A DNA stretch of 64,000 nucleotides, taken from assembly GCA_947089915.1 (NCBI GenBank), contig CAMUMB010000001.1, positions 1,581-65,580 on the forward strand, given 5' to 3'. Of the stretch, positions 1-64,000 are shown piece after piece. How positions within the stretch are numbered: the stretch's first letter is position 1; every line of letters starts with the position of its first letter. Under the pieces are notes generated by a model. It was given only the letters and a program-made list of their open reading frames with translations. It searched no databases and was not told where the DNA came from. Source of the DNA: an uncultured Bacillales bacterium. Its GTDB lineage: Bacteria; Bacillota_I; Bacilli_A; RF39; UBA660. A program made the translations under genes and the position numbers.

Positions 1-683
1 CGCTTGATCACGTGCAATATTTAATTGTTCAATTAATTTCATATCTGGATTTTCTATTGTAAAGTAAGTCAGGAATGTTACAAATGCAATCAACGGAGTT
101 GTTAAAAATATTTCAGGAAAATAAGATTGTATAAGCATGGCAACTCCGCCCAAAAATAATAAAGCTATTAAAGGAATAAACTTCTTTTTTTCAACTTTCT
201 TTACACTAATAATTGTAAAAATTAACATTAGTAGCAGACAAACAAAAATAATTGCATATAGAAATGTTACTGCTAAGCCTGATGGATACATAGTATCTCC
301 ACTTACAATATATTCAAATGGCAAAAGCATTAACAATACTACTTCAACACAACTACATAAAAGCAACTGAAATATAATTTTTCGTTGACTAACTTTTTGT
401 CGTGTAATTATAATTATATAATTGAGAAATATATTAATCCATATTACATAGTAAACAAATACCAATCTTGAGATAACTATATAAAATGTAGTATTTACAT
501 CCCAACCAAATAAGAAATATATAGCACTTATAATTTCTAAAAAAGTTCCAAACAATGCCACAATAATTCCTACAGAATATATCTTATTTTCAAAAAGATT
601 TAATCTTTTCTTTGAAAAAAAGATTATAATTAATAATAGCATATATAATGCACTATATGATACTATAGACACACTAGTCATAA
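1..683 (-). CDS. Polytopic membrane protein, 5' part only (gene continues beyond window start). Several TM helices followed by a coiled linker (..ENPDMKLIEQLNIARDQA), resembling the membrane sensor domain of a histidine kinase
   Basis: Open frame on minus strand from ATG at 683-681 to window edge with no stop. Translation is strongly hydrophobic with about 5 predicted TM segments. Absent from ORF track because it is not closed inside the window. Confidence 0.4.
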
Positions 684-734
684 AACCACTCCATTTTATT
701 ACACTATACCACAACTTTTAAAAAAAGAGAAGTT

Positions 735-2513
735 TTAATTTGAAACCTCTCTTTTTAAAGACTTAACTTTTCCACTCAATTTATTATTGTCATCAATAGT
801 CATACTAACATAATCTATTTTGCCACTTCCTGTATATAAAAATTCTTCGTCAAACGAATAATATTTTGGCACTACTTCACGTCCTAATTTTTGAGTAACT
901 AATTGGTTTATTCGTTGTACTAGTAAATTATTGTCAACTACTGTTTGTTTTTCTAAGATAATATGTACCTTAGGAACGGTTCTTAATTCAGCATCATCAA
1001 CACCAGTAACAACACATTTGTGAACTTCTGGTAATTGCATAATTAAAGCCTCCATTTCTGGTGGATATACCTTATTTACCCCACAAACAAATATACGCTT
1101 GCTTCTGCCAGTAATAACTAATTCCCCAGTTTCGTTAATCATCCCTAAATCGCCAGTTTTTAGCCATTTTCTTCCATATGCGTCAGTAATAATAACCTTA
1201 TCAGTTTCCTCTTGATTTTTATAATATCCATTCATAATTGAAGGACCATATATACAAATATCTCCCATTTGATTATAGTCTTTCTCTAGTCCTGTGTCAC
1301 TGTCTAATATACACATATCGTTAAATTTTAACGGAAATCCGACTGTTCCATCAGAATTTTTTGAAGCAAACTTTAAACTAAAAACCCCACAACATTCGGA
1401 AGCTCCATAACCATCAAAAATTTGAGTATTGCAATTTGTTTCCTTTAATACTCTATTTATTTTGTTAGCAGTTTCCGTTGGGAGTTTTTCTCCTCCCGAA
1501 ACAGGAAATTTTAGGAAAGATAATTTTTCTTTACGAAGCCTTGAATTGTTAATTAACGTTTCCCAATGGATTGGTCCACCAAAAACAATAGATGGATGGT
1601 ACTGTACAATTTGACTTACAAAATTTTTAGGATTGGAAACAGGATCTAAAATTGTTTCTAGACCAAAGCATAAAGATAAATGAAGCGAGGTCAGACCATA
1701 AGCTATAAAAGGTGGTAATATATCTAAAAATTTTTCGCCGCGTTTCACGTTATTAATTAAATAATGATGCTCAAAAACTGTGGTATTGATAGCTGTATCA
1801 GAAAGAACAACACCCTTATGTACTCCAGTAGTTCCGCCTGTAAATACGATGGCTGCTGGACGGTTTTCGTAATAATGTCCCCTAATTGCATCCAATTTAT
1901 TAGAAGAATTAGAAATAAAATGACGCCAATTTATCCAATTCTTTGGTATTCCATTTCCTTTCTTAGCATCCTGTAAATTCATAAGACCTCTAATTAAAGG
2001 ATTCTTTGCAGAATTAACTGCAGACAACATTATAATATCTTTTATGTTAGTTTCATTTTTAATATTCTTTAATGTTTTGCATGCATTCTTTATACTTACT
2101 AATATCTCACTATTAGATAAGTTTAAGTCCCTAGCTAACCCATATTCATTCAATCTAGGGTCAATCATACATGCAACTGCGCCTATTTTATTTAATGCAT
2201 AAAAACAGTACGCAGATTCGGGAATATTGGCCATAATTAAAGGAATCACGTCACCTTCATGAACGCCTACCTCCATAAATTTTCTAGCAATCTTATCTAT
2301 ATTCTCTAAAAATTCTTCATAAGTAATTCTATTACCAAAAAAAGAAAAGGCGTAATCACTCATATATTTACTATTGTTTAGATACATATATTCATATAAC
2401 GAAGTATTTGGTTTTTCTTTGTCAACCTCTTTAATAGGATAATTTTCTAACCATTTTTTTTCAACAGACGGTTTCCTGATTAAATCACTTACACTCATAT
2501 TTACTTTTTCCAT
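735..2513 (-). CDS. AMP-dependent synthetase/ligase (acyl-/aryl-CoA or acyl-AMP ligase family)
   Basis: 592 aa. AMP-binding signature FTGGTTGVHKGVVLSDT (T[SG]GTTGxPKG-like), GYGASE core motif and C-terminal GxxKIDY-like lysine motif. Confidence 0.8.
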   Translation of the reverse strand: MEKVNMSVSDLIRKPSVEKKWLENYPIKEVDKEKPNTSLYEYMYLNNSKYMSDYAFSFFGNRITYEEFLENIDKIARKFMEVGVHEGDVIPLIMANIPESAYCFYALNKIGAVACMIDPRLNEYGLARDLNLSNSEILVSIKNACKTLKNIKNETNIKDIIMLSAVNSAKNPLIRGLMNLQDAKKGNGIPKNWINWRHFISNSSNKLDAIRGHYYENRPAAIVFTGGTTGVHKGVVLSDTAINTTVFEHHYLINNVKRGEKFLDILPPFIAYGLTSLHLSLCFGLETILDPVSNPKNFVSQIVQYHPSIVFGGPIHWETLINNSRLRKEKLSFLKFPVSGGEKLPTETANKINRVLKETNCNTQIFDGYGASECCGVFSLKFASKNSDGTVGFPLKFNDMCILDSDTGLEKDYNQMGDICIYGPSIMNGYYKNQEETDKVIITDAYGRKWLKTGDLGMINETGELVITGRSKRIFVCGVNKVYPPEMEALIMQLPEVHKCVVTGVDDAELRTVPKVHIILEKQTVVDNNLLVQRINQLVTQKLGREVVPKYYSFDEEFLYTGSGKIDYVSMTIDDNNKLSGKVKSLKREVSN

Positions 2514-2569
2514 TATAATCCCCCTTCAACATTTGCATATTGTAAATCATTTTTTTTACTTTGTCAAAT

Positions 2570-3205
2570 TTAACCATTTATATTAATATTTCCTAATTTA
2601 TTATCTAATTTCTGTACAATTGTACCATAGCCTATGAAAAATATATAAATCATCAAACAATTTATAAAGACATTAAATAAGCCAAGTTTATCTACATCCA
2701 TATAAGAATATGGATACCTTGCCCCACCTTCAAATTCACCACCTAATAATACATAAACAATATTAAAAATTACATATACTAGTAGAATAAAACTCCAATA
2801 AAATGGATATTCCTTTTTTAGATGTCCTTTTTCCCCAAATATAATATAATCCAAGATTACCAATAAAGGAACATATAAATGAACAAAATTACATTCTAAC
2901 ATATGTCCTGCGTATGCACCTACGCCATCACCTGAGGATAGTAAAATTTGGTATACAAACATTGTGATTGTAATTGCCATTGTAACCATACCTTTTATGA
3001 TATAGTACCAATCATTCTTTTGCAATTTTTTTGTCAATTCCAATATTATAATCACAAAGAAAAACAAAAAGCATAATAAATTACTCTGGATTGTAAAATA
3101 GATAATTCCTTTTTCAAAAGATAATAACTTGAAATTCAAGTATAAACCAATTCCTGACATAACTACAATCAATATTTTAAATAAGAGTGATAATATTCTT
3201 TTCAT
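2570..3205 (-). CDS. Integral membrane protein of unknown function (6-7 TM)
   Basis: 211 aa, strongly hydrophobic with multiple TM helices. No catalytic motif recognised. Confidence 0.5.
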   Translation of the reverse strand: MKRILSLLFKILIVVMSGIGLYLNFKLLSFEKGIIYFTIQSNLLCFLFFFVIIILELTKKLQKNDWYYIIKGMVTMAITITMFVYQILLSSGDGVGAYAGHMLECNFVHLYVPLLVILDYIIFGEKGHLKKEYPFYWSFILLVYVIFNIVYVLLGGEFEGGARYPYSYMDVDKLGLFNVFINCLMIYIFFIGYGTIVQKLDNKLGNINING

Positions 3206-3313
3206 GCAACCATACCTTTTCTTCTATCATTATAGCCTATAAATGAAATTTGGTAAAGCCTACTTGATATTTAGTTAACACTTGCAACAGAAAAGCATGA
3301 ATAATTATCACGC

Positions 3314-5359
3314 CTATTTTTGTAAATATTTCTTTAAAATATTATGTAATTCATTACTATCAATTGGTTTCGATAAATAATCATCGAATCCAGATGCCAA
3401 ATAAGCTTCCTTCTTTCCTACAATCGCATCTGCTGTTAAAGCAATTACAGGTATATTAAATTTTTTATCTGCTTTTAACTGTTTTAATGTTTCTGTTCCA
3501 TCCATTTCTGGCATCATCTGATCTAATAGTATCAAATCATATGGATTTCCTTCTTGAATCAAATCAATACATTCTTGTCCACTTTCTACTTTATCAATGG
3601 TAACTTGATAAGGTTCTAGTAAACGCGTTGCGACTTTCAAATTGAGTTTATTATCATCTACAACAAGAATGCGTTTTCCAGAAGCATCAAAAGGAGTCGC
3701 TTTTCTTTTTCTTACCTTGTGAATACCCAAATCACCAATTGGTGTTTCATCAATGATTTTTTGCGTCACTGTTACAGAAATAGTCGTTCCTTTCCCAACA
3801 ACACTTTCAACGGTTAATTCTCCTTTTAACAAATCAATTAATTTCTTAACAATGGATAAACCTGTATTAGAAGTAATATTATCTGATAGAATTTCACTCA
3901 TCTTTTCTTGCGACATTCCCATACCTGTATCAGTTACTTCTAATGTCAATTTATAATTAGATTTTAATACTTCCCCTTTGGCTTTTAATGTAATTTGCCC
4001 AGCATCTGTATAACGAACGGCATTATCCAGTATATTGGTCATAATCTGACGGAACTTACCACCATCTCCTAACAAAGAAGTCGGAATACTTTCTTCTATC
4101 TCTGTTTGTAAATGAATTTCCTTCTTACCTATTCTTTCTTTGGTAAGGGCAATCAAATCTTTTAGTATTTTTGCAACATTGTATTCTTTTTCATCTAAAA
4201 CTAAAATACCCTTTTCTACTTTAGAAATATCTAGGATTCCATCAATAATTTCTAATAAGTTATTACTGGCACTATTGATATTATCCAAATCTTCTCGAAC
4301 GGGAGTAGATAGTTCCTCTTCCAAAGCCGATTCACTTAATCCAATAATGGCATTTAATGGTGTCCGAATTTCATGAGACATGATAGATAAAAATTCTGAT
4401 TTCGCATCATTTGCTTTCTCGGCTTGTTTTAGAGCATCTTGTAATAACGCATTTTGTCTTCTCATATATTCTGCGTTTTCAGTTACATTTTTAGTTAAAA
4501 TAGTAACTTTTGTCTCTCCTTTACTTACTGTAAAGAAAGCAGTACTTTCCAAATACGTATCTGGATTTTCTTTTAATCGGTAACGAACAGAAATTGGATC
4601 TAACGTTTCTTTTTCTACCAATTCTTTGAAATGATCCATAGAAAATATATCTAAAATAGATGCCTGATCTTCTTCTAATATATAACGGTCTACCATTTCT
4701 TGAAAAGTATGTTCAAATTCGCCAGTTGTATCATTTCCTAAATAAGTAGCATCTTCTTTTAATTTATGAAAATTCATTTCACCTGTTAATACATCTACAC
4801 TCATTTCCATATCATAAGAAATAGATGTAATTTGATTCAATTGTTGTTCTCTTGCTTTGATATCCTTAGTTTGAGATACGAGTAAATGTTGTTGATCATG
4901 TTCCGTTGTAACATCGGATACCAAAATTACATCGTATTGGGAATCACCCTCTAGAAATGGATAGATTTTAATTTTAATCCATCTTGTATGTTGATAAAGA
5001 GGATTGTGATAAGAAAACATTTGTGTTACATATTCTTTTATCCCATCCCAACTCCGTAATTCATTTTGTACAATTGGTGTATGAAAGATTTCTTCAATGA
5101 TTTCTAATTCTGTTTTTTCTTTTTCGATTTCATGCAACCCCAATACATCATATACATTTTTCGTAATATAAATAATATCCCGTTTGTTATGGTCACACAA
5201 AAGGTAAATCGTTTCCGAATTTTTGACAAGAGAATCAAATAATTTATTACGATAATGTCCGCCCTTATGTTTTAAAATACGATAAATAAGTATAACAAAA
5301 ACGAATAAAATAATTGCGATTAAAAAAAACATATTTCTATTCAGTCCATCCAATAACAT
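3314..5359 (-). CDS. Hybrid sensor histidine kinase / response regulator (N-terminal TM, PAS-like region, HisKA, HATPase_c, C-terminal receiver)
   Basis: H-box SHEIRTPLNAIIGLSE. N/G boxes NILDNAVRYT and DTGMGM. Receiver domain ILVVDDNKLNLKV...DLILLDQMMPEMDG...IPVIALTADA. SD AAAGGAG upstream of ATG. Confidence 0.85.
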   Translation of the reverse strand: MLLDGLNRNMFFLIAIILFVFVILIYRILKHKGGHYRNKLFDSLVKNSETIYLLCDHNKRDIIYITKNVYDVLGLHEIEKEKTELEIIEEIFHTPIVQNELRSWDGIKEYVTQMFSYHNPLYQHTRWIKIKIYPFLEGDSQYDVILVSDVTTEHDQQHLLVSQTKDIKAREQQLNQITSISYDMEMSVDVLTGEMNFHKLKEDATYLGNDTTGEFEHTFQEMVDRYILEEDQASILDIFSMDHFKELVEKETLDPISVRYRLKENPDTYLESTAFFTVSKGETKVTILTKNVTENAEYMRRQNALLQDALKQAEKANDAKSEFLSIMSHEIRTPLNAIIGLSESALEEELSTPVREDLDNINSASNNLLEIIDGILDISKVEKGILVLDEKEYNVAKILKDLIALTKERIGKKEIHLQTEIEESIPTSLLGDGGKFRQIMTNILDNAVRYTDAGQITLKAKGEVLKSNYKLTLEVTDTGMGMSQEKMSEILSDNITSNTGLSIVKKLIDLLKGELTVESVVGKGTTISVTVTQKIIDETPIGDLGIHKVRKRKATPFDASGKRILVVDDNKLNLKVATRLLEPYQVTIDKVESGQECIDLIQEGNPYDLILLDQMMPEMDGTETLKQLKADKKFNIPVIALTADAIVGKKEAYLASGFDDYLSKPIDSNELHNILKKYLQK

Positions 5360-5387
5360 ACACTTCGCTCCTTTTCCTACTATATAG

Positions 5388-5417
5388 ATTATAGTCTAAT
5401 TCCGTCTTTTCTGTCAA
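5388..5417 (-). promoter_or_regulatory. Sigma-A-type promoter (TTGACA-N18-TATAAT) for the hybrid kinase gene
   Basis: Minus-strand TTGACA (5417-5412), 18-nt spacer, TATAAT (5393-5388), about 30 nt upstream of RBS/ATG at 5359. Confidence 0.45.
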
Positions 5418-5453
5418 GCAAACCAAGAAAAAAGATAGATGTTTCTCTACCTT

Positions 5454-6524
5454 TTAAAATACACGTTTTCTTAGGAAAGATGGAATATCTGTTTCATCTG
5501 TTCCACTATCTTGTTCATTGTTATCTTCATCTTTCATTTCTTCTCTTCTTGTGAAACTACGAGAATTTTCTTTGTTATTGGATTCGAATCCTGTTGCGAT
5601 AACAGTTACAATGATTTCATCTGTTAGATTTTCATTGATGACTGCTCCAAAAATAGTATTGATATCTGTATTGGCAGAAGTACGAATAACATCAGCTGCC
5701 TCTTCTACTTCAAATAAAGTTAAATTTGGTCCTCCTGTTACATTGATAATCGCATCGGTTGCGCCACTAATACTCGTTTCTAATAATGGACTTTCAACTG
5801 CTTGTCTTGCAGCTTCTGTTGCACGATTTTCACCAATTCCCATTCCAATTCCAATTAAAGCATTACCACGTTTTTCCATAACAGCTTTGACGTCTGCGAA
5901 GTCTAAGTTAATTAAACCTGCAACGGCAATCAAATCAGAGATTGATTGTACCCCTCTTCTTAGGACATTGTCTACTTCTTTGAACGAATCGACAAGTGAA
6001 GTTGATTTATCAATAATTTCTCTTAAACGATCATTTGGAATAATAATTAAAGTATCGACATGTTTTTTTAATTCTTCTAATCCAGCAAGCGCTTGATCCA
6101 TTCTTTTCTTTCCTTCAAAGGAGAATGGTTTGGTTACAATTCCAACTGTTAAAGCACCCATTTCTTGCGCGATATCAGCAATCACTGGAGCAGCACCTGT
6201 TCCAGTTCCACCACCCATACCACAAGTGATGAATACCATATCAGCACCTTCTAAAGCGGCTTCAATTTCATTACGGCTTTCTAAAGCAGCTTCTTTTCCA
6301 ATTTGGGGATTCGCCCCTGCTCCAAGTCCGCTAGTTAATTCTTCTCCAATTTGTATTTTAATAGGAGCTTTAGAATTATTTAAAACTTGTAAGTCAGTAT
6401 TGGCTACAATAAAGTCGACTCCTTTTAATCCTGATTCAATCATACGGTTAACAGCGTTGTTACCACCACCACCAACACCGATTACTTTAATTTTTGCTAA
6501 TTGATCCATTTCTAATCCAAACAT
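5454..6524 (-). CDS. ftsZ: Cell division GTPase FtsZ
   Basis: [15 protein letters not shown] tubulin signature and [14 protein letters not shown]7-loop region. C-terminal conserved tail [16 protein letters not shown]. Confidence 0.96.
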
Positions 6525-6536
6525 ATATTATCCTCC

Positions 6537-7778
6537 TTATTCGCTAAAAAAGTATCCGAATATTTTACCTAACATCGATTCGCTTGAAATGATAGAACTT
6601 TTTTTGGTTGAGGAAAGTTCTTCCATATCGCTTTTACTAATCATTGTATAATCTCTTCCTTTTAGTTTTAATTTGTTGATAAAATATACGATATTTCCAA
6701 CATTTGTTGAAAATTTATTATTTCTAAGTCCAATCATACGAATGTCGCCAACCATAGCTACTTTTCCTAGAACGCTTTCTGCAATTAAGGAAAAATTGTT
6801 CATACTGCTTGTACCACCTGTTATTAGTATATAATCTACTTCTCGTTTTGTCAAAATATTTATTTCTTTTCGCGCTAAAACAAGTATCTCTTCAATACGA
6901 GACATGACAATTTCGGAAGCCTCTAATTGGTTAATTTTAATAACCTCTCCCGTTTTATCAGTGATTTCCATTGTATCATTCACACTGGCGTAATTTTTAC
7001 TTGCGAGTGCGAAACGTTCTTTGACTCTACTGGCATCTTCACTACTTAATTTATAGATATAGGATAAATCATTGTCTATATTTTTGCCACCCATACCCAT
7101 CATGGAATTTTTCACCAAAATACCTTTGTTATATAAAGCAATCGATGTGGTTTCATACCCAATATTAATAACCGCTCCTACCAAATCTTTGATGTCCTTA
7201 TCTCTGACAGAATAAAAATCTCCTATACTATTTAAGGAAATATCGATTACTTCTAAACCAACACTTTCTAACAAATTCACTACTGAGTAAATATTCTTCT
7301 TCGGAGACATTACCATAACAGCTCTTACGGATAAGTTACTTCCTTGCATTCCTTTTGGATCTTTGATTCCTTTTTTTTCATCCAATGTAAAATCAATTGG
7401 GATAACAGTTACCATCTCTTTATTGGGTACTGTCTTTTCCTTCATGGCAAGTTGTAATAAGTCAGTAACATCTTTGCCATCGATGATTTCTTCGCGATTC
7501 AATTCTATCGCACCATTTACCATTACGAAATCGGCTTGATACCCTGGAATGGAAGTAATGACTTTTTTGATTTGAATGCCAAGCATTTGTTCTACTTCAT
7601 TGAGTGCTTTTTTGACACTTTCACTTGCTTCATATACATCTGTAATAAGTCCCTTTTTGATTCCTTTTGATTTGATAGAGGATGTTGCTAGTAAATTAAG
7701 CTTATTTTGAAAAAGCTCACACACGACTACTTTCACAGTATCGGATCCGATGTCTATGCTCGTATATACATGCTTCAT
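6537..7778 (-). CDS. ftsA: Cell division protein FtsA (actin-like ATPase)
   Basis: 413 aa, immediately upstream of ftsZ. N-terminal IDIGSDTVKVVV actin-fold phosphate-1 motif. Confidence 0.92.
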   Translation of the reverse strand: MKHVYTSIDIGSDTVKVVVCELFQNKLNLLATSSIKSKGIKKGLITDVYEASESVKKALNEVEQMLGIQIKKVITSIPGYQADFVMVNGAIELNREEIIDGKDVTDLLQLAMKEKTVPNKEMVTVIPIDFTLDEKKGIKDPKGMQGSNLSVRAVMVMSPKKNIYSVVNLLESVGLEVIDISLNSIGDFYSVRDKDIKDLVGAVINIGYETTSIALYNKGILVKNSMMGMGGKNIDNDLSYIYKLSSEDASRVKERFALASKNYASVNDTMEITDKTGEVIKINQLEASEIVMSRIEEILVLARKEINILTKREVDYILITGGTSSMNNFSLIAESVLGKVAMVGDIRMIGLRNNKFSTNVGNIVYFINKLKLKGRDYTMISKSDMEELSSTKKSSIISSESMLGKIFGYFFSE

Positions 7779-8057
7779 ACTATCATCTCCTATAATCTAT
7801 CCATAATTATACTATAGATTTTTAAAAATGTAAAAGTATTTTCGAAAAAAATCCCAATTTATGAGATTTTAGTTTAAAAATATTGATGATACATATCAAA
7901 TTATGTTAAAGATTTCAAATCTGTAACAATTTTAAAAATTTGTAACATCTTTTTTCCTGAAAACTAAGAAAAATATTTACTAATTGATACAGTTTTAATA
8001 TAAAGAAATAAATTCAAAAAAATATGGAATCAATTAGATGCTAGTTAATAGAAACTT

Positions 8058-8537
8058 TTATCTTTTAATTGCTCCACCATGACATTTTAAAACATAAACT
8101 CTTTCTTCATCTTTAGAAATTGTTTCAATACCTTCAAAATAATCTAAATTACCATCAACTTGAAAGGTATATTTATATCCATTATTTATGTATTCTTTTG
8201 GTCCCCTTACGGGTAAAATATCATCTTCACCAACTTGCATTAGTGCAGGTCTTAACGCACTATCTATAGCCTCCTCACTTAAGTTTTCATTTAATGTTAC
8301 ACCATAATAATTCATTGCCCAAATAGGTGTATTATCGGAAGCATAAACCACTTCTTCTCCTATAAATTTTGTTCCTCCAAAATATGTATCATGATATATC
8401 ATTTTACCATTACTATATTGATAGTCAAACGAACCTTCTCTTGAAGATAATGTCTTTTTTACATTTCCATTCGCATAAGTTTGTTTTTTAGCCTCAATTA
8501 AAAAATTATATAATCCTTTATCCATTATACTCACCAT
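8058..8537 (-). CDS. Hypothetical cytoplasmic protein (159 aa)
   Basis: Complete ORF with RBS. Occupies the position of the small ylxW/ylxX/sbp-type genes between divIB and ftsA in Bacillus. Family not recognised. Confidence 0.5.
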   Translation of the reverse strand: MVSIMDKGLYNFLIEAKKQTYANGNVKKTLSSREGSFDYQYSNGKMIYHDTYFGGTKFIGEEVVYASDNTPIWAMNYYGVTLNENLSEEAIDSALRPALMQVGEDDILPVRGPKEYINNGYKYTFQVDGNLDYFEGIETISKDEERVYVLKCHGGAIKR

Positions 8538-8763
8538 CCTATACCAATTTAGTAATGTTAGTTATTCTAATTTTGCTTTTAAACCTAAGACCTAAAACAA
8601 AGACTAAAAAGAAAACGCTTAACACACCAAAGTTCTACGTATCTCTTTTTTATTGTATGAGATTTCTCTCATCTATATACATAGTATCATAAGCCATAAT
8701 GTCTGTCAAACAAAACTTCATGAACTTAGCATAAATATTATAGATTGCTGATGCAAAATTATA

Positions 8764-8792
8764 TTTACAGATTATTGGACATATAGTATAAT
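8764..8792 (+). promoter_or_regulatory. Sigma-A-type promoter TTTACA-N17-TATAAT driving small-peptide ORF 1
   Basis: TTTACA 8764-8769, 17-nt spacer, TATAAT 8787-8792. Conserved in copy 2. Confidence 0.55.
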
Positions 8793-8868
8793 AAATTTAG
8801 GATATATGTGGTTTTGTCAGATGTCTTCCCTTTCTTTTATAACCATAAATAGAAAGGCGGTGGTGTAT

Positions 8869-8946
8869 ATGAAACAAAATGAAAAATATTTGTATTTCAT
8901 AATCGCCTTGTTATTTCTAACAATTTTTATATTACTATTGAAATAA
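8869..8946 (+). CDS. Small hydrophobic peptide (25 aa, MKQNEKYLYFIIALLFLTIFILLLK), candidate type I toxin
   Basis: SD GAAAGGCGGTG 8-10 nt upstream of ATG. Charged N-terminus, single predicted TM helix and C-terminal Lys. Paralogue in the next repeat. Confidence 0.55.
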   Translation: MKQNEKYLYFIIALLFLTIFILLLK

Positions 8947-9065
8947 CAAAAAAAGGCATCTAATCTATCTATTGATTTGTTAGATGCCAATTCCCAAGAT
9001 AAGGGATGCATTTGACTCACCTAAACCAAATGTATCCTTTTTATAATATGAAGTTGCCTTCATCT
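8947..9065 (-). ncRNA. Predicted antisense RNA 1 (about 120 nt), convergent with and overlapping the 3' UTR of peptide-1 mRNA. Candidate type I antitoxin
   Basis: Minus-strand promoter TTGACA (9100-9095)-N17-TACAAT (9077-9072). 5' hairpin AUGAAGgcaaCUUCAU. 3' terminator GGCAUCUAA-N16-UUAGAUGCC followed by U7 (complement of 8947-8988). Confidence 0.55.
9009..9042 (+). terminator. Rho-independent terminator of peptide-1 mRNA (stem CATTTG/CAAATG plus T-run)
   Basis: Hairpin 9009-9031 followed by TCCTTTTT. Lies inside the region also covered by the antisense transcript. Confidence 0.45.
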
Positions 9066-9153
9066 GTATACATTGTATCAAGTTATTTTGAAGTTGTCAA
9101 ATACCTCACAACATAAACAATAAATTTTTATAGATTGTTAATGCAAAATTATA

Positions 9154-9182
9154 TTTACAAATAGTTAGCTCAATAGTATAAT
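9154..9182 (+). promoter_or_regulatory. Sigma-A-type promoter TTTACA-N17-TATAAT driving small-peptide ORF 2
   Basis: TTTACA 9154-9159, TATAAT 9177-9182. Confidence 0.55.
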
Positions 9183-9257
9183 TGATTTAGGATATATTTG
9201 ATTATGTCAGATGTTTTCCCTTTTCTTTTGCTGTGAAAAAGAAAGGCGGTGATATTT

Positions 9258-9347
9258 ATGAAAAAGAACGAAAAATGCCTCTATTTCATAATTACGCTGT
9301 TATTTATTGTAATATTTGCGTTAATCGCTTTATTATACATAAAATAA
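9258..9347 (+). CDS. Small hydrophobic peptide (29 aa, MKKNEKCLYFIITLLFIVIFALIALLYIK), candidate type I toxin, paralogue of 8869-8946
   Basis: Same SD (GAAAGGCGGTG). KKNEK N-terminus, one TM helix and C-terminal Lys. Confidence 0.55.
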   Translation: MKKNEKCLYFIITLLFIVIFALIALLYIK

Positions 9348-9463
9348 AAGACATCTGATAATCACAACCGTGATTTGTCAGGTGCCAACCCATAATGGGA
9401 TTACATTTGACTCAGCAAAAAATCAAATGTATCCTTTTTTATTGTATGAAGTTGCCTTCATCT
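9341..9463 (-). ncRNA. Predicted antisense RNA 2 (about 120 nt), convergent with peptide-2 mRNA
   Basis: Minus-strand promoter TTGACA (9498-9493)-N17-TAGAAT (9475-9470). 3' imperfect hairpin plus U-run overlapping the stop codon of ORF 2. The sense terminator (ACATTTGA...TCAAATGT plus T6, 9403-9440) lies within the overlap. Confidence 0.5.
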
Positions 9464-9539
9464 GTATACATTCTATCAATTTATTTTGAAGTTGTCAAAT
9501 ACCTCACAACACAGACATTCACGAACAATATATTTTTTA

Positions 9540-10283
9540 TTATGGTAGTAAAGTAAAATATTGTCCTGAATCTAAATTTAGAATTCCTTTTTTATTTCCA
9601 TATTTGCTGATAAATTCCGCATAAATACTAACATAATTATTGATATTCTCTAATTTTTCTAATGTCAAATAGACATAATTGCCATCTCGCATAATAAATA
9701 AGAAACGTTCTTCATCCACATTACTTGGTTGATATATGATTTCTGAAACACGTTCTAAAATAGTAGAATCAATCTCTTGCATTTTTTTCTGAAATGAGTC
9801 ATAAATGGTATCTGGTACATAGTTAAGCAAAACAGGTGCATTCCATTTTTCTTCTATCACTTTTAGATTTGAAAGAATGGTTTTACCAATTGTTTGATTA
9901 TAAAAAAGAGGATAATTTTCGATAATTTTGATATGGATTTCTTTTCCTTTTTTCTTTTCAATGCGAGCAGAAGCAATTCTAGGGTCATTTTTGAGTTTTC
10001 TTACCATATCACTTTTCATTGTCTTTATGATAGATGGATAATTTTGAATTCCTGCTAATTCAATCACTTCTTGATCGGTTAAATAGACATTGCCCTCTAT
10101 ATAAATGTTACGAATGGGAATATCTAAGCATTTAGATAGAATAAAAGCAAAACAAGCAAAGCAAACAAGAACGATGAAAACCCGGCCATAACGTACTTTT
10201 CGACGTTTGATTTTTTTTACCTTTTTTTTAGGTAAAGTTTTTTTCTGATACACTCGTTTTGTTACGCGCTTTTTTTGCTTCAT
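9540..10283 (-). CDS. ftsQ: Cell division protein FtsQ/DivIB (K-rich N-terminus, single TM, POTRA domain)
   Basis: 247 aa, bitopic topology. Sits between murB and the ftsA-ftsZ unit as in the dcw cluster. Confidence 0.8.
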   Translation of the reverse strand: MKQKKRVTKRVYQKKTLPKKKVKKIKRRKVRYGRVFIVLVCFACFAFILSKCLDIPIRNIYIEGNVYLTDQEVIELAGIQNYPSIIKTMKSDMVRKLKNDPRIASARIEKKKGKEIHIKIIENYPLFYNQTIGKTILSNLKVIEEKWNAPVLLNYVPDTIYDSFQKKMQEIDSTILERVSEIIYQPSNVDEERFLFIMRDGNYVYLTLEKLENINNYVSIYAEFISKYGNKKGILNLDSGQYFTLLP

Positions 10284-10295
10284 ATCTATCCCTCA

Positions 10296-11177
10296 TTATT
10301 CTACGATTTCTTGTTCCAATATTAAATCAATTTGATATTTTTCTTTGACTTTTTTTTGAATGGTACGAATGATTGCAACAATATCTTTTCCACTTGCAGT
10401 TCCATCTGTTACAATGAAGTTGGCATGTTTTTCAGATACTTTTGCGCCCCCTACTTGATAGCCTTTGAGGCCTACTTCTTCAATCAATTTCCCTGCTGGA
10501 ATATCATCTGGATTTCTGAAAACACTTCCTGCACTTGGAAATTCTAACGGTTGGGACATTAGTCTTCTTTTTTTACGATCTTCTATAATTTCAATGATTT
10601 CTTCTTTATTGCCTTTTTTTAGAACTAAACTCGCTTCTAAGCAAATATAATCTGGGTGTTGTTTCAAAAAAGAGGTACGATAATGAAAATCTAAATCACG
10701 GTTATACATTCTTTTAATTTTTAATTCTGGTGTAATGACTAAAATACTTTCTACCACATAGCCCATATCACTTCCATAGGCACCTGCATTGTTGAAAATA
10801 GCACCTCCAATCGTTCCTGGGATTCCTGTTGCAAATTCAAGTCCTGTATATCCCATACGAGAAAGCTTAAGCGCCAGTTTCAATGTAGGATAGCCTGCAC
10901 CTACTTGTACTTTTGTATCCTCTATTTTTAAAGTATCAAAGGCATTTAATCGAATTAAAATACCCTCATAATCTTTTTGAAAAATTAAATTAGAACCACC
11001 ACCTATAATTTTATAGGAAAGTTTATTTTCTTTAATATATTCGAGTAAATGAATTAATTCTTTTTGCGTTTCAGGTTCTACTAAAACAGTTACTTTTTCT
11101 TTCAGTTTATAGGTCGTGTAATCCTTTAAGGAAATGGATTCCATTACCTTTCCACATTTTTTCAATTCTTTTATCAC
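10296..11177 (-). CDS. murB: UDP-N-acetylenolpyruvoylglucosamine reductase MurB
   Basis: FAD-binding GGGSNLIF motif, C-terminal MurB domain. GTG start overlapping the murG stop (translational coupling). Confidence 0.88.
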   Translation of the reverse strand: MIKELKKCGKVMESISLKDYTTYKLKEKVTVLVEPETQKELIHLLEYIKENKLSYKIIGGGSNLIFQKDYEGILIRLNAFDTLKIEDTKVQVGAGYPTLKLALKLSRMGYTGLEFATGIPGTIGGAIFNNAGAYGSDMGYVVESILVITPELKIKRMYNRDLDFHYRTSFLKQHPDYICLEASLVLKKGNKEEIIEIIEDRKKRRLMSQPLEFPSAGSVFRNPDDIPAGKLIEEVGLKGYQVGGAKVSEKHANFIVTDGTASGKDIVAIIRTIQKKVKEKYQIDLILEQEIVE

Positions 11178-11178
11178 A

Positions 11179-12255
11179 TTACTTCACCATTTCTTTTAAG
11201 GTCTCATAAATGATTGTTGCACTATTTGGAATATCTAATGTTTCCAAATTTTTTTGCATCATTTTTAATCGTTCGGAATCTTTTATCATTGTATCTACGG
11301 TTCTTACCAAAATATCCCCTTTTAAATCCTTTTCTTCCAATAAAACAGCTGCATCTTGTTTGATAAAATCCATCGCATTTTTGTATTGATGATTGTCAGG
11401 CACATAAGGACTTGGTATTAAAATAGATGGAATTTTAAGTGCAATAATTTCACTCAATGTCGTAGCACCACATCTTGTAATCATAATATCTGCATGATGC
11501 ATCATTTCAATTTGATTTTCGATATAAGGTACCACAAAGACATTTCTTGGAAATTTATTTTTGGAAACCGTTTCATAAGAATCTTTTCCAGTTACAAATA
11601 GAATTTCATATTCTTTATTTTGAAATAGGTTCATTGTTTTCACTAAAATTTCATTCATTTTACTAGAACCGAGTGACCCCATTACAATATAAACCAGTTT
11701 TTTGTCTTTGGATAAGCCATACTTCGTTTTATCTGCTTTTTTGGATGCTCTTGCAGCTTCACTACATGGATTTCCTGTAAATATGGTTTTATATTCTGGA
11801 AAATGTTTCATGGTAGTTTTAAAGGATACCCCTATTTTATCTGTATATTTACTTAAAAATAAATTGGCCTTTCCTGGAACACTATTTTGCTCATGAATAA
11901 ATGTTGGATAGCCTAATTTCTTAGCAGCATAAATGACAGGTCCTGTTACATATCCACCAACACCAATTACTACATCTGGTTTAAATTCTTTCATCATATG
12001 TTTGACTTCTTTGATGCCTTTCATAAAACATTTGATTGTTTTAAAATTTTTCAGTAAATGTTTTCTTTGAAATCCATATATTTCAATCGTCTCAAATGGA
12101 ATTCCTCTTTCAGGAACAATATCTTTTTCCATACGATTGTGTGTTCCAATGTATAAAAATTCACTATTAGGTTCTTTTTCCTTAATTTTATCTATTATGG
12201 CTAATGCAGGATATATATGTCCTCCTGTTCCACCAGCACTTATGATTACTCTCAC
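11179..12255 (-). CDS. murG: Undecaprenyldiphospho-muramoylpentapeptide beta-N-acetylglucosaminyltransferase MurG
   Basis: N-terminal GGTGGHIYPALA motif (GT28). 358 aa. Confidence 0.9.
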   Translation of the reverse strand: MRVIISAGGTGGHIYPALAIIDKIKEKEPNSEFLYIGTHNRMEKDIVPERGIPFETIEIYGFQRKHLLKNFKTIKCFMKGIKEVKHMMKEFKPDVVIGVGGYVTGPVIYAAKKLGYPTFIHEQNSVPGKANLFLSKYTDKIGVSFKTTMKHFPEYKTIFTGNPCSEAARASKKADKTKYGLSKDKKLVYIVMGSLGSSKMNEILVKTMNLFQNKEYEILFVTGKDSYETVSKNKFPRNVFVVPYIENQIEMMHHADIMITRCGATTLSEIIALKIPSILIPSPYVPDNHQYKNAMDFIKQDAAVLLEEKDLKGDILVRTVDTMIKDSERLKMMQKNLETLDIPNSATIIYETLKEMVK

Positions 12256-12353
12256 ATAACCACCATCCTAATCTCATTATATCATAATTCTATGTGATTT
12301 GAGAATATTTTAGAATAATACCCATAAGAAAAGTATCATAATAAAATGATACC

Positions 12354-13235
12354 TTATGACATGATTTTTTTACCTTTTTGATATGGCGGTTTTACATCAC
12401 CATCAAATAGCAATAAAGCAAACTCCTTTTTTAAATCTATTTCTTCCAATAACATAGTCAATACTTCATTCTGAAATGGTAATAATTGGTTAACTACATT
12501 TCTAAAATATTGAGTTGCATTACGACCTGTTTGATGTTTCTCAATCACTTCTTCAATTGTACCACTGACTACAGCACTCTCATCTTTTGTAATTGTATTT
12601 TTTTCCCAGTGTAACTCGTGAATAGATATAGTGTTTTCTGCTTGATTAGAATCATGAGAAAAGCTAGTATTATAAGTAGTTCTATCTTTCGCATTTTCCA
12701 TCTTTTTATTTTTATCACAGGTAGAAATACAGTATTCATATGCTTTTTTCCTATTTGATGATTCTATATAAATGGTTTCTTCTATGTGATTCTTATCTGT
12801 TTTTCTATCAAAATTAATTGACATCATATTTTCTTTCATAGTCAAATTTATATATCCATATTCTTTACTCCAGATAGTTAAACTCTTTCCAAGGCAGATA
12901 CAAACTTGATCCATATTTGGATTTTGTAACATAAATTCATATGTATCATGATTCGTGCCATCCTGTCTTCTAACATTTTGATATCGAATCTTATCACTTT
13001 TAATTTGAGTACAATAGCCAAATACTGCTGGTAAATTCTTTTTTGCATTTTTATGATGGAGTTTTTTCTTTTGAATAAAGCCAATCTCTTTTCCCTTTTC
13101 ATCTACCACCAGATAACGACTGTAATCATCTGGACCAATTACACGATATCCAAATAAATTTAAAAATCTTACTTCACTTTTAATTTCACAACCAAATTCT
13201 TCTTGTTCCATAAATGGATTCCTCCCTCGCTCCAA
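12354..13235 (-). CDS. Hypothetical cytoplasmic protein (293 aa), Cys- and Lys-rich
   Basis: Complete ORF. No recognisable domain. Weak hairpin plus T-run between its stop and murG. Confidence 0.45.
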   Translation of the reverse strand: MERGRNPFMEQEEFGCEIKSEVRFLNLFGYRVIGPDDYSRYLVVDEKGKEIGFIQKKKLHHKNAKKNLPAVFGYCTQIKSDKIRYQNVRRQDGTNHDTYEFMLQNPNMDQVCICLGKSLTIWSKEYGYINLTMKENMMSINFDRKTDKNHIEETIYIESSNRKKAYEYCISTCDKNKKMENAKDRTTYNTSFSHDSNQAENTISIHELHWEKNTITKDESAVVSGTIEEVIEKHQTGRNATQYFRNVVNQLLPFQNEVLTMLLEEIDLKKEFALLLFDGDVKPPYQKGKKIMS

Positions 13236-13279
13236 TATTATAGCATATCCCTTTTTATTTGCATAGAAAAATCAGTACG

Positions 13280-14596
13280 CTATGATACTGATTCATCTGA
13301 TATAGATAATTCTATATTCTTTTTCTTCTTTTCTTTTTTCTTTTTATGTCTCGCTTCTATTGCGGAATCTTTTCTCTTTCCCTTTCTACAGATTACGATA
13401 ATTAAAATGAGTAATAGGAAAAGACAAACACCACCTAAGCATAGACCAATCAATTGATATAAGTTTTTTTCTTCTTCCATCAATTTTATTTCTTCATCAT
13501 AATAAATCTGTAATGTATTTTCTTCACTATTATATAAATAAAGATTTGCCTTTCCTGTTTCAACATTCATTCCATAGATAAGGGCATAGTTGGAAGATTC
13601 CTTTAATTTGTAAGCCGTCACTTCTTTATCATTAATTACAACAATAGATGCATGATAGCGTGCAGGTATTTCCTTTAATTTCATTGGATATAATACGATT
13701 CTTTGAAATGAAAATTCTTGGTATTCCTTGTAACTATTTGCCTCACTATCATAGATATAATAACCAATTGTACCAGTTTTATCTTTAAGACCAACTAATG
13801 TATAATTGGTAATTTCACTATAGTAGGCAGGGACTTCTTCCTCACCTATCATGACAATTGTTTCTACATAATTAGAAGGTGTGATTAATTCTGTCCGTTT
13901 ACGAACTACACTATAAGAACTACCATTGACATTTGCTTCAATGGGATTATATTCTTTGACATTTACATTGAGTACATAAGTTCTAGAATTTCCATTTTGA
14001 GCAGTCACTCTAATTTCAAATCGATTCGCACCCTCAATAACTTCTTTTTCCCCTAGTCCTTCTACACCTGCTGTCCCATCTTCTAGTGAACCTACAATAT
14101 TAATTTTGGTTGTTCCTGGTTCCATTTCTACTGCATATTCTAATTGTTCTTTATTGAATTCAGGAGAAATTCCTACACCTTCAATTCCTAAAGAAGATAA
14201 ATAATTATTAGAAGATAATACCACTACTGGTCTGTTTTTGACAGTAACTGTTACTGACTTTGATGCTGTGTAAGCCGAATTGGTTGAATAATCAGCGACA
14301 TCTTTTGGTATGACAGTAATTGTAGCACTTCCTGCGGCATTTGACTTAAATTTATATGTCACAGTTGCATCATCTATAAAATCGGAAGCAACCCCTCCTG
14401 ATAAAACTGCGCCATTAGAAGATGTAATTGAGAAATTACCAGCTAATCCTGATGCTTTCACCGTAACAACTATATCAGTTCCTACATAAGGAGACGTATT
14501 GCTTACATATACTTCTAAAGAACCAGCATTTACACTTTCACTATATAGGAAAAAAGCACCTAAAATAATAAATATACTACTAATTATTTTTTTCAT
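13280..14596 (-). CDS. Type I membrane / cell-surface protein with Ig-like and cadherin-like beta-sandwich domains, C-terminal TM helix and poly-Lys cytoplasmic tail
   Basis: Signal peptide MKKIISSIFIILGAFFLYSESVNA. Cadherin-like motif LSSLGIEGVGISPEF...RFEIRVTAQNGNSRTYVLNVNV. TM LYQLIGLCLGGVCLFLLLILIIV followed by RKGKRKD..KKKKEKKKK. Confidence 0.65.
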   Translation of the reverse strand: MKKIISSIFIILGAFFLYSESVNAGSLEVYVSNTSPYVGTDIVVTVKASGLAGNFSITSSNGAVLSGGVASDFIDDATVTYKFKSNAAGSATITVIPKDVADYSTNSAYTASKSVTVTVKNRPVVVLSSNNYLSSLGIEGVGISPEFNKEQLEYAVEMEPGTTKINIVGSLEDGTAGVEGLGEKEVIEGANRFEIRVTAQNGNSRTYVLNVNVKEYNPIEANVNGSSYSVVRKRTELITPSNYVETIVMIGEEEVPAYYSEITNYTLVGLKDKTGTIGYYIYDSEANSYKEYQEFSFQRIVLYPMKLKEIPARYHASIVVINDKEVTAYKLKESSNYALIYGMNVETGKANLYLYNSEENTLQIYYDEEIKLMEEEKNLYQLIGLCLGGVCLFLLLILIIVICRKGKRKDSAIEARHKKKKEKKKKNIELSISDESVS

Positions 14597-16503
14597 TCAA
14601 TCACACTATTCCCATTCATAATATAATTTTTAATATTAACATAATCTACTGCTGAAATTGTTCCATCTTGATTTACATCAGCAGCTAATTTATATGCCCC
14701 TGTTAAAGTAGAAGAAGCCATAATACAATTTTTTACTTGTACATAATCTACGGCAGATACTTTTCCATCACCATTGACATCACCGTAAATAACAATACGG
14801 AATGCTTTACTTTCTTGTCCATTTGAAACGGTTACAACATCTCCAGTTCCAAGGGCAGTTCCGTCTTTCAATTCAATGGTTTGATTGTTTACACTCCTTG
14901 TAACTGTCACAGATATATCTTGATTATTTCCTTTGATATTGGCAATTAGGGCTTGGGCAGATGTTCCTAATTTAATTTTGGAAATATAATCATTATTATA
15001 ACTATATGGCGAAGACTCTATAATATTCGTAATAGAAGAAACACGATTTTCTTCCTCTTCTTTGGCTTCTTCATCAATCTTATCTTTTGTTTCTTCATCT
15101 TCTATTGCTGGTAATAAAGAAGGTGTGTCTGGCATATTTTGATATACTGGAATTAAAAATTCAATTGCACTATCTAAAAGTCCATCTATTTTTGAATATG
15201 CCTCATAAGTAGATTTACCTTCTGACATTGGGGCTTGAATATTTGTCATATATTGATGAGAATAATTACCAGCATAATTACTTGTAACATTCCATTTTTT
15301 AAAATATAATGTATTTTGCTTTTTATTAATATAGGATTCTGCGATATAAGAAGCTCCATTTTTTATAGATAATTCAATTGTGGTCCAAGGCCGATTAAAT
15401 GAGGTAGTTTCTGATTCTGTTGCAATATATCCAGAAGCAAAATTAATTGCACAGGCAACTGGGTTAGCACAACTAGAGTTTGCTCCTAAATTGTATACGT
15501 TATAATAAGCTACATCATTAATTTTATTTGTCCCATTGGCAGAACCACTCAATTTTCCATCTGATAAAACAACTTCTTGTTTTGAGCTTGCTGCCAAATG
15601 CACTGGATTAATACTATTGCCATTATAAGTTGCAGCTTCTATATAGGTTTCTGCATATGGATATAAATCGGTATTTTTTAGCACATTTTGCACTACTTCT
15701 AATGTTTGATAGTTACTATTGTAACTTAAATTTTCAAACATAAAGATTTCTTTTTCTGCTAGAAAATTTCTAGGATCTAAATAGTAAGCTACCGTTTGTG
15801 CATTGGCAGCATACCAATTATTGGGTTCTTTAACAATATATTTTTGATTGATAGGATCATAAGATCCTTCTTCTAATGAAATATACTTTGTACCCTTTTC
15901 TAAATCGGTTATCTGAATATAACTCATTCCAACAATACTTTCGTTTTGAACAGATTCGTTCCAATCTAGATTGGTTTGGAAGGCTGTAAAAATCCAATTA
16001 GGATGTGCATCCTTGAGTAATGTTAATCTTTCAAAGTAACTTTCAGGAAAGCCTGCCTTTGTAAATTCTTCGGCATACTTACTTGTATCAACATCCGTTT
16101 TAACAGCATCAGCACAAACATACCCAGTTACTGCCCCAGATTTTGTTGTAATAAAAGTGACTTCCAAAAAGTGACTTTTACAGCTATCAATTGTAGATTC
16201 AACAGGATTATTATAGTTTTTTATTTTTACTTCATCACCTAAATCTAAACAATGTAAAGCTCCTGGTGCTGCATAATTACTATCATATTTTCCATTAACT
16301 TGATATAAGCAACCTTTCCCAGTCATGTCTATATTAGGTTCCTTTGTAATAACTAAATTTCCTTGTGTAATATAAGCAGGAATATTGGTTTTTTCTTCTT
16401 CCACTTCACTTGCAAGTATACTACATGGAAGTAAAAGAAAAATGAAAGACAAAATTAAGATATAATTTTTATTATTTTTCATTTTATCCCTTCTTTCTGC
16501 CAT
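14593..16503 (-). CDS. Secreted protein with C-terminal type I dockerin domain (two Ca-binding repeats)
   Basis: Signal peptide. C-terminal GDVNGDGKVSAVDYVQVKNCIM ... ADVNQDGTISAVDYVNIKNYIM matches the dockerin DxNxDGxxxxxD duplicated repeat. ATGA overlap with downstream gene. Confidence 0.7.
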   Translation of the reverse strand: MAERRDKMKNNKNYILILSFIFLLLPCSILASEVEEEKTNIPAYITQGNLVITKEPNIDMTGKGCLYQVNGKYDSNYAAPGALHCLDLGDEVKIKNYNNPVESTIDSCKSHFLEVTFITTKSGAVTGYVCADAVKTDVDTSKYAEEFTKAGFPESYFERLTLLKDAHPNWIFTAFQTNLDWNESVQNESIVGMSYIQITDLEKGTKYISLEEGSYDPINQKYIVKEPNNWYAANAQTVAYYLDPRNFLAEKEIFMFENLSYNSNYQTLEVVQNVLKNTDLYPYAETYIEAATYNGNSINPVHLAASSKQEVVLSDGKLSGSANGTNKINDVAYYNVYNLGANSSCANPVACAINFASGYIATESETTSFNRPWTTIELSIKNGASYIAESYINKKQNTLYFKKWNVTSNYAGNYSHQYMTNIQAPMSEGKSTYEAYSKIDGLLDSAIEFLIPVYQNMPDTPSLLPAIEDEETKDKIDEEAKEEEENRVSSITNIIESSPYSYNNDYISKIKLGTSAQALIANIKGNNQDISVTVTRSVNNQTIELKDGTALGTGDVVTVSNGQESKAFRIVIYGDVNGDGKVSAVDYVQVKNCIMASSTLTGAYKLAADVNQDGTISAVDYVNIKNYIMNGNSVIE

Positions 16504-16591
16504 AATTCGACTTTATTCCACATATATTATAGCAAAATTAAGGACATATGTACAGTATTTAGCAATAAAAAAAGAGTGGTTTACAAAAAAA

Positions 16592-16638
16592 GGAAAACCA
16601 TAGCACTATAGTTTTCCAAATGTATCCAATTTGGATAC
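16592..16638. promoter_or_regulatory. Two adjacent inverted repeats in divergent intergenic region (GGAAAAC-N12-GTTTTCC and the 17-bp palindrome GTATCCAATTTGGATAC). Candidate operator
   Basis: Perfect dyad symmetry, read directly from the sequence between the dockerin operon start and the pgsA-like gene. Confidence 0.35.
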
Positions 16639-16727
16639 ACTACAGTTTACGTTTCAAAGACTTTTTTTATGCAAAGAATTGATTATAATGAATGAATTTG
16701 TTAAAATAGACTTACTGGAGGACTCAT

Positions 16728-17426
16728 ATGAAAAAACTTAAAATAAATCAAAAAACAGGTAATTTAAAACAAATCATGAAAGAATATAAAAAATGGCTAC
16801 CCAATATGTTAACAGGAATGCGTATCGTTCTAACACCTATTATTATCGCTTTAGGCATCATGAAACAAATTGAGCTTGTCATTGTATTTGCAACACTAGC
16901 TGCGCTTACCGATTGTTTGGATGGCTTGTTAGCACGTAAATGGAATTCAGTAAGTGAAATAGGAGCCAAATTAGATGCGGTTGCGGATAAGATTTTTGCG
17001 ATTGGACTATGTCTTTGTCTCACTTCCCTATTTCCTATTTTATGGGCGGTTGTCGCTTTAGAAACAATTCTAGCAATTTGTAATTTAGTATTTCACTATA
17101 AAAGTAAAAAAACAGAGTCACTATGGATTGGTAAAATCAAAACTACAGTTTTATTTATTACAATTTTATTCGTTATATGTTATCACTTTTTACCTAGTTT
17201 AACAGGAATGGTACAAGGGCTTATTTATGTATGTATGAATTTACAAGTATTATGTATCATTGAGTACTCTTTCAATTTTTATGATAATATGCATCCTATT
17301 ACAGTGGAAGATAATAAAATGCATCAAGAAATTATGCAGGATGCAATGGAAGAAAAAACAATTGAAATCGAACATTTAGATGAACTCATTATGCAATACG
17401 ATGTTCAAGAAAAAGATACGCAGTAG
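16728..17426 (+). CDS. CDP-alcohol phosphatidyltransferase family protein (PgsA-like) with about 50-aa C-terminal extension
   Basis: Motif DGLLARKWNSVSEIGAKLDAVADK = DG-x2-AR-x8-G-x3-D-x3-D. Multiple TM helices. Confidence 0.75.
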   Translation: MKKLKINQKTGNLKQIMKEYKKWLPNMLTGMRIVLTPIIIALGIMKQIELVIVFATLAALTDCLDGLLARKWNSVSEIGAKLDAVADKIFAIGLCLCLTSLFPILWAVVALETILAICNLVFHYKSKKTESLWIGKIKTTVLFITILFVICYHFLPSLTGMVQGLIYVCMNLQVLCIIEYSFNFYDNMHPITVEDNKMHQEIMQDAMEEKTIEIEHLDELIMQYDVQEKDTQ

Positions 17427-17554
17427 TATTTTTTTTTATGTACTTTTCTACGCATATGTATTAACGGTTGGAATTGTTCTTGCATATTTTATTATGGAAA
17501 AGGAGGAATCCGCGTGACTGGGACTACTGGACCAACCGGATCATCGGAGAATTT

Positions 17555-18643
17555 ATGAAAGAGAAAAATTTAAAAATATGTGTATATACCATTTGTAAAA
17601 ATGAAGAACAATTTGTGAATCGTTGGGTAGATTCTATGCAAGAAGCAGATGCAATCTATGTACTGGATACAGGATCTACGGATCATACAGTAGAAATATT
17701 GAAGCAAAGAAATGTAAATGTAGAGACAAAGGTGATCACACCATGGAGATTTGATGTTGCAAGAAATCTTTCTTTGGATATGGTTCCAAGCGATACAGAT
17801 ATTTGTGTCTGTACAGATTTAGATGAAGTGTTTGAACCTGGTTGGCGTAAAAAATTAGAAGAAGCATGGGATGAAAATACAAAACATGCGAGATATAACT
17901 ATAATTGGAGCTTTGATGATAAAGGAGATCCTGCCGTTAATTTTTACATTGAAAAAATACATAGTCGAAATGAATATCGTTGGACACACCCTGTACATGA
18001 AGTATTACGTTATTTTGGTACAACAAAAGAAAATTTCATCACGATAGATAGTATTACACTCAATCATTATCCAGATCATTCCAAATCAAGATCCAGTTAT
18101 TTGCCTTTATTAGAATTATCGGTAGCAGAAGATCCAGAAGATGATCGTAATATGCATTATCTTGGAAGAGAATACATGTACTATGGAAAATGGAATGAAT
18201 GCATTGATACACTAATTCGTCATTTACATTTAAAAAGTGCTACATGGAAAGATGAGAGATGTGCCTCTATGCGTTTTATCGCAAGATCTTATCAATCATT
18301 AGAACGTTTTGATGAAGCAAAAATGTGGTTAGAAAAAGCGATAGAAGAAGCCCCCTATTTAAGAGATCCTTATGTAGAAAGGGCAATACTTGCCTATCAT
18401 TTAAAAGAATTTGATGATGTAATTACATATGGAAAACAGGCATTACAAATTCAAACACATGCTAAAACTTATATCAATGAACCATTTAGTTGGGATTCTA
18501 CTGTATATGATATTTTATCCATTGCATACTATTATCAAGGTGACTTAAAAAATGCAATTAAATATGTCAATTTTGCTTTAGATATGAATCCACAAGATGA
18601 AAGATTACTACAAAATAAACAGTTAATGGAAAAAGAGGATTAG
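17555..18643 (+). CDS. Family 2 glycosyltransferase with C-terminal TPR repeats
   Basis: N-terminal GT-A fold motifs (ICVYTICKNEE..., YVLDTGSTDHT). TPR-like helices in the C-terminal half. ATG at 17555 has GGAG RBS, while the ORF-track start at 17468 lacks one. Confidence 0.65.
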   Translation: MKEKNLKICVYTICKNEEQFVNRWVDSMQEADAIYVLDTGSTDHTVEILKQRNVNVETKVITPWRFDVARNLSLDMVPSDTDICVCTDLDEVFEPGWRKKLEEAWDENTKHARYNYNWSFDDKGDPAVNFYIEKIHSRNEYRWTHPVHEVLRYFGTTKENFITIDSITLNHYPDHSKSRSSYLPLLELSVAEDPEDDRNMHYLGREYMYYGKWNECIDTLIRHLHLKSATWKDERCASMRFIARSYQSLERFDEAKMWLEKAIEEAPYLRDPYVERAILAYHLKEFDDVITYGKQALQIQTHAKTYINEPFSWDSTVYDILSIAYYYQGDLKNAIKYVNFALDMNPQDERLLQNKQLMEKED

Positions 18644-18711
18644 ATTCCCCTTTTTTAATGATTAAAAGGGGCTGAGTAGAAATGAATAAATTCTATTCAG
18701 CCCCTCCTTTT

Positions 18712-19443
18712 TTATTGTAATTGAAATCGATAATGCCCTATAATTCCTTTTTTCTTACTCCATCTTTGTAATGTATCTTCTTCTAATTTAGGTTGTCCTG
18801 CATTATGTATCAAATAAGGAATCCCTTTGGAATTTCTCTTATCTGAAACAATGCCAATATGTTCACTTTTTCCAAATACAACAATATCTCCAGGTTGCCA
18901 CTCTTCTATTTTGGACAAATCATTTGTAAGTATAATAGTATTTCTTTGAAAATAAATATTTAAGTTCGTAACTCTTCTAAAATCAATATTAGGATCTATC
19001 TTTGTAATATTAGGATAAGCTTCCCTATTCTTTTCAATATCTTCTGAAACAAGATCTTTTAACGAATACCCAGCTTCTTTTAAGGCTCTCCAGATGACAT
19101 CTGTACAGACCCCCTCTGTTTCAGGCGGGTATCCACCACTATAATACTTACTCACATACTTTGGTTTAAGTTTTACCTCTTTTTTTGCACCATTTAAAAT
19201 ATCCATATAATCATCAATTCCATTTTGATTGTAATCAATTTCAGAATGAATGATATCGATATGAAAATCGGAGGCAATATAACTTTTTTTGGGAAGAAAT
19301 CTATAATAGTCTAGAACAAAAAGACCAATTAATATCAAAATAAATAAACCTACAAATAACAAGTAGAAAGAACGTTTCATATGATCACCTATTCCATTAT
19401 AACATGAAAAAAGCAAATCACATATGATCTGATTTGCTATCAA
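18712..19443 (-). CDS. Secreted/anchored protein, DUF1287-like (putative cell-wall-associated hydrolase fold)
   Basis: N-terminal TM/signal anchor. Conserved C/H residues (GVCTDVIW...HIGIV). Overlaps upstream gene by 4 nt. Confidence 0.45.
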   Translation of the reverse strand: MIANQIICDLLFSCYNGIGDHMKRSFYLLFVGLFILILIGLFVLDYYRFLPKKSYIASDFHIDIIHSEIDYNQNGIDDYMDILNGAKKEVKLKPKYVSKYYSGGYPPETEGVCTDVIWRALKEAGYSLKDLVSEDIEKNREAYPNITKIDPNIDFRRVTNLNIYFQRNTIILTNDLSKIEEWQPGDIVVFGKSEHIGIVSDKRNSKGIPYLIHNAGQPKLEEDTLQRWSKKKGIIGHYRFQLQ

Positions 19444-19706
19444 ATATTATTATGAATTTTTGATAATAATTCGTGTAATTGATTTAATTCTTCTTCAGAA
19501 AAATGAGATAATAATTCATTTGTATCTAATTCTTTGTTGTGATGTAATAAATGACCACATTTTCTTAAATCCATAATTACTTGTTCACCTGATGATTTAG
19601 GTTCATTATCGTTATTTTGTTTACCAAAATGTTCCATTCCTCTTCCACAGCTTAAATGATCTATGGAACAATGATTTGGACAACATGGACATTTTTCTTG
19701 ATTCAT
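19440..19706 (-). CDS. Small Cys/His-rich protein (88 aa), probable metal-binding
   Basis: CPCCPNHCSIDHLSCG and CGHLLHH clusters. GAAGGA RBS. Co-oriented and overlapping with the DUF1287-like gene. Confidence 0.45.
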   Translation of the reverse strand: MNQEKCPCCPNHCSIDHLSCGRGMEHFGKQNNDNEPKSSGEQVIMDLRKCGHLLHHNKELDTNELLSHFSEEELNQLHELLSKIHNNI

Positions 19707-19735
19707 ATTTTTTCCTTCTTTCTATTCATTTTAAA

Positions 19736-21670
19736 TTATTTGTTATTTATATAAATACATATCATCTGAGCAACCTGTTCATTTCCAATAGATGCATCTA
19801 TACACAAATCATAATTGTTTTTATCTCCCCATTTTTGGTTGGCAATTATACTATAATAATTGGATCTTGATTCATTAGAATCCATTATATGCTTCTTTGC
19901 ATCTTTCTCATTATCATTATAATTTTTCATCACATTTTTCACCTTATAATCCATAGGAGCATAAATAAATATTTTAATTAAACTTGGATTATTTCTTAAA
20001 ATATAGTCTGCAGATCTACCAACAATTACTGCACTACCCTGCTGTGCAATTGCTTCAATTACTTTTGCCTGATTTATAATGGCATCTTTATTGACATCCA
20101 AAGATAAATAGTTATCATATAATTCTTCTATATCATCTGTCCCATGTAACTGATTTCGAACGGCAAATTCCTTGATTTCCTCTTTATCATAAAATGGAAT
20201 ATTTAATTTTTTTGCTACTAATCTCGCAATCTCTTTTCCATTTGTTCCATGTTCCCTTGAAATAGAAATAATAAGATGATTGGATATTTTTGTATCACGA
20301 ATCGTCCCAATTTTAGCATGATAAGATTTTTTTAGAATCAATATGGAAATAAGTGCTGTTAAAATTTCTGAAATAGGGAATGTCCACCATACAATATTTA
20401 CAACTTCATCGGATAAAGTAAACAAATATGCTATTGGAAAAACAAACACCACTAATCTTAGGAAAGAAATCAAAAGAGGCCTTCCCGCATAATGAATGGA
20501 CTGTAATATTCCTTGAACAGCAATCGAAAAGCCCATAAATACAAATCCTAGGCTCGCAATTCTAAGAGCCTTCGTACAAACATGAATCATCTCTGCAGTA
20601 GTTCCTCCTGCAAGTCCAAAAAGTCCTGCAAGTGGATGTGCGAAAACTTCGAATAACACGGTTAAAAGAAAACTTACCATTGAAGTATCAATAATTCCAT
20701 ATTTGATACAATCATCAATTCTATTTTTATCTTTCATACCATAATTAAATGATAAGATTGATATGATTGTATTTGATAAGCCAAATGCTGAAAATAATGC
20801 GACTTGTTGGATTTTATAATAGATACCAAATGAGCCAATTAAGATCGTTTGATCTACTTCTGCAAGCCCTAAAATGGCGTTCATTCCTGCCATCATAACG
20901 GCAAGTAATCCCTGCATAATTGCCGCCGATATTCCAATGCTATAGATTCCCTTTATCAGTTTTCCATTCGGTTTTACATATTTTAAACTTCCATCAATTT
21001 CTTTGTTTTTTGTATAATGGAATAGCATAGCGATAAACAAGGAAACGAATTGCCCTATTATCGTAGCCCATGCAGCTCCAGCAACTCCCATATGAAGTGG
21101 ATAAATAAAGATATAATACAATATAATATTTACGCAGGCACCAGAAATTTGAGAAATAGTAGAAAGCATTGTTTTGCCTGTTGCTTATAGAAATCTCTCA
21201 TATACGGTATAACCGATAGATCCTAGTGATAGACAAGCACATATTTTTAAATAGGTTGTACCCATTTCAATAATTTCTTCCTTGTTTGTAAATAAAGAAA
21301 TAAACCATTCAGAACCAAACCAACCAAATAGTAAAAATACCAAGTAAATACAGATGCTTAAAAAAATCCCATTTCCAGCAACCCGATTCACCTTTTCTTG
21401 TTCTTTTTCTCCTAAACTTTTGGATAAGAGTGCATTTAACCCTACCCCAGTTCCAACTCCAATTGCAATAATCATAATTTGAATTGGAAATGAAAATGTT
21501 AATGCTTGATTGGCAATTGCTCCCTTAGTACCCATATTCGTAACAAAGATACTATCAATCACATTATATAATGCTTGTAATACCATAGAAACAATCATAG
21601 GTAGACCCATCTTCAAAAATAGTTTATTCATTGGAGCAACAGCCATCTTATTTTGCTTTTCTTCTTTCAT
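19736..21670 (-). pseudogene. MATE-family efflux transporter interrupted by one in-frame TAA (at 21185-21187) and fused at the C-terminus to a cytidylate-kinase-like (PF13189-type) domain
   Basis: ORFs 21185-21670 and 19736-21169 are in the same frame, separated only by TAA plus 5 codons (..YERFL*ATGKTMLS..). Together they make 12 TM helices. The C-terminal 180 aa (ISISREHGTNGKEIARLVAKKLNIPFYDKEEI...) resembles the cytidylate kinase-like family. Confidence 0.6.
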
Positions 21671-21815
21671 TTGAATCCTCCTTTACTAGGCGAGAAAAAA
21701 GAGCATAAACCCAAAACTGGATTTACGCTCTTTTAAAAGCCACTCGTCGTACAAGTATAGTATAACAAACTTTTCAATTTTTTTCAAACATGTTTTTAAA
21801 TTTTTACAAAATTGT

Positions 21816-22085
21816 TCACTTATCTTGATTTCGAAAAGGATGCTTTAGTTTATTTTTGATTTCTATTCTAATAATATTCATGGCTATTTCATATATTCGA
21901 TTTGCTTCAGAATTTTCAATCTGTAATTCGTTTATCAAATCTCTTATTATTTTATCTTTACTTTTTTTGCCAAACAAGGATGTACTTTCAAGAATATGAT
22001 TAATAATGATACATTTTTCTTTTTCATAATTTAATTGATTTTGAAGTTCTTGTATAAATTCTGTTTTATGCATTGTCATCGCCAT
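21816..22085 (-). CDS. Hypothetical small protein (89 aa)
   Basis: Complete ORF. Its start overlaps the end of the XRE regulator by 20 nt. Confidence 0.4.
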   Translation of the reverse strand: MAMTMHKTEFIQELQNQLNYEKEKCIIINHILESTSLFGKKSKDKIIRDLINELQIENSEANRIYEIAMNIIRIEIKNKLKHPFRNQDK

Positions 22086-22923
22086 ATATTTTTCCTTTCG
22101 AATCTAATTGAATTTGATAACCATATTCAAAAATATAGGATATACTGAAAATAATAATTCCAAAAATAATATCAATGAGTTCCAACTCTAACTCTAAATC
22201 AATACCTATTATTAATTGTAAAATGAATCCTAAAATATATGGAACAATCATATAAATTATAACATAAAAAGAAATTTTTCTAATGTAGTAAACATTATCC
22301 ATTGTAAAAGGTGTATCGCATTCATTGTTGTTTTTAAACAATTTGTATAAATAATTGGATATCATTCTTAATAGCAGTAACGAAATAATTAATCCCACTA
22401 AGACTATTTCAACATGAATTATGATCTCAGTATTCGTATGATGATCTAAATATTCTGCAACGATTGAGACTTCTGATTCCCTTATGTTTCCAATTACTGT
22501 ATCGTTTGATTTTAAAACATTTCCATCCACATGAATATTTTTGGAAATAAAAGGAACTACAATCATAACGATCAATAATATTCCTGCTCCAACCTCAGAT
22601 ACAATTCTCACAATTTTTGATAATACATAAATCACTTTACTTATCATTTTCATCTTTTTTTGTTTTTCTTTTTTAAACTTAACAACACTCATTTTAATCT
22701 CTTCATCTAATGAATCTATATCCGCAAAATTTTCATGAACCAAATCATTGATTTTACATTTAAAGATATCACATAAGCACATAATATTCTGCATACTTGG
22801 AAAATTCTCTCCAGTTTCCCATTTGGATATAGACTGCCTTGATACTCCAAGTTTTTCTGCAAGTTCTTCTTGTGATATTTTTTTATTTTTTCTAATTTGT
22901 TTCAGATTATCTCCGAATTTCAT
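22066..22923 (-). CDS. XRE-family HTH transcriptional regulator with C-terminal multi-TM domain
   Basis: N-terminal LKQIRKNKKISQEELAEKLGVSRQSISKWETGENFPS (Cro/C1 HTH), then 4-5 hydrophobic helices. AAAGGAG RBS. Confidence 0.75.
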   Translation of the reverse strand: MKFGDNLKQIRKNKKISQEELAEKLGVSRQSISKWETGENFPSMQNIMCLCDIFKCKINDLVHENFADIDSLDEEIKMSVVKFKKEKQKKMKMISKVIYVLSKIVRIVSEVGAGILLIVMIVVPFISKNIHVDGNVLKSNDTVIGNIRESEVSIVAEYLDHHTNTEIIIHVEIVLVGLIISLLLLRMISNYLYKLFKNNNECDTPFTMDNVYYIRKISFYVIIYMIVPYILGFILQLIIGIDLELELELIDIIFGIIIFSISYIFEYGYQIQLDSKGKIYGDDNA

Positions 22924-23092
22924 TAGACATTTCTCCTTTCTGTTGTTAAGTTTATGATAAATTATTATTTTATTCTACCAACTTTTAAGTGCATTTTACT
23001 TATCACGCAAAATTTTACAATTGTTGTTCTGTTTCCTGATTCATTTTCTTTCAATACTCCCATAATAGCGCATACATACTCATATAGCACCC

Positions 23093-23323
23093 CTATGAAA
23101 TAAAAAATAGTAAATCCAATACATCCAATAATTTACTTTTAAATTTTTCACTTAGTTTGCACAGTTTGATTATACTTCCAACCATCAAATAAATACTAAA
23201 TAAACATAGTAACAAACCTAAAATTCCATTGGGAGATTCCAATATAAATAATTGTAAAATAAAGGAGAGTAATCCTATCATAAATAGTACTCCACATAAA
23301 ACCTTTTGATTTTGTTTCTTCAT
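23093..23323 (-). CDS. Small membrane protein (76 aa, 2 TM)
   Basis: Hydrophobic ORF with start near RBS. No similarity recognised. Confidence 0.35.
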   Translation of the reverse strand: MKKQNQKVLCGVLFMIGLLSFILQLFILESPNGILGLLLCLFSIYLMVGSIIKLCKLSEKFKSKLLDVLDLLFFIS

Positions 23324-23359
23324 AAATCTTCACTCTTTTCTATTGAGGTATATCATACA

Positions 23360-24691
23360 CTATCCACAAAACAATTGTACCCAATACGTTTTTCCATTTA
23401 AAGTATATGTCCCAACTCCAATTGTTCTATGCCCAGAAGCAATCATATTATTATAGTGTCCAGGAGAATTTTTCCATGATGTTGCGACTTTTTGGGGAGT
23501 ACCATTATAACCACCTGTTCCATATGCAATATTCTCAGCAAAAATCATACGTTCAAATCCCATATCATCCCCAACAGAGCTCCATGATCTTCCATCTGGT
23601 CTTGTATGACGAAACGTATCAGCATAAGCCATTTCAATTGCGCGAATGGTTGCGAGCACACTCAATTCACGATTTAGAGTTAATGGTTCGGTACTTACTT
23701 CTACTCTATATTCATTGACATATTTGGTAACTTCTTCATAAAGCGCATAACTACTAGTACTTACATTACGTGCTTCTGATTCAAGTTCCTTACTCGTTGC
23801 CTGAAAACCACTTGTATCCAATTCTCTATTGGAACTGATTAATTTCTTATCGGTAGTAGCATTGCTATAGGTGGTAATAGTATAGATATTTGTAACTTTA
23901 TACTTTGTTCCATATTTTCCATCTTCATATGCTTCTTCGGTTTCATTTTTGGTACTCACAACTGTTATCACTGGTTGAGGAGGATTGTTGTTTGTCTCTT
24001 CCTTTGGATTGGAATTATTGTTCGTACTAACTGCTTGATTTGGAGTCTCGTTTATCTCTTTATTTTGAACAGTTAGATGAACCTTTTTCTTCACTTCATT
24101 TAAGGCATTATCACGCGCTACTATGATATACTCTTTTGTTCCAACGGTAGTGTCCAATTCTACAGTATTACCCTCCAAATCTGTTATTGTAATCATACAA
24201 GCAGCATTCGAATTATCCTCACAATGCACAATAAAATCATCAGAGGTAATCTCATCTCCCAAAGTAATTTCTACATCTTTTACTTCTAAAACAGGCGGTG
24301 TCTTATCTACTACTTCTAGAATGGAATGATAAATTTCACCATCTAGTTCAATTGTAACATCATATATTCCAATACTATAAACAATATTCTCATTCAAAAT
24401 CAAGTTTCTATCAGAAACAGTTTCATCTTGATTGATTAATGTAATTTTGACGTCATTTAGATTTATTTTTTCCAAAAAGAAAATTTCATAATCAAGAACA
24501 GTTCCAGAATCCATCACTACTTTGTCTTTGATTTCTATTTTCTTTTGGTCTTCTACTATAGAGGATTTTTTTGGTTTTAAAATCCAATCTCGATTTAGAA
24601 ATACTAAAATTACCGCAACAATTACAAGCATTCCTAGAATAATCAATATGACCTTCTTCTTGGTTATCATTTTCTTTTCTTTCTTATCCAT
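23360..24691 (-). CDS. Membrane-anchored extracellular protein with C-terminal CAP (SCP/PR-1-like) domain
   Basis: N-terminal signal anchor. C-terminal ..WKNSPGHYNNMIASGHRTIGVGTY..WVQLFCG matches the CAP-domain GHYTQ/HFTQ-like motifs. Confidence 0.65.
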   Translation of the reverse strand: MDKKEKKMITKKKVILIILGMLVIVAVILVFLNRDWILKPKKSSIVEDQKKIEIKDKVVMDSGTVLDYEIFFLEKINLNDVKITLINQDETVSDRNLILNENIVYSIGIYDVTIELDGEIYHSILEVVDKTPPVLEVKDVEITLGDEITSDDFIVHCEDNSNAACMITITDLEGNTVELDTTVGTKEYIIVARDNALNEVKKKVHLTVQNKEINETPNQAVSTNNNSNPKEETNNNPPQPVITVVSTKNETEEAYEDGKYGTKYKVTNIYTITTYSNATTDKKLISSNRELDTSGFQATSKELESEARNVSTSSYALYEEVTKYVNEYRVEVSTEPLTLNRELSVLATIRAIEMAYADTFRHTRPDGRSWSSVGDDMGFERMIFAENIAYGTGGYNGTPQKVATSWKNSPGHYNNMIASGHRTIGVGTYTLNGKTYWVQLFCG

Positions 24692-24709
24692 AATCTAAAA
24701 TCCTTCCTT

Positions 24710-25477
24710 TTACGCAATCGTAAATTCGGCGGTTATATAGTGTTTGGTTCCTTCTCCTGCATAAGATGTATCTTTTAAAATCCGATATTTGCCATTTTCT
24801 AGTGTTCCATAATGATATTCCCAATTCACTTTTAATTCTAATGTATGATTTTCATTGACAGAATATCCAATCGTAATAAAAGTCATATCGTGTTTCGGTT
24901 TCATTTCCACCCACACTCCGTTTTCCTCTTTTTCAAGCTGATATCCCTCTCCATAAATATTGTTCCTATCACTGGTATCCGTAATAATGACAGTTGCTCC
25001 TTTATTCGTTAAAGTACCCTTTTTGATTGTCATGGATACATTCTCTAAATCATCTATTTTGATGCTACACTTATTTATTAAGGTTTCTTTTTCTTTGGCA
25101 ATATAAATATCTTGGTTATGGTCTATTGTATTACATGAGATAACATAAAAATCTTCATTTCCAAATTCTTGCTGATTCTCGTCATAGTGATATATGATAG
25201 AACCACCATCTCTTAATGTATCCACATAATTTAATTGTTTCAAAAAATCCCCTACTGTAATTTCCTCGTTCATGAAAGCATCAAATAGGTTAGAACTACT
25301 AGAATGTAAATAAGGAACTTCAAAGGAAAAAGATACATGTCTACCATCATCTAAGGTAAGACCAAGCATAAATAATTCTTGTTGTGAATTGGAAACTTTT
25401 TCTACCTTTTTGCGACAACCAGTACCTGAAATTAGAATACTACAAATAATCAAATGAAATAATACTTTTTTCATCAC
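24710..25477 (-). CDS. Lipoprotein of unknown function
   Basis: Signal peptide with lipobox LISGTG-C. Confidence 0.55.
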   Translation of the reverse strand: MMKKVLFHLIICSILISGTGCRKKVEKVSNSQQELFMLGLTLDDGRHVSFSFEVPYLHSSSSNLFDAFMNEEITVGDFLKQLNYVDTLRDGGSIIYHYDENQQEFGNEDFYVISCNTIDHNQDIYIAKEKETLINKCSIKIDDLENVSMTIKKGTLTNKGATVIITDTSDRNNIYGEGYQLEKEENGVWVEMKPKHDMTFITIGYSVNENHTLELKVNWEYHYGTLENGKYRILKDTSYAGEGTKHYITAEFTIA

Positions 25478-25572
25478 TTCACCTTACCACTTTCTACCCC
25501 ACATTATATCACAAGTTGAAAGATTTTCCTAATCCAATAACCATTAGAAAAGGATCCCTTAGGACCCCTTTA

Positions 25573-25725
25573 TTACATCATATTTTCTAGCTTTTTATTT
25601 GCCTTTTTCATGGTTGCATCTACTGCTTTTTCTACACTCTTCTTTACAGGCTTATTATACTTTTGATACGCCAAAACAGCCCCTGCACCTATACCCATAA
25701 GTGCCATATCCTTAACAAATTTCAT
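25573..25725 (-). CDS. Small protein (50 aa), one hydrophobic helix plus Lys-rich tail
   Basis: ATG at 25725 preceded by GAAGGTG SD. The ORF-track N-terminal extension has no RBS. Confidence 0.4.
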   Translation of the reverse strand: MKFVKDMALMGIGAGAVLAYQKYNKPVKKSVEKAVDATMKKANKKLENMM

Positions 25726-25792
25726 ATTATCACCTTCTCGCCAAAAAATATGAATGTATGCATATACACTATACATACATTCATAGTTTGCA

Positions 25793-28018
25793 TCATTTAC
25801 TCGAATTTATACAGACATTTCTTAACTTTTCACATAAACTCGTTTTGCGAATTCTTTCATGATCATTGGATACACTATAGGTAAATGCTTGTATTTCTCC
25901 CATAACAATTAATTTTTTCTTTGCTCTTGTAACACCTGTATAAATAAGTTTACGATAAAGCATTCTATAATAAGACATGCAAATTGGTAAAACAACCAAT
26001 TCAAATTCACTTCCTTGAGATTTATGAATACTGATAATAAATCCATGTTTGATTTTAGAAAAGTCTTTTGGTAAATATTTTACTTCTAACCCATCATAAT
26101 CTACATAGATCTCATTTTTTTTACTTTTACTCATTTCGGATGGAATAATGCGACTAATAATGCCAATATCACCATTAAACACATTTTCTTCTGGCATATT
26201 GACAAGTTGTAATACTTTGTCGCTTTCCCTAAAAATCACATCTCCTACTTTGATTTCTTGTTTATCCTCTTCTTTGGGATTCCAAATTGCCTGTAACTCT
26301 TGATTGAGACGGTCTATTCCATTTGGACCTGCATACATCGGTGCCATCATTTGGACTCTTTTATAATCATATCCTTTTTCAATTAATTGTTCTGTTAATT
26401 TTTTTAAAGAAGGGCCAATTTGTTCTGGTGAACATTCCAAAAAAGTAAAATCGTTTGTGGTACTTAAGTATTGCTCACTTAAATTGTTATTTTTAATTTC
26501 TTCGGCAAGTACAGGAATATAAGAATCATTACTCTGACGATAAAGTAAATTAAGAGGTATAGTCGTAATACATTCACTGAGAAGCAAATCTTTTAAAATT
26601 TCTCCTGGTCCAACACTTGGTAACTGATGATAATCCCCTACCAAAACGAGTTTGATATTTGTCGTTAACCCTTCTAATAAATGCTCAAATAATTGGGTAT
26701 CAATCATGCTTACCTCATCGACAATAATCAGTTTTTGTGTAGCAGGATTCCATTCATTGACGGCAAATTCGTTGTTATCCTTATTCCATTTTAAAAACCT
26801 GTGAATGGTAGTAGCTGGAAATAAAGTTGCTTCCGCCATTCGTTTACTTGCTCTTCCTGTAGGTGCCAGTAAAGCAATTTCACTTTCTGCCTCGTCTTGT
26901 GATAAATGGTTTAAACTTTGGTATAATTCGACAATGGCTTTGATAATCGTCGTCTTTCCTGTGCCGGGTCCACCTGTAATAATGGTAATATGTTTTTGTA
27001 AAGATTCTCGAATAGCTTTCTTTTGTTCTTCATTATATTCTATTTGTTCCTGCTTTTCTAAGGTTTGAATATTCTCATCTAAATTTTGATATCGTTCATC
27101 TTCCTTTTGAATGAGGTTCCAAATTCGTTTTACAATATATTGTTCTGCATCATGTATCGTTTTTAAATAATAGCGATTTTCTTCTAATACAAATTTATTT
27201 TCCAAACACAAATCTTCTAAATAGCTTTGAAATAAATCAAAATCAACTTCCAAACCTAGGTATTGGTTCATACTTTCATATAAATCTTCTATTACAAAAT
27301 AAGTATCTCCTGTTTCAAAAGAAAGTTTTTTTCCAATGTAAAATAAACAAGCCTTCATACGTCTTTCATCTAATGTATCTATATTGAAATGAGAGGCAAT
27401 ACGATCGAGTTTTGGAAACGTAATTTCTTCTACCTCATCTAAAACTCTATAAATATTATGTTCCAATTCTAAAATGGTATTACCTTTGTAACAATTATAA
27501 ATAGAAAGAGCATCTTTCATGGAAAAGCCAAGTTCTGTTAAATAAACAATTGTTTTATGGCTTTCTTCGTACTTGGTTAAATTTTGAATGATTTGATTTT
27601 GTTTTTTCAAAGAAAGTTTTGGTACTAGATTCAAGCAAGCAGGATCTTCTAAAATACGGTCCAGTGTATTTTCTCCTAATGTTTCAACAATTTTAGTTGC
27701 CATTTTTTCACCAATACCTGAAAATAAATCACTCGATAAAAAGGAGATAATGCCATCCTTGTCCTCTGGTTTCATATGTTCTGATTCTGTTACTTGAAAT
27801 TGTAATCCATATTTAGGGTGATTGACTACCTCCCCTTTGCATAAATACATATCATCTTCTTTTAAATCAGCAAAATAACCCGTAAATGTAATGGTTTTTT
27901 CGATATAGTCTTGTAATTCTTCATCATCGGTTTCTTTTAGCTTCAAAATACCAATGACAAAGCCTTTTTCAGACGAAAAAATACTTCGTTTATAAATTCC
28001 TTTTACATATTTACTCAT
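25793..28018 (-). CDS. recD2: ATP-dependent RecD-like DNA helicase (RecD2 / YrrC family)
   Basis: Walker A ITGGPGTGKTT, DEVSMID Walker B, C-terminal SH3-like region. N-terminus MSKYVKGIYKR.. typical of RecD2. Confidence 0.85.
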   Translation of the reverse strand: MSKYVKGIYKRSIFSSEKGFVIGILKLKETDDEELQDYIEKTITFTGYFADLKEDDMYLCKGEVVNHPKYGLQFQVTESEHMKPEDKDGIISFLSSDLFSGIGEKMATKIVETLGENTLDRILEDPACLNLVPKLSLKKQNQIIQNLTKYEESHKTIVYLTELGFSMKDALSIYNCYKGNTILELEHNIYRVLDEVEEITFPKLDRIASHFNIDTLDERRMKACLFYIGKKLSFETGDTYFVIEDLYESMNQYLGLEVDFDLFQSYLEDLCLENKFVLEENRYYLKTIHDAEQYIVKRIWNLIQKEDERYQNLDENIQTLEKQEQIEYNEEQKKAIRESLQKHITIITGGPGTGKTTIIKAIVELYQSLNHLSQDEAESEIALLAPTGRASKRMAEATLFPATTIHRFLKWNKDNNEFAVNEWNPATQKLIIVDEVSMIDTQLFEHLLEGLTTNIKLVLVGDYHQLPSVGPGEILKDLLLSECITTIPLNLLYRQSNDSYIPVLAEEIKNNNLSEQYLSTTNDFTFLECSPEQIGPSLKKLTEQLIEKGYDYKRVQMMAPMYAGPNGIDRLNQELQAIWNPKEEDKQEIKVGDVIFRESDKVLQLVNMPEENVFNGDIGIISRIIPSEMSKSKKNEIYVDYDGLEVKYLPKDFSKIKHGFIISIHKSQGSEFELVVLPICMSYYRMLYRKLIYTGVTRAKKKLIVMGEIQAFTYSVSNDHERIRKTSLCEKLRNVCINSSK

Positions 28019-28091
28019 TCTATCATTTCCTAACAATATCATTATATCAAACATACGTTCTAATTACAAATAGAAAAAAGTCTTTCGACTT

Positions 28092-28811
28092 TTAACGTGT
28101 TTTTCCTTCTTCAGAATAATTTTGTTGTTCTTCTAAATATTGTTGTTCTAGTCTATATCGTTCTAAAATCTCTTGTGGTAAATATAGTGGTCCATGTTCT
28201 GGACTGGAGTCTCTTGGACTATATTCTTCCAAATCCTTATAATATTCTGCTCTTTGTTTTTGTTGCTGCTCTAATATATGTCTTGCTCCAACGAAAGAAG
28301 CAGTTGCAATCGCGGCTAAAACACCTACCGCTTTTACAAAATTCCCATTTCTTTGCAATTTCATACTCTCGCGGTTATGTACTCTATGTGCTACTTGATC
28401 AAGAGTCTCTTCAAATGACATAACTTCCGTCGTAGTTCCTTTTATTTCATTTGGAATGATTATCGCTAATTCTTGTATTCTTTTTTGAAGTTCTTCTGAT
28501 TTCACATTGATAATCGTTTTTTCTTGAGATACCATTGGTCGAAGATTGTCAAAGTTGTATTTTTTATTAAAAGCATACTGAAAGATTCTATTTTTATTTT
28601 GGTCTAAGTATATCTTAGAATTGTTAATATTTGTATTAACATTTTTACTTGTATTACCGTGTAATAATCTGACGATTTCTTCTATTGTATAATAGTATCC
28701 AGTTGGTATTTTACAATCTTCATACTGAAGATATTCTTTTAATCTAATTTCATTTTGTTCTAGATCAATTGGTTCTAATTCGAATATACGAATTATCGGT
28801 TCTTTACTCAT
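28092..28811 (-). CDS. Hypothetical protein with coiled-coil region and one TM segment near C-terminus
   Basis: 239 aa, complete ORF. No family recognised. Confidence 0.4.
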   Translation of the reverse strand: MSKEPIIRIFELEPIDLEQNEIRLKEYLQYEDCKIPTGYYYTIEEIVRLLHGNTSKNVNTNINNSKIYLDQNKNRIFQYAFNKKYNFDNLRPMVSQEKTIINVKSEELQKRIQELAIIIPNEIKGTTTEVMSFEETLDQVAHRVHNRESMKLQRNGNFVKAVGVLAAIATASFVGARHILEQQQKQRAEYYKDLEEYSPRDSSPEHGPLYLPQEILERYRLEQQYLEEQQNYSEEGKTR

Positions 28812-28841
28812 CGTTTTTCAACTCCTATATGTATTATATTA

Positions 28842-30140
28842 CTATAACTTTATAAAATAGTCAACGTTTTCAACACCATAGCAATATGGATACTCTATTT
28901 GTTCAAGTTTCAGTATTCTCTTTTTCTGTAAGTTTTTATCGTTTGTTTTTACTTTTACAAGTAAATAATTTCCTGTATGTCCTATAATACCATCCTCAGA
29001 AATCGTTTCTGGTAATACTTCCACTTCTTTTCCTATGAACTGTTTCATATACTCTACTTCTAATTGTTTTGAAAGAGAAATTAATATTCGAGCTCGTTCT
29101 TTTTTTGTTGCGTTGTCTAAATGATTTGGAAGTTTACAAGCCGCTGTTCTATCACGTTTGGAAAAGGGAAAAACATGTAGTTTTGCAAATTTTATGGTTT
29201 GAATGGTTTCAATTGTTTCTTTAAATTCCTCTTCTGTTTCTCCTGGAAATCCTGTAATTACATCTGTGGTAATGGAAATATTAGGTCTTATTTTTCTAAT
29301 TTGATTTATTTTTTGGATAAAATATTCCTTGTCATATTTGCGATTCATTCGTTTTAATACTGTATTAGAACCACTTTGTAGTGGAATATGCAAATGATCT
29401 ACTAATACCTGACTTTTCGCAAACACTTCTAATACACGTTCGTTTAACTCTGTTGCTTCAATAGAAGAAATACGAACTCTTTCCAATCCTTCTATTTGGA
29501 TCAAATCATTGAGTAAGTCTGCAAAATCATAATTTTCAAATTCTGCTCCATAATTTCCTGTATGAATTCCTGTTAAGACAATTTCTCTATGCCCATTTTG
29601 AACCAATTCTTTTACTTCTTGTATCACCGTTTTTGGTTTTTTGCTACGAACATTTCCTCTAGTATAAGGTATGATGCAATAAGTACAAAAATTGTCACAT
29701 CCATCTTGGATTTTTACAAAAGCCCTTGTTTTATTAAAATTATTGAGTATCATTGATTCAAATGTTAAATCTTTCATTTCAAGCACATCTTCAATTTTAT
29801 TTTTATGTTCTAAAAATGATTCTATATATCCTACTATTTTAGATTTTCCTTGATTCCCAATTACAATATCTACTCCATCAATTTCAATATTTTTTGCATT
29901 CTGCGCAAAACATCCACAAACTACAATTAAAGCATCTGGATTTTTATGAATCGCATGTTTAATCGTTTTCATCGATTTATGATCTGCAGTATTGGTTACT
30001 GTACAAGTATTAATAATAGAAATATCCGCTAATTCATCTGTAGATACTTCTATATATCCATTATTCTTTAATTGATCACGCATCACATTAGATTCATAGG
30101 TATTGACTTTACATCCTAATGTATAAATATTAAATTTCAT
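28842..30140 (-). CDS. mtaB: Radical-SAM methylthiotransferase, MtaB-like (tRNA t6A37 methylthiotransferase; MiaB/RimO family)
   Basis: UPF0004 N-domain Cys triad. Radical SAM CDNFCTYCIIP, TRAM-like C-terminus. 432 aa. Gene neighbourhood with rsmE as in Bacillus yqeU-yqeV. Confidence 0.8.
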   Translation of the reverse strand: MKFNIYTLGCKVNTYESNVMRDQLKNNGYIEVSTDELADISIINTCTVTNTADHKSMKTIKHAIHKNPDALIVVCGCFAQNAKNIEIDGVDIVIGNQGKSKIVGYIESFLEHKNKIEDVLEMKDLTFESMILNNFNKTRAFVKIQDGCDNFCTYCIIPYTRGNVRSKKPKTVIQEVKELVQNGHREIVLTGIHTGNYGAEFENYDFADLLNDLIQIEGLERVRISSIEATELNERVLEVFAKSQVLVDHLHIPLQSGSNTVLKRMNRKYDKEYFIQKINQIRKIRPNISITTDVITGFPGETEEEFKETIETIQTIKFAKLHVFPFSKRDRTAACKLPNHLDNATKKERARILISLSKQLEVEYMKQFIGKEVEVLPETISEDGIIGHTGNYLLVKVKTNDKNLQKKRILKLEQIEYPYCYGVENVDYFIKL

Positions 30141-30169
30141 AAACCCTCCTAAAAAATAGGCAAGATTGC

Positions 30170-31111
30170 CTACTCTAAATTTTTTCTAAATTCTTTTAAT
30201 GCTTGTAAAAATTCTTCATTTTCCTTTATTTCAGGGCTGATTGGTGGCATATCTAATGTCTGTTCCAAACCATCAATTTTCATATGCGTATGAAACCCAT
30301 AATCTTCTAAGTAATCATTGATTTGATTTTCCTCTAATTCTTGTTCAAATGTCTCAATGATATCCTCTTTATCATCTTCATTTTTTATATCATAAGGGTG
30401 CTGTTCTGCTTTTTGAGATTGAAAAGAGGGCACTTTAGGATATTCAAAATGTTCTTCCATTTTCCCATAGATTGGTGAAATAAAATCGGTGTTTTTGAAC
30501 TTTCTTACAGCCGGTGTTTCTTTTGGTTTTTCTTCAAAAGTATCTGAGATTTTTTCATTTAATATATGTTGTGTCGCTGGCATCGGAACTGCTTCTTCCT
30601 CTGCTTTTGATATTACTTCTTCTGCTACTGGTTCTTTTACATCAATCTTAGCTACATTATTTTCCTTGTTAATTGTTTTTACTAGTTCCTGATAGCTAAT
30701 AATTGATTTTTCTTCTTGTTCTTTTTCAAAAGTTTCCACCACATCTTCTGATTTTGCCTCTAAATCCTGTTGCATCTTTTCTAGCATTTCTTCTATTTCT
30801 GATTTTTTCTCTACAAAATTCTTTTGTGGTTCTTCCATCTTTGTTTCAACCATTTCTACCTGTGTTTCTAGTTCTTCTGCTTTCCTATCTACTACTTGTG
30901 ATTCTGATAGTTCTACTTTCTTCACTTCTTCTAATTGTGGCTTGGCTTTTTTTTCTGTCATTGCACTCATAAGTTCGTTAATCTCTTCTTTATCTTTTTT
31001 TCGATCTTTTACAATAATATAAATCACATTCCCTACCAATAGAAGAATTACAAAAGCAGCAATTACTAACATAATTTGATTGTTAATATCTATATCAATC
31101 ATACACTTCAC
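30170..31111 (-). CDS. Membrane-anchored, highly acidic (Glu/Lys-rich) protein of unknown function
   Basis: N-terminal TM (IMLVIAAFVILLLVGNVIYIIV) followed by a low-complexity E/K-rich region. 4-nt overlap with rsmE. Confidence 0.45.
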   Translation of the reverse strand: MKCMIDIDINNQIMLVIAAFVILLLVGNVIYIIVKDRKKDKEEINELMSAMTEKKAKPQLEEVKKVELSESQVVDRKAEELETQVEMVETKMEEPQKNFVEKKSEIEEMLEKMQQDLEAKSEDVVETFEKEQEEKSIISYQELVKTINKENNVAKIDVKEPVAEEVISKAEEEAVPMPATQHILNEKISDTFEEKPKETPAVRKFKNTDFISPIYGKMEEHFEYPKVPSFQSQKAEQHPYDIKNEDDKEDIIETFEQELEENQINDYLEDYGFHTHMKIDGLEQTLDMPPISPEIKENEEFLQALKEFRKNLE

Positions 31112-31821
31112 TCCATATAATAAAAATTAAGTACACTTAAAATATACATTGGTACTGTTTCTACACGCATAATACGATTGCCTAGTGAAACAGAAATAAA
31201 TCCTAATTCGTTCCACTTTTTTTCTTCTAAGGGAGAAAATCCGCCTTCAGGACCAATCGCTATATTTATTCTATCACAAGTTGTATTTGAATTCAAAACA
31301 AAACGAATATTTCTTTGTGTCTCAGCTGTACTACAAATGAGACTTAGTCCTTCTAGCATTTTCATATTTTTTGGATTTTGGATGGGAAGAATCTCTGGAA
31401 TATCTATACGGTAAGATTGTTCACTCGCTTCTTTACAAATTCGCTTCCATCTTTCTAACTTTTTATCTTCTTTTTCTTCTTTTCGCTTGATAATACTACG
31501 TTCTGTTTCGATTGGGATAATTTTATTTACACCTAATTCGGTTGCTTTTTGGAGAATTAAATCCATTTTTTGTTCTTTTAAAAGAGGTATCAACAATGTA
31601 ATTTTAGGCATTCTATTTTCTTTTACTTCTAACTCTTTTTCCACCATAATTTGGATATTTGTATTTACATTTTCTAGACAACATAAATACACTTTTGTGC
31701 CATACACAACTTGTATTTTGTCATGCTCATCCATTCGCATCACAGTTTTGATATGATAGATGTCTTCTTCATTTAGAATCAATTGATTATCTATTTTTTG
31801 TTTGGCAAAATATCGTTGCAT
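31108..31821 (-). CDS. rsmE: 16S rRNA (uracil1498-N3)-methyltransferase RsmE
   Basis: MQRYF.. N-terminus and SPOUT fold motifs (GPEGGFS). ATG at 31821 has GGAGG SD. The ORF-track TTG start at 31836 has none. Confidence 0.8.
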   Translation of the reverse strand: MQRYFAKQKIDNQLILNEEDIYHIKTVMRMDEHDKIQVVYGTKVYLCCLENVNTNIQIMVEKELEVKENRMPKITLLIPLLKEQKMDLILQKATELGVNKIIPIETERSIIKRKEEKEDKKLERWKRICKEASEQSYRIDIPEILPIQNPKNMKMLEGLSLICSTAETQRNIRFVLNSNTTCDRINIAIGPEGGFSPLEEKKWNELGFISVSLGNRIMRVETVPMYILSVLNFYYME

Positions 31822-31926
31822 AAAGACTACCTCCAATGTTTTCTATTATAACATTTCTTATTGCAAAAGAAAATAGGTATTTTCTACCTATATTATATGC
31901 TTTCTTCTATTGATGCAGAAATAGTT

Positions 31927-32817
31927 TCATGGTAAGTTCGATTCAATCTTACTACATGCCATTTCAACAGTATTTTCAAAATATTCGAAATCAACATCAA
32001 TCCATTCCACATTCATTTGATGACGGAACCAGGTATATTGTCTTTTCGCATAATTACGGCTATGTTGTTTGATTTTGTCTAAGCAATTTTCTAATGTACG
32101 AAATCCACTAAAATAATCAAATAATTCTTTATAACCAATTGGTGCGATAATAGCCTTGGTACGTAATGGTTGTTCGTAAATTTGTCTTGCTTCTTCTAAT
32201 AGTCCGTTTTGCATCATAATATCGACTCTTTGATCAATTCTTTCATATAAAACTGATCTTTCTGTAGTAAGCCCAAGAACAATCGTTGGATAAAGTAATT
32301 GTTCCGCTTTTTCTTTTTTTTCTAAAATCTTTCCAGTTTGTTCATAATAAGAAAGAGCTCGTTCAATTCGTTTTCGGTTATTTGGATGAACCGTAGTATC
32401 TGGATTAATTTGTTTTAGTCGTTTATATAAAACAGATGTTTCTTCTGGATACGATATCACTCCATTTGTTTCTTCTTCTAATTTATAATCGTATAAAGCA
32501 GCTTTGATATAAAGGCCTGTTCCCCCTACTAAAATAGGCGTTTTATTACGGGATAAAATTTCCTCTATTTTGGTTCTACAATCTTTTTGATAATCATATA
32601 ATGTGTAGAGTTCATCCCAATCCTTAATATCAATTAAATGATGTGGAATATTTTTCTTTTCAGATTCAGTTACTTTGGCAGTCGCAATATCCATTTCTTT
32701 ATAGACTTGCGTACTATCTGCATTGATAATTTCTCCATTGTACTTTTTGGCAAGTTCAATGCTTAATTTGGTTTTACCAACCCCAGTAGGCCCCACAATG
32801 CAAATTATTTGATTCAT
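31927..32817 (-). CDS. miaA: tRNA dimethylallyltransferase MiaA
   Basis: P-loop [18 protein letters not shown]. 296 aa. Confidence 0.9.
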   Translation of the reverse strand: MNQIICIVGPTGVGKTKLSIELAKKYNGEIINADSTQVYKEMDIATAKVTESEKKNIPHHLIDIKDWDELYTLYDYQKDCRTKIEEILSRNKTPILVGGTGLYIKAALYDYKLEEETNGVISYPEETSVLYKRLKQINPDTTVHPNNRKRIERALSYYEQTGKILEKKEKAEQLLYPTIVLGLTTERSVLYERIDQRVDIMMQNGLLEEARQIYEQPLRTKAIIAPIGYKELFDYFSGFRTLENCLDKIKQHSRNYAKRQYTWFRHQMNVEWIDVDFEYFENTVEMACSKIESNLP

Positions 32818-32865
32818 ATGTCACTTCCTTTTAAATCCATCATATTTATCAATCAAATATATATA

Positions 32866-32894
32866 TTTACAATATCATAGACGTATAGTATAAT
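32866..32894 (+). promoter_or_regulatory. Sigma-A-type promoter TTTACA-N17-TATAAT, homologous to the promoters of the small-peptide modules at 8764/9154
   Basis: tatatttaca..atagtataat..tagg.tata is shared with 8758-8806. Confidence 0.45.
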
Positions 32895-32969
32895 GATTAT
32901 AGGTATACGAGATAGTTAGGTATTTTACTCAATTCTTCTGTCAAAGGCAGTAGAAAAGAGGTGATTTCT

Positions 32970-33059
32970 ATGATTTTTAAAATGATAGAAAGGTTTAATT
33001 CTTTTGGAATTAGTAGTTGCTTTTGTAGCTATTGTGTTTTACACAATCTTAGTACTTAA
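32970..33059 (+). CDS. Small ORF (29 aa, MIFKMIERFNSFGISSCFCSYCVLHNLST) at the position equivalent to the peptide ORF of the 8.6-9.5 kb modules. Possibly a degenerated toxin
   Basis: Strong SD AAGAGGTGA 6 nt upstream. Followed by hairpin terminator 33082-33118. Confidence 0.3.
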   Translation: MIFKMIERFNSFGISSCFCSYCVLHNLST

Positions 33060-33081
33060 AAATAAGGACTAATCTTAAATG

Positions 33082-33118
33082 AAAACACCGAATCAACATT
33101 GATTGCGGTGTTTTCCCA
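33082..33118. terminator. Hairpin AAAACACCGAATCAA-cat-TGATTGCGGTGTTTT, probable bidirectional terminator between the small ORF and the convergent antisense promoter
   Basis: 15-bp imperfect stem, T-rich on both sides. Confidence 0.4.
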
Positions 33119-33203
33119 TTCAATAAGAATAGAGAATACACTTAACAAGCGATATCAAGTATATCTCTTTTTTTATGATATGAAGTTTACTTCATCTATA
33201 TAC

Positions 33204-33232
33204 ATAATAACAGGTATTATTATATTTGTCAA
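33204..33232 (-). promoter_or_regulatory. Minus-strand sigma-A promoter TTGACA-N17-TATTAT, homologous to the antisense promoters at 9072-9100 and 9470-9498
   Basis: Flanked by the same ATGAAG-N4-CTTCAT hairpin (33179-33194) as the other copies. Confidence 0.45.
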
Positions 33233-33287
33233 ATTTTATATAGATTATTCATCTAAATAATAATTATTCTCTATCTACTTACAATTT

Positions 33288-34313
33288 TTAACGAATAAAC
33301 ATACTATCTCCAAATGAGAAAAAACGGTACTCATGTTTAACTGCTTCTTCATATGCATGCAGAATATGTTCTTTTCCAGCCAGGGCACTTACTAACATTA
33401 ATAATGTCGATTTTGGTAAATGAAAATTGGTAATCAGTGCATCAATTGCTTCAAATTGATATCCAGGATAGATAAAAATATCCGTCCAACCACTACACGC
33501 TTGAAAAGAATGATGCAATTTCATAACCGTTTCCAATACTCTAGTAGAAGTCGTTCCAACTGCAATAATTCTTCTTCCCTCTTTTTTAGCAAGATTTAGT
33601 GTATTAGCAGTTTCCTCATCCATTTGATAAAATTCACTATGCATTTGATGTTTGGTTACATCCTCTACTGAAACTGGACGAAAAGTGCCAAGTCCTACAT
33701 GTAAGGTAACATATAAAATTTGAATTCCTTTGTTAGCAAGATTCTCTAATAATTCATTGGTAAAATGAAGTCCAGCGGTTGGTGCTGCAGCACTTCCCTC
33801 ATTTTTGGCATATACGGTTTGATAACGATCTTTATTTTCCAATTTTTCATGAATATATGGAGGTAATGGCATTTCTCCTAATTGATCCAATATTTCATAT
33901 AAAATTCCTTCATACTGCAACTCAAAAATACGAATTCCCTCTTCTTTTATTTTGATACAAGTAGCTTTTAATAATCCATTTCCAAAAGAAATAGTAGTTC
34001 CAACTTTTACTCTTTTAGCAGGTTTTGTTAAACATTCCCATGTATCATTTTCTTTTTCTTTTAGTAGCAGTAATTCAATAGAGGCATTGGTTTCTTCCTT
34101 AATCCCATAAAGTCTTGCTGGAATAACCTTTGTATTGTTTAATACAAGTACATCTCCTTCTTGTAATTCCCCTAAAATATCATGAAACTGTTTATGTTGT
34201 ATCTCTCCTGTTTTCTTATCTAAAACAAGCATTTTTGAAGTATCTCTTTTTTCAATAGGAGTCTGGGCAATTAAATATTCTGGTAACTCATAATCGAAAT
34301 CTTCTGTTTTCAT
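33288..34313 (-). CDS. queA: S-adenosylmethionine:tRNA ribosyltransferase-isomerase QueA
   Basis: N-terminus [24 protein letters not shown]. 341 aa. Confidence 0.9.
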
Positions 34314-35046
34314 TTATCTCACCTGCTTTCTCTATTGAACACAGTGCTAATTTTAAACTATCTTGCGTATGGACTTTACTTTCTTTCCATTTCATTTCTG
34401 GATATAGCTCTTTTATTCGATTAAAAACCATATCCATATAAGGGTTTTCAAAATCAGAACAATATTGAATATACCCTGATTGATCTGGGTAGATTGTAAT
34501 ATGATAAAATCCAAGTATATTTCGGCAAGAAGCACCTACGTTAATTCCCCCTTTCATATAATTTTGATATATTTCAAATAATTCCTTATCATAAATTAAG
34601 GACTGATTTAAAATAAGTTCATCCATTTCTTCATGAAACAATCCTAGTTCTCTTGGAACATTATAAGAAACTCCATCAAAATCAACAACACAATCCTGCA
34701 AATTTTCAGGACTAATATATTGTTTTTTAAAGAAAACATCATTAACAGGTAAGTAATGATATTTTATTGATTGCGTTGATGTTTTCAAATATAATATTCC
34801 TTCCTCTACATACCATGTAGAATTCTGACGTAATAAAGGATTTACCATTTTATATCTAAGTTCAAATAACAAAAAGTCAAAATAGGGTTTAAAATGGTGA
34901 TAGTTTTTAGAAAATTCCTCAAATCTTATTCCATTATTTTCATTTTCTTCTACATAATTTTTACAAATACTTTCGGCAAACATACCCATTTCATAATAGG
35001 AAATTGTTATCCTTTTGTTCTCATCTGTAATAAATCCTGTTTCCAT
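34288..35046 (-). CDS. Hypothetical cytoplasmic protein (252 aa)
   Basis: Complete ORF overlapping the queA start by 26 nt. No family recognised. Confidence 0.4.
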
Positions 35047-35120
35047 ACACTACTCCGTTCTAGAACTTTATTCAACCAATGTTCTGTTTGTTCCTAATTG
35101 ACATCTTATATTTATAGCCT

Positions 35121-36128
35121 CTACTCAAATATATCTTTTTGATATGCAATTTTTAAATGTTCATATGCCAATTGGGTTACAATTCTGCCTCTACTCGTTC
35201 TTTTTAAAAAGCCAATTTGTAATAGATAAGGTTCATAAACATCTTCAATCGTCGTTTGTTCTTCTCCAATAGAAGAAGCAATAGCTTCAATTCCTACTGG
35301 GCCTCCATTAAACTTTTCAATAATTGATTTTAGCAAATGGTAATCGGTATCATCTAAGCCAATCGCATCTACTTTTAGTTTATCTAGTGCCATTTTTGTA
35401 ATTTCTAAAGTAATGGTTCCATCACCCATTACCATTGCAAAGTCCCTCACACGTTTGAGTAATCGATTGGCAATTCTAGGTGTTCCTCTACTACGTCTAG
35501 CAAGTTCAATTGCAGCATCTTCTTCAATCTCTGCTTCTAAAACACGACCAGTTCGTTTGACAATCTTAGTTAGCTCTTCAACAGTATAATATTGTAGTTT
35601 AGAAACAATTCCAAAACGGTCTCTTAATGGGCTTGATAAATCACCTGCCCTTGTGGTTGCACCTACTAATGTAAATGGTGGTAAATCAATTCGAATATTT
35701 TTTGAAGTGGATTCACTGCCAATCACAATATCCAAAACAAAATCTTCCATAGCAGAATATAAAATTTCTTCTATATATCTTGGCATTCTATGAATTTCAT
35801 CGATGAATAAAACATCGCCTGGTTCTAATGTAGATAAAATAGCGGCCAAATCTCCACTTTTTTCAATGGATGGACCGCTTGCTGTTTTGATGTTACTACC
35901 TAGTTCATTTGCAATAATATAAGCTAAGGTTGTTTTTCCAAGTCCTGGGGGACCATATAGTAATACATGATCCAAAGGTTCTTCTCTCATTTTAGCCGCT
36001 TTGATAAAAATATCTAAATTTTCTTTCACTTCTTTTTGCCCAATATATTCTTCTAAACAATCAGGGCGAATATTTGCTTCAAGTTTATCTTCATTTAGTT
36101 CTTCATTTGTTAAAATTCTGTCTTCCAT
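35121..36128 (-). CDS. ruvB: Holliday junction branch-migration ATPase RuvB
   Basis: Walker [15 protein letters not shown]+ sensor motifs. 335 aa. Confidence 0.93.
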
Positions 36129-36140
36129 GTCATTCCTCCT

Positions 36141-36695
36141 TTATTTTAGTAATAATTTAAGTGCTTCTTTCACCTGTTCTTCTATTTTTAATGAAGAATC
36201 AATTTTTGGAATTACATTCTTTATATCCCCTTGTTTATATCCTAGTGCTTTTAATGTCTCAACTAATTCTTCATTCGTACTCGTATTTTGAATGGTTTCT
36301 TGACTTACTAATTTTCCCTTTAAATCTAGAATAATTTGTCTTGCCACTTTGTCCCCAATTTTAGGAAATTTTTTCAAATATAAAATATTCTCCCTTTCAA
36401 TCGCATCGATAATACCTTCTATAGAGCCTGTCGCAAGCATAGGTAAAGCCATTTTGCAACCTAATCCTTTGACATTAATTAATTTTAAAAATAAATCTTT
36501 TTCTTCTTTATTTGCAAATCCATAAAGAGAAATTTCATCTTCTCTCACATATTGATAAATATATATTTGATACATCTCATTTAAATGAAAAGCATAGGGG
36601 TTTCCTGTGTAAATTAAATAGCCAATACCCTCTTGTTCTAAAACAATATAACTGCTTTCTACTTGTGTTATTGTTCCCTTTATATATTCATACAT
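36141..36695 (-). CDS. ruvA: Holliday junction DNA helicase subunit RuvA
   Basis: N-terminal OB fold MYEYIKGTI.., HhH motifs (GLGCKMALPML). 184 aa. Immediately upstream of ruvB. Confidence 0.85.
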   Translation of the reverse strand: MYEYIKGTITQVESSYIVLEQEGIGYLIYTGNPYAFHLNEMYQIYIYQYVREDEISLYGFANKEEKDLFLKLINVKGLGCKMALPMLATGSIEGIIDAIERENILYLKKFPKIGDKVARQIILDLKGKLVSQETIQNTSTNEELVETLKALGYKQGDIKNVIPKIDSSLKIEEQVKEALKLLLK

Positions 36696-36760
36696 AAAAT
36701 CACCTTATATTCATTATACCATAGCTTTGTTCGTTCTATTAAAAAAATGACAAATAGTTG

Positions 36761-37021
36761 TCATTCAAAATTTATAGTTTCTCTTTCTCCACATTTTACT
36801 TTCTTCTTATCGGTAGCGTTATTTAATATACTTAATTCTGTATCTGTTAATGTATGATTTTGGAAGAATTCTTCTATTTGTGTGTTTTGTTTTTCTAATT
36901 GTCTTTGATATTCCTGCCTAATTTCTTCTTTTGACGGAATACCAACTAGTTTTTCCGCTTCGTTTTGAAAAGTCATTAATTCCTCACGAATTTGATTTTC
37001 TTTTTCTTTACAATTTATCAA
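36761..37021 (-). CDS. Hypothetical small coiled-coil protein (86 aa)
   Basis: Complete ORF. No similarity recognised. Confidence 0.3.
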   Translation of the reverse strand: MINCKEKENQIREELMTFQNEAEKLVGIPSKEEIRQEYQRQLEKQNTQIEEFFQNHTLTDTELSILNNATDKKKVKCGERETINFE

Positions 37022-37220
37022 TTGTTTTCGCTATGTATTAGTTTATGCGTGATGTTTACATAAATCAATATCAAAATAGCCTATAAAAATTATTATTTTC
37101 AATATCATCACGCACTAACTAGGACAGAACGATTGTTTTTGTAATTGCACAATATTCACTTTATCTAATTTCATATTCAACTGTTCTAATTCTGCATACG
37201 TCTTGGGAAAATTTTACAAG

Positions 37221-37541
37221 CTATTTTTTCAAAATTCCTATTGTTTCTAAGAAAGCAATGGTTCCTACTCCTCCGAAACCAATTAAGACAAATCCTAAAA
37301 TTTGTATTATTGGATTACTACTTACAATAACAACAAAAATAACATCAAGAAATACTAACAATAGACAAGGATAGAGCATTCTATCCCATTGTAAAGAAAT
37401 ATCTAATTTAATCTTCTCTCTTTCCAATTTTTCGTATTGTGATATCTTTTCTGTTAATTTTTGATTACGATTTACTAACTTTTGATATAAATCATCTAAT
37501 TTCTGTAATTTTTCATTTATTGTATTCACAAATATCCCCAT
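37221..37541 (-). CDS. Small membrane protein with N-terminal coiled coil (106 aa)
   Basis: 2 C-terminal TM helices. Abuts downstream membrane-protein gene (2-nt gap). Confidence 0.4.
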   Translation of the reverse strand: MGIFVNTINEKLQKLDDLYQKLVNRNQKLTEKISQYEKLEREKIKLDISLQWDRMLYPCLLLVFLDVIFVVIVSSNPIIQILGFVLIGFGGVGTIAFLETIGILKK

Positions 37542-37543
37542 AA

Positions 37544-38680
37544 CTAATCCTTATGATATCGATTATCTAAAGAATTGTCAATTTCATTTTTCTTGTTTTC
37601 TACAATCGTACTTTGGTACGTAGTTTGTAATAAGGTATCATAAAATCGATTTTTCCTTTTGATTAGCCAAATAAAATTAATGATATAGAACAAGAAAATA
37701 AATAATAATCCTAAAAAGCATATCAAAATGGAAGTAGCAGAATTAGGATTTATCTTATTTATAAAATAAACTACACCATATATTATTCCAATCGGAATTC
37801 CAAAATAATAAAAATACAAAATGATATGTCTAAGCAAAATACGAATAAATTTCATATTTGGAGTTTCAAAGGAAACATTTAAAAATTGACTACCTAATGT
37901 TTTTCCATTGGAAAGTAATGGTATGATACCATGATAGATTACAAAAATAATCAAGAATAATTTTATCTTACCAAAAAGAATCATCATTAGAAGAATACCA
38001 TTATAAATAGCGAAATCTAAGCAAAATACAGTTATTCTGCGAAAGCCAGAAACCTGTTTTCCAATTTGAAATGCTTCTTTATCTATTCTATCCCTCGTTG
38101 GTAAAAAACGAGAAAAGATTCCCATGAAAGAATATCCAAGCAATCCGCCTAGTGTATTAATGAGTAAATCATCTACATCAAAAATACGATATGGGTATGG
38201 ATACATGAAATAAAGTCCTGTTAATTGTGTTATTTCAAAGAAAAAACTCAGTAAAAAACTATACCCTAATACATGTTTGAAGTCACACTTGAAATAATAT
38301 CTTAAATACATACCTAACGGAACAAACATAAACAAATTAAATATTACTGTATAGACACAAGGTTCTAATAATGCTTTTAAATAAGTAGATGGATTACAGA
38401 TTACAAAAGAGGTTTCTTTGATAAAATCCAAAATAAAGGTAAATGGAACCAACCTTATCATATCTGGTTTCCATACTACTGTTTCTAATTTTGGCAGTGG
38501 TAAAATGACTAAAAAATAAATACTAATAAGATAAAGAATAAATGAATAGATAATGAAAACACGTAATTTATGAATAGACCCATACTTATGATATTGATGT
38601 AAAATAAAAGGAATGGTAAATAATAGAGCAATAAAGGGAAATACAATGATTGCTTTTTCAATGGAATTGATATAACTCAT
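37544..38680 (-). CDS. Polytopic membrane protein, VanZ-like N-terminal region with RDD-like C-terminal region
   Basis: 378 aa, about 9 TM. ..LINTLGGLLGYSFMGIF.. (VanZ-like) and ..FRRITVFCLDFAIYNGILL.. (RDD-like). Confidence 0.45.
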   Translation of the reverse strand: MSYINSIEKAIIVFPFIALLFTIPFILHQYHKYGSIHKLRVFIIYSFILYLISIYFLVILPLPKLETVVWKPDMIRLVPFTFILDFIKETSFVICNPSTYLKALLEPCVYTVIFNLFMFVPLGMYLRYYFKCDFKHVLGYSFLLSFFFEITQLTGLYFMYPYPYRIFDVDDLLINTLGGLLGYSFMGIFSRFLPTRDRIDKEAFQIGKQVSGFRRITVFCLDFAIYNGILLMMILFGKIKLFLIIFVIYHGIIPLLSNGKTLGSQFLNVSFETPNMKFIRILLRHIILYFYYFGIPIGIIYGVVYFINKINPNSATSILICFLGLLFIFLFYIINFIWLIKRKNRFYDTLLQTTYQSTIVENKKNEIDNSLDNRYHKD

Positions 38681-38780
38681 AGATATGCTACACCTCCTTT
38701 ATCTGTATTAGTATAGCACGCTTCTATCTATAAATAAGTTACAATATTGTAAGAATAAAAGAAAAAATAGAATTTTATTT

Positions 38781-39479
38781 CTATTTTAATATATATGTTT
38801 TTGGAATTTCATAACTTTGAAGTTCTTCTTCAATCGGTAGTTTTTTACTATCAAACCCAAAATCTTTAATATTAATATATCTAGTTGGTCCCTCTTTTTC
38901 GCTATTATGAGCAAATAATACGAATGAGGCTTTCTCATCATCAATTCGAGTAGAAATCACACTAATGCAACAATCATCATACTCATTATACTCATTACAC
39001 AAGGATTCTCCTCGAAATTTAATTATTCCATCAGTATAGCATTTTGTAATCTCTATAATTTTTCCTTCTCTATTCCTAACAACAAAATGACGGTTGTTTA
39101 AAAAGTAAAGGTTATTTTCAAAACGTATTAGATTAACCTTTAAATCCTCTAATTTTCTTGCATTTTCAAGATACGTTTTTAAAAGTGTAATATCATCAGA
39201 TAATTCATCTAAAGTTTGAAATACAGATTCATCAGCAAAATCCATACTATCAAATTCTTCTTTATGCTCTCTTACATACTTTATCATATCTGGATTTTTT
39301 TCTACTAATGTTACTAAATCATTTTTTCCATACAAGGTTGCTCGTTGGATTAATGTTATACGATCAGGAATACTCCTTATATCTGCTACAAAGTTTATAA
39401 CAGGTTCAATTCCCTCTGTTTTAACACATTCAAATAAACGACGCCATCCTGTACTATCTAATGTTCTCTTAATTTCCAT
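38781..39479 (-). CDS. Hypothetical cytoplasmic protein (232 aa)
   Basis: Complete ORF with RBS. No family recognised. Confidence 0.4.
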   Translation of the reverse strand: MEIKRTLDSTGWRRLFECVKTEGIEPVINFVADIRSIPDRITLIQRATLYGKNDLVTLVEKNPDMIKYVREHKEEFDSMDFADESVFQTLDELSDDITLLKTYLENARKLEDLKVNLIRFENNLYFLNNRHFVVRNREGKIIEITKCYTDGIIKFRGESLCNEYNEYDDCCISVISTRIDDEKASFVLFAHNSEKEGPTRYINIKDFGFDSKKLPIEEELQSYEIPKTYILK

Positions 39480-39505
39480 ATCAAAACTCCCCTATCAAAA
39501 TTTTT

Positions 39506-39718
39506 TTAAAATCCTAGTATAAAACAGATTACAAAGAATGCAGCACCTAAACAAAATGTTAATCTTGTAATAAATAATTCTCCACCACGTTCTTTTCTAT
39601 TTTTAAATAGACTGTCATTTCCACCTGTTAAAGCATTAGATGCACTTTCTGCTTTGGCAGCTTGTAATAATACAATCGCAATTAATAAAACTGATACAAC
39701 TAATAATAGAGTCTTCAT
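39506..39718 (-). CDS. secG: Preprotein translocase subunit SecG
   Basis: MKTLLLVVSVLLIAIVLLQAAKAE..GG....LFKNRKERGGELFITRLT..LGAAFFVICFILGF matches the SecG two-TM pattern. GGAGG SD before ATG 39718. Confidence 0.7.
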   Translation of the reverse strand: MKTLLLVVSVLLIAIVLLQAAKAESASNALTGGNDSLFKNRKERGGELFITRLTFCLGAAFFVICFILGF

Positions 39719-39773
39719 ATTTGACCTCCTAACTCCTAATAAGATACCATATTTGAATCGAAAATGCAACTAT

Positions 39774-40349
39774 TCAATCATTTTCATATTGAATTTCAAT
39801 ATAATAAGAATCCATTACACTTAAATTTACTTGTACGATTTGATTTTCTTTTTGAATGGCTTTGAACTGACATATTCCTTCTAACGAAGAATTCCATAAA
39901 TTACATTCCATTTCATATTCTATTTTTTTACTTCCATCTTTATAACTTGTAGTAGAATTGATAATGCCATTTTTGATAAAAGAAGAAAGTTGTCTTGGAG
40001 AAAATAAATTCCAGTCAAATGTTGAGACGACATTGTTATTTTCATCTACAATCATTTCATCAATAATTCTATATGTCTGATTTTGTCCTTCTACTAAAAA
40101 TGTTTCTTCTTTCATTTTACTTCCATAAATATGATAAATTTTGTTTTCATTTTCAATTGTCATAACATAATGGTACTGATTCCATCTTTCATATTGTTCT
40201 TCTACTGTATAACTTATTTTAGAAGATGTTTGAATATTTAATAACAAGAAGATTATTCCAAAAAATAATGCATAAAGACCAATTTGCAATAACGCACGAC
40301 CTCTTGGATTTTTCCACAATGTTTTTATTGTTCCAAAAAATGTTTTCAT
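39774..40349 (-). CDS. Membrane-anchored protein of unknown function (191 aa)
   Basis: N-terminal TM, extracytoplasmic domain. 4-nt overlap with fmt. Confidence 0.4.
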   Translation of the reverse strand: MKTFFGTIKTLWKNPRGRALLQIGLYALFFGIIFLLLNIQTSSKISYTVEEQYERWNQYHYVMTIENENKIYHIYGSKMKEETFLVEGQNQTYRIIDEMIVDENNNVVSTFDWNLFSPRQLSSFIKNGIINSTTSYKDGSKKIEYEMECNLWNSSLEGICQFKAIQKENQIVQVNLSVMDSYYIEIQYEND

Positions 40350-41326
40350 GCTTCAAATATTTTTCCTTTTAATGATTCTTTATTTTGAAAGCCATTGACG
40401 AAATCAATTGCTTTCATTTTGGTTTTTCCTTCTGGTTGAATGAAAGTGAATACGACTTCTCCATTGGATACTTTAACACCAATTCCATCTGGATAAATTT
40501 GCGTAATCTGTCCATCAATTAAATTAGGGTAAGAATTATCGGTCATGTAACATTCCCATACTTTGATAACTTTTCCATCTAACCTTGTATAAGCACCTGG
40601 CCAACTATTCAGTCCTCTTATTTTATTATATACTTGTTTTTTTGTTTGTGAAAAATCAATTTTTTCATCTTCTCTTGTAATATTAAATGCATAGGTTGCC
40701 TCTGATTCTTCTTGTTTGATTCTAGGCGCTGTTCCATCAATAATAGAAGGCAATACTTCTAGTAATAAATCTCTACCTAATATTTTTAACTTATCATGAA
40801 GTGAGGATGCAGTATCATTATCCTCGATTGGAATTTCTGTTTGTGCAATCATATCACCTTGATCCATTTTGGGATTCATATGCATAATCGTAATTCCTGT
40901 TTTTTTATGTCCATCAATAATGGCATGATGAATGGGTGCTCCTCCCCTTAGCTTAGGTAGCAAAGAAGCATGTACGTTGATACATCCGTAGGTTGGATAT
41001 ACAAGTAGCTCTCTTGGTAATAACTGTCCATAAGCGCATGTAATAATTAAAGTTGGATGCAATGCGATAATGTTTTCCCATTCTTCTCTTAACTTAGGTG
41101 GTTGCAGTACTAATATTGTATGTTCTTGCGCAATTTTCTTAATAGGTGTCTCTGACATTTTTCCATTACGCCCAACTGGTTTATCTGGTTGTGTTACAAC
41201 AGCTCTTACATTATAGTGTTCGATTAGTACTTCTAGAATTGGAACTGCAAAATCTGGTGTTCCCATAAATACAATTTTTACTTCTTTTTTCATATTGATA
41301 TCATTTATGTTCATAAAATCATTCAT
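40346..41326 (-). CDS. fmt: Methionyl-tRNA formyltransferase Fmt
   Basis: KIVFMGTPDFAVPILEVL, HxSLLPKxRG motif (HASLLPKLRGGAP). AGGTGA SD before ATG 41326. Confidence 0.9.
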   Translation of the reverse strand: MNDFMNINDINMKKEVKIVFMGTPDFAVPILEVLIEHYNVRAVVTQPDKPVGRNGKMSETPIKKIAQEHTILVLQPPKLREEWENIIALHPTLIITCAYGQLLPRELLVYPTYGCINVHASLLPKLRGGAPIHHAIIDGHKKTGITIMHMNPKMDQGDMIAQTEIPIEDNDTASSLHDKLKILGRDLLLEVLPSIIDGTAPRIKQEESEATYAFNITREDEKIDFSQTKKQVYNKIRGLNSWPGAYTRLDGKVIKVWECYMTDNSYPNLIDGQITQIYPDGIGVKVSNGEVVFTFIQPEGKTKMKAIDFVNGFQNKESLKGKIFEA

Positions 41327-41439
41327 ATTCTCACCTATTTTTATTTTACCATTATATTACAATTTTGTCATGTTTTTATTCTGTATTTCTTATAGAAATG
41401 GAATATGTTATAATAAACTTGTTGTAAGGAGTTTGTGCT

Positions 41440-42084
41440 ATGAAGAAATGGTTAAAATGGTTCATGACAGGTTTTTGGTTATTTTTAATTGGATCTTTAT
41501 TTGGATATGTTTTTGAAGGTGTATTAGAGTTTTTAAAACATGGAGTTTGGGTCAGTAGACCAGGACTTATTTATGGTCCCATTTCTCAGGTATATGGAAT
41601 TGGCTTTATCATTCTATCGGCAGCTCTTTATAAGGTTCAAAAACCCATATATCTATTTTTAGTAGGAACAATTGCAGGTGGGATTGTTGAATATATTATG
41701 TCTTTGATGCAAGAATATATATTTGGTACGATTTCTTGGGATTATAGTAATTATTTTTGTAACATCAATGGAAGAACGAGCCTATTTCATGCCTTAATGT
41801 GGGGACTCATTGCACTTTTATTTATGCAATTTATCTATCCTTTTCTAATGCGGATTTGTGAAAAACTACAAACAAAGTTGGGTTATATTCTAACTGTTAT
41901 TTTATTTCTTCTACTCAGTTTTGATATTTTTATTTCTACTGCTGCAGCAATACGCCAAGATGAACGAAAACACCATATTCCACCTACGAACCGGTTAGAT
42001 TATTTTATCGATAAACACTATCCAGATACAAGAATGGATTCTATTTATAAAAATAAAATGTATCGACAAAAAAGAGATAATTAA
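41440..42084 (+). CDS. Integral membrane protein (214 aa, about 6 TM)
   Basis: Hydrophobic. No catalytic motif. Confidence 0.45.
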   Translation: MKKWLKWFMTGFWLFLIGSLFGYVFEGVLEFLKHGVWVSRPGLIYGPISQVYGIGFIILSAALYKVQKPIYLFLVGTIAGGIVEYIMSLMQEYIFGTISWDYSNYFCNINGRTSLFHALMWGLIALLFMQFIYPFLMRICEKLQTKLGYILTVILFLLLSFDIFISTAAAIRQDERKHHIPPTNRLDYFIDKHYPDTRMDSIYKNKMYRQKRDN

Positions 42085-44252
42085 AATCGAACTGGATTAA
42101 AATCGATATCAAATTGGATATCTTTTTTATTACGGTATATTTCTTGAATTATTTTTAGATTCTCATAAATATCTTCTAGTTTTTTATACTTTAAAATCAC
42201 CTGTACTTGATAAATATGATTCATTTTAGGAATCAGTGCAAAACTAGGTCCTAATACAATTACATTCTTTAATTTTTTCCGTTTCCAATCACTCGCAACC
42301 TTTCTTCCCTCCTCCATTGCACGCTCTTCACTGCTAGATTTTAGAGAAATCAAACATAGGTTACAATAAGGACTATAATGTAATAATTTTCTGATTTTCA
42401 TTTCCTCTTCATAGAAACCTACATAATCGTGTTGTTTTGCTTTTTGAATACTATAATGATCTATGTGAAATCCTTGAATAATGACTTCTCCTTTTAAATC
42501 ATATCTTCCAGCTCTTCCGGCAACTTGAGAAAGTAAATCAAATGTTCTTTCTGCACTTCTAAAGTCAGGAATATTTAAAGTAGAATCGCCATTCACAACC
42601 CCTACTAAAGTAACTTTTGGAAAATTGAGTCCTTTGGCAATCATCTGGGTTCCAATTAGTATTTGATATTTTTGTGATAAAAAATCCTCAATCATACGTT
42701 CATGACTTCCTTTTTTGGTTGTAGTATCATTATCCATACGAAGGATATTCGCCTTCGGAAATTGAACATTCAAATATTGTTCTAGTCGTTCTGTTCCCAT
42801 TCCATATTGTTGCATACCTTCATTATGACACTTTGGACAGATTTCAATTGGCGATGTTGTATAGCCACAATAGTGACATTGCATTTGATTTTTTGTTTGA
42901 TGATATATAAGTGGAATATCACAAGCAGGACATTTGTGTGTATAACCACAATTCTTACAAGTGTGAATCGTTGTGTAGCCTCTGCGATTTAACAATAAAA
43001 TAACCTGTTCTTTTTTGTCTAACTTTTCTTCTATTTTTTGATATAATAGCTCAGATAAAATGGAGTTCCCTTTTCGAATTTCATCTTTCATATCCACCAA
43101 AGTTACATCAGGCAAATTTTGTCCTGTACGATGTTGCATTTGACATAATGTATAGATCCCTGTCTTGGCTCTTGCATAGCTTTCAATCGATGGTGTTGCG
43201 CTTCCTAGAATAACTGGAATTTGATAACGTTTAGCTCTCCATAAAGCAATATCAATCGCATGATATCTTGGGGTATTTTCTTGTTTATAAGTCGTAGAGT
43301 GTTCTTCATCTACAATAATAATACCTAAATTGGTTAGGGGTGCAAAAATGGCACTTCTAGCTCCAATTACAATAGGAACTTCTTTTCGTTCGATTTTACG
43401 CCATTCATCATATTTTTCACCATTGCTTAATCTACTATGTAAAACTGCTATTTGGTCTGGAAATCTCGCTTCAAATGTTTCAATCAGTTGTGGTGTTAAA
43501 CTAATTTCAGGCACTAGAACAATGGCTTCCTTACCTTCTTTTAAGACTTGTTCAATTAGCCGCATATAAACTTCGGTTTTTCCGCTTCCTGTGACACCAT
43601 GCAATAAATAAGGTTGAAAAATCCCTAGTTTTATTTGATTTAATACTACCTTTTGTTCTTCTCGAAGTTCTGGCTTTGTAATGACCTCTCTCATTTTATT
43701 TTTCCTACGATAGATTTCTTCTTCTACTTCTTTTAAGATGTGGTGTTTGATTAAAGTTTGTAAAGCAGATGCGGATATTTGTACCAATTCTTTTTTTGGT
43801 ACTTTTTCTTCAGAATCCATTCTAGCTAGTATTTGTTTTCCAACAGGTGTAATTGTTTTTTCATCATAATTCATGTTTTCCCATATGATATATTTTTCAT
43901 ATTTTTTAGAAATTGTCGTATTTTTTTTTGCTTTTAAAGCAGTTGGCAACATTGTTTGATAAGCATGAATTAAATTACACATTGTTTTTTTTGATAGATA
44001 AATTCCAAGTTCTAATAGTTCCTCATTTAAAACAGGTCTTGCATCAATTACAGATATGATTTCTTTTACTTCATAGTCACCTTCAAAATTGGTATCTATT
44101 TTTAAAATAAACCCTTCTAATTGTTGATGTCCAAAAGGAATAAAAACACGTTCCCCAACCTCAATTTCATTTTCTAATGATTTTGGAACACGATACGTGA
44201 AGGTTTGCGCTAATTGTTTTGCCTTCAATTCTACTAAGACTTGTACAAACAT
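42081..44252 (-). CDS. priA: Primosomal protein N' (PriA helicase)
   Basis: LHGVTGSGKTEVY Walker A, DEEH, Cys4 zinc-binding cluster (CKNCGY..CPACD..CHYCGY..CPKC). ATG at 44252 has GGTGA SD. Confidence 0.9.
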   Translation of the reverse strand: MFVQVLVELKAKQLAQTFTYRVPKSLENEIEVGERVFIPFGHQQLEGFILKIDTNFEGDYEVKEIISVIDARPVLNEELLELGIYLSKKTMCNLIHAYQTMLPTALKAKKNTTISKKYEKYIIWENMNYDEKTITPVGKQILARMDSEEKVPKKELVQISASALQTLIKHHILKEVEEEIYRRKNKMREVITKPELREEQKVVLNQIKLGIFQPYLLHGVTGSGKTEVYMRLIEQVLKEGKEAIVLVPEISLTPQLIETFEARFPDQIAVLHSRLSNGEKYDEWRKIERKEVPIVIGARSAIFAPLTNLGIIIVDEEHSTTYKQENTPRYHAIDIALWRAKRYQIPVILGSATPSIESYARAKTGIYTLCQMQHRTGQNLPDVTLVDMKDEIRKGNSILSELLYQKIEEKLDKKEQVILLLNRRGYTTIHTCKNCGYTHKCPACDIPLIYHQTKNQMQCHYCGYTTSPIEICPKCHNEGMQQYGMGTERLEQYLNVQFPKANILRMDNDTTTKKGSHERMIEDFLSQKYQILIGTQMIAKGLNFPKVTLVGVVNGDSTLNIPDFRSAERTFDLLSQVAGRAGRYDLKGEVIIQGFHIDHYSIQKAKQHDYVGFYEEEMKIRKLLHYSPYCNLCLISLKSSSEERAMEEGRKVASDWKRKKLKNVIVLGPSFALIPKMNHIYQVQVILKYKKLEDIYENLKIIQEIYRNKKDIQFDIDFNPVRF

Positions 44253-44349
44253 ATGTATCACCATATCTATTATAGCAAACAACTTCTATTCTTGTCTATG
44301 ATTGACTTTATTTCATAGAATCCTTATAATGAATTTAAGGAGGTTTAAA

Positions 44350-45977
<1,628 letters not shown>

Positions 45978-46021
45978 TCATTTATTATTATATCACGTAT
46001 AATGAAAAAAGAACGATTCAT

Positions 46022-47760
46022 TTATCGCACTTTACACTTATATTTTGATTTATTTGGTATACTTTCCTTATCGATTGGTGAAATCGTATAATTATGCAAA
46101 AGTTCTACTATTTTTGTCATTTTATTTAAGGCAAGGTTATCATTTGTTGGACAATCTAATAATTCATTTAATCTGGTCCAAACAAATTGTGCATCTTCTT
46201 GTTTTTCTGAATCTAAGCTTTGCATTTGCTGCAATATATAAAATTGTATTTCAATTATTTCATATGGAAAGATATCTTTAATTAAGATTTTTTCTTTCCG
46301 ATTTTGATAAGCGGAAACTATTTCTAAATTTTGTTTTTCTAATTCTTGACTATATTCTGCATCTGCCTTTTTTGTAACTGGTTTTTGCACATCTATTGGA
46401 GTATCTTCTTTTGTTTGACAATTCAATTCGCTCTCTTTTTCTGTTCCATGTGAATTCGAATTATTTTTACCATTTTCTAAATTAAGATTAAGTTTAGTCT
46501 TCTGTACTTCTACCAATTTTTCAAAATCTTGAACAATAGACTTCCAAATACTCTGTTCTTCTTCAGTTAATAAAACTGTTTCATCTAATTTATCATAAGT
46601 AGGTCCATATAACTTAACGATTACATCATAGTATTTTTTAGTATGTTCATTCCACCACTCAATTTGGAGTATCGCATATTCTTTATCTTCTTCCTTGCAA
46701 TATTCAAACATACTTGTTTTTCTTTTTCGCCCAACTATTGTTTCATTCAAATTTTCTCTGTTTAAATCGCAAGAATTTGAATTTTCAGATTTTAGAGATT
46801 TTATACCTTCCTCTATTGTTTTGTAAACAAGAGAAAGATTACTATATACTGTTTTTTTTCACATTTTAAAATACCTGCAACTTGGTCTATAGAATATTTA
46901 GGACGATCAATTCCATTTATATATGTAAAAACAATTTTTAAATCTGTTGAAAAATCATCTAAAATTTCTTGTAACTGTTCTTCTGTCATGTTAAATTGAG
47001 ATAAAAATTCCTCTTTTCCACTATATATTTTGGGTATATCTGTTGAATTCAAATTATCTTTAGTATCTTTTAAAGTGGCAGAAACTGAATTGGCTTTTTT
47101 ATGATCTTCAGGAATAACCTTTTTTTGAATTGGTACAATCTCAGGATTCTTTTTTTCTGGAATAGGGATTGTTATATTTTCTATCATTGTAATATCTCGA
47201 TTTTCTAATAATTTCCCTGTTTGATATGCTTCTAATGCATGATTAACCGCATTTAAACATTTCACTACCTCATCATTACTACATCTTAACTTATCTGCAA
47301 TTTTATAAATATCTAATTTCTTCTTATAATACCCTATAAAACAAGATTTTTGAATTTTAGGTAAGGTATTCAAAATAGCATTGATTTCCGCTACTGTTAC
47401 TTCATAAGTTTGCAAGATATTGCTAATACTATGATAAGTTTTTACATTACTATTTTGATAATTGACTGGCAATTCAAATTTATGGATAAAATAGTTTTTA
47501 ATTTGATAGAAGGAACAACCTTTTTGTTTTAATATCTCTGCAATCAAAAGATAGTTTTCAAATTGAAGTGCACTTTTTTGAAACAATAATTCTTCTGATT
47601 CTGTAAGTACTGCCTTATTATTTTCCTTTAAATAGTTTCCCCACTTTTTTGAAAATATCTTACGAATCGTAAATGGAATAGCGCTATAGACACAATCAAT
47701 TAGATCTCCACTAAAATCTTTATAATATGTATAAATATTTTTTTCATCACGATAGTTCAT
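46022..47760 (-). pseudogene. Gene for a protein with sigma-70 region-4-like HTH, split in two ORFs (46813-47760 and 46022-46750) by a frameshift at an A8 homopolymer (T8 on plus strand, 46852-46859)
   Basis: An extra A in the run makes one continuous ORF of about 570 aa that reads directly into the downstream ORF. The downstream ORF has only a TTG start and no SD of its own. HTH LPKIQKSCFIGYYKKKLDIYKIADKLRCSNDEVVKCLNAVNHALE. Confidence 0.6.
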
Positions 47761-47803
47761 ACAAATCACTCCTTAGTTTTAAAGACAATAAAAAAGAGGG
47801 TGT

Positions 47804-47815
47804 CCCCCCCCCCCC
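47804..47815. repeat. C12 / G12 homopolymeric tract in the 5' leader of the sigma-like gene (G12 on the transcribed minus strand)
   Basis: Read directly. About 45 nt upstream of ATG 47760. Followed on the minus strand by ACA-CCCTC-TTTTTT. Confidence 0.9.
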
Positions 47816-47895
47816 GTTTACAAATAGCAAACCTTTATATTTTTATACTACGCAAACTATATTACAATTGAATTGTAACCCTTTTTATTGCTAAT

Positions 47896-47924
47896 ATAAT
47901 ACCATTATTTTTTTATTTTGACAA
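47896..47924 (-). promoter_or_regulatory. Sigma-A-type promoter TTGTCA-N17-TATTAT for the sigma-like gene. Start of a roughly 130-nt leader containing the G12 tract
   Basis: tgacaa 47919-47924, ataata 47896-47901 on plus strand. Homologous to promoter at 56042-56070. Confidence 0.5.
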
Positions 47925-47985
47925 TCTTTTCTCTTTTATTTGAGTAAATTATGTTATAATAGAGACACATTTGTGAGGTGAAAAC

Positions 47986-49239
47986 ATGATACTAAAAGAG
48001 CTTAATAGTAATGAATTTACAAGATTTACAGATTATTTTCCTACACACTCTTTATATCAAACAAAAGAATATGGATATATAATGGAACACCAAAACTTCG
48101 AAAGTGTATTTTTAGGTTTGATTAATGAAAAAAATCAGATTTTAGTAGCTACTTTAGTCCTAATTGATAAAACACATAACTTTAAATATGCATATGCACC
48201 TCGTGGTTTTTTGATTGATTATAGTAATTTTGAACTACTTGAAATATTTACAAAAGAAATCAAAAAATATCTTGGCAAAAAAAATGTAATCGCAATAAAA
48301 TTGAATCCATATGTATTACGTTATACACATGAACCATGGTGCAATCTAACAAAAAAAGATTCTAATTATGACACTATATTAGAAAATTTTCAAAAACTTG
48401 GTTATCGTCATTTAGGTTACAACAGCTTTTTTGAAAATTTTAAACCTAGATATGAAGCATGTGTTTCACTTGATGTTCCTTATCATCTTCTTTTTAAAAA
48501 TATTCGTAAAGAATTTCGTACAAAAATTAGAAGTGCGGATAAAAAAGGATTGCATGTGTGTTTAGGTACAGAAAAAGATTTGTATTATTTATATTTACAA
48601 ACGCAAAAAAAATATCCACGTGATTTACAATATTTCCAAGATTGTTATCATTTCTTCAAACAAAATCAAATGATAGACTTATTCTATGTAAAATTAGACA
48701 CAACAGAATATCTATCTATTATTACAAAACAGTATCATACACAAGAAGAATTATGCAATACTCTTTCCCAAAAACTTGTAAATGTGGAGGGAAAACTAAA
48801 GGAGAAATATTTAAACCAAAAAATAGCAGCAGACCAACTTTTTCATCAATATAAAAAAGAATTGGTTTATGCAACACGTCTTCTTAGAGATCATGCAGAT
48901 GGAATTGTAATTGCTTCTGCTTTAGTTGTTACAAACCATAAGGAGGCTTATCTATTGATGGATGGATATGACACCAAATACAAACGATTAAATGCAAAAC
49001 ATTTATTGATGTGGAAACTGTGGGAAAAATATAATAAAGAAGGCTATCATACATTTAATTTAGGTGGTGTGACCAATATAGATTTGCAAAAAAATCCATA
49101 TAAAGGTTTGAATGATTTTAAAATTGGATTTCATTCTTCTATTAAAGAATATATAGGAGATTTAGAATTGGTAACAAATAGTGCTCTTTACTTCATGTAT
49201 AAAAATAGCGCACCGATTCGTAATATACTAAAAAAATAA
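47986..49239 (+). CDS. FemAB-family peptidoglycan interpeptide-bridge aminoacyltransferase (FemX/FmhB-like)
   Basis: 417 aa. N-terminal FemAB fold (..HSLYQTKEYGYIME...), central coiled-coil insertion. GAGGTGA SD. Extended -10 TGtTATAAT upstream. Confidence 0.75.
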   Translation: MILKELNSNEFTRFTDYFPTHSLYQTKEYGYIMEHQNFESVFLGLINEKNQILVATLVLIDKTHNFKYAYAPRGFLIDYSNFELLEIFTKEIKKYLGKKNVIAIKLNPYVLRYTHEPWCNLTKKDSNYDTILENFQKLGYRHLGYNSFFENFKPRYEACVSLDVPYHLLFKNIRKEFRTKIRSADKKGLHVCLGTEKDLYYLYLQTQKKYPRDLQYFQDCYHFFKQNQMIDLFYVKLDTTEYLSIITKQYHTQEELCNTLSQKLVNVEGKLKEKYLNQKIAADQLFHQYKKELVYATRLLRDHADGIVIASALVVTNHKEAYLLMDGYDTKYKRLNAKHLLMWKLWEKYNKEGYHTFNLGGVTNIDLQKNPYKGLNDFKIGFHSSIKEYIGDLELVTNSALYFMYKNSAPIRNILKK

Positions 49240-49250
49240 GGCATTTTGTC

Positions 49251-49742
49251 TTATTTTTTATAGGTTTTTTGCTTTTCTAATAAAGATTCTAACTTATGAT
49301 TAAAAACAACTTTTAAATCATTTTGATCTGGATACTTATTATTTACTTCTTTGCATGTTAATATAACCTGTTCTAACCACAAAAATAATTGTTCTAAAAA
49401 ACTATTGGCAGTTTCGATACTTCCTATATTGTATCTTCTAAAGAATTGATCTAGTATTTGAAATTGTGCCATCTCGTAATATTCCATATTTTCATCTTTT
49501 AGTTTTTCTAATACGGGTATTAAATATTCTCCTTGACAAAAAGGCAATGAGGCATTACATTCATAATTTAAATTTAAATCTGGCTTTTCAAAATCTCTTT
49601 TTCTGTTATAGTAATTTCTTAAATTTGAACAAATTTCCAAATGTCTATCGCTAAACTCTTTTTGGTAAAAGTCCGTACTACCCTCACGCACTGCTAACAT
49701 CACTTTATTTACAATTTCTAATTCAAATATTGGTTGATTCAT
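49251..49742 (-). CDS. Hypothetical cytoplasmic protein, paralogue A (163 aa)
   Basis: MNQPIFELEIVNKVM... and conserved SLPFCQGEYLIPVLEKL block shared with the adjacent gene. Confidence 0.5.
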   Translation of the reverse strand: MNQPIFELEIVNKVMLAVREGSTDFYQKEFSDRHLEICSNLRNYYNRKRDFEKPDLNLNYECNASLPFCQGEYLIPVLEKLKDENMEYYEMAQFQILDQFFRRYNIGSIETANSFLEQLFLWLEQVILTCKEVNNKYPDQNDLKVVFNHKLESLLEKQKTYKK

Positions 49743-50271
49743 TTTTTACTTCCCTTCTAAAATCGGGTCTTTGGCGATTTATTTTTTGCTTTACTTCGGA
49801 TTCCTCATAATATTCTTTCAATATTATACAGACTTTTGAATATAAGATAGATTGAAGTTCATCTTCATCCACAAGCAATCTATGATTTTCATCATATGTA
49901 TCTACATATTTTTTAAGATAGGAAAATAAGTTACCCAAAAGACTTTCATCGGATATTGGTACTTCTGTAGAACAATAAATATAGAACTTATTTAGTATCG
50001 ATTGCAATGCCAAATCATAGTATAAGCTACTCTCTTCTCCTAACTTTTTTAATAAAGGTACTAAATAATCTCCATTACAAAATGGCAAAGACTCAATACA
50101 GCATTTTGCTTTTTGATCTTTATTTTTTTGGTCAAAAGAGATTGTTCTTAATACATAATTCACATCACAGTGACTATAAGATAATTCTCTTTGATAGAAA
50201 TCCACTTTCGCATGGCTCATTTTTTCCATAATTTCATTTACAATAACTAATTCATAAATTGGTTGATTCAT
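49723..50271 (-). CDS. Hypothetical cytoplasmic protein, paralogue B (182 aa)
   Basis: MNQPIYELVIVNEIM... and SLPFCNGDYLVPLLKKL. ATG at 50271 has GGGAGTGA SD. The ORF-track upstream extension overlaps the tuf 3' end. Confidence 0.5.
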   Translation of the reverse strand: MNQPIYELVIVNEIMEKMSHAKVDFYQRELSYSHCDVNYVLRTISFDQKNKDQKAKCCIESLPFCNGDYLVPLLKKLGEESSLYYDLALQSILNKFYIYCSTEVPISDESLLGNLFSYLKKYVDTYDENHRLLVDEDELQSILYSKVCIILKEYYEESEVKQKINRQRPDFRREVKNESTNI

Positions 50272-50341
50272 TTTATTCACTCCCCTGATATTTTTAGTAT
50301 ACAAGAATATACAGAAAAAAACAAGCCTTTGCTTGTCTTTA

Positions 50342-51526
50342 TTATTGAATAATCTCTGAAATGTTACCAGAACCAACTGTTCTACCACCTTCACGAATTG
50401 AGAACTTAGTTCCATTTTCGATAGCGATTGGAGCAATTAATTCAACAGTCATTTCAACATTATCTCCTGGCATTACCATTTCAACACCTGCAGGTAATTC
50501 AATAACACCTGTAACGTCTGTAGTTCTGAAATAGAATTGTGGACGGTAATTTGAGAAGAATGGAGTATGTCTTCCACCTTCTTCTTTGGTTAAGACATAA
50601 ACTTGTGCTTTGAATTTCTTGTGTGGAGTAACTGAACCTGGTTTTGCTAATACTTGACCACGTTCAACTTCTTCACGAGCAATACCACGTAATAATACTC
50701 CAGCATTGTCTCCTGATTCTGCATAGTCTAATTGTTTACGGAACATTTCAATTCCTGTAACAACAGTCTTCTTAGTATCTTTAAGACCAACGATTTCAAC
50801 TTCATCGTTAAGTTTCAATTGTCCTCTTTCTACACGACCTGTAACAACAGTTCCACGTCCAGTAATTGTGAATACATCTTCTACTGGCATTAAGAATGGT
50901 TTATCAGTATCACGTGTAGGAGTTTCAATCCAATTATCAACAGCATCCATTAAATCTAAGATTGCCTGCTCATACTTAGCATCTCCTTCAAGAGCTTTTA
51001 AAGCTGAACCACGGATAATTGGAGTTTCATCTCCTTCAAATCCGTATTCATTTAATAATTCACGAATTTCCATTTCAACTAAGTCTAATAATTCTTCATC
51101 ATCAACCATGTCGCATTTGTTCATGAATACAACCATACGAGGTACACCAACTTGACGTGATAATAAGATATGTTCACGAGTTTGTGCCATAGGTCCATCT
51201 GTAGCAGCAATAACTAAGATTGCTCCATCCATTTGTGCTGCACCAGTAATCATGTTCTTTACGTAGTCAGCATGTCCTGGACAGTCTACGTGAGCATAAT
51301 GTCTCTTTTCTGTTTGATATTCCACGTGTGAAGTGTTGATTGTGATTCCACGATCTCTTTCTTCTGGAGCTTTATCAATGTTTGCATAATCTACGAATTC
51401 AGCGAATCCTTTTTTAGATAATACGTTTGTAATAGCCGCAGTTAAAGTAGTTTTACCGTGGTCTACGTGTCCAATTGTACCAATGTTAACATGTGGTTTT
51501 GAACGATCGAATTTTTGTTTTGCCAT
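50342..51526 (-). CDS. tuf: Elongation factor Tu
   Basis: [27 protein letters not shown] motifs. 394 aa. Confidence 0.97.
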
Positions 51527-51662
51527 ATTAAAATTTCCTCCTTTATTTACTTACATAATCTATTTTATATTACTTACCAAAAAATAGCAAGTCATTTTTA
51601 GATTATTCTTTTGATTTTTAAAAACAAAATGTAGAGAGAAAGTAGATAACTACTTATCTCTA

Positions 51663-53735
51663 CTAATTTCCGCCATTTTTCTTAATGACTTCTTCAGCAA
51701 TGTTTCTAGGTACTTCTTCATAATGATCGAATTCCATTGTATAATTCCCACGTCCTTGCGTGTTAGAACGTAAACTTGTTACATATCCAAACATTTCTGA
51801 AAGTGGTACCATCGCATCTATTTTTAAAGCATTTCCTCTCGATTCTTGTCCAAGTGGACGTCCTCTACGAGAAGTAATATCTCCCATTACATTTCCTAGA
51901 TATTCATCTGGTACAACAACTTGTACTTTCATGATTGGTTCTAGTAAAATTGGTTTACATTTGTTCTTTGCTTCTTTCAAAGCCATAGAAGCTGCAATTT
52001 TGTAAGCCATTTCAGATGAGTCGACATCATGGTATGATCCATCAAATAATGTTGCTTTTACGTCAACCATTGGGAATCCTGCAAGAACACCTGTTTTCAT
52101 TGCTTCTTGTAATCCCTTGTCAGTTACTGGTATGTATTCACGAGGAACGACACCACCAACAACAGCGTCAACGAATTCATAACCTTTATCTGGATTTGGT
52201 TCAAATTTGATCCATACGTGTCCATATTGTCCACGACCACCAGATTGTTTGATATATTTTCCTTCACATTCTGCCGTTTGTGTTAGGGTTTCACGATAGG
52301 ATACTTGTGGTTGACCTACGTTGGCTTCTACACCAAATTCTCTTTTCATACGGTCAACGATAATATCTAAGTGAAGTTCACCCATACCAGCAATGATGGT
52401 TTGACCTGTTTCATGGTTGGTACTTGCTCTAAATGTTGGATCTTCTTCGGCAAGTTTTTGTAATGCAATTCCCATTTTATCTTGATCTGCTTTTGATTTT
52501 GGTTCTACGGTTAATTCAATTACAGGTTCTGGGAATTCCATTGATTCTAGAATACATGGATGTTTTTCATCGCATAAAGTATCCCCAGTTGTTGTATTTT
52601 TGAATCCTACTGCTGCAGCAATATCTCCTGCAAATACTTCTGAAATTTCGGTACGATTATTGGCATGCATTAGTAAGATACGTCCTAGTCTTTCTTTTTC
52701 TCCTTTAGTTGCGTTTACTACATAAGAACCACCTGTGATGTGTCCTGAATAAACACGGAAGAATGTCAAACGTCCAACAAATGGGTCTGTCATAACCTTG
52801 AATGCCAATGCACTGAAAGGTTCAGAATCAGATGGATGTCTTTCAATTTCTTTTCCATCCATATCCACACCCTTAATCGATGGAATATCAGATGGAGCTG
52901 GTAAGTAATCTACAACCGCATCTAACAATAATTTAACACCTGTGTTACCTAAGGCAGTACCACACATTACTGGGAAGAATTCAACAGCAAGTGTTCCTTT
53001 ACGGATTGCACGCTTTAATAATTCTACTGGAATTTCCTCTCCTTCTAGGTATTTGTTCATTAATTCATCATCGAATTCCGCAACTGCCTCAATTAAAGCA
53101 CCACGTTTTTCTTCTACTAATGTTTTATATTCTTCTGGAATGTCGGATTCCGTTGCATTTTCTTCTTGGCCTCTATCATAGACATACATTTTTTGATTGA
53201 CTAAGTCTAGAATGGTTTTAAATTCATTTTCTGCACCAATTGGCCATTCGATTGGAGCAAAGTTTACCCCTAAACGATCTTTGATGGTTTTTAAACAGTA
53301 TTCAAAATCTGCACCCATCTTATCCATTTTGTTACAGAAAATCATACGTGGTACTCTGAATTCATCGGCTTGACGCCAAACAGTTTCGGTTTGTGGTTCA
53401 ACTCCAGCTTGTGTATCTAGTAAGGCTACTGCACCATCTAGTACACGAAGGGAACGAGATACTTCAACAGTAAAGTCTACGTGCCCTGGAGTATCGATAA
53501 TATTTAATCTATGACCTTTCCAGAAAGCAGTTGTAGCGGCTGAAGTGATTGTAATTCCACGTTCTTGTTCTTGTTCCATCCAGTCCATTTGAGAAGCACC
53601 ATCATGGGTTTCACCAATTTTATGGATTTTATGGGTATGGAATAGGATACGTTCGGTACAAGTTGTTTTTCCTGCATCGATATGTGCCATAATTCCAAAG
53701 TTACGTGTATTTTCTAAGCTATATTCACGAGCCAT
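51663..53735 (-). CDS. fusA: Elongation factor G
   Basis: [26 protein letters not shown] 53735 with AAGGAAACAAG RBS 19 nt after the rpsG stop. The ORF-track upstream extension overlaps rpsG. Confidence 0.95.
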
Positions 53736-53754
53736 ATTCTTGTTTCCTTTCTTA

Positions 53755-54222
53755 TTACCAACGGTAGTGAGCAAATGCTTTATTTGCTTCTGCCATTTTA
53801 TGTGTATCTTCACGTTTTTTTACAGCTGCACCAGTTCCTTCTGATGCATCAATAATCTCGTTTGCTAAGTTTTCAGCCATTGAATGACCTCCTCTTAAAC
53901 GAGAATAGTTTACTAACCAACGAAGGGCTAATGCTTGACTACGATCAGCTTTTACTTCAATTGGTACTTGATAGTTTGCTCCACCTACACGGCGTGATTT
54001 TACTTCAAGTGCTGGTTTGATGTTTTCCATGGCTTTTTCAAAAACTTCCATTGGGTCTTGTCCTGTTTTTTCTTTTACCATGTCAAATGCACCATATAGT
54101 ATTTTTTGAGCAGTTCCCTTTTTTCCATCATTCATGATTTGATTAATCAATTTAGTAACCAATTTAGAATTGTAGATTGGATCTGCTAAAACGTCTCTTT
54201 TGACTGCACGTCTTTTACGCAT
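53755..54222 (-). CDS. rpsG: 30S ribosomal protein S7
   Basis: 155 aa. [27 protein letters not shown].. Confidence 0.95.
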
Positions 54223-54253
54223 AGTATGCCTCCTTTCTTATCTATATCATTTT

Positions 54254-54673
54254 TTATTTACTAGCTTTTGGTTTCTTTGTTCCATATTTTGAACGTCCTT
54301 GACGTCTTTTATCGATTCCAGCAGTATCTAATGTACCACGTACAATATGATATCTAACACCGATTAAGTCCTTTACACGTCCTCCACGGATTAATACAAC
54401 GCTGTGCTCTTGTAAGTTATGTCCTTCTCCACCAATATAAGCAGTTACTTCATATCCATTGCTCAAACGAACACGGGCATATTTACGTAATGCTGAGTTT
54501 GGCTTCTTTGGGGTCATCGTTCCAACACGTGTACATACGCCACGTTTTTGTGGGGAATTTTGATCTGTGTTTTTCTTTGCACGACTGTTATATCCAATCC
54601 CAAGCACTGGTGATTTACTTTTTCTCGTTTTGTCAGTTCTACCTTTTCTTACTAATTGTTGTATTGTAGGCAT
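54254..54673 (-). CDS. rpsL: 30S ribosomal protein S12
   Basis: [12 protein letters not shown].. with [18 protein letters not shown] before ATG 54673. Confidence 0.95.
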
Positions 54674-54765
54674 ATAAACCCTCCTTTCATTACACACTTC
54701 CAGGTGTTTCATTTTTTAACTTAATGAAAGATTTACCGAAGTAAATCTTGATTAAATCCTTAAAT

Positions 54766-54794
54766 AATATACCACCTTATTGTATGCTTGTCAA
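54766..54794 (-). promoter_or_regulatory. Sigma-A-type promoter TTGACA-N17-TATATT (extended TG) for the rpsL-rpsG-fusA-tuf operon. Leader contains an 8-bp stem with UUCG tetraloop (54729-54748)
   Basis: tgtcaa 54789-54794, aatata 54766-54771. Hairpin AGATTTAC-ttcg-GTAAATCT read on the minus strand. Confidence 0.5.
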
Positions 54795-54809
54795 TTACTT
54801 TTTATGCAA

Positions 54810-55916
54810 CTATTCACTTAATTGTAGCCATACATTATAGATATTAGAAGTTATTTCAGTGTTACCGCTTTTATTTCTCCTTATTTCAAAATATCCAAGT
54901 CCGTCTATTGTTAATATGTTGGTAGACAATACCTTTCTATCAAGTACTTCTGTATACCCTCCAGAGGCACCGGTTTTAAACAAAACTGGCACCGCAAGTA
55001 TCTGCCGACTACTGTTATCTAGCAAATTTACCTCTTCATAAAAGAAATATTCAAAGGCTAGATTAACTATTGGTTGATCTTCTGGAACATGTGATGTTGC
55101 AGATACATCTACATAAATATATGCATAATCAGTCAAATTGATTGGATCTTTCGTATATATTCCCCGACGTTCTTCATTATCTCCTGTAATTTCTAAATAT
55201 AAATAATCTTCTTGTGCTGTCAGTTCTGCTTTATAAGTCTCAAACTCTGCTAGCATTTCCCCATCTAATATAAGATAGTCTGCTAGTTTCTTCGTATCAG
55301 AACATACTTCTGTTTTGCCATTCGTTGTACATACCTTTGCATATGCTGCTTCTGATGGATAAATACATGTATTATTTTCATTCATACCTAAAGCAGTAAT
55401 ATCATCTTCTGTTTTGCCGTAATAACATTTCGTTTCTTTTACAAATGTATTCATTTGTGATTCATAATTTAATATCACTTGAGTATCTGTAAAATTTTTG
55501 CTACTCCAATTTGGTTTGGGCAAATATACGCTAGTATCTCCCACACAATCCTCTCTATCTATTATCTTAGGACTTTCATCATAACCTTTTTCAACACAGT
55601 ACTTTCCTATTTTAGCAATTATACTCATTTGATTGTTTTCTCCTATTACGAGTATTCCACTTTCTGGTTTAGATCCTTTATAAGTTAAGATATCACCTGT
55701 TAAATCAATTGTTTGTTGATATTCTTCTCCTTCTAACATCGATTCCAATTGATAGTTCTCTGCTGCTTCTAAGATCCCATTTACCGATTCTATTGCTGCT
55801 CCTCTTCTTGACTTTTCAATCACATCCATTATCATTGGCGTTGCGATTAGTGCGATTACTGCTAGTATTACGATAACTGCTAATAATTCTACTAATGTAA
55901 ATCCTTTTTTCTTCAT
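54810..55916 (-). CDS. Type IV pilin-like protein (prepilin-type N-terminal cleavage/methylation domain, 368 aa)
   Basis: MKKKG-FTLVELLAVIVILAVIALIATP: class III signal peptide with G(-1), F(+1), E(+5), followed by a large secreted domain. GAGAGGAAGG RBS. Confidence 0.75.
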   Translation of the reverse strand: MKKKGFTLVELLAVIVILAVIALIATPMIMDVIEKSRRGAAIESVNGILEAAENYQLESMLEGEEYQQTIDLTGDILTYKGSKPESGILVIGENNQMSIIAKIGKYCVEKGYDESPKIIDREDCVGDTSVYLPKPNWSSKNFTDTQVILNYESQMNTFVKETKCYYGKTEDDITALGMNENNTCIYPSEAAYAKVCTTNGKTEVCSDTKKLADYLILDGEMLAEFETYKAELTAQEDYLYLEITGDNEERRGIYTKDPINLTDYAYIYVDVSATSHVPEDQPIVNLAFEYFFYEEVNLLDNSSRQILAVPVLFKTGASGGYTEVLDRKVLSTNILTIDGLGYFEIRRNKSGNTEITSNIYNVWLQLSE

Positions 55917-55962
55917 TCAAATCTTCCTTCCTCTCATAATAAACCATAAAAAAAGGGGTATA

Positions 55963-55973
55963 CCCCCCCCCGT
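55963..55973. repeat. C11 / G11 homopolymeric tract in the 5' leader of the pilin-like gene, within palindrome GGGGTATACCCC...
   Basis: Read directly. On the minus strand: G11-TATA-CCCC-TTTTTTT, about 45 nt upstream of ATG 55916. Homologous context to 47804-47815. Confidence 0.9.
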
Positions 55974-56041
55974 TCACAAATAGCTAACTTGTGTATCTAT
56001 GCTATATGCAAACTATTTTATGATTTATTTTTGATAATTTC

Positions 56042-56070
56042 ATTATAAAGCAATCATATCATTTTGACAA
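56042..56070 (-). promoter_or_regulatory. Sigma-A-type promoter TTGTCA-N17-TATAAT for the pilin-like gene. Start of a roughly 120-nt leader containing the G11 tract
   Basis: tgacaa 56065-56070, attata 56042-56047 on plus strand. Confidence 0.5.
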
Positions 56071-56093
56071 GCTATAATTTGCCTTTTTACATT

Positions 56094-57287
56094 CTAATTT
56101 ACATTATAATATTCTTTCTTCTTTTGTTTTTCTTGTTCTAGAAATTGTTTTGCTTGTTCATATTCGTAGTCATATTTATATGGAATTGCCATTTTCAATC
56201 GAAACACTACATCATAAATTGCTTGATACCAGAAATCACATTCATCTTTCTTGCAGCGAAATGTCTCGTATACATAATCAATTCCTTCTTCTAGTAATTC
56301 ATCTAATAAAATTGGATTATGTTTTCTATAAAATTCTATTTTTGGATATAATTTCAAAAATTCTGTTACACTATCCATCTTTATATTTCCTTTACTTCTA
56401 ATTACAGCCATGTAAAATTGATTGATTTTTTCTCTATCGTAGCCAAGTTGAATCATTAAACTAGATATTTGTATCATTTCCTCATCGGTAATTGGTTTTA
56501 AAACTTCCCCTGTATATTCATTATAATATCCTGCAATTTGATTCCTTATTTCTTTATATTCCTTATCTGTTATTATATTCGTATTAGCAGACTTTACTTC
56601 ATATACAACAGATTTGGTTGAATGTTCTTTTTGAGCATTTGATTCCTTTTCTCCTTTTTTCACCTCTTTTTTTAGTGAGGTTTCAATATTAGAACATAAA
56701 CAAGAATCGATACCTAACTTATAAAGTATCTCTATAATTTTTTGAATATCCGATTCTGTATAAGAATGCTTTTTATCAAAATAACATTCCTGCAATTGTT
56801 TGTGTGTGTAAATTAAGGTATTCATTTCTAATGGAACAGGACCTGATTTTAATTTTTTTCTGGCATTTGCTTCATCACGAATTGTATAAATCCCATAATA
56901 TTCACCAAGCATTATTTGATCTACCATATTGTTTGTAATATCCAACATTTTGTAACACTTCTTTGACTCTATATCTTTTTCTTCTAAGATTCCATTTTCA
57001 ATATTGCGTTCTATCAAATATACTATTACTTGGAAACAATCCACTCCTCTTAAGCCACTATCTTGAAGCATAAGCGAAATAACATAAAAATTACCAAATA
57101 AATTTGAACGTTTATTTTTTAGAAACATTAATATATCCCTGTAACCTAAATATTGTATTGAGCTAAATGTCATATCTTTCATATTCCAATTTTCCCTGTT
57201 TGTTTTTTTTCTGTAATTGTACAACTTTTCTTTTATATTAATCATTTCTGTTTCTAAATAATTCTTAAATTTTTCAATTGCGTCCAT
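56094..57287 (-). CDS. Hypothetical cytoplasmic protein (397 aa)
   Basis: Complete ORF with GAGGAAA RBS and TTGACA-N16-TATACT promoter upstream. No family recognised. Confidence 0.45.
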   Translation of the reverse strand: MDAIEKFKNYLETEMINIKEKLYNYRKKTNRENWNMKDMTFSSIQYLGYRDILMFLKNKRSNLFGNFYVISLMLQDSGLRGVDCFQVIVYLIERNIENGILEEKDIESKKCYKMLDITNNMVDQIMLGEYYGIYTIRDEANARKKLKSGPVPLEMNTLIYTHKQLQECYFDKKHSYTESDIQKIIEILYKLGIDSCLCSNIETSLKKEVKKGEKESNAQKEHSTKSVVYEVKSANTNIITDKEYKEIRNQIAGYYNEYTGEVLKPITDEEMIQISSLMIQLGYDREKINQFYMAVIRSKGNIKMDSVTEFLKLYPKIEFYRKHNPILLDELLEEGIDYVYETFRCKKDECDFWYQAIYDVVFRLKMAIPYKYDYEYEQAKQFLEQEKQKKKEYYNVN

Positions 57288-57356
57288 AAAATTTTCCTCA
57301 TTTCTAAAGAAGTAGTATACTAGATTTCTTTATTTTGTCAAGAAAAACATGGCCTC

Positions 57357-58946
57357 TTACGAAATCATGTTGATAAATTGTTGCATTGTTATATTTTTAT
57401 AAATTGGATATCTTGGGACCATATATTTATTGTTACTTCTACTCGCCTTATAATTTCCACCAATAAAGGCTAACTCAAAGCCAACTTCTTGTACTTGCCG
57501 AATCGCAGTACTATTGTATGCATAAAATGGAAAGCAGAATGCTTTTTTACTTCCAGTGATTGCGATAGATTGATTCAAATCATTGATTACCTGTTCGTTT
57601 GTAGAAATCAATAATTGTGCTCCATTTTGATACATTGTATGCATATCATTGGTGTGAGATTCAATATCTAAATTAGGAGAACGATAATTTTCAATATTCC
57701 ACCAACCTGTAATTAAAAATAAAGTAGCATGTAAATTGTATTTTTCTAATAGTGGAATTAATTTATTTCCATTATGTTTTCCTGTTCCTTGTGCCCCATC
57801 ATCGATGGTAAGCAAAACACTTTTTTCTGGAATATTAATTCTTCCATACATCCAATCTCTAAATTCTGTCATGGTTAAGGTATAGTATCCATTATTTTTT
57901 AAATATTGTAATTGTTCTTCAAATTTACTAGTTGCTAAACAAATATTTTCGTTACAAGCTTCTCCACCATCTGGATTATAGAAAAAGTGATAGTTTAATA
58001 CCGCTACTTTCTGCTCCTTTGCGGGAATAATAATAGGTTCTCCCGCCAACATTGTTTTAAATTGTTCCTTTGTAGTTGTTGCTTTCACTTGATATAGATT
58101 TGCACTATTTATTTTTGCAACGGAGTTAGTTGTAGAAAAAGAGATGGATGATGATGTTTTATTATAAAATTGAAATTCTTCTACTGTTCCTTCGCTTTGT
58201 GAAAGTAATAAAATTGCCTTATCTTTTAGTCTAATATTTCCATGTAACCAAGCCTCAAAATCAACTAAAGTTATCGTATGAAACCCTTGTTCTCTTAAAA
58301 ACCCAATTTGTTCTTTCCAATTATCTGTTTCTTTCCATGTTTCCATATTATCAAAATATAAAACAGGAATTTGTTCTGCAACTACTTCTTCTGTATTTTG
58401 ACTTTCAATTACTTCTATATCTTCTGTTTTTGGAATGGCAAAAATCTGTTCTAAATAAGTTATATAATAATTTTCAGCATCTTGATAAAAGATTACAAAA
58501 TCCATTTCTTGATTGATTTGTATTACGAAATTTCCATTTTGATATAAGTTTGTATCCTCTCTCGTATGGATATTCTGATTAAATGCGATATAACTAGGGT
58601 AACTTACTTCTACCTTATCAGCTGGAGTTATATCGGTATAAAAAAGGTAATAATCTGTTCCTGCTATATTAAAATATTGATTGTTCACATTTTTGATTTC
58701 TTCAGTTGTTAATGCAACCTGTATATTATTTTGAATACTGCCACAACTTTCATATTGATTATCCTTCTTACAATATAAATTACCAGTTTGAACCGTAACA
58801 TATTCGCTATAATGTGACTGAATTTCTTTTAATAACTTTTTATCTGCCTCTTTCTTTTGGAAATATTTCATTCCCATATAACCAAGTACTACGAAAATAA
58901 GTGTTAATAAAATACTACCGACTATAATAACTACTCTTTTTTTCAT
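57357..58946 (-). CDS. Membrane-anchored polysaccharide deacetylase (NodB-homology domain)
   Basis: N-terminal TM. C-terminal LLTIDDGAQG...HTNDMH (NodB TFDDG and His motifs). ATG 58946 with GGTGAGG SD. Confidence 0.7.
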   Translation of the reverse strand: MKKRVVIIVGSILLTLIFVVLGYMGMKYFQKKEADKKLLKEIQSHYSEYVTVQTGNLYCKKDNQYESCGSIQNNIQVALTTEEIKNVNNQYFNIAGTDYYLFYTDITPADKVEVSYPSYIAFNQNIHTREDTNLYQNGNFVIQINQEMDFVIFYQDAENYYITYLEQIFAIPKTEDIEVIESQNTEEVVAEQIPVLYFDNMETWKETDNWKEQIGFLREQGFHTITLVDFEAWLHGNIRLKDKAILLLSQSEGTVEEFQFYNKTSSSISFSTTNSVAKINSANLYQVKATTTKEQFKTMLAGEPIIIPAKEQKVAVLNYHFFYNPDGGEACNENICLATSKFEEQLQYLKNNGYYTLTMTEFRDWMYGRINIPEKSVLLTIDDGAQGTGKHNGNKLIPLLEKYNLHATLFLITGWWNIENYRSPNLDIESHTNDMHTMYQNGAQLLISTNEQVINDLNQSIAITGSKKAFCFPFYAYNSTAIRQVQEVGFELAFIGGNYKASRSNNKYMVPRYPIYKNITMQQFINMIS

Positions 58947-59016
58947 TTGCCTCACCTTACTTTTGTATTATACAATAGTTTATAAAGAATAAGCAAGGAA
59001 AAGATTGATTTTACAA

Positions 59017-60363
59017 TTACTTTTGATTCAGATAGTTAAATACAGTTATTTTATCATCAAAAAATTGTTTTTCTCCTTTTACTATTTGATAGTTTTCATG
59101 TCCTTTTCCTAAAATTAACAAGATATCATTTTCTTTTAATAAGTTAATTCCTTTATGAATTGCTTCTGTTCGGTCTAGTTCAATTTCATAATTTGAATTT
59201 TTTAGATTTTGTGTCATATCCTTTATAATATCTTTTGGTTCTTCATTTCTAGGATTATCGGTCGTAAAAATTACATGATCAGATAAACGTGTTGCGATTT
59301 CAGCCATGAGAGGTCTTTTTTCCTTATCTCTATTCCCACCACAGCCAATTATAACATATACTTTTTGATTGGATATTTGATGTACCAGGTTTAACACATT
59401 TTCAACCGCATCTGGTGTATGCGCATAATCTACAATAATTAAGTTATCCTGATCAGATATTTGATCCATTCTTCCAGGTGGTGGTGTGAGGTTTAAAACA
59501 ATTTGTTCTATATTAGGAATACCTAAATATTCTAACACAATGATTACATTTATCATATTGTAAACATTATATTCTCCAATTAACGAAATCTCATAGGATT
59601 TTTCTTCTTCATTATGCAGTAATGTAAATAAGCTTTTATTCTTTTCTAAATGTATAGATGTCATTTGATAATCCCCATCTTTTCCATAGGTAATATTATG
59701 ATTGGTTGGTAATATAAATAAGGAATAAAAATCAATCGCAGTTGGAATAATGGCAATTCCATCCTGCGCTACTTGATAGAAGAGTTTTTGTTTCGCAAGC
59801 GCATAATCTTTCATTGTTTTATGATAATCCAAATGTTCTCTTGTAATATTGGATATGATAGCGACTTCAAATTGTAATCCATAAACTCTTTCTTGTTGTA
59901 ATGCATGACTACTGACTTCCATTACTACATAAGTACACCCCGCTTCCTTTGCCTCCAGTAGCATTTCGTATAATTCCAGTATTTCTGGTGTTGTATTGTG
60001 TAAATCTCTTATCTTCTTTTCTATATAAAATCCAATCGTACCAATATAGGCACATTTTTTTCCTACTTGGTTCAATGCTTGATAAAGTAAAAAACAAGTG
60101 GTTGTTTTTCCATTGGTTCCTGTCATTCCTATTATATGCATATCTTTTAATTGTTCCTTGTATGTTTCTATATATTGTTTTAAATATTCTTTGGTATCAG
60201 GTACAATTATAGTTTCCACCTCGTAAGACCCATATTCAGCAATTATCTTGGTAGCTCCCGCCTCTATCGCATCCTCAATATATTGATGCCCATCTATGTT
60301 TTCTCCAGAAATAGCAATGAAGGAATCCCCCTTCTCAATTTGTCTTGAATCACATCTTAACAT
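59017..60363 (-). CDS. murE: UDP-N-acetylmuramoyl-L-alanyl-D-glutamate--(2,6-diaminopimelate or L-lysine) ligase MurE
   Basis: Mur ligase P-loop GMTGTNGKTTT. DNPR motif (TDNPRNE) in C-terminal domain. GGAGGG SD before ATG 60363. Confidence 0.8.
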   Translation of the reverse strand: MLRCDSRQIEKGDSFIAISGENIDGHQYIEDAIEAGATKIIAEYGSYEVETIIVPDTKEYLKQYIETYKEQLKDMHIIGMTGTNGKTTTCFLLYQALNQVGKKCAYIGTIGFYIEKKIRDLHNTTPEILELYEMLLEAKEAGCTYVVMEVSSHALQQERVYGLQFEVAIISNITREHLDYHKTMKDYALAKQKLFYQVAQDGIAIIPTAIDFYSLFILPTNHNITYGKDGDYQMTSIHLEKNKSLFTLLHNEEEKSYEISLIGEYNVYNMINVIIVLEYLGIPNIEQIVLNLTPPPGRMDQISDQDNLIIVDYAHTPDAVENVLNLVHQISNQKVYVIIGCGGNRDKEKRPLMAEIATRLSDHVIFTTDNPRNEEPKDIIKDMTQNLKNSNYEIELDRTEAIHKGINLLKENDILLILGKGHENYQIVKGEKQFFDDKITVFNYLNQK

Positions 60364-60451
60364 ATAGCACCCTCCACTGTATCGTATGCGTCTTTCAAAT
60401 TCGCGTTCTTCCGTAATTTGGCACAAAAAAAAAGAACCCATTTAAGGATTC

Positions 60452-62548
60452 TTACTTTAAAACCAATTGATTTCCCTCAACATCAACGGTAACTGTTGTA
60501 TTAGGATGGATTTGTTCCATTAAAATGGAATTTGCAAGTAAAGTCTCTAAATTGCGACTCACATAACGTTTGATTGGTCGTGCTCCATATGCTTCATCAT
60601 AGGAAGCTTCAATAATGAAGTCACGAGCTGAATTGGTCAGTTCGACTTTGATTTTCTGATCTTGTAACCGTTCTTCAATTTCCATTATAATTTTATCTAA
60701 GATATCGTATACTACTTCTTTGGTCAATGCATTGAAGATAATAATTTCATCAATTCGGTTGATAAATTCCGGCTTGAAGGTTTGTCTTAATTCTTGCATT
60801 ACCAAAGCATTACTATCGTCTTTATTTTCTAGAATGTAATTACTTCCTAAATTAGACGTCATAATGATAATCGTATTTTTAAAATCAACGGTTCTACCTT
60901 GAGAATCAGTGATTCTACCATCATCTAATATTTGTAATAGAATGTTGAATACATCTCGATGAGCTTTTTCAATTTCATCAAATAATACAATACTATAAGG
61001 GTTTCTTCTAACTGCTTCTGTTAATTGTCCACCTTCATCATATCCTACATATCCTGGAGGCGCTCCGACCAGTCTTGATACAGAATGTGCTTCCATATAT
61101 TCACTCATATCAATACGCACCATATGACGTTCATCATCAAATAGTTCATAGGCTAATGTACGCGCAACTTCTGTTTTACCAACACCTGTAGGTCCTAGAA
61201 AAATGAAGGAACCAATTGGACGTTTGGGATCTTTGATACCAGCACGTGCTCGAATAATTGCTTCACTGACTAGTTTTAAAGCTTCATCTTGTCCTTTCAC
61301 ACGTTTTTTCATATTTTCTTCTAAGTGAATTAATTTTTCTCGTTCTCCACCAACTAATTTTTGAATTGGAATATTAGTCCATTTGGATATGATACCTGCG
61401 ATATCTTCTTCATCGACTGTATCACTTAATATATGAGATGTGTCTTGTCGTTTTAATTCCTCTAATTCTTTCTCCAATTTTGGTAGCATTCCATGTCTTA
61501 ATTTGGCTGCAGTCTCTAAATCATAGTTATTTTCAGCCTGTTCTAAAGAGAATCTACACTTCTCAATTTCATCTTTTTTCGCACTGATACCTTCATTGAT
61601 TTTTTTCTCTGCTTCCCAATCACTTCTTAATTTTGATTCTTTTTCTTTTAAGGTTGTGATTTTTGTCTTTAATTCCTCTACCCTTGCTTTGGATAATTCA
61701 TCTTTATCTTTTTTGATAGCTTCTAGTTCTACTTCTAGTTGCATAATCTCTCTCGTTAAAACATCCAAATCCGTTGGAACAGAATCCATTTGTACCTTTA
61801 TGGTTGCACAAGCTTCATCTACCAAATCGATTGCTTTATCTGGTAAAAAACGATCAGTAATATAACGGTCTGATAAAGTCGCCGCAGCAATCAACGCCTT
61901 GTCTTTGATATTCACTCCATGAAATACCTCAAATCTAGATTTGAGTCCTCTTAAAATGGTAATGGTATCTATTACAGTTGGCTGTCCTACCTGCACACGT
62001 TGAAATCTTCGCTCTAAAGCGCCATCTTTTTCGATATATTTACGATATTCATTTAAGGTAGTTGCTCCAATGACTTTAATTTCCCCTCTTGCAAGCATTG
62101 GTTTTAACATATTGCTCGTATCAATCGCACCTTCTGCACCACTACCCACAATCATATGAATTTCATCAATGAAAAGAATAATATTGCCATCACTCTCTTT
62201 GATTTTCTTTAAAACAGCTTTTAGCCTTTCTTCAAATTCACCACGGTATTTTGCACCTGCAATCAAAGCACCCATATCTAATTCCCAAATCGTTTTTCCT
62301 TTTAGACTATTTGGAACATCACCTTTCACAATACGGCTAGCAAGTCCTTCTACAATGGCTGTTTTTCCTACACCTGGTTCCCCAATTAATACGGGATTGT
62401 TTTTGGTCTTTCTAGATAATATTCTCGTAATACTTCTGACTTCTTCATCACGTCCAATGACAGGGTCTACTTTACCAAGTTTTACACTTTCTGTAATGTC
62501 GCGCCCATATTTTTCAAGGACATTCTCTTCTTGAACATTTTGATTCAT
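60452..62548 (-). CDS. clpB: ClpB-type AAA+ disaggregase lacking the N-terminal domain (two NBDs plus M-domain coiled coil, 698 aa)
   Basis: Starts at ..LEKYGRDIT.. (end of N-domain region in full-length ClpB). GEPGVGKTA and GPTGVGKTE Walker A motifs. Long coiled-coil middle domain. GGGAGGG SD. Confidence 0.85.
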
Positions 62549-62607
62549 CAGTATCCCTCCCTTTTCTTATGATGTCTTTTCATCATTATATTCATTATAT
62601 CACCATT

Positions 62608-62634
62608 TTAGCACTTGTCAAATGTGAGTGCTAA
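62608..62634. promoter_or_regulatory. CIRCE element (HrcA operator) TTAGCACTT-N9-GAGTGCTAA overlapping the -35 of the clpB promoter (TTGACA-N16-TATAAT on minus strand)
   Basis: 17/18 match to consensus TTAGCACTC-N9-GAGTGCTAA. Located 60-85 nt upstream of clpB ATG. Confidence 0.7.
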
Positions 62635-62651
62635 TTTATTGTAAAAAAAAA

Positions 62652-63872
62652 CTAGATACGGAGAATTAAAGTTTGCGTATAAACTCCATCTATAATTTCT
62701 TCTTTTCGACTAAAATATTGTTGCGTCATTTCTTTTAATAATAATGATTTCTCATTGGGTTGTACATAATACAAGTTATTTTTTCCAATCGGATGGGTAA
62801 ATGAAAAATAAATATTTTTTTTATCATGATATCCATTAATATTTATTTGATTCTCATTTGTCTTTTCTAACAAATAAGTACTGTATTCAAACATGTGAAA
62901 TAAATAGCTAGCCAGTTCATTTAATTTTTTGCCCTCTATTGTTTGAAAAACTTTATCTTCTTCTTTAAAATCTATGCTCATACTGGTATGGATTTGTTTT
63001 TGTTGCAATTCATTTATTTTGTAGTAAAAGAGTCCCATTAAGCCACATTTTTGAAGTTTCTGAAGTTGTTCCCATAGATAACCATTGAGATTCGATATAT
63101 CTTCCCTCAATATTTTATCAAGATAGGATTGCCCCTTTTCCCCTTGGTCTTGTAACAAGCTTTGAAGCAGTAAAAGTTGATTTTGATATTTTCTCGCATT
63201 TTTCTCATACTGAAAAAAGGTATTTTCAAATTGTTTCACATCTTCCATTAGTCTTTGATAATCGTCTGATAATTTTTTATGTCTCATTCGCTCTTTTGCA
63301 TATTCGATTAAAAGAATACAAGAAACCAATATAAATAAATAACTGAAAAAAGAGAATGTTTTATTTTGAATATAAAATTGTATTACACTCAAAAGTAAGA
63401 TACTCATAAATACCATAAAGAACCATTTTTTATGTTGTAAATGTTCTAAATACTTTTGAAAAATATATTGAAGGGATAGAAGATGAAATAGAATAATAGA
63501 AAATAGAAAAATCAATAAATTGCCTATGCAATAAAATATTTCTGAGAAGCTCCATGGTAATGAAAACCATAAATTAAGGACCATTGTTACTGTAATTTCA
63601 GACACGACAATCGTGAAAAAGCTAAATAATACGGCGATTCCCGTTTGATAAATGGAGTACCTCCAAATTATTTTTGAAATAGCCCAAACAAATGTAATTT
63701 GTAGAAGAAACATTGGTTTCGCACTATATTGACAGAAAAAACTAACGATTACAAAAAAAATAAAGCAGAGCAAAAATTTATTATTATACGTTCTTACATT
63801 TAATATTTTAGAAACAAAATAAAATGGTAGAAAGCAACTCATGATAGTTGTTAGGATTCGAAAAATTATCAT
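62652..63872 (-). CDS. Polytopic membrane protein (6-7 TM) with C-terminal cytoplasmic coiled-coil domain. AgrC/sensor-like topology but no recognisable ATPase boxes
   Basis: 406 aa. ATGA overlap with upstream ORF. Confidence 0.4.
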   Translation of the reverse strand: MIIFRILTTIMSCFLPFYFVSKILNVRTYNNKFLLCFIFFVIVSFFCQYSAKPMFLLQITFVWAISKIIWRYSIYQTGIAVLFSFFTIVVSEITVTMVLNLWFSLPWSFSEIFYCIGNLLIFLFSIILFHLLSLQYIFQKYLEHLQHKKWFFMVFMSILLLSVIQFYIQNKTFSFFSYLFILVSCILLIEYAKERMRHKKLSDDYQRLMEDVKQFENTFFQYEKNARKYQNQLLLLQSLLQDQGEKGQSYLDKILREDISNLNGYLWEQLQKLQKCGLMGLFYYKINELQQKQIHTSMSIDFKEEDKVFQTIEGKKLNELASYLFHMFEYSTYLLEKTNENQININGYHDKKNIYFSFTHPIGKNNLYYVQPNEKSLLLKEMTQQYFSRKEEIIDGVYTQTLILRI

Positions 63873-64000
63873 TGTTCATCTCCTGATGATAGAATATGAA
63901 CTGCTTTTCGGAATCGTTCACAGGCTGCGTCTGACTTCATTTTTTCGTTTTTTAAATTCTCGTTTTCTGCTTTCAATTGGACATTTTTCGTATGTAACAT
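63869..64000 (-). CDS. 3' end of an ORF that continues beyond the window edge (..LKAENENLKNEKMKSDAACERFRKAVHILSSGDEQ*), translationally coupled to the downstream membrane protein
   Basis: Open frame to the window boundary. Stop TGA overlaps ATG 63872. Confidence 0.3.
   Translation of the reverse strand: MLHTKNVQLKAENENLKNEKMKSDAACERFRKAVHILSSGDEQ

Follow-up and report, generated by a model that had tools for sequence, protein, structure and literature searches.

[quoted passage not shown] Among the closest described systems, SprA1/SprA1as of S. aureus and Fst/RNAII (par) of E. faecalis pair functionally outside the overlap of their RNAs, at the translation initiation region. The B. subtilis systems TxpA/RatA, BsrG/SR4, BsrE/SR5 and YonT/SR6 act by forming a duplex that then decays in an RNase III-dependent manner, and to our knowledge no 5'-3' closing helix has been described for them. 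In hok/Sok (plasmid R1) and AapA/IsoA (H. pylori), both of which have Gram-negative hosts, the antisense RNA acts on a processed mRNA, in its 5' or ORF part, and the long-distance helix of hok and aapA itself occludes the Shine-Dalgarno sequence (SD). This 5'-3' interaction closes the full-length mRNA, which is then stable and inert (PMC6733600). In terms of layout, the antisense RNA of SprA1/SprA1as and Fst/RNAII lies 3' of the toxin mRNA, is convergent with it and does not overlap the ORF; in the four B. subtilis systems the antisense RNA also covers the 3' end of the ORF (PMC8594479).

The window analysed here, a 64,000-nt stretch of DNA from an uncultured Bacillales bacterium, contains at 8730-9540 two modules of approximately 390 nt arranged head-to-tail, each of which is, by analogy with the systems above, probably a type I TA module of a previously unannotated family. 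The two tandem units of ~390 bp reported in a preliminary description of this DNA are real: the direct repeats are spaced 390-398 nt apart and are 76-84% identical by alignment, and 0 matches to the unit motifs are expected in shuffles. On the + strand, each module comprises a strong promoter, a leader of ~70 nt with an SD-trapping hairpin, a 25- or 29-codon ORF with a single transmembrane (TM) stretch and a 3' UTR of ~95 nt; on the minus strand, a convergent promoter would give rise to a predicted RNA of ~117 nt reaching as far as the stop codon. The type I TA-like interpretation put forward earlier is supported both by this anatomy, which includes each element of a Firmicute-style type I TA module (TM peptide, sequestered SD, convergent antisense RNA on the 3' UTR), and by its conservation, with covariation, in approximately 80 independent modules from metagenomes.

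The modules occupy the ftsQ-ftsA spacer of the dcw (cell-division) cluster. Every dcw gene is on the minus strand; the peptides are therefore encoded on the strand opposite to dcw, and the small RNAs share its direction. The repeats, placed earlier between ftsQ and ftsA, do not adjoin ftsA, as a DUF5680 gene (159 aa, 8058-8537) intervenes. Their position within the cluster had also been called unusual; the location is incidental and differs between strains. At the corresponding dcw site, a sister strain holds one fewer module, which answers the earlier suggestion to check for copy-number variability, and modules are present at a minimum of two further loci of the same genome. The spacers of two relatives (L001 and L002), retrieved by an exact-protein look-up with FtsQ, are 100% identical and therefore uninformative on variation. 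The dcw site is one among many insertion sites, with no functional link, and the ftsQ-ftsA spacer of the source organism is an accessory hotspot and no part of cell-division control.

A promoter scan returned the sigma-A promoters of the + strand and the near-consensus promoters of the minus strand in both copies, as previously described. The predicted toxin mRNAs would be transcribed from TTTACA-17-TATAAT at 8764..8792 (+; 11/12 matches) and at 9154..9182 (+), and the predicted antisense RNAs from TG-extended promoters, TTGACA-17-TACAAT at 9072..9100 (-) and TTGACA-17-TAGAAT at 9470..9498 (-). Across the wider family, an equivalent -10 of the toxin promoter lies 6-8 nt upstream of the leader, and the antisense promoters have a TG-extended -10 in 74/82 members and a -35 matching at least 4/6 positions, also in 74/82. 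The SD, AGAAAGGCGGTG, is located at 8851 and 9240, ahead of ORF 1 (8869..8946 including the stop, +; MKQNEKYLYFIIALLFLTIFILLLK, 25 aa) and ORF 2 (9258..9347 including the stop, +; MKKNEKCLYFIITLLFIVIFALIALLYIK, 29 aa). Both peptides, taken from the ORF list, are identical to those first written down and contain one TM stretch each, placing them among the small (<60 aa) hydrophobic or TM peptides typical of type I TA systems. Additionally, ORF 1 is backed by the coding signature of the family. The family ORFs (n = 82, among the matches listed) are 21-33 aa long; their differing codons are synonymous in 41% of cases in frame vs 16% and 6% off frame, and the second position of their TM codons is T in 81%. 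The peptides fall into two unrelated classes, I and II, which share one RNA chassis; those of class I have a charged N-terminus. The suspicion that they belong to no named toxin family holds: no toxin family was returned by Pfam, NCBIfam and PADLOC searches of the window peptides or by Pfam and NCBIfam searches of 42 family peptides, none of which matches a model of the Fst type. The PADLOC anti-phage defence models gave 0 matches, and a protein-database search with a profile of the 42 peptides, used because a single peptide is too short a query, gave just 7 weak, unnamed matches. Because the peptides match no toxin HMM, the label "toxin" rests on analogy.

The predicted toxin mRNAs, with ends placed by the geometry of promoters and terminators, span 8799..9043 (+; ~245 nt) and 9189..9441 (+; ~253 nt). 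The first consists of a 71-nt 5' UTR, the ORF and a 97-nt 3' UTR, matching the ~70 and ~95 nt estimated beforehand. Its minimum free energy (MFE) is -75.6 kcal/mol (z = -8.9 vs shuffles) with the 5' and 3' ends paired; the second, at -78.4 kcal/mol (z = -8.3 vs shuffles), has the same 5'-3' helix and SD hairpin. In the MFE structures of both, the SD is paired, in mRNA 1 within a local anti-SD/SD hairpin (CCCUUUCUUUU ... AGAAAGGCGG, 8829..8862, +; SD 8851-8862). Across the family, 69/81 mRNAs have at least 75% of the SD core paired, a predicted self-blocking fold of the kind known from type I TA systems.

The two ends of the toxin mRNA are predicted to be joined by a long-distance helix of ~28 bp, in which the first ~30 nt pair with the molecule's own 3' terminator. 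The 5' strand is the leader (8799..8829, +; duplex and fold predictions), a shortened paralogue of the central hairpin of the antisense RNA, and the 3' strand is the terminator hairpin with its T-run (9004..9042), which on the minus strand forms that central hairpin, H2 (folds and covariation). Native leader-terminator duplexes have a mean energy of -32.8 kcal/mol vs -20.0 across modules and -11.8 for shuffles, and for the leader of every module compared (54/54), the terminator of that module is a better partner than the antisense hairpin. The helix was found in 79/81 family MFE folds and was chosen by unconstrained RNAalifold, with 22/24 pairs compensatory. In total, 93.8% of its alignment cells are paired vs 32-46% in slid controls and 81% for the local sense terminator hairpin, values slightly biased in favour of the long-distance helix because the alignment was trimmed at the duplex ends. 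A translation-inhibitory 5'-3' fold had been proposed in the preliminary description, and such a fold exists, but the main partner of the 5' UTR box is the 3' terminator hairpin. The pairing originally envisaged, with a segment just after the ORF, reaches -14.8 kcal/mol (vs -10.1 across modules), far weaker than the terminator pairing, and stems from the similarity between the two hairpins of the 3' UTR; it was rejected as the main interaction. As for the intrinsic terminators claimed, a simple terminator scan reported none, since its rules do not admit hairpins with such loops and GC content, whereas folding and covariation show the hairpins.

Predicted antisense (antitoxin) RNA 1 (8948..9065, -; ~117 nt) has a fold z of -3.7 and matches the covariance model (CM) of the family with 89 bits; the corresponding values for predicted antisense RNA 2 (9343..9463, -) are -4.3 and 88 bits. 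In the folds of both, a 5' hairpin is followed by a long hairpin and then a terminator, the full order in RNA 1 being 5' hairpin (9063-9048), A-rich linker, H2, mini-hairpin and terminator. The hairpin GGCATCTAA...TTAGATGCC (8955..8988; fold, covarying helix 4) serves as the antisense terminator stem on the minus strand and as the first 3' UTR hairpin on the + strand. The U-tract adjoins the stop codon (A-run 8948-8954, TAA 8944-8946), and the predicted RNA is a perfect complement of the entire 3' UTR of the toxin mRNA. Promoters, folds and U-tract agree, at the level of sequence, with the convergent three-hairpin RNA of ~120 nt ending at the stop codon that had been described, and with an antisense gene complementary to the toxin mRNA as in type I TA systems. 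The antisense hairpins covary (18/24 pairs compensatory), 93.6% of cells are paired vs 28-40% in slid controls, and the covariation values were reached by 0/500 shuffles. Since a sequence that forms a hairpin on one strand also does so on the opposite strand, the assignment to a strand derives from G-U asymmetry and the promoters. Rfam returned nothing in the whole window at gathering thresholds and only noise over 8400-9700 in E-value mode up to E 10 (e.g., LhrC, 24 bits vs a 110-bit cut-off). A trans pairing of the SprA1as kind was rejected: the first 32 nt of the antisense RNA bind the initiation region with -6.96 kcal/mol, where a control window gives -6.46 and shuffles give -5.62.

Exact matches to the 26-nt motif from the start of the antisense RNA number more than 118 in metagenome contigs, mostly from gut. 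Among the matches listed, approximately 80 share one layout, in which a hydrophobic ORF of 21-33 aa, preceded by an SD, ends 85-105 nt upstream of the motif (stop to motif). The motif with which the family was collected lies inside the antisense 5' hairpin, so the invariance of that hairpin is partly by construction. One peptide variant alone occurs in more than 900 contigs. Tandem arrays exist at several loci, decayed and frameshifted copies are found, and the contexts are unrelated (miaA/queA, addA, ABC transporter), with no constant downstream gene. Viral contigs and the phage and plasmid collections held no relatives of the module and hence gave no evidence that it is phage- or plasmid-borne. 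Literature searches on the peptides, on type I TA systems in Erysipelotrichia and on Gram-positive long-distance interactions found no description of the family, which is unannotated, being absent from Rfam, Pfam, NCBIfam and PADLOC.

Two further copies were detected in the window. A degenerate third module, not counted in the preliminary description, lies at about 8555-8720 on both strands (CM match 56 bits, E = 1.6e-7). On the + strand it retains a class II toxin remnant, MLVILILLLNLRPKTKTKKK..., similar to the peptide of the L014 module and without promoter or proper stop; on the minus strand it carries an antisense-like gene (8566-8674) with a compensatory variant of the 5' hairpin (8657-8672) and a promoter, TTGACA-17-TACTAT (8709-8681), that points into the DUF5680 gene. 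This module was outside the training set of the covariance model, so the model built from family members recovers an untrained further copy in the window. A fourth, divergent module is located between miaA and queA (about 32866-33233, both strands; CM match 78 bits). It comprises a promoter (32866-32894, +), a predicted mRNA (~32901-33172, +; z = -6.6) with the 5'-3' helix present, a class II peptide with a TTG start (33004-33072, +; MELVVAFVAIVFYTILVLKNKD), a predicted antisense RNA (33197-33078, -; fold z = -7.2) and the antisense promoter (33204-33232, -). A weak CM match at 18625-18755 was discarded as an ordinary bidirectional terminator between convergent genes.

In the mechanism proposed here, the sigma-A promoter would drive an mRNA of ~240 nt encoding the 25- or 29-aa single-TM peptide, a presumed membrane toxin. 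This mRNA would be silenced by the local anti-SD hairpin, which traps the ribosome-binding site, and would be closed and stabilised by the ~28-bp helix from the leader to its own 3' terminator. The antisense RNA would pair with the 3' UTR, probably making first contact through the linker and the first hairpin of the 3' UTR, which is free, and the resulting long duplex would be a substrate for RNase III. The antisense central hairpin, as the paralogue of the leader, could displace the leader from the terminator; the mRNA ends would thereby be unlocked and the toxin mRNA degraded. More tentatively, and as a possibility that we regard as somewhat doubtful in its full form, the leader may mimic the antitoxin such that both compete for the 3' terminator and the antitoxin unlocks the closed mRNA for decay and does not act as a ribosome block, on a chassis shared by two or more unrelated toxin classes in many uncultured gut Bacilli-like bacteria.

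The peptides might instead be harmless small membrane proteins (e.g., a regulator or a complex subunit) tuned by a cis-antisense RNA, with no TA pair involved. This is rather improbable, even though the peptides have no similarity to any toxin family, show weak sub-threshold matches to generic small membrane proteins and are presumed toxic by analogy. [quoted passage not shown]

Repetition at several intergenic sites of one genome and in many metagenomes, together with numerous hairpins followed by T-runs on both strands, could also describe a non-coding intergenic repeat or miniature mobile element, with bidirectional terminators or insulators as hairpins and incidental ORFs. The coding signature of the ORFs with their conserved SD and start, the two promoters kept at fixed positions and the lack of matches in phage and plasmid collections or viral contigs make this highly unlikely; by inspection only, no terminal inverted repeats, target-site duplications or transposase were noticed beside the modules. 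Still harder to credit is an attenuator of a flanking gene (ftsQ, DUF5680 or ftsA) with the ORF as leader peptide. A short ORF followed by alternative hairpins has that appearance, and the remnant promoter of the third module does point into DUF5680, but at the dcw locus the ORF strand is opposite to all flanking genes, the predicted mRNA reaches its terminator before any gene, and elsewhere in the family no downstream gene is constant. A type I TA module remains the preferred reading of each unit.

The family is defined by its RNA architecture and is common in gut metagenomes; the covariance model and the 26-nt signature can be used to annotate hundreds of unrecognised loci. If the leader-mimic design is true, the family would be among the most widespread of type I families and the first in Firmicutes with a 5'-3' lock resembling that of hok and AapA. 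The leader-mimic feature also provides a testable idea of how a toxin mRNA can be controlled by antisense binding at its 3' end.

Compared with the described systems, the module agrees with SprA1/SprA1as and Fst/RNAII in its Gram-positive setting, its convergent 3'-side antisense RNA clear of the ORF, its small single-TM peptide and an SD sequestered by upstream sequence. In contrast to these systems, the 5' domain of its antisense RNA is not complementary to the initiation region above shuffles; its peptides have no match to the Fst or PepA1 models and its RNAs none in Rfam, and the charge layout of the class I peptides is reversed relative to Fst and PepA1, the N-terminus being the charged end. 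With TxpA/RatA, BsrG/SR4, BsrE/SR5 and YonT/SR6 the module has in common a convergent arrangement with a long, perfect 3' overlap and likely also RNase III-dependent decay of the duplex, whereas its antisense RNA stops at the stop codon and no sequence or HMM similarity links it to this group. A 5'-3' long-distance interaction in the predicted mRNA and multiple chromosomal copies are shared with hok/Sok and AapA/IsoA, an analogy of mechanism only, as no homologous peptide was found by HMM. Unlike in hok and aapA, a local hairpin traps the SD of the module, the terminator supplies one side of the long-distance helix, and the antisense RNA is directed at the 3' UTR, a region that contains the 3' strand of that helix. 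The predicted design unites the 3'-overlap layout of Gram-positive systems with the 5'-3' closing helix known from hok and AapA.

The dcw cluster of the window lies on the minus strand and includes murG (11179-12255), murB (10296-11177), ftsQ/divIB with a POTRA domain (9540-10283), ftsA (6537-7778) and ftsZ (5454-6524), with a gene for a 159-aa DUF5680 protein (8058-8537, minus strand) standing before ftsA. The 1-kb spacer between ftsQ and the DUF5680 gene contains two head-to-tail units with a spacing of 390-398 nt and an identity of 76-84%, a repeat present exactly as the preliminary description had it, with its promoters, SD and ORFs. On the plus strand, each unit has a toxin mRNA promoter (TTTACA-17-TATAAT; 8764-8792 and 9154-9182), the extended SD AGAAAGGCGGTG and a peptide ORF (8869-8946, product MKQNEKYLYFIIALLFLTIFILLLK; 9258-9347, product MKKNEKCLYFIITLLFIVIFALIALLYIK), while TG-extended antisense promoters are found on the minus strand (TTGACA-17-TACAAT at 9100-9072 in unit 1; TTGACA-17-TAGAAT at 9498-9470 in unit 2). 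With the cluster on the minus strand, the peptide ORFs run antisense to the dcw genes, with which the small minus-strand RNAs are co-directional. The DUF5680 gene is common to the window and two identical mouse-gut contigs (L001 and L002); L001 also carries, upstream of murG (1-1691, corresponding to the window beyond ~14 kb), a gene for a dockerin domain (PF00404) protein of >636 aa, the host of this gene near dcw being a low-GC (30.6%) gut bacterium.

With sense transcription starts set 7 nt past the -10 boxes, the predicted sense RNAs (8799-9043 and 9189-9441, plus strand) fold at -75.6 and -78.4 kcal/mol, with z = -8.9 and -8.3 against shuffles, respectively. In the MFE structures of both, the SD is paired with CCCUUUCUUUU in a local hairpin, another hairpin lies directly 3' of the stop codon, and the first ~26 nt pair with the terminator region, closing the molecule. 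The predicted antisense RNAs (9065-8948 and 9463-9343, minus strand; fold z = -3.7 and -4.3) begin with a 6-bp 5' hairpin and an A-rich linker, continue with a long hairpin and a mini-hairpin, and end in a terminator; the U-tract of this terminator lies directly against the toxin stop codon. The entire sense 3' UTR is perfectly matched by the antisense RNA and the ORF is free of overlap; the predicted folds and the sequence agree with the earlier proposal of a convergent antisense RNA that ends at the peptide stop and is complementary to the sense 3' UTR. Both the stop codon and the final Lys codon(s) fall within the A-run that templates the antisense U-tract (e.g., window 8941-8954), and family ORFs use AAA for 86% of C-terminal Lys codons vs. 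70% of N-terminal ones; there may be mutual constraint between the C-terminal lysine and the antisense terminator.

Among copies of the module, the best-conserved piece is a 26-nt family motif, the plus-strand image of the antisense start and 5' hairpin. The pattern ATGAAGTTNNCTTCATCTRTATACAT returned more than 118 exact matches in metagenome contigs (a lower bound) and none in viral contigs; sample names among the matches listed include human gut, mouse gut and one activated sludge. About 80 of the approximately 100 listed matches with enough flank have a same-strand ORF of 21-33 aa with a strong SD, its stop 85-105 nt upstream of the motif and its consensus M-[TSNK]-K-[KR]-[DE]-x-[FL] followed by ~20 hydrophobic residues and mostly a final K, and a hairpin series between ORF and motif is common to family modules. 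Tandem copies occur at L025, L039, L046, L107, L108, L112 and L119, and at least five further modules lie on contigs from the same mouse sample as the window (L014, L046, L057, L060); to judge by coverage, which equals that of the window contig, a single genome would hold about ten modules. The family peptide MKIKTFIIKVLKLIAIILLLSTLLVLAIKK is found in NCBI solely as 'hypothetical protein', on >900 contigs from human-gut-type samples. In the retrieved loci L124-L129 (3001-3093), it is always beside a gene for a 1029-aa UvrD/AddA-like helicase and is followed by variable small genes (NUDIX and others).

Counted from the predicted +1, the initial 28-32 nt of each toxin mRNA are continuously complementary to both arms of its own terminator hairpin, the terminator loop being bulged out in the resulting helix. 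Leader sequences diverge strongly among modules (GGAUAUAUGUGG..., GGAACAUUUAGUUGUUGAGUGUCUACC..., GGAAGUACCCAAA...), yet the complementarity is kept: the native duplex is predicted at -32.8 kcal/mol, compared to -20.0 kcal/mol with another module's terminator and -11.8 kcal/mol for a shuffled leader. For 34 leader-terminator concatenates, RNAalifold chose the long-distance helix over the local terminator hairpin, with 22 of 24 pairs compensatory; 93.8% of its cells are paired vs. 32-46% when the pairing partners are slid (0 of 500 shuffles), and 81.1% are paired in the local sense terminator hairpin. The helix is present in 79 of 81 MFE folds, and the SD core is at least 75% paired in 69 of 81. 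In all 54 modules compared, the leader's own terminator is a stronger pairing partner for it (-34.5 kcal/mol) than the antisense hairpin is (-17.3 kcal/mol), and in 46 of the 54 the antisense strand gives the more stable form of the central hairpin. The leader amounts to a paralogue of the antisense central hairpin without the loop. The 5'-3' fold suggested previously, between a 5' UTR box and a post-ORF segment, does exist above background (-14.8 vs. -10.1 kcal/mol), but it is far weaker than the terminator pairing.

Comparative analysis extends to the antisense RNA and the ORF. RNAalifold on 37 diverse antisense sequences recovered the 5' hairpin, central hairpin and terminator, with compensatory double changes in 18 of 24 pairs; 93.6% of consensus cells are paired (28-40% in slid controls), double-change cells number 145 (8-31 in slid controls), and none of 500 shuffles matches any observed measure. 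Since the search motif includes the 5' hairpin, no variation is seen there in this set; when the retrieved loci were searched more loosely, rare variants with the stem kept came up (e.g., ATGAGATTTCTCTCAT). A covariance model from the alignment scores three window copies at 78-89 bits and also finds a fourth copy, absent from its training set, at 8566-8674 (56 bits, E = 1.6e-7). The antisense -10 is TG-extended in 74 of 82 modules and always of the form TAnnAT, and the -35 has at least 4 of 6 matches in 74 of 82. Across 227 related ORF pairs, synonymous changes make up 41% of differing codons in the annotated frame vs. 16% and 6% in shifted frames, and differences per codon position rank 3 > 1 > 2; T occupies the second position in 81% of TM codons. 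The codon-difference pattern and T-rich second positions argue that the family ORF is a translated hydrophobic peptide and not incidental.

A peptide-pattern scan of species-representative genomes led to one MAG, labelled 'uncultured Bacillales bacterium', in which the corresponding dcw locus (L004) has 92-96% nucleotide identity to that of the window. Its spacer is without DUF5680 and holds one intact module and the same degenerate remnant as the window, together with (L004 4449-5272) a second toxin copy, 5'-truncated and frameshifted, at the site where the window has DUF5680. Close strains therefore differ in module number and content, with one intact module vs. two, which answers the earlier question of copy-number variability; unequal recombination between the 105-nt repeats could account for the difference. 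On another contig of this MAG (L005, 4860-5600), two more tandem modules with the peptides MKQNEKCLYFIITLLFLVIFALLAIIFFK and MKQNEKCLYFIITLLFLTIFILLFK lie between unrelated genes, the flanks being an 888-aa gene and a 245-aa ORF that, by reading of the DNA, is a candidate ABC-type ATPase.

A different peptide (class II) is encoded by some modules that share the antisense RNA and 5'-3' helix; its consensus is (M)-E/D-Y-L-V, a hydrophobic stretch and a Lys-rich tail, and it often starts at TTG or GTG and has a mini-ORF upstream (L014, L028, L090, L099). The toxins of L028, L090 and L099 have their own SD at the TTG/GTG start and are preceded or overlapped by a strong-SD short ORF (e.g., MHIKIHTGGLCWNY), suggesting translational coupling or a decoy ORF. 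When L005 was compared with the window by BLAST, a complete class II module came up at 32866-33233, between miaA (31927-32817, minus) and queA (33288-34313, minus), encoding MELVVAFVAIVFYTILVLKNKD from a TTG start with an overlapping upstream ORF in another frame; its mRNA has z = -6.6 and the 5'-3' helix. A degenerate third module at 8555-8720 has a class II toxin remnant (MLVILILLLNLRPKTKTKKK...) without promoter or stop, and keeps a compensatory 5' hairpin variant and an antisense promoter (8709-8681, minus) that, because it points into the DUF5680 gene, may now drive DUF5680.

The preliminary description had placed the modules between ftsQ and ftsA; they are inside the dcw cluster, but the DUF5680 gene intervenes before ftsA and other insertion sites are known. 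Since family modules also lie between miaA and queA, beside addA or beside an ABC transporter, and since the ftsQ-ftsA spacer differs between two close strains, the best reading of the position is an accessory hotspot on a natural boundary between operons, not a link to cell division.

In silico, the module has a pair of conserved, convergent promoters and encodes a translated TM peptide; its structured antisense RNA is complementary to the 3' UTR, and its mRNA is closed 5' to 3' with the SD sequestered. The closed toxin mRNAs of hok and aapA are stable and silent (PMC6733600), and that of the present family would share this stability and translational silence. Predicted pairing of the antisense RNA with the 3' UTR, probably nucleated at its free first hairpin and linker, would form a putative RNase III substrate; as a better partner than the leader, the antisense RNA would also displace the leader from the terminator, which would expose both mRNA ends to nucleases. 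An SprA1as-like antisense action on the start codon region was not supported by the pairing analysis.

The window and family peptides had no model matches in Pfam or NCBIfam, and the window peptides had none in PADLOC, in line with the earlier remark that they do not obviously resemble any named toxin family; the window RNAs had no matches in Rfam, and a literature search for these sequences or this family found no paper. The modules belonged to none of the named families against which they were tested. Because the layout matches the Gram-positive type I group with a 3'-located antisense, yet no database or literature match to a named family was found, the modules are filed as a probable new family within type I TA. 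To our knowledge, the features combined in this architecture have never been reported together. Overall, the family is real, widespread and unannotated, and it resembles type I toxin-antitoxin modules with an added leader-terminator lock; the type I-like reading first proposed is supported by the in silico anatomy and conservation, with the toxin role assigned by analogy.

As in Fst/RNAII and SprA1/SprA1as, whose 3'-located antisense RNAs do not overlap the ORF (PMC8594479), the antisense leaves the ORF uncovered; unlike in those systems, pairing here is predicted within the overlap. The probable decay mode resembles that of TxpA/RatA and BsrG/SR4 of B. subtilis, whose antisense RNAs overlap the ORF whereas those of the present family do not. 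Long-distance helices and local SD trapping have been presented as alternative solutions (PMC8594479). The long-distance helix resembles those of hok and AapA, except that in the present family it is formed with the terminator and does not occlude the SD, which is instead trapped locally.

Follow-up and report, generated by a model that had tools for sequence, protein, structure and literature searches.

The Interrupted MATE–PF13189 Gene

The window, by which we mean the whole 64-kb stretch of DNA that was analyzed, comes from a mouse-gut Bacillota lineage of low GC content (30.6%). Its positions 19736–21670 on the minus strand translate as a single frame of 645 codons with one internal stop. 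A first-pass annotation had described two ORFs in one frame, separated by a TAA and five sense codons, and this is borne out by the translation. The upstream ORF of 161 aa and the downstream ORF of 477 aa are one frame with one TAA between them, and the peptide across the break reads ...GYTVYERFL*ATGKTMLSTISQ.... The orthologues share the peptide QATGKTM, and the five codons after the stop are thus ancestral coding sequence. The ATG that opens the downstream ORF is preceded by no good Shine-Dalgarno sequence, only by AGG. The positions of these features are collected in Table 1, together with those of a leader RNA, which lies just 5' of the 645-codon frame and beyond the coordinates that were first annotated.

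Table 1. Features of the locus, listed in the direction of transcription.
Feature	Position	Strand	Evidence
Sigma-70-type promoter: TTGAAA, 17-nt spacer, TATACT, extended -10 TG	21759..21787	-	sequence
Conserved aptamer-like motif, ~40 nt	21711..21752	-	covariance model R1, covariation
Motif block 1, ACGAGUGGC	21739-21747	-	coordinates mapped
Motif block 2, GCGUAAAUCCAG	21717-21728	-	coordinates mapped
Intrinsic terminator, 17-bp hairpin + U6, between promoter and RBS	21695..21734	-	fold
RBS AAGGAGG (21677-21683) and start ATG (21668-21670) of the MATE–PF13189 gene	21668..21683	-	sequence
N-terminal fragment, 161 aa, ~TM1-TM4, includes D39, ends at the TAA	21185..21670	-	ORF list, Pfam, DinF-BH alignment, hydropathy
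Premature TAA, codon 162, in place of an invariant Gln (ancestral CAA)	21185..21187	-	orthologue alignment, codons, intact allele
Five sense codons GCA ACA GGC AAA ACA (A-T-G-K-T), stop-to-ATG gap	21170..21184	-	translation
C-terminal fragment, 477 aa, ~TM5-TM12 + cytoplasmic PF13189; starts at ATG 21167-21169	19736..21169	-	ORF list, Pfam, alignment, hydropathy
Tyr185 (TAT), Asp in all orthologues, TM5	21116..21118	-	alignment, intact allele
PF13189 (Cytidylate_kin2), NMP-kinase-like fold, degenerate Walker A (SREHGTNGKE)	19790..20272	-	Pfam, PDB matches, motifs

There are two MatE repeats, one in each fragment and each above the Pfam gathering score (82 bits in the 161-aa piece and 46.4 bits in the 477-aa piece, cut-off 24.9). 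An orthologue (P0001) reaches 164.3 bits on TIGR00797, where the cut-off is 147.4. Residues 5–448 align with residues 6–440 of DinF-BH (4lz6/5c6o) at E about 1e-36, and PfMATE (3vvn) is matched at E 1e-31. The frame is collinear with a solved MATE over all 12 TM helices, and the hydropathy peaks agree. Judged by these alignments, the intact protein belongs to the DinF subfamily of MATE exporters and has 12 predicted TM helices. The first-pass annotation had set the break in the middle of the fold; hydropathy and the DinF-BH alignment move it to a point after about TM4, between TM4 and TM5. An uninterrupted MATE reading frame is not present in the window copy, the TAA falling at codon 162.

Two membrane aspartates of DinF-BH have met different fates. 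The one in TM1 is kept, D39 being the equivalent of DinF-BH D40. The one in TM5 is gone, and Tyr185 (D185Y) stands at the equivalent of DinF-BH D184, where all orthologues and the intact allele P0123 have Asp. Both are conserved acidic residues of the N-lobe to which the PfMATE and DinF-BH literature gives a functional role, D184 being presumably essential. D185Y is a second lineage-specific change, and probably an inactivating one.

The remainder of the downstream ORF had been proposed to hold a cytidylate-kinase-like domain lacking a P-loop, at about residues 300–477. Pfam places PF13189 (Cytidylate_kin2) in just that region, at residues 300–460, with 134.9–139.1 bits (E 4e-39, cut-off 28). 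The domain matches PDB entries 3fdi (E 3.5e-21) and 3hdt (E 2.6e-17), and the family motifs SRExGxxG, VIVGRxADYIL, D..R..YY and WG...NY are all present. On the model TIGR02173 it scores 38.8 bits, far under the curated cut-off of 102.1. There is no canonical P-loop in the sequence. The Walker A site reads ISREHGTNGKEIA, with HGTNGKE in place of GxxxxGK[ST], and the PF13189 family has GSGG[RKH] there, so that the canonical Lys and Ser/Thr are missing. By its sequence, then, the domain is not a canonical kinase. The loss of these two residues weakly favors an accessory or regulatory role over that of a classical kinase, and the domain might be a module that binds a ligand or a nucleotide.

The fusion of transporter and kinase-like domain had been considered unusual. 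It turns out to be a populous architecture that is already present in precomputed Pfam annotations. A search for other such fusions recovered more than 120 uninterrupted clusters of 644–651 aa (~645), all with PF01554 and PF13189, and the window gene is one orthologue of this widespread 645-aa protein of gut Bacillota. Among 80 species-level loci, the two are fused in 22 and are separate neighboring genes in 8, with either one first; the rest have the MATE gene alone. PF13189 itself is a family of 5399 clusters at 50% identity, and about 18 of its best 150 representatives are 640–690 aa long with the domain at the C-terminus. The module is probably a functional partner of the pump, either fused to it or encoded by a neighboring gene on either side.

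Origin and Age of the Internal Stop

When the MATE orthologues are aligned, an invariant Gln stands where the window copy has the TAA. This residue is encoded by CAA in 34 loci and by CAG in 17, hence Gln in 51/51, and Q162 is likewise invariant in the orthologue alignment (A1), which is shallow at 77–85% identity; the clusters are 78–85% identical. No stop occurs among the 51 codons, and the more than 120 clusters are intact. The same TAA is found in both assemblies (ENA and Logan; L081/L082) of the run DRR014785 and again in an independent run, SRR24860719 (L084), with 100% identity along 1072 nt that include the TAA. An intact allele, P0123, is 96% identical and syntenic, and has both Q162 and D185. 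Between the window allele and P0123, dN/dS is 0.083 for this gene and 0.0–0.27 for its neighbors. A dN/dS of 0.08 indicates that the mutation is recent; this value and the intact allele at 96% identity also reject a long-standing pseudogene. The window branch has 11 derived amino-acid changes and the other branch has 5, an excess that is not statistically significant. Five of the 11, D185Y among them, fall at sites invariant in 8/8.

The TAA is a recent, lineage-specific C-to-T nonsense mutation that changed Gln162 (CAA) to TAA in the loop between TM4 and TM5. It arose in a near-clonal mouse-gut lineage. With the TAA at codon 162, translation should stop after 161 residues, and the gene as it now stands is, from its sequence, most likely a young pseudogene, i.e., a null allele. 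Of the three origins that the first-pass annotation had put forward, only a nonsense mutation from CAA to TAA is upheld, by the 51/51 Gln codons and the intact relatives; sequencing error and read-through both fall away on the evidence given below.

We considered whether the split gene might still work. Translation would reinitiate at the ATG of the downstream ORF, and a first polypeptide with TM1-4 would assemble with a second containing TM5-12 and PF13189. Split membrane transporters, such as the halves of LacY, can co-assemble. The ATG is only 5 codons (15 nt) past the stop, both fragments are open and otherwise well conserved, and at least two independent samples contain the allele. The stretch before the ATG, however, has no proper Shine-Dalgarno sequence but only the AGG, and it is present in the intact orthologues as well, as expected of ancestral coding sequence. 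The break also falls within the N-lobe and not between the lobes, the conserved TM5 Asp has been lost too, and neither the more than 120 clusters nor the 80 loci include an orthologue that is split at the TAA site into two genes. We regard a working split transporter as improbable; a low level of reinitiation at this ATG may nonetheless occur.

A sequencing or assembly error with a true codon of CAA is very improbable. The TAA is one base away from the orthologous codon, and the window is probably a metagenome-derived assembly, but the identical base appears in two assemblies of DRR014785 and in SRR24860719, and a 66.5-kb NCBI contig has the same two products. Weaker still is the suggestion that the TAA is decoded, by programmed read-through, reassignment or suppression, into a full-length protein: the downstream frame is intact, but the stop is conserved in no orthologue, and genuine stops in the window are most often TAA, which ends 27/48 long minus-strand ORFs (ruvA, for example) with no other gene interrupted. 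Recoding is further rejected by the fact that the sole other same-frame ORF pair in the window is RuvA/RuvB, and within the 64 kb there is no tRNA gene of any kind to act as a suppressor. No bacterial genetic code is known to reassign TAA.

A Conserved Motif in the Leader

Between the promoter and the ribosome binding site, the leader folds into an intrinsic terminator (dG -30.1 kcal/mol, z -3.9), and upstream of and overlapping this hairpin is the conserved motif. The architecture of the motif is a helix P1, an asymmetric internal loop of 5'-GNGYN against 5'-GUAARUCCR, and a helix P2. In the window copy, P1 is formed by GAC and GUU, and P2, which closes a variable linker, by GC and GC. The terminator 5' arm is motif block 2 itself, so that, by inspection of the sequence, the aptamer and terminator folds would be mutually exclusive. 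There are two terminator designs among the loci: in type A, the 5' arm is block 2, as here, and in type B, it is block 1.

Across the alignment, eight bases of the motif are invariant, G3, G5, U4', A5', A6', C9' and C10' among them, and seven pairs covary. The pairs are kept in 57–66 of 66 unique sequences, and compensatory changes are seen in all seven. Paired cells amount to 91.8% against 74.7% in shuffled alignments; the covariation score of 0.669 compares with 0.326 for the shuffles, 0/500 of which come as high. RNAalifold, applied to the motif alignment (A2), returns the P2 helix (2 bp) only, at a consensus energy near zero; for P1 and the cross-loop pair, it is therefore the covariation by itself that argues for pairing.

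The covariance model built on the motif (R1) finds the window copy at 30.1 bits (E 5e-4) and has no other match in the window. This copy has the lowest score among the clear R1 matches, and its P1 is just 3 bp. Over 849 kb, R1 matches occur upstream of the MATE gene only. The motif is present in 69/81 loci. A scan with a fixed pattern, which captures a subset of the variants, places it at 73 loci in genomes and at more than 120 in metagenomes, before this MATE clade and before some MFS exporters, often in tandem. Its carriers include a strain in culture, Frisingicoccus caecimuris DSM 28559 (contig NZ_SLXA01000011.1, locus L049, 5899-5936).

The leader matches no catalogued RNA family. Rfam 15, whose families include guanidine-I to -III, PyrR, preQ1 and NMT1, gave 0 matches at the gathering score over the 64-kb window. 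When E values up to 10 were admitted, the leaders of the window and of two other loci (L029 and L152) gave nothing but generic hairpin matches. PyrR (19 bits), EF3314_EF3315, SQ1002 and miRNAs were each rejected as the identity of the leader, the terminator stem alone being matched. A literature search on the motif, on MATE-associated riboswitch candidates and on PF13189 found nothing relevant. Leader-peptide (ribosome-mediated) attenuation was rejected on the finding of no ATG or uORF within the 80-nt leader. A DNA operator with an inverted repeat was also rejected; the arm spacing varies, and G·U wobbles are confined to the 3' arm.

A Possible Riboswitch Before the Exporter Genes

As a riboswitch would, the leader appears to combine a structured 5' UTR element that covaries across distant taxa with an expression platform whose predicted fold excludes the aptamer. 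In the intact relatives, transcription would start about 80 nt upstream of the gene and meet the intrinsic terminator, the 5' arm of which would double as half of the conserved internal-loop aptamer. If the aptamer were stabilized, presumably by a small molecule in the cytoplasm, no terminator would form, and the exporter would be made along with its kinase-like partner, giving an ON switch. Our joint best explanation, with a probability of about 0.85, is that the window holds a single MATE–PF13189 orthologue, that it is a recent null allele and that the leader would act as an ON switch in the intact relatives.

What turns the switch is a more tentative matter. Our preferred candidate, at a little short of even odds, is an undescribed riboswitch class with an aptamer of about 40 nt embedded in the terminator, often in tandem, through which a cytoplasmic small molecule turns on exporters. 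On the riboswitch reading, which we advance with the same hesitation for its range, the targets would be MATE exporters of the DinF type, MFS exporters, and the kinase-like PF13189 partner transcribed with them, in Clostridia, Erysipelotrichales and related gut Bacillota.

Set against this is the reading that a protein or RNA acting in trans binds the leader, by attenuation of the PyrR or LicT type, or that the leader is merely a conserved terminator. The thermodynamic consensus fold is weak, and tandem sites are also found in protein-mediated attenuators, both of which could fit such a site. A plain terminator, however, would need neither a conserved 5'-arm sequence nor the upstream block 1. 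The eight invariant nucleotides lie in an internal loop between covarying helices, and the motif is combined with two terminator designs and precedes exporters of two unrelated families, MATE and MFS, which argues against a protein site and a plain terminator alike. In addition, no regulator gene is co-conserved beside the motif in the 80 loci, where the neighbors vary. We consider this reading the less likely and keep the small-molecule riboswitch as the preferred one.

A young pseudogene and a domain fusion that is already in the databases are minor in themselves, but the leader RNA could matter. This MATE clade is among the most abundant gene families of gut Bacillota, and an atlas lists 'MATE efflux' and 'cytidylate kinase-like' among the largest families of gut colonization factors (PMC13601570). 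If the leader is a riboswitch, its ligand would reveal what the pumps export. It would also offer a route to why the pumps are accompanied by a degenerate NMP-kinase-like module, giving PF13189 a role, and to a toxic metabolite sensed by gut anaerobes. The presence of the motif in cultured F. caecimuris DSM 28559 makes the question testable.

Comparison with Known Systems

A close analogue of the leader is the guanidine-IV (mepA motif) or Gd4v riboswitch, found in short leaders before mepA-like MATE genes of Firmicutes (10.1101/2020.10.21.349134, PMC9788692). In both, an intrinsic terminator contains part of the aptamer, an arrangement that predicts transcriptional ON switching. Guanidine-IV, as in an example from C. 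botulinum (PMC11611296 supplement), is built of two hairpins, and their conserved loops join in a kissing loop or pseudoknot. The window motif, in contrast, consists of a single hairpin that has an asymmetric internal loop, and its terminator loops are variable. The leader has no second hairpin with a conserved loop and is unlike the C. botulinum guanidine-IV in sequence, and association of the motif with SugE or EmrE genes was not seen. Guanidine-IV/Gd4v was therefore rejected, since both architecture and sequence differ. The HMP-PP riboswitch (thiS motif) likewise has an aptamer that uses conserved nucleotides in the terminator stem (10.1101/2020.10.21.349134), but its genes are unrelated (thiamin biosynthesis), and it gave no Rfam match here, even with E values up to 10.

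The kinase-like domain shares its signature motifs with stand-alone PF13189 proteins such as 3FDI ('uncharacterized protein') and 3HDT ('putative kinase'). The stand-alone members are about 200 aa long, whereas the window domain is fused covalently to a transporter. Intermediate arrangements exist: in some relatives, a stand-alone PF13189 gene directly adjoins the orthologous MATE gene, and in Fusobacterium nucleatum, such a gene and an RND pump have locus tags two positions apart (PMC9848294). To true Cmk and the archaeal (d)CMP kinase of TIGR02173, there is weak similarity across the whole domain, and the Gly-Arg of the NMP-binding strand is kept (VIVGR), but the window domain scores below the curated level and its Walker A is not canonical.

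Finally, the transporter aligns end to end with DinF-BH (PDB 4LZ6, 5C6O) and PfMATE (3VVN), and shares with them the two MatE repeats and the TM1 Asp. It differs from both in carrying, beyond TM12, a further cytoplasmic domain of about 185 aa (PF13189), in being cut by a stop at codon 162 and in having Tyr in place of the TM5 Asp.

The split MATE gene

The most interesting object at this locus is the leader, the 5' RNA upstream of the MATE gene; the split gene itself is real but ordinary. The MATE-PF13189 gene (19736-21670, minus strand) encodes a DinF-subfamily MATE exporter with a C-terminal PF13189 domain and is divided by one TAA. As the first-pass annotation had it, the two resulting ORFs lie in one frame, parted by the TAA and five sense codons, and the joint translation across the break reads ...YTVYERFL*ATGKTMLST.... 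That annotation put the junction mid-way in the 12-TM fold; hydropathy and alignment to DinF-BH place it between TM4 and TM5, so that one piece holds TM1-4 and the other TM5-12 with the soluble domain. When the stop is read as Gln, a search finds more than 120 uninterrupted protein clusters of 644-651 aa carrying PF01554 and PF13189, at 78-85% identity over 100% of the length. The TAA aligns to an invariant Gln in ERFLQATGKT (11 orthologue clusters), and the DNA of 51 orthologous loci has CAA (34) or CAG (17) at this codon. The window allele is therefore one C-to-T transition from CAA, in keeping with the nonsense mutation that had been listed as an option.

Features of the MATE-PF13189 locus in window coordinates
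Feature	Position	Strand	Details
HTH_3 regulator ORF	22066-22923
Promoter	21787-21759	minus	TTGAAA-17-TATACT, extended -10; upstream of MATE start codon
Leader covariance model match	21711-21752		sole match in window
17-bp hairpin + U6	21734-21695	minus	dG -30.1 kcal/mol, z -3.9
N-terminal ORF	21670-21185	minus	161 aa; MatE, 82 bits (Pfam)
Internal stop TAA	21185-21187	minus
Downstream ORF	21169-19736	minus	477 aa; MatE, 46 bits, and PF13189 (Pfam)
Tyr185 (TAT)	21116-21118	minus	Asp in all orthologues; aligns with DinF-BH D184
88-aa Cys/His-rich ORF	19440-19706	minus	MNQEKCPCCPNHCSIDHLSCGRG...; starts 29 nt past MATE-PF13189 stop

The other readings offered for the TAA were read-through and a sequencing error. 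Recoding is rejected because TAA is an ordinary stop in this window (30.6% GC, nearly all long ORFs on the minus strand), where it terminates 27 of the 48 long minus-strand ORFs; the sole other long same-frame ORF pair parted by one stop is ruvA/ruvB, two normal genes; and searches of the 64 kb for tRNA genes and for tmRNA found none. An error is rejected because both fragment proteins are encoded identically on DRR014785 contigs (mouse gut metagenome; ENA and Logan assemblies), and a contig from an independent run, SRR24860719, shares the TAA, the N-terminal fragment and the downstream ORF's first 130 residues; over the 1072 nt around the site it is 100% identical to the window. Reinitiation at the ATG 15 nt past the stop is improbable, and nothing supports it; the ATG is preceded by no real Shine-Dalgarno and by sequence that is ancestral coding sequence, present in intact orthologues too.

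Age of the lesion

A cluster look-up recovered P0123, a 96%-identical allele whose 647-aa frame is intact. On its contigs (SRR15970524 and SRR15970521), the gene order is shared with the window: HTH regulator, 89-aa ORF, MATE-PF13189, 88-aa Cys-rich ORF and DUF1287. The DNA of the region is 94.3% identical between the two loci. The dN/dS of the MATE-PF13189 gene between the alleles is 0.083 (N part 0.12; TM5-12, codons 163-455, 0.05; PF13189 part 0.11), with neighbouring genes of the same pair at 0.0 to 0.27. The value of 0.083 indicates that the gene was under purifying selection until very recently. The leader is almost identical between the broken and intact alleles, which is likewise consistent with only recent inactivation. 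Polarised by eight outgroups, derived changes number 11 for the window branch and 5 for the other, and five of the 11 are at outgroup-invariant sites (A60S, Q162stop, D185Y, F444L and K600E). DinF-BH D184, the counterpart of D185, we take to belong to the pair of conserved N-lobe aspartates on which transport by PfMATE and DinF-BH depends. D185Y, the second lineage-specific change in the gene, is probably inactivating. Most likely, then, the window gene is a young lineage-specific null allele, a pseudogene by recent nonsense mutation.

The MATE orthologues in four MAG loci (L044, L045, L055 and L068) are also broken, at other positions: L055 has an in-frame stop, and the other three have frameshifts. 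Assembly error and repeated loss of the pump are both possible causes.

The PF13189 domain and its fusion to MATE

The cytidylate-kinase-like domain proposed in the first-pass annotation is borne out by Pfam, which assigns PF13189 (Cytidylate_kin2) to residues 300-460 of the 477-aa ORF (134.9 bits, E 4e-39). The domain is not a genuine Cmk: it scores 38.8 against a TIGR02173 cut-off of 102.1. In place of the Walker A GK[S/T], the window protein has HGTNGKE and the PF13189 family GSGG[R/K/H]; VIVGRxADYIL, D..R..YY and WG...NY are conserved motifs of the domain. The names deposited with the two solved PF13189 members, 3FDI ("uncharacterized protein") and 3HDT ("putative kinase"), give no function. 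Since MATE termini are cytoplasmic, the domain sits under the membrane. We favor an accessory ligand- or nucleotide-binding role; it could possibly be an atypical phosphotransferase whose target is the pump's substrate.

The fusion, thought unusual at first, is common, and precomputed Pfam annotation already shows it. Besides the more than 120 clusters, it occurs in frame in about 22 of 80 species-level genome loci. In another 8, a stand-alone PF13189 gene adjoins the MATE gene, directly after it (0-140 nt apart) or, in L053, directly before it; the other loci have MATE alone. This fused/adjacent Rosetta-stone pattern argues for functional partnership, and the fusion is a solid case of functional linkage, though one that databases already show. 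An exhaustive profile-free search gave 5399 clusters of the domain at 50% identity, 2003 of them at E <= 1e-10; in the best 150 of the 5399, the majority stand alone at about 200 aa, and about 18 have it at the C-terminal end of a protein of 640-690 aa. In locus L072 (minus strand, 2880-5015), PF13189 is independently fused to a distant MATE (712 aa, scoring 115 against the clade HMM), which suggests that the fusion arose more than once. A literature search found no paper discussing the MATE-PF13189 architecture. MATE and cytidylate-kinase-like proteins are among the largest families in an atlas of gut "colonisation factors" (PMC13601570), and a Fusobacterium nucleatum data set has a cytidylate-kinase-like gene two locus tags from an RND pump (PMC9848294).

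Neighbouring genes

The stop region of the 88-aa Cys/His-rich ORF overlaps the DUF1287 gene start by 4 nt. The ORF itself has no Pfam match, its dN/dS is 0.27, and its synteny is kept in L081, L085 and L086; it and the pump gene may share a transcript. Between window positions 13735 and 22270, the DRR014785 contig (L081) agrees with the window at 99.94%; beyond that point, inside the HTH_3 regulator ORF, it diverges. Past the junction, L081 1-4899 carries phage-like TMP_3 tape-measure and HK97-gp10-like genes, together with the toxin-antitoxin pair RelB/YafQ. The divergence points to a strain-specific insertion or recombination event in the regulator gene, or else to a chimeric assembly. In the related locus L085, the 285-aa regulator is intact, as in the window.

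A conserved leader RNA

The order of promoter, then hairpin and U6, indicates an intrinsic terminator between promoter and RBS. Leader-peptide attenuation is rejected, the leader having no ATG. The same two blocks, NYGNGYNRC (block 1, B1) and GYGUAARUCCRR (block 2, B2), form a motif of roughly 40 nt upstream of orthologues from very different taxa (by database entry: Clostridia, Lachnospiraceae, Oscillospiraceae/Ruminococcus, Christensenellaceae, Erysipelotrichaceae, Anaeroplasmataceae and Bacilli). Eight nucleotides are invariant in 66 unique leaders, and the blocks pair via helices P1 and P2.

Base pairs between the blocks in 66 unique leaders, positions set solely by invariant anchors
Pair	Element	Held	Composition
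B1:9-B2:1	P2	66/66
B1:8-B2:2	P2	64/66	GC 49, AU 12, GU 3
B1:6-B2:7	cross-loop	66/66	UA 29, UG 24, CG 13; never C-A
B1:2-B2:12	P1	66/66	CG 35, UA 22, UG 9
B1:1-B2:13	P1	65/66	AU 41, UA 12, GC 7, CG 4
B1:0-B2:14	P1	57/66

Scored on the plain MAFFT leader alignment (A2), the structure of seven pairs gives 91.8% paired cells versus 74.7% in shuffles and a covariation score of 0.669 versus 0.326, a value reached by none of 500 shuffles. Double changes occur in all seven pairs, with slid controls at no more than 43%. RNAalifold recovers P2 alone, with a consensus energy near zero, so P1 rests on covariation. The large internal loop is unstable by nearest-neighbour rules, as is common in ligand-dependent aptamers.

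A covariance model built from A2 was run over both strands of 849 kb. Every match is on the coding strand, a short way upstream of the MATE gene, apart from the one in L041 (about 750 nt upstream); there is one per locus and two in L059. A pattern scan of contigs for one common motif variant gave more than 120 metagenome loci, mostly human gut. The downstream gene is a MATE of this clade in 86 loci, 57 of them with two tandem aptamers and 1 with three. Elsewhere it is an MFS transporter (4 loci), a 1220-aa CarD-like/PLD-nuclease/helicase/DUF3427 protein, directly downstream (2; L158/L188), Ogt, an O6-methylguanine-DNA methyltransferase, about 180 nt away and possibly with its own promoter (2; L121/L165), YqeY after a tandem motif pair (1; L095) or a PF13189 gene (1). 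A separate listing has a NUDIX hydrolase gene about 336 nt downstream in L151. The Ogt, NUDIX, CarD-like and YqeY genes are possible clues to the ligand.

The core occurs on two platforms. The window has type A, whose terminator uses block 2 as its 5' arm; the 3' arm is complementary to block 2, with G·U wobbles, and the loops vary. Type B builds the 5' arm from block 1 and the linker and leaves block 2 in the terminator loop. Aptamer fold and terminator are mutually exclusive in both, which predicts an ON switch, and that would suit an exporter of a toxic ligand. Comparative evidence strongly supports the leader as a conserved terminator-embedded cis-regulatory RNA. It is plausibly a candidate for a new riboswitch class, given the invariant internal-loop bases, two platforms around the same core, frequent tandem copies, and service to two unrelated exporter families without a co-conserved regulator gene. 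From the exporters and the occasional Ogt or NUDIX gene, we speculate that the ligand may be a toxic or damaged nucleobase-like compound.

Relation to known riboswitches

The Rfam 15 scan of the window matched no family at gathering score, and E-value scans with three representative leaders gave generic hairpin matches alone, covering just the terminator stem. Openly searchable full text held nothing on the motif strings or on MATE-associated riboswitch candidates; novelty is provisional, with subscription-only literature and unpublished screens outside the search. The guanidine-IV (mepA) riboswitch and its Gd4v variant, functionally similar to the leader, likewise precede MATE genes and have part of the aptamer inside the terminator. 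Their sequence is unrelated, however, and a loop-loop pseudoknot links their two hairpins.

Follow-up and report, generated by a model that had tools for sequence, protein, structure and literature searches.

A probable member of an undescribed type I toxin–antitoxin-like family between miaA and queA in an uncultured Bacillales bacterium

The 470 bp separating a miaA-like from a queA-like gene (32818–33287 of the window, by which we mean the whole 64,000-nt stretch of DNA analysed) hold no called gene. An original prediction, made from the sequence alone, saw in this gap a third, diverged copy of a module in which a sense promoter and a small ORF face a convergent antisense promoter. Homology to the tandem modules of the same window bears this out: 32845–33240 aligns over its full length, at 62% identity, with 8745–9110 and 9135–9510. 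In blastn searches against the window, the copy in the gap (copy C) matches tandem copy B end to end (62% identity, E = 1.7e-19) and copy A at E = 6e-17. A family HMM built solely from the modules of other genomes picks out 32855–33248 at E = 8.3e-39, and a 27-nt motif (TATGANNTTNNNNTCATCTNTATACAT) occurs four times in the window against an expectation of 0.01. The window holds four module copies or part-copies; at 8584–8712 lies a toxin-less orphan antisense remnant of the module. Weak blastn matches at 2480–2624, 7785–7839 and 8085–8128 were inspected and put down to chance, and an HMM match at 55849–55960 on the minus strand proved to be a false positive, the N-terminus of a prepilin-like protein. 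The features of the gap and its flanks are listed in the table.

Features of the miaA–queA gap and its flanks (window positions; transcripts, ORFs and RNA structures are predictions)
Feature	Positions	Strand	Details
miaA-like gene	31927–32817	−	flank of gap
Sense (toxin mRNA) promoter	32866–32894	+	−35 TTTACA 32866–32871, 17-nt spacer, −10 TATAAT 32889–32894; 11/12 match
5' leader, 5' strand of long-distance 5'–3' helix	32901–32926	+	pairs with 33132–33166
Anti-SD hairpin sequestering SD1	32927–32964	+	local MFE folds
SD1	32956–32964	+	AAGAGGTGA; 5 nt before ATG 32970
Hairpin of ATG1 region with SD2	32965–32991	+	UUUCUAUGAUU with AUAGAAA; inverted repeat I4, 13 nt, 92% complementary; MFE folds
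Leader ORF, 29 codons	32970–33059	+	MIFKMIERFNSFGISSCFCSYCVLHNLST; overlaps toxin ORF in another frame
SD2	32988–32993	+	GAAAGG; 10 nt upstream of toxin start codon
Predicted toxin ORF, 22 aa	33004–33072	+	(TTG)ELVVAFVAIVFYTILVLKNKD / LELVVAFVAIVFYTILVLKNKD; TTG start, TAA stop; +1 frame relative to 29-codon ORF
Predicted antisense (antitoxin) RNA, ~125 nt	33072–33197	−	5' hairpin, A-rich linker, middle hairpin, terminator
Hairpin 1, antisense RNA terminator	33081–33115	−	GAAAACACCG/CGGTGTTTTC; inverted repeat I6, 10 nt, 100% complementary; then UUUUCAUUUAAGAUU
Hairpin 2 and T-run, toxin mRNA terminator	33131–33174	+	T-run 33168–33174; both arms form the 3' strand of the long-distance helix
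Antisense 5'-terminal hairpin	33180–33195	−	AUGAAG-UAAA-CUUCAU, 6-bp stem, four-base loop; plus strand ATGAAG-TTTA-CTTCAT
Antisense promoter	33204–33232	−	−35 TTGACA 33232–33227, 17-nt spacer, −10 TATTAT 33209–33204; 11/12, extended TG
queA-like gene	33288–34313	−	flank of gap

The module had also been claimed to represent a bona fide, dispersed element family, and a search of related genomes agrees, with at least 117 matches in at least 82 species-level MAGs, several of which carry more than one copy. The hosts, gut Bacilli with small genomes, have no cultured representatives and come from the guts of humans, mice, rabbits, chickens and ruminants. These numbers should be read with the sampling in mind: all homologues come from MAGs or metagenomes, most were recruited via the antisense-hairpin pattern, and the family-wide counts given below (94–116 modules) are counts among the matches listed. 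Conserved synteny was considered and rejected, miaA or queA lying nearby in 0 of 14 C-type loci.

On the plus strand, the promoter aligns with those of copies A and B, as had been foreseen for the peptide promoters of the tandem pair, and a promoter matching at least 9 of 12 consensus positions stands at the equivalent place in 96 of 115 listed modules. Transcription from it would begin near 32901, a position taken from the consensus promoter only, and would yield a toxin mRNA of ~275 nt (about 32901–33175); start sites and 3' ends throughout are predictions from consensus promoters and hairpins only. The 15-bp-stem hairpin and the T-run of the original prediction are both present, but the T-run follows a second hairpin (33131–33168) and not that one.

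The predicted mRNA appears to be closed on itself. Its MFE fold (32901–33177; –74.8 kcal/mol, z = –5.6) contains a helix between the 5' leader and the 3' end. A matrix of leader/3' UTR duplexes pointed to this long-distance helix, with self pairs at –29.6 and non-self pairs at –23.2 kcal/mol, although the matrix was noisy because large loops were allowed. In 96 listed modules, the first 35 nt form on average 23 bp with the last 75 nt, compared to 4 bp when the leader is shuffled, and 10 or more such pairs are found in 91% of them (6% with shuffled leader). RNAalifold on 95 listed sequences recovers 20 inter-region pairs, ~90% paired, with many compensatory changes and with G.U pairs possible on the plus strand only. 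Family-wide covariation thus supports the long-distance 5'–3' helix in the toxin mRNA. Removal of the 3' UTR in silico leaves the local hairpins predicted at the two SDs as they were, suggesting that the helix has no obvious control over translation.

The convergent TTGACA-N17-TATTAT promoter anticipated on the minus strand is in place, and antisense promoters of at least 9/12 are found in 97 of 116 listed modules. In 115 of these 116 the –10 hexamer ends exactly 8 nt before a hairpin, which in the window copy is the ATGAAG-N4-CTTCAT element that the original prediction had likened to the tandem antisense RNAs. The predicted antisense RNA would start near 33197 (consensus promoter only). Across the 116 listed modules the hairpin arms covary (ATGAAG/CTTCAT in 62, ATGAGA/TCTCAT in 23, ATGAAA/TTTCAT in 10); of the 20 non-Watson–Crick cases, 18 form G.U pairs in the minus-strand RNA only, and the loop is GAAA, a GNRA loop, in ~100. 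These covariation data support a 5' GNRA hairpin in the antisense RNA that is specific to the minus strand.

The antisense RNA as a whole is predicted to fold into three hairpins (–40.8 kcal/mol, z = –7.0), a layout repeated in an alignment of 114 listed antisense RNAs, and the family antisense profile matches 33197–33047 at E = 8.6e-17 (nhmmer). Hairpin 1, which also folds in the sense 3' UTR, is the terminal hairpin of that alignment and is followed there by a U-run. The window copy has a weak U-tract at this point (UUUUCAUUU), and a terminator scan reported no terminator for its antisense RNA. The two predicted RNAs overlap by ~100 nt at their 3' ends (about 33072–33175), wholly within the toxin 3' UTR, the toxin coding sequence not being reached. 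This overlap, too, is supported by family-wide covariation.

Known families gave no lead. At the gathering threshold, Rfam had no match in the whole window, and permissive Rfam scans of both loci returned chance-level matches only. Pfam and NCBIfam gave nothing even at E ≤ 10 for five peptides (those of the 22-aa and leader ORFs, their hypothetical fusion, and those of copies A and B). Copy C had no blastn match in plasmid and phage collections, the motif had none in viral contigs, none of ten family peptides is present in a collection of 15 billion proteins by exact look-up, and a full-text literature search for the peptide and hairpin strings had no match. To judge from these searches, the module family is undescribed and without relation to known families.

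We consider it probable that the gap contains an intact member of an undescribed, chromosomal type I toxin–antitoxin (TA)-like family of uncultured small-genome gut Bacilli. At the level of sequence, the predicted features include both a small hydrophobic peptide ORF with its own RBS and a gene for a complementary antisense RNA. The same two features could belong to a small membrane protein with a cis-antisense regulator and no TA function, for instance a stress-induced peptide tuned by an antisense RNA. Many small hydrophobic proteins are harmless regulators, and the peptides resemble no toxin family of Pfam or NCBIfam. Against this, the module occurs in several copies, some in tandem and others scattered over non-syntenic sites; one conserved RNA scaffold carries unrelated hydrophobic peptides; several layers mask the SD and a helix closes the mRNA ends; and an orphan antisense remnant exists. 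Such traits are hallmarks of type I TA systems and would be unusual for housekeeping small proteins, so we regard this alternative as unlikely. Were toxicity not confirmed, however, the locus would be an ordinary small-protein/antisense pair, and of less interest.

Which peptide the TA-like module encodes depends on the frame. The strong SD and 29-codon ORF of the original prediction are there, as SD1 and the ATG at 32970, and SD1 and ATG1 recur in 16 of 16 fully analysed C-type modules. The original prediction had found the encoded peptide less hydrophobic than its relatives and had suggested a decayed toxin, a reading that fails because the wrong frame was taken. Overlapping the 29-codon ORF, in the +1 frame, is a 22-aa ORF with a hydrophobic stretch and a charged KNKD tail. 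Hydrophobic peptides of 21–22 aa are conserved in 13 distinct genome copies of the C subtype with a complete ORF region (the window copy included), and also in the truncated copy L024 and in four metagenome copies. Among the C-type copies examined, the start codon is always ATG or TTG and lies 6–13 nt after an SD (GAAAGG or AGGAGG). Codon-position entropy in this frame is 1.08/0.50/1.21 for positions 1/2/3, and pN/pS is 0.55, compared to 1.04 in the leader frame. The 22-aa peptide, on this coding signature, is under purifying selection, while the 29-codon ORF is best described as a leader ORF and not the toxin.

These observations leave very little room for the idea that copy C is a decayed toxin gene, with the weakly hydrophobic 29-aa peptide as its relic and the antitoxin RNA as the one part retained. 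The 29-aa frame is indeed not hydrophobic, unlike the peptides of copies A and B, and the remnant at 8584–8712 shows that a true toxin-less derivative does occur in the window. However, every C-type copy examined has the hydrophobic peptide in the second frame, with a start and an SD, and in the window copy the two 11/12 promoters, the two SDs and every hairpin are intact. Its TTG start is shared with L075, L110, L024, L196 and L224, and we read it as a lineage trait and not a lesion.

A different way to reconcile the two frames would be a programmed +1 frameshift at UCU-UUU-GG, fusing them into one toxin of 34 aa (MIFKMIERFNSF-LELVVAFVAIVFYTILVLKNKD) whose N-terminus would be charged, as in the peptides of copies A and B. 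In its favour, it is the upstream frame that has the strong SD, all 16 analysed C-type leaders extend past the toxin start (the offset being 1 mod 3 in 14 of 16), and a T-run lies at the junction in the window copy. No slippery site is conserved there, though (other copies have CCAATGG, AAGATGA, CTAATGG and TTAAATG), whereas each copy retains, at just this point, a start codon (ATG or TTG) with an SD ahead of it; L036 and L074, moreover, have a leader of 14 codons in the alternative frame. With the start codon and SD2 conserved but not the junction, we reject the frameshift as highly improbable. We are equally disinclined to see the module as a promoter/terminator cassette that rewires its flanking genes (miaA downstream of queA), with incidental small ORFs: queA and miaA are only 3–10 nt apart in three other genomes, and here the module parts them and supplies the sole good minus-strand promoter upstream of miaA, but elsewhere it occupies unrelated sites, and a cassette would need neither the selection on the peptide frame nor the covarying plus-strand mRNA structure, an effect on miaA being more likely a side-effect of insertion.

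What, then, might the leader ORF contribute to the TA-like module? Its length is uninformative. Where the leader overlaps the hydrophobic stretch of the toxin, the third position of each leader codon falls on the T-rich second position of a toxin codon; the leader is thereby kept open automatically, and its length is no evidence of function. The leader peptide is not conserved, and its stop is variable, giving leaders of 14, 28, 29, 34, 41 or 52 aa. What argues for a role is the conservation of SD1 and ATG1 and the predicted pairing to SD2. SD1 is itself paired in the local MFE fold of every C-type module examined, and the stems of this anti-SD hairpin vary by compensatory changes (CUGUC/GGCAG, CAUC/GAUG, CUCCG/CGGAG, CUCCUUA/UAAGGAG). 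RNAalifold gave no consensus for a MAFFT alignment of the C-type 5' regions because of alignment gaps, and per-sequence folds were used in its place. Compensatory changes (A:U, U:A, G:C) are likewise seen at the top of the stem between ATG1 and SD2 in L075, L110, L008 and L140, and in each of the three C-type sub-lineages the sequence around ATG1 is predicted to pair either with SD2 or with the toxin start.

We propose the following working model, in which transcription, toxicity, leader coupling and an RNase step are inferred. The plus strand would give the ~275-nt mRNA, and the minus strand the convergent ~125-nt antisense RNA, whose terminator lies close beyond the stop codon of the toxin ORF. 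On the mRNA, SD1 would be masked by the upstream anti-SD hairpin and SD2 by pairing with the ATG1 region; given the latter pairing, a ribosome that starts on the leader, or translates it, would expose the toxin RBS, a coupling that resembles mok/hok. The peptide made from 33004–33072 is assumed, by analogy, to be toxic. Once the mRNA is finished, its first ~26 nt would pair with the two arms of the terminator hairpin and so form the closing helix. The antisense RNA matches the 3' segment of this helix with perfect complementarity, and by binding there it would exclude the helix. The resulting ~100-bp duplex would be a target for RNase III and the 5' end would be freed for decay, keeping the toxin mRNA low, much as in txpA/RatA and bsrG/SR4.

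The best reading of these features is a new type I TA family that combines a Gram-positive-style 3' overlap with hok/mok-like and aapA-like elements. In txpA/RatA and bsrG/SR4 of Bacillus subtilis, a toxin mRNA and a convergent antisense sRNA overlap by ~75–120 nt at their 3' ends, outside the translation initiation region, and the action to be expected is RNase III-dependent decay of the mRNA, whether or not the structure of the RBS is affected as well (PMC4147584). The module shares with them the predicted 3'–3' overlap outside the initiation region and the small hydrophobic peptide. This resemblance is architectural only, as there is no sequence relation by Pfam, NCBIfam or Rfam. The predicted module toxin is also much shorter (22 versus 38–59 aa); a covarying 5'–3' helix, whose 3' strand is the predicted antitoxin target, closes its mRNA; the C subtype has a leader ORF; the hosts are uncultured gut Bacilli; and the locus is not part of a prophage.

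In hok/mok, the toxin ORF is overlapped, in a different frame, by the mok leader, which must be translated for toxin translation to occur (PMC4147584), and full-length hok mRNA is locked by a 5'–3' fold-back helix (PMC4147584, PMC6733600). Both the overlapping leader and the 5'–3' helix have counterparts in the module, where mok-like coupling is suggested by the pairing of ATG1 with SD2. Sok of plasmid R1 and of the chromosomal homologues, however, pairs at the 5' side with the mok initiation region, whereas the module antisense RNA would pair with the 3' UTR, and Hok (~50 aa, Proteobacteria) has no homology to the module, whose peptides have no Hok match in Pfam. In aapA/IsoA of Helicobacter pylori, successive hairpins mask the SD before a stable long-distance 5'–3' interaction forms in the full-length mRNA (PMC6733600). 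Again there are similarities, in the chromosomal multi-copy family, the SD-masking hairpins, the long-distance helix and a short toxin (~30 aa for aapA; PMC6733600). But the aapA helix itself masks the SD and has to be removed by 3' trimming, whereas that of the module involves the extreme 5' leader and not the SD, so its role may differ. IsoA, moreover, overlaps the 5' part of aapA, while the module antisense RNA would target the 3' strand of the helix.

The par system (Fst/RNA I–RNA II) of Enterococcus faecalis pAD1 has convergent RNAs with a terminator region in common, and its toxin, small and hydrophobic, ends in a charged C-terminal tail and has an SD hidden by a 5' structure (PMC4147584). 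The predicted module resembles par in all of these features. In par, translation is repressed through the direct repeats DRa and DRb, by which the 5' part of RNA II pairs with the Fst initiation region. Pairing of this kind was rejected family-wide: across 94 listed modules, the duplex energy between the 5' 41 nt of the antisense RNA and the initiation region had a mean z of –0.44 relative to shuffles. Nor do the module peptides match Fst or Ldr in Pfam or NCBIfam.

At least four unrelated membrane peptides, of opposite charge polarity, are found on the same chassis, which would imply that toxins have been exchanged while the regulatory scaffold stayed fixed. We tentatively raise a broader possibility, that the family is a modular RNA chassis in which three control layers otherwise known from Proteobacteria have been assembled independently in a Gram-positive lineage: the covarying closing helix, a mok-like leader that unmasks the toxin SD (in the C subtype), and an antitoxin whose target for invasion is the 3' strand of the helix and not the initiation region. 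With its Firmicutes-type 3' overlap, hok/aapA-like closing helix and mok-like leader ORF combined in one module, the family offers a test case for the convergent evolution of control layers and for how a 3'-bound antitoxin might act on both translation and stability. At the locus itself a mis-called ORF is corrected, the real product being, by prediction, a 22-residue membrane peptide in another frame.

The family is widespread yet invisible to annotation, and the 27-nt motif and the family HMM provide a handle for finding such loci in metagenomes. A C-type pattern scan of metagenomes gave mostly random matches, 4 of the 120 loci listed being true copies. Metagenome copies add two further variants of the covarying 5' hairpin, ATGTGA/TCACAT and ATGCAA/TTGCAT.

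The module between miaA and queA (copy C, 32845-33240) aligned over its full length with both tandem modules in blastn comparisons, namely copy B (9135-9510; 62% identity, E=1.7e-19) and copy A (8745-9110; E=6e-17), and a fourth, partial copy was seen at 8610-8710 (E=3e-9). The 27-nt motif TATGANNTTNNNNTCATCTNTATACAT occurs 4 times in the window, versus 0.01 expected, and a family HMM trained on foreign modules alone, with the window copies left out, matched exactly four places. Thus, the proposed similarity to the tandem pair is real. The elements listed in the original prediction (sense promoter, SD, 29-codon ORF, hairpin, convergent minus-strand promoter and ATGAAG-N4-CTTCAT) were all found in the 470-bp gap; the T-run, which had been placed after the 15-bp hairpin, actually comes after a second hairpin.

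Features of the copy-C locus, and matches of the foreign-module HMM in the window
Feature	Coordinates	Strand	Details
Intergenic gap	32818-33287		470 bp, between miaA-like and queA-like genes
miaA-like gene	31927-32817	minus
queA-like gene	33288-34313	minus
Sense promoter	32866-32894	plus	TTTACA-17-TATAAT, 11/12
SD1	32956-32964	plus	AAGAGGTGA, 5 nt 5' of ATG 32970
29-codon ORF	32970-33059	plus
Predicted toxin ORF	33004-33072	plus	(TTG)ELVVAFVAIVFYTILVLKNKD, conserved C-type frame
Predicted toxin mRNA	32901-33177	plus	-74.8 kcal/mol, z=-5.6
Hairpin	33081-33115		15-bp
Second hairpin	33131-33168		followed by T-run, 33168-33174
Hairpin ATGAAG-N4-CTTCAT	33180-33195
Antisense promoter	33232-33204	minus	TTGACA-17-TATTAT, 11/12
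Predicted antisense RNA	33197-33072	minus	about 125 nt, -40.8 kcal/mol, z=-7.0
HMM match	9126-9503		E=6e-49
HMM match	8740-9105		E=2e-45
HMM match	32855-33248		E=8e-39
HMM match (remnant)	8605-8692		E=9e-20

The segment 8584-8712, which adjoins copies A and B, is a toxin-less remnant of the family (family HMM E=8.6e-20). It still has an antisense promoter and a 5' hairpin (arms ATGAGA/TCTCAT), the middle hairpin is partly kept, and upstream of the remnant both sense promoter and small ORF are absent. A weak family-HMM match to the minus-strand ORF 54810-55916 (E=2e-4), which has a prepilin-type N-terminus (MKKKGFTLVELLAVIVILAVIALIATP...), is a false positive.

Copy C had been viewed as encoding a less hydrophobic peptide, perhaps a decayed toxin. 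This is wrong, because a conserved peptide with its own start codon and SD lies in a second, overlapping frame. We compared 15 genome copies of this C type (including that of the window; 13 of the 15 are distinct and have the complete ORF region) and four metagenome copies. In every copy it is the second frame, shifted by +1 in the window, that gives the conserved product, a peptide of 21-22 aa, M/L-[EKQ]-L-[VI]-x-[AV]-F-x-x-I-V-[FL]-Y-T-[IV]-[IV]-[VI]-L-K-[NK]-K-D. Its start codon (ATG in 8/15 and TTG in 7/15 genome copies) is invariably 6-13 nt 3' of an SD (GAAAGG or AGGAGG). Across the 13 distinct sequences, codon-position entropies in the toxin frame are 1.08/0.50/1.21, and pN/pS is 0.55 compared to 1.04 in the frame of the 29-codon ORF, where the stop position varies to give 14, 28, 29, 34, 41 or 52 aa. 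The ..IER.. likeness in that frame arises because the SD of the toxin ORF, ATAGAAAGG, encodes I-E-R. No stop codon ends in T, and the codons of this frame end in the toxin's T-rich position 2, which would keep the frame open automatically across the hydrophobic stretch. Fusion of the two frames by a programmed +1 frameshift is unlikely, as the junction is not kept as a slippery site, while the toxin start codon and its SD (SD2) are. Copy C is intact and belongs to a second peptide class, distinct from the A/B-like majority.

The 29-codon ORF may instead serve as a leader. A strong SD1 (AGAGGTGA or GGAGGTGG) with a start codon (ATG1) 5-6 nt downstream was present in 16/16 fully analysed C-type modules, including four recruited without requiring either signal. 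The distance from ATG1 to the toxin start downstream is 31-34 nt, except in locus L047, where it is 49 nt and a second in-frame ATG occurs at 34. The toxin initiation region is always read across by the leader ORF. Since the leader of two loci (L036 and L074) uses the other frame (offset 32; 14 codons, with the stop about 10 nt past the toxin start), it is translation across the toxin site that is conserved, not the leader peptide. The layout of these two loci is that of classical termination-reinitiation.

Three local hairpins are predicted recurrently around the C-type start sites. In the first, an anti-SD stem masks SD1, and these stems vary by compensatory changes (CUGUC/GGCAG, CAUC/GAUG, CUCCG/CGGAG, CUCCUUA/UAAGGAG). 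The second pairs the ATG1 region with SD2 (32965-32991 in the window, UUUCUAUGAUU/AAUGAUAGAAA), and the top of its stem varies (A:U, U:A and G:C). In sub-lineages L006 and L015, the partner of the ATG1 region is the region of the toxin start codon rather than SD2. The third is small and holds the toxin start in its loop. With the ATG1 region paired to SD2 or to the toxin start, a ribosome at the leader initiation site would be expected to unmask the toxin's initiation site. Such coupling would follow the logic of mok/hok, in which leader initiation unmasks the toxin site (PMC4147584), and we consider the chances that C-type modules share this feature to be about even.

In the predicted fold of the toxin mRNA, the 5'-terminal ~26 nt are paired to 33132-33166, a segment that comprises both arms of the mRNA's own terminator hairpin. 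Minimum-free-energy folds of the 96 modules that have a good sense promoter joined the first 35 nt to the last 75 nt by a mean of 23 bp, and 91% had ≥10 such pairs. Means were 11 bp with a leader from another module and 4 bp with a shuffled leader, with only 6% of the latter reaching ≥10 pairs. RNAalifold on 95 distinct leader-plus-tail sequences gave 20 pairs, all inter-region, with pairing at about 90%. Compensatory changes abound (GC 43/AU 36; AU 46/UA 32; GC 44/AU 38; UA 31/CG 31), and numerous G.U pairs can form on the plus strand alone. Long-distance 5'-3' helices are known in hok and aapA mRNAs (PMC6733600). In copy C the SD lies outside the closing helix, and the predicted SD-masking hairpins stayed the same when the 3' UTR was deleted in silico. 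These predictions suggest that the helix stabilises the mRNA and protects its ends rather than directly masking translation.

On the opposite strand, exactly 8 nt separate the end of the -10 hexamer from the 5' hairpin in 115/116 modules, and 97/116 have an antisense promoter scoring ≥9/12. The hairpin arms covary (ATGAAG/CTTCAT, 62; ATGAGA/TCTCAT, 23; ATGAAA/TTTCAT, 10), and metagenome copies add ATGTGA/TCACAT and ATGCAA/TTGCAT. Because 18/20 non-Watson-Crick arm cases are G.U in the minus-strand transcript only, and the minus-strand loop is GAAA in about 100/116 modules, the hairpin is an RNA feature, located at the very 5' end of the predicted minus-strand RNA. After this hairpin the predicted fold continues with an A-rich linker, then a middle hairpin, then the terminator, a four-part layout also seen in a 114-sequence alignment.

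The predicted antisense RNA ends just beyond the toxin stop codon. Its overlap with the toxin mRNA is confined to about 100 nt of the 3' UTR, and it matches the 3' strand of the closing helix with perfect complementarity. Because it covers that strand, coordinates alone imply that antisense binding and the helix are mutually exclusive. Binding would yield a duplex of about 100 bp for RNase III cleavage and free the mRNA 5' end, exposing it to decay, while the leader ORF and SD-masking hairpins would keep toxin translation low. By analogy, antisense action most likely resembles that of txpA/RatA and bsrG/SR4, Firmicutes systems in which toxin mRNA and antitoxin likewise overlap at the 3' end (PMC4147584). 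Par-like pairing of the antitoxin 5' domain with the initiation region reaches z of about -2.1 in the window copy alone and is unsupported across the family (mean z -0.44). Overall, a predicted toxin mRNA and antisense RNA with a leader ORF seems a probable account of copy C. Tests for membership in the Fst, TxpA/BsrG, Hok and AapA families were negative, the likeness to each being architectural only. Neither Rfam nor, for the peptides, Pfam and NCBIfam gave hits, no relatives were found in plasmids, phages or viral contigs, 0/10 family peptides occurred in a 15-billion-protein collection, and no paper contains the family sequence strings searched for. Judged from sequence, the module is best classified as type I TA-like, in a new, non-homologous family to which the C subtype would add the leader ORF.

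A search with TATGANNTTNNNNTCATCTNTATACAT, limited to one genome per species, matched at least 117 stretches. Among the matches listed, these fall in about 82 assemblies by contig accession, copy numbers in several MAGs are 3 to 6 or more (some copies being in tandem), and two closed 1.5-Mb chromosomes are included. The original prediction of a dispersed element family was therefore right. With few exceptions, the listed matches come from MAGs that bear one of these labels: uncultured Bacilli, Tenericutes or Erysipelotrichaceae, Candidatus Coprosoma, Faecisoma or Ventrenecus, Firmicutes CAG:822 or Mycoplasma sp. CAG:611. The gut hosts are rabbit, goat, deer, chicken, human and mouse. An SD and small hydrophobic ORF lie upstream of nearly every listed match, the majority class resembling copies A/B (a charged N-terminus, then a transmembrane stretch, e.g. 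MNKKDFLILSLL... or MTKRE....). In other genomes, several peptide classes that are unrelated to one another sit on the same RNA scaffold (loci L056, L053, L037, L101, L068, L083 and others), such as MKTKTFIVKVLKLISIILLLSTLLVLALKK, MLKKEFFFQLVLILQLVII... and MEYLVILVVLLYMLMHDDNFKNHKK, the last with an overlapping ATG upstream as well.

Mouse-gut metagenomes contain the window's own organism, with an identical 470-nt gap and no called gene in it. This gap separates queA and miaA, which are spaced by 3-10 nt in three other family-bearing genomes (L007, L059, L051); as miaA/queA also flank 0/14 C-type loci, the module has inserted at a site that is not conserved, in keeping with a dispersed element. 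Neither a target duplication nor a terminal repeat was seen around it. The interval from the antisense terminator to miaA has no minus-strand promoter scoring ≥9/12, so transcription of miaA may depend on read-through that starts in queA or at the antisense promoter. A 252-aa ORF (34288-35046, minus strand) lies between ruvB and queA, overlapping the queA start by 26 nt, and has no Pfam hit on record in matching metagenome contigs. On the minus strand, a 13-nt inverted repeat (32806-32818 / 32847-32859; 92% complementary) flanks the miaA SD and start codon and could mask miaA initiation, or be due to chance.

Follow-up and report, generated by a model that had tools for sequence, protein, structure and literature searches.

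Shigella mxiE, with a T9 run, and Thermus dnaX, with an A9 run, are genes rescued by slippage, and -1 programmed ribosomal frameshifting on A_AAA_AAG or A_AAA_AAA is found in E. coli dnaX and in transposases of the IS3 family. In Citrobacter rodentium tssM1, which carries an A11 run, an extra A in the mRNA restores the ORF; the frameshift is lineage-specific and the orthologues are in frame (PMC4256274). The usual threshold for such slippage is A9, and A8 is productive in some systems, among them apoB and some IS elements (PMC1088944). For E. coli RNA polymerase, the enzyme tested, slippage is reported to become appreciable only above 7 A (PMC6260861). Unitary pseudogenes of AT-rich bacteria also arise when a coding poly-A tract slips by one base (Baranov et al. 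2005, PMC1088944), and the Campylobacter jejuni regulators flgR and flgS are switched by poly-A/T mutations (Hendrixson 2006, 2008, as cited in PMC8355987).

In 64,000 nt of DNA (hereafter the window) from an uncultured mouse-gut bacterium, we analyzed a gene whose reading frame is broken at a run of eight A and whose product is an uncharacterised DNA-binding regulator. Like tssM1, the gene has a lineage-specific frameshift, in-frame orthologues and an ORF that an extra A in the mRNA would restore, and, like mxiE, it is a regulatory gene; unlike those of tssM1, mxiE and Thermus dnaX, its run is just A8, below the usual threshold, and is not conserved across species. It shares with E. coli dnaX and the IS3 family an in-phase X_XXY_YYZ of Lys codons and a functional C-terminal part in the -1 frame, but the site lacks an SD-like stimulator and a well-spaced downstream structure and is not conserved. 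As in the pseudogenes of Baranov et al., one A lost from 8-9 A splits an ORF whose orthologues are intact, and the tract is both hypermutable and slippage-prone; it differs from them in that the tract was apparently made recently by a synonymous-like D to E substitution, in that the allele is fixed species-wide and in that the downstream frame has not yet decayed in most strains. The transcriptional regulation genes flgR and flgS likewise lose activity through indels in short A/T runs, but in C. jejuni variants and revertants occur within populations, whereas the gene in the window has one length across samples.

One gene split at an A8 run

The minus-strand ORF 47760-46813 and the frame 46858-46022 are a single ancestral gene, split at the A8 run 46852-46859. 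The upstream ORF (46813..47760) begins at ATG 47760, 8 nt after a Shine-Dalgarno sequence AAGGAG (47769..47774), and encodes a truncated product of 315 aa that comprises an N-domain, a first helix-turn-helix unit (HTH1), the first half of a second unit (HTH2) and 12 out-of-frame residues before the stop TAG (46813-46815). A first-pass annotation of this DNA had placed the end of this ORF 14 codons past the run; the actual distance is 12 sense codons and the stop. In the zero frame the site reads ...TGT GAA AAA AAA CAG..., so that GA A_AAA_AAA C at 46852-46858 forms a -1 slippery heptamer X_XXY_YYZ in zero-frame phase, and a slip there gives ...E K K T V Y.

A TGA directly before the run closes the -1 frame, which then stays open for 278 sense codons and a stop (46022..46858), encoding the rest of HTH2, one module of an ~88-aa repeat and the C-terminal domain. 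Over these 278 codons the other two frames contain 25 and 34 stops, and none of 20,000 shuffles left the -1 frame free of stops (mean 26.7). Inserting one A joins the two ORFs, as had been proposed; gaining one A or losing 2 nt in the run yields an unbroken ORF that ends at 46022-46024, and its product has 579 aa rather than the estimated 570 or so. The repair is stated here as +1 nucleotide in DNA or RNA, which is equivalent to a -1 ribosomal frameshift. We found no paralogue of the split gene within the window.

The first-pass annotation had interpreted the two ORFs as one gene with a single-base frameshift and had called for a comparison with orthologues, and this comparison agreed with the interpretation. 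In related species the orthologues are single ORFs (L001, L003/P0001, L012/P0006 and L011/P0002), with the same synteny in L001, L003 and L012; the neighbours of two orthologues match those in the window, with a divergent femAB-like gene upstream and enolase downstream. The -1 frame continuation is colinear with L001 and P0001. Across the break, the repaired reading CEKKTVYSNLSLVYK aligns with CDKKTVYNNLSLAYK of L001 and CDEKTVYVYLNDAYK of P0001, and KTVY is invariant. At the position of the run, L001 DNA reads GAT AAA AAA ACC, with A7 in frame.

Domain organisation of the encoded protein

The first-pass annotation was right that the protein contains sigma-70 region-4-type HTHs, but the segment that it quoted as convincing (aa 125-171) lies in HTH1 (47227..47442, minus strand; aa 107-178), a sigma-region-4-like unit with a weak match to Pfam Sigma70_r4_2 (E 0.008). 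HTH2 (46787..47031, minus strand; aa 244-325 of the repaired reading) has a sigma-70 region-4 fold that the frameshift splits where the recognition helix begins. Its AF2 model reached a pLDDT of 90.9, and the best Foldseek matches in the PDB were region 4 of SigL, SigE and SigA (probability 1.0, TM 0.62-0.77). By jackhmmer within the family, HTH1 is homologous to HTH2. The HTH2 segment of P0001 clears the Sigma70_r4_2 threshold (31.6 bits, E 1.3e-7); the window protein scores 16.2 bits against a gathering cut-off of 25.7, and the family HTH profile matches region 4 of SigA and FliA only at E 0.01-0.05. The model of the whole protein, with a pLDDT of 48, is too poor to judge, and its weak matches to SigA (E 2e-3, TM ~0.1-0.2) are unreliable.

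The HTH units share with the ECF-type -35 binding domain (PF08281, Sigma70_r4_2) both its fold and the signature L..e.r.cf.yyYGi...s..eIa..L.vs...V. In contrast to that domain in sigma factors, the family of the window protein has several region-4-like units per protein, long tandem repeats of ~88 aa and a distinct C-terminal domain. Neither Pfam nor NCBIfam gave a match to region 2 (Sigma70_r2) in the window protein or eight relatives. We advise against classing the product of the split gene among the sigma factors. The ~88-aa repeat (46478..46741, minus strand; SMFEYC...KLYGPTYDKLD...LTEEE) has no match in the PDB or Pfam; it is present once in the window protein, four times in the orthologues and 1 to 12 times in members of the family. 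The C-terminal domain (46025..46309, minus strand; ILIKDIFPYEIIEIQ...) recurs in many of them. The proteins make up an unnamed family with 1-3 sigma-region-4-like HTH units and 1-12 tandem repeats; its gene occupies a fixed locus beside enolase and has been broken time and again among gut Bacilli.

The leader and its poly-G tract

Upstream of the split gene, a consensus match to a promoter (47896..47924, minus strand) consists of TTGTCA, 17 nt and a TG-extended TATTAT, with 10 of 12 positions matching; such a site is also present in L001 and L003. From this consensus-predicted promoter a leader of ~130 nt would be transcribed, with the G tract inside it. The leader element (47786..47864, minus strand) is composed of ATAGTTTGC, ~22 nt, TTTGCTATTTGTAAAC, poly-G, ACA, CCCTC and T6. 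Its G12 tract (47804..47815, minus strand; C12 on the plus strand) lies 44 nt upstream of the ATG and is the 5' arm of a terminator-like hairpin (47790..47815, minus strand) made by the G-run and CCCTC and followed by T6. Alignments placed the same element upstream of the orthologues in L001, L003, L012 and L017 and upstream of one other gene in the window. This second copy (55944..56020, minus strand; G9 at 55963-55971) is preceded by TTGTCA-17-TATAAT and precedes ORF 54810-55916, which encodes a prepilin-type N-methylation protein; the exact protein of this pilin-like gene was not on record in our look-up. A G+C-rich hairpin and a U-run between a consensus-matched promoter and the start codon are kept in L001, L003, L012, L017 and the copy at 55.9 kb, and terminator-like matches numbered 5 against 0.5 expected. 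We considered the poly-G as a promoter spacer and rejected the idea: the tract comes after the -35/-10 match, and by eye no consistent -10 follows it.

The first-pass annotation had described the G tract as a simple-sequence switch. Its length does vary: it is 8, 10 or 12 in conspecific contigs that are 99.75-99.9% identical, a difference that may be partly technical, since the assemblies are from short reads and L005 has a scaffold gap at the tract. Among relatives it is G11 in L003 and L017, G10 in L012 and GGGAGGGGGG in L001. Switching is not demonstrated by this polymorphism; the predicted minimum free energy of the hairpin stays close to -12 kcal/mol throughout (-11.9 for G8, -12.1 for G10 and -12.0 for G12). 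Rfam gave no match for the leader element, whether at the gathering threshold or with E relaxed to 5, RNAalifold found no covarying pairs in it, and a covariance model recovered no additional copy from either the window or the loci. We found in it no conserved antiterminator and no known ligand- or protein-binding motif, and neither L003 nor the second copy conserves the 5' pairing of the minimum-free-energy structure predicted for the leader of the split gene. The split gene and the pilin-like gene have in common a conserved leader with a terminator-like hairpin and a long, length-polymorphic G-run.

Fate of the broken gene

The A8 break is fixed in every sampled contig of the species. A8 was found in 7/7 conspecific contigs, namely the window, ERZ777305, ERZ777316, DRR014785 and MAGs, built by different assemblers (metaSPAdes, MEGAHIT, Logan and MAG assemblies), and the identical 315-aa truncated product is encoded on 6/6 of the other recovered contigs, from three further samples. 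An exact-sequence look-up in ~15 billion catalogued proteins did not find the 579-aa product of an A9 (ON) allele in either its N or its S variant; the split (OFF) products are present in the same collection. Conspecifics differ within the gene by a lone SNP, a non-synonymous one downstream of the break. In L005 and L008 the downstream part of the gene contains an out-of-frame insertion of 41 nt; this insertion comes from one sample, and the two contigs may share the same reads. The inserted sequence was found nowhere else in the window or the loci.

Several relatives have disrupted the same gene by other routes: L013 by a frameshift, L016 by an in-frame TGA and L017 by a 1-nt deletion, and P0061 is an apparent deletion remnant. 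Their lesions differ in site and in kind, include a nonsense codon and a frameshift that is not at a long homopolymer, and have no conserved tract in common, which is a pattern of decay. A code with TGA as Trp is an unlikely reading of the stop in L016, as the genes beside it remain intact when translated with code 11. The decaying pseudogene that the first-pass annotation offered as an alternative fits both these varied disruptions and the 41-nt insertion in one strain.

We therefore favour, at a probability of roughly 0.6, a young and fixed loss-of-function (pseudogene-type) frameshift, that is, ordinary recent decay rather than an on/off switch. The ancestral gene would have encoded a modular DNA-binding protein with an N-domain, two sigma-70 region-4-type HTH units, the ~88-aa repeat and the C-terminal domain. 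A change of GAT to GAA in this species would have joined A, T and A7 into a mutable run of nine A, from which replication slippage would then have dropped one; the deletion is now fixed. Normal decoding yields the 315-aa protein, which lacks the HTH2 recognition helix and all that follows it, and the gene is often lost in related lineages. The A_AAA_AAA heptamer or the poly-A itself may leak a small full-length fraction, and such a leak would be unselected. Such a break is routine where a lysine-rich gene in an AT-rich genome gains a long A-run and loses a base. Besides the constant A8, the missing A9 allele, the 41-nt insertion and the independent lesions, the drop from four repeat modules to one counts in favour of decay; the fully open downstream frame and its dN/dS count against it. 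Relative to L001, dN/dS is 0.32 downstream of the break and 0.315 upstream, and the window lineage shows no excess of replacements (6, against 8 in the L001 lineage). This lack of relaxation implies either that the frameshift is very recent or that translation and selection still act on the downstream part.

The second possibility leads to recoding specific to this lineage, in which the fixed A8 would yield functional forms of 315 and 579 aa, or a functional ratio of the two, as in Citrobacter tssM or Shigella mxiE. Transcriptional slippage or -1 ribosomal frameshifting might supply a low level of full-length protein, and several features favour recoding: the heptamer is in exact phase, the slip restores exactly the conserved CEKKTVY, the TGA closes the -1 frame just before the run and nothing closes it for 278 codons after, A8 is invariant, and the downstream dN/dS is unrelaxed. 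There are precedents for a frameshift that is confined to one lineage, with orthologues in frame, and that slippage rescues (PMC4256274), and A8 is at times sufficient (PMC1088944). Against this, the arrangement occurs in no orthologue, the run is shorter than the usual A9, and no SD-like stimulator lies upstream of it. The downstream hairpin (centroid -12.2 kcal/mol; MFE -12.3 and z -2.1 for an 82-nt fragment) begins 12 nt from the run, outside the 5-9 nt spacing of stimulators, and has an equivalent in L001, which is in frame. One strain carries the additional out-of-frame insertion downstream, and relatives are plainly disrupted elsewhere in the gene. We thus consider functional recoding unlikely; if slippage were demonstrated at the fixed A8, the gene would give a natural example, from a Firmicute, of recoding in a run at the lower limit of length.

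Reversible phase variation, which the first-pass annotation had proposed for the A8 run, fares worse and is in our view improbable. Slipped-strand mispairing would alternate between A8 (OFF) and A9 (ON), with the poly-G separately tuning the leader, in a contingency gene sampled mostly OFF. Slippage from A9 to A8 is mechanistically easy, the excerpted account of flgR and flgS offers a parallel, and the poly-G varies among near-identical contigs and from 9 to 12 in other copies. The invariance of A8 and the lack of an A9 allele on record leave switching at the run unsupported, the relatives are broken at other places by other types of mutation, and the G count, whose variation may be partly technical, leaves the predicted hairpin energy unchanged. 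Slightly more doubtful still is a combination in which A8 is a newly evolved recoding site that fixes the ratio of the short isoform, without the HTH2 recognition helix, to the full-length protein, and the poly-G leader acts as a length-tunable attenuator. The leader in this combination may be a previously undescribed element, common to the pilin-like gene, of the conserved 16-mer TTTGCTATTTGTAAAC, G8-12, CCCYC and a U-run; if true, the regulators would be a new class with multiple sigma-region-4 units under two-layer stochastic control.

Two genuine genes, with the downstream ORF translated alone from TTG 46750 or a later ATG, are very improbable. Gene callers do annotate a 242-aa product (ORF 46022-46750), but no SD precedes TTG 46750, as had been noted, or the next ATG; between the A-run and the TTG lie 36 further codons of open frame with homology to the orthologues; the orthologues are single ORFs; and the break would bisect what is modelled as one folded domain. 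The split has its main consequence for annotation, where the locus is best given as one frameshifted gene and not as two hypothetical proteins. A homopolymer sequencing or assembly error hiding a true A9, which the first-pass annotation had also raised, is hardly credible: homopolymers are error-prone and some contigs have ~3-4x coverage, but A8 recurs across assemblers in the window and at least three other samples, and the other 23 of the 24 A/T runs of at least 8 in the window leave their ORFs intact. The run scan had pointed to a second site at 53815-53821; the adjacent genes, which we take to be S7 and EF-G, stand beside S12, and the site is probably just the boundary between these two neighbours.

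Split reading frame and its orthologues

The gene under study starts with an ATG at position 47760 of the minus strand, 8 nt downstream of an AAGGAG. Its zero frame crosses an A8 run (46852-46859, -) as ...TGT GAA AAA AAA CAG... and ends 12 sense codons later at a TAG (46813-46815, -), giving a 315-aa product. Addition of one A to the run, or removal of two, results in a 579-aa ORF that terminates at 46022-46024 and joins the frame called from a TTG at 46750. The split, its coordinates and its repair by one added A were as described in the first-pass annotation, except that the latter placed the stop 14 codons past the run and estimated a protein of about 570 aa. Downstream of the run, 278 codons are open in the -1 frame, with 25 and 34 stops in the other two frames, and stop-free sequences were not obtained in 20,000 shuffles. 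A TGA overlapping the codon immediately 5′ of the run closes the -1 frame there. When the 24 A/T runs of at least 8 nt in the window were scanned, an ORF was found to be broken only at the A8 run; the other flagged site is probably just the place where two neighbouring genes, presumably S7 and EF-G, meet beside S12.

A genome scan identified a syntenic orthologue, L001, in an uncultured 'Bacillales' MAG (88% amino acid identity), and a protein search a more distant one, P0001, encoded by locus L003 (46% identity). Comparison with these related genomes showed that each orthologue is a single ORF (837 and 812 aa, respectively) and shares the gene order of the window, with a divergent FemAB-like gene on one side and enolase on the other. 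The repaired window protein is colinear with both over the junction (window LKCEKKTVYSNLSLVYK, L001 LKCDKKTVYNNLSLAYK, P0001 LKCDEKTVYVYLNDAYK). Because the L001 DNA reads GAT AAA AAA ACC at this point, the simplest history would be that a GAT to GAA change created an A9 run, from which one A was then lost.

Origin and fate of the frameshift

We favour the view, with a probability of about 0.6, that the frameshift is a young and fixed loss-of-function lesion in a regulator gene prone to decay, possibly with leaky rescue that is not under selection. A decaying pseudogene had already been proposed as an alternative, and the DNA inspected at ten species-level loci fits this proposal. Six loci are intact (L001, L003, L010, L011, L012 and the tandem paralogues of L014/15) and four are broken, each by a different lesion. 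In the window species the break is at the A8 run; L013 has a frameshift away from long homopolymers (~3351-3369; ORFs of 630 and 195 aa), in L016 an in-frame TGA follows codon 64 (~1396-1398), and L017 has lost 1 nt near codon 39 (~878-893). The last three genes are orthologues or paralogues of the window gene in other species. Judged on protein sequence alone, two further catalogue proteins look disrupted, P0053 by a frameshift and P0061 by an internal deletion that joins its N-terminus to its extreme C-terminus. Lesions that vary in this way in site and kind are a mark of recurrent loss rather than of a conserved simple-sequence switch.

The dN/dS ratio between the repaired gene and L001 was 0.315 upstream of the break and 0.321 downstream. 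Polarised with L003, the replacements on the window lineage (5 upstream, 6 downstream) were not in excess over those on the L001 lineage (7 and 8). Given these similar values, either the frameshift would be recent on the scale of the split from L001 (dS about 0.15-0.2), or the part beyond the break would still be expressed.

Functional recoding of the A8 run is possible, though doubtful. The run forms an in-phase A_AAA_AAA heptamer, at which a -1 slip or one added mRNA A would yield precisely the conserved sequence. Several points speak against a programmed event: no orthologue has the split arrangement, the run falls short of the usual slippage threshold of A9, even if A8 can be productive (PMC1088944), the sole downstream hairpin begins 12 nt from the run and is also encoded by the in-frame L001, and slippage of the E. 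coli RNA polymerase is poor when A runs are short (PMC6260861). A lineage-specific rescue of the sort reported for the frameshifted Citrobacter tssM is possible for the window gene (PMC4256274).

Reversible phase variation is unlikely. An identical 315-aa product is encoded by six other contigs (two MAGs, two ENA assemblies from one project, and the MEGAHIT and Logan assemblies of mouse-gut run DRR014785), all with A8 and each sharing 99.75-99.9% identity with the window. Their differences from it at 46488, where all six carry A to G (N to S in the -1 frame), and in poly-G length show that they are not copies. An exact look-up in ~15 billion catalogued proteins returned the split products and no full-length A9 protein in either allelic variant. 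The A8 frameshift is thus real and fixed, and is not visibly switching; with a constant A8, no catalogued A9 protein and family lesions that differ in site and kind, the earlier suggestion of a phase-variable regulator with two simple-sequence switches was not supported. In the same-species contigs L005 and L008, possibly both from a single sample, the downstream frame is broken a second time by a 41-nt insertion (L005 3908-3938, L008 1328-1358; window ~46488) with a 10-nt direct repeat (GTCTTAATTT) at its flanks; neither the rest of the window nor the loci contained a match to the inserted sequence.

That the ORFs are two separate genes is very improbable: the orthologues are single ORFs, and an SD is missing ahead of the TTG at 46750, as previously annotated, and of the next ATG, so that by sequence comparison they are one gene. 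Least probable of all is the homopolymer sequencing error considered in the first-pass annotation, since A8 is shared by six contigs that are not copies of the window.

An unnamed protein family

The more unusual by-products of this analysis were an unnamed protein family and a poly-G leader. An exhaustive HMM search recovered 82 relatives, all without a name. The window protein gave only weak sigma-region-4 or YlxM-type matches, at aa 117-182 (Pfam, NCBIfam); the orthologous counterpart in P0001 of the segment that the frameshift interrupts, its second HTH, clears the Pfam Sigma70_r4_2 threshold (E 1.3e-7), and a profile built from 24 family HTH units weakly matched region 4 of SigA and FliA. 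AlphaFold modelled aa 244-325 of the repaired frame confidently (pLDDT 90.9), and the best PDB matches of this model were region 4 of SigL, SigE (-35 DNA-bound) and SigA (TM 0.62-0.77). The frame is lost after K303, where the recognition helix begins, so that the 315-aa product has no functional second region-4-like unit (HTH2), no repeat and no C-terminal domain. Region 2 was not detected in the gene product, the whole-protein model of which was poor, and we do not call it a sigma factor.

The family is modular, with an N-domain, 1-3 region-4-like units, ~88-aa repeats (1 to about 12 tandem copies per member) and one of two C-terminal domains. The repeat, S.[FY].YF.eeDK..V...IE.[WY]K.....YY....KLYG..YD.L.....LT.eE, had no relative in PDB or Pfam; it is also present at L001 5000-6100 and in P0002. 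The window has a single copy (46478-46741, -) and the two closest orthologues four, three having been lost in the window lineage through an in-frame deletion. In another species (L014/L015, 1-4008), enolase is preceded by a tandem pair of family members, of which the second is without the N-domain and has a promoter-like site and an RBS of its own. The window carries two adjacent paralogous small ORFs (49251-49742 and 49723-50436, -; MNQPI[FY]EL.IVN...) with no Pfam match, located between tuf and the FemAB-like gene. L001 retains the pair; in L003 there is a single ORF of this type together with a MerR-type gene.

The poly-G leader

A G12 tract (47804-47815, -) lies 44 nt 5′ of the ATG and, judging from a TTGTCA-17-TGnTATTAT promoter-like site upstream, within the predicted transcribed leader. 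It forms the 5′ arm of a terminator-like hairpin (G-run / CCCTC + T6) and is preceded by an invariant 16-mer, TTTGCTATTTGTAAAC, and, further 5′, by a ATAGTTTGC box. This element is kept ahead of orthologues with as little as about 37% protein identity (L001 3899-3975, L003 3901-3976, L012 1132-1209, L017 ~666-735). The 16-mer contains three GTTTRC/GYAAAC boxes, which could be a candidate protein-binding site. A second copy (55944-56020, -), behind a TTGTCA-17-TATAAT promoter-like site, consists of ATAGTTTGC, about 22 nt, TAGCTATTTGTGAAC, G9, TATA, CCCC and T7, and precedes a 368-aa gene (54810-55916, -) with a prepilin N-terminal methylation motif; one leader hence precedes two unrelated genes. 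Searches revealed no Rfam match, no covariation in the leader and, within the window and the loci, no further copies.

The tract is G12 in the window, G8 or G10 in the other conspecific contigs, G10 in L012, G11 in L003 and L017, and GGGAGGGGGG in L001. It is therefore length-polymorphic, although part of the difference may be technical because the L005 scaffold has a gap at the tract. Whether the tract is G8, G10 or G12, the hairpin has a predicted energy of about -12 kcal/mol, and the switch role previously ascribed to G12 is at most putative. Just 3′ of the promoter-like -10 of the gene lies a perfect palindrome, TTACAATT-C-AATTGTAA (47873-47889, -), which may be an operator or a 5′ hairpin and is kept in L001 and L017, though not in L003 or the second leader copy.
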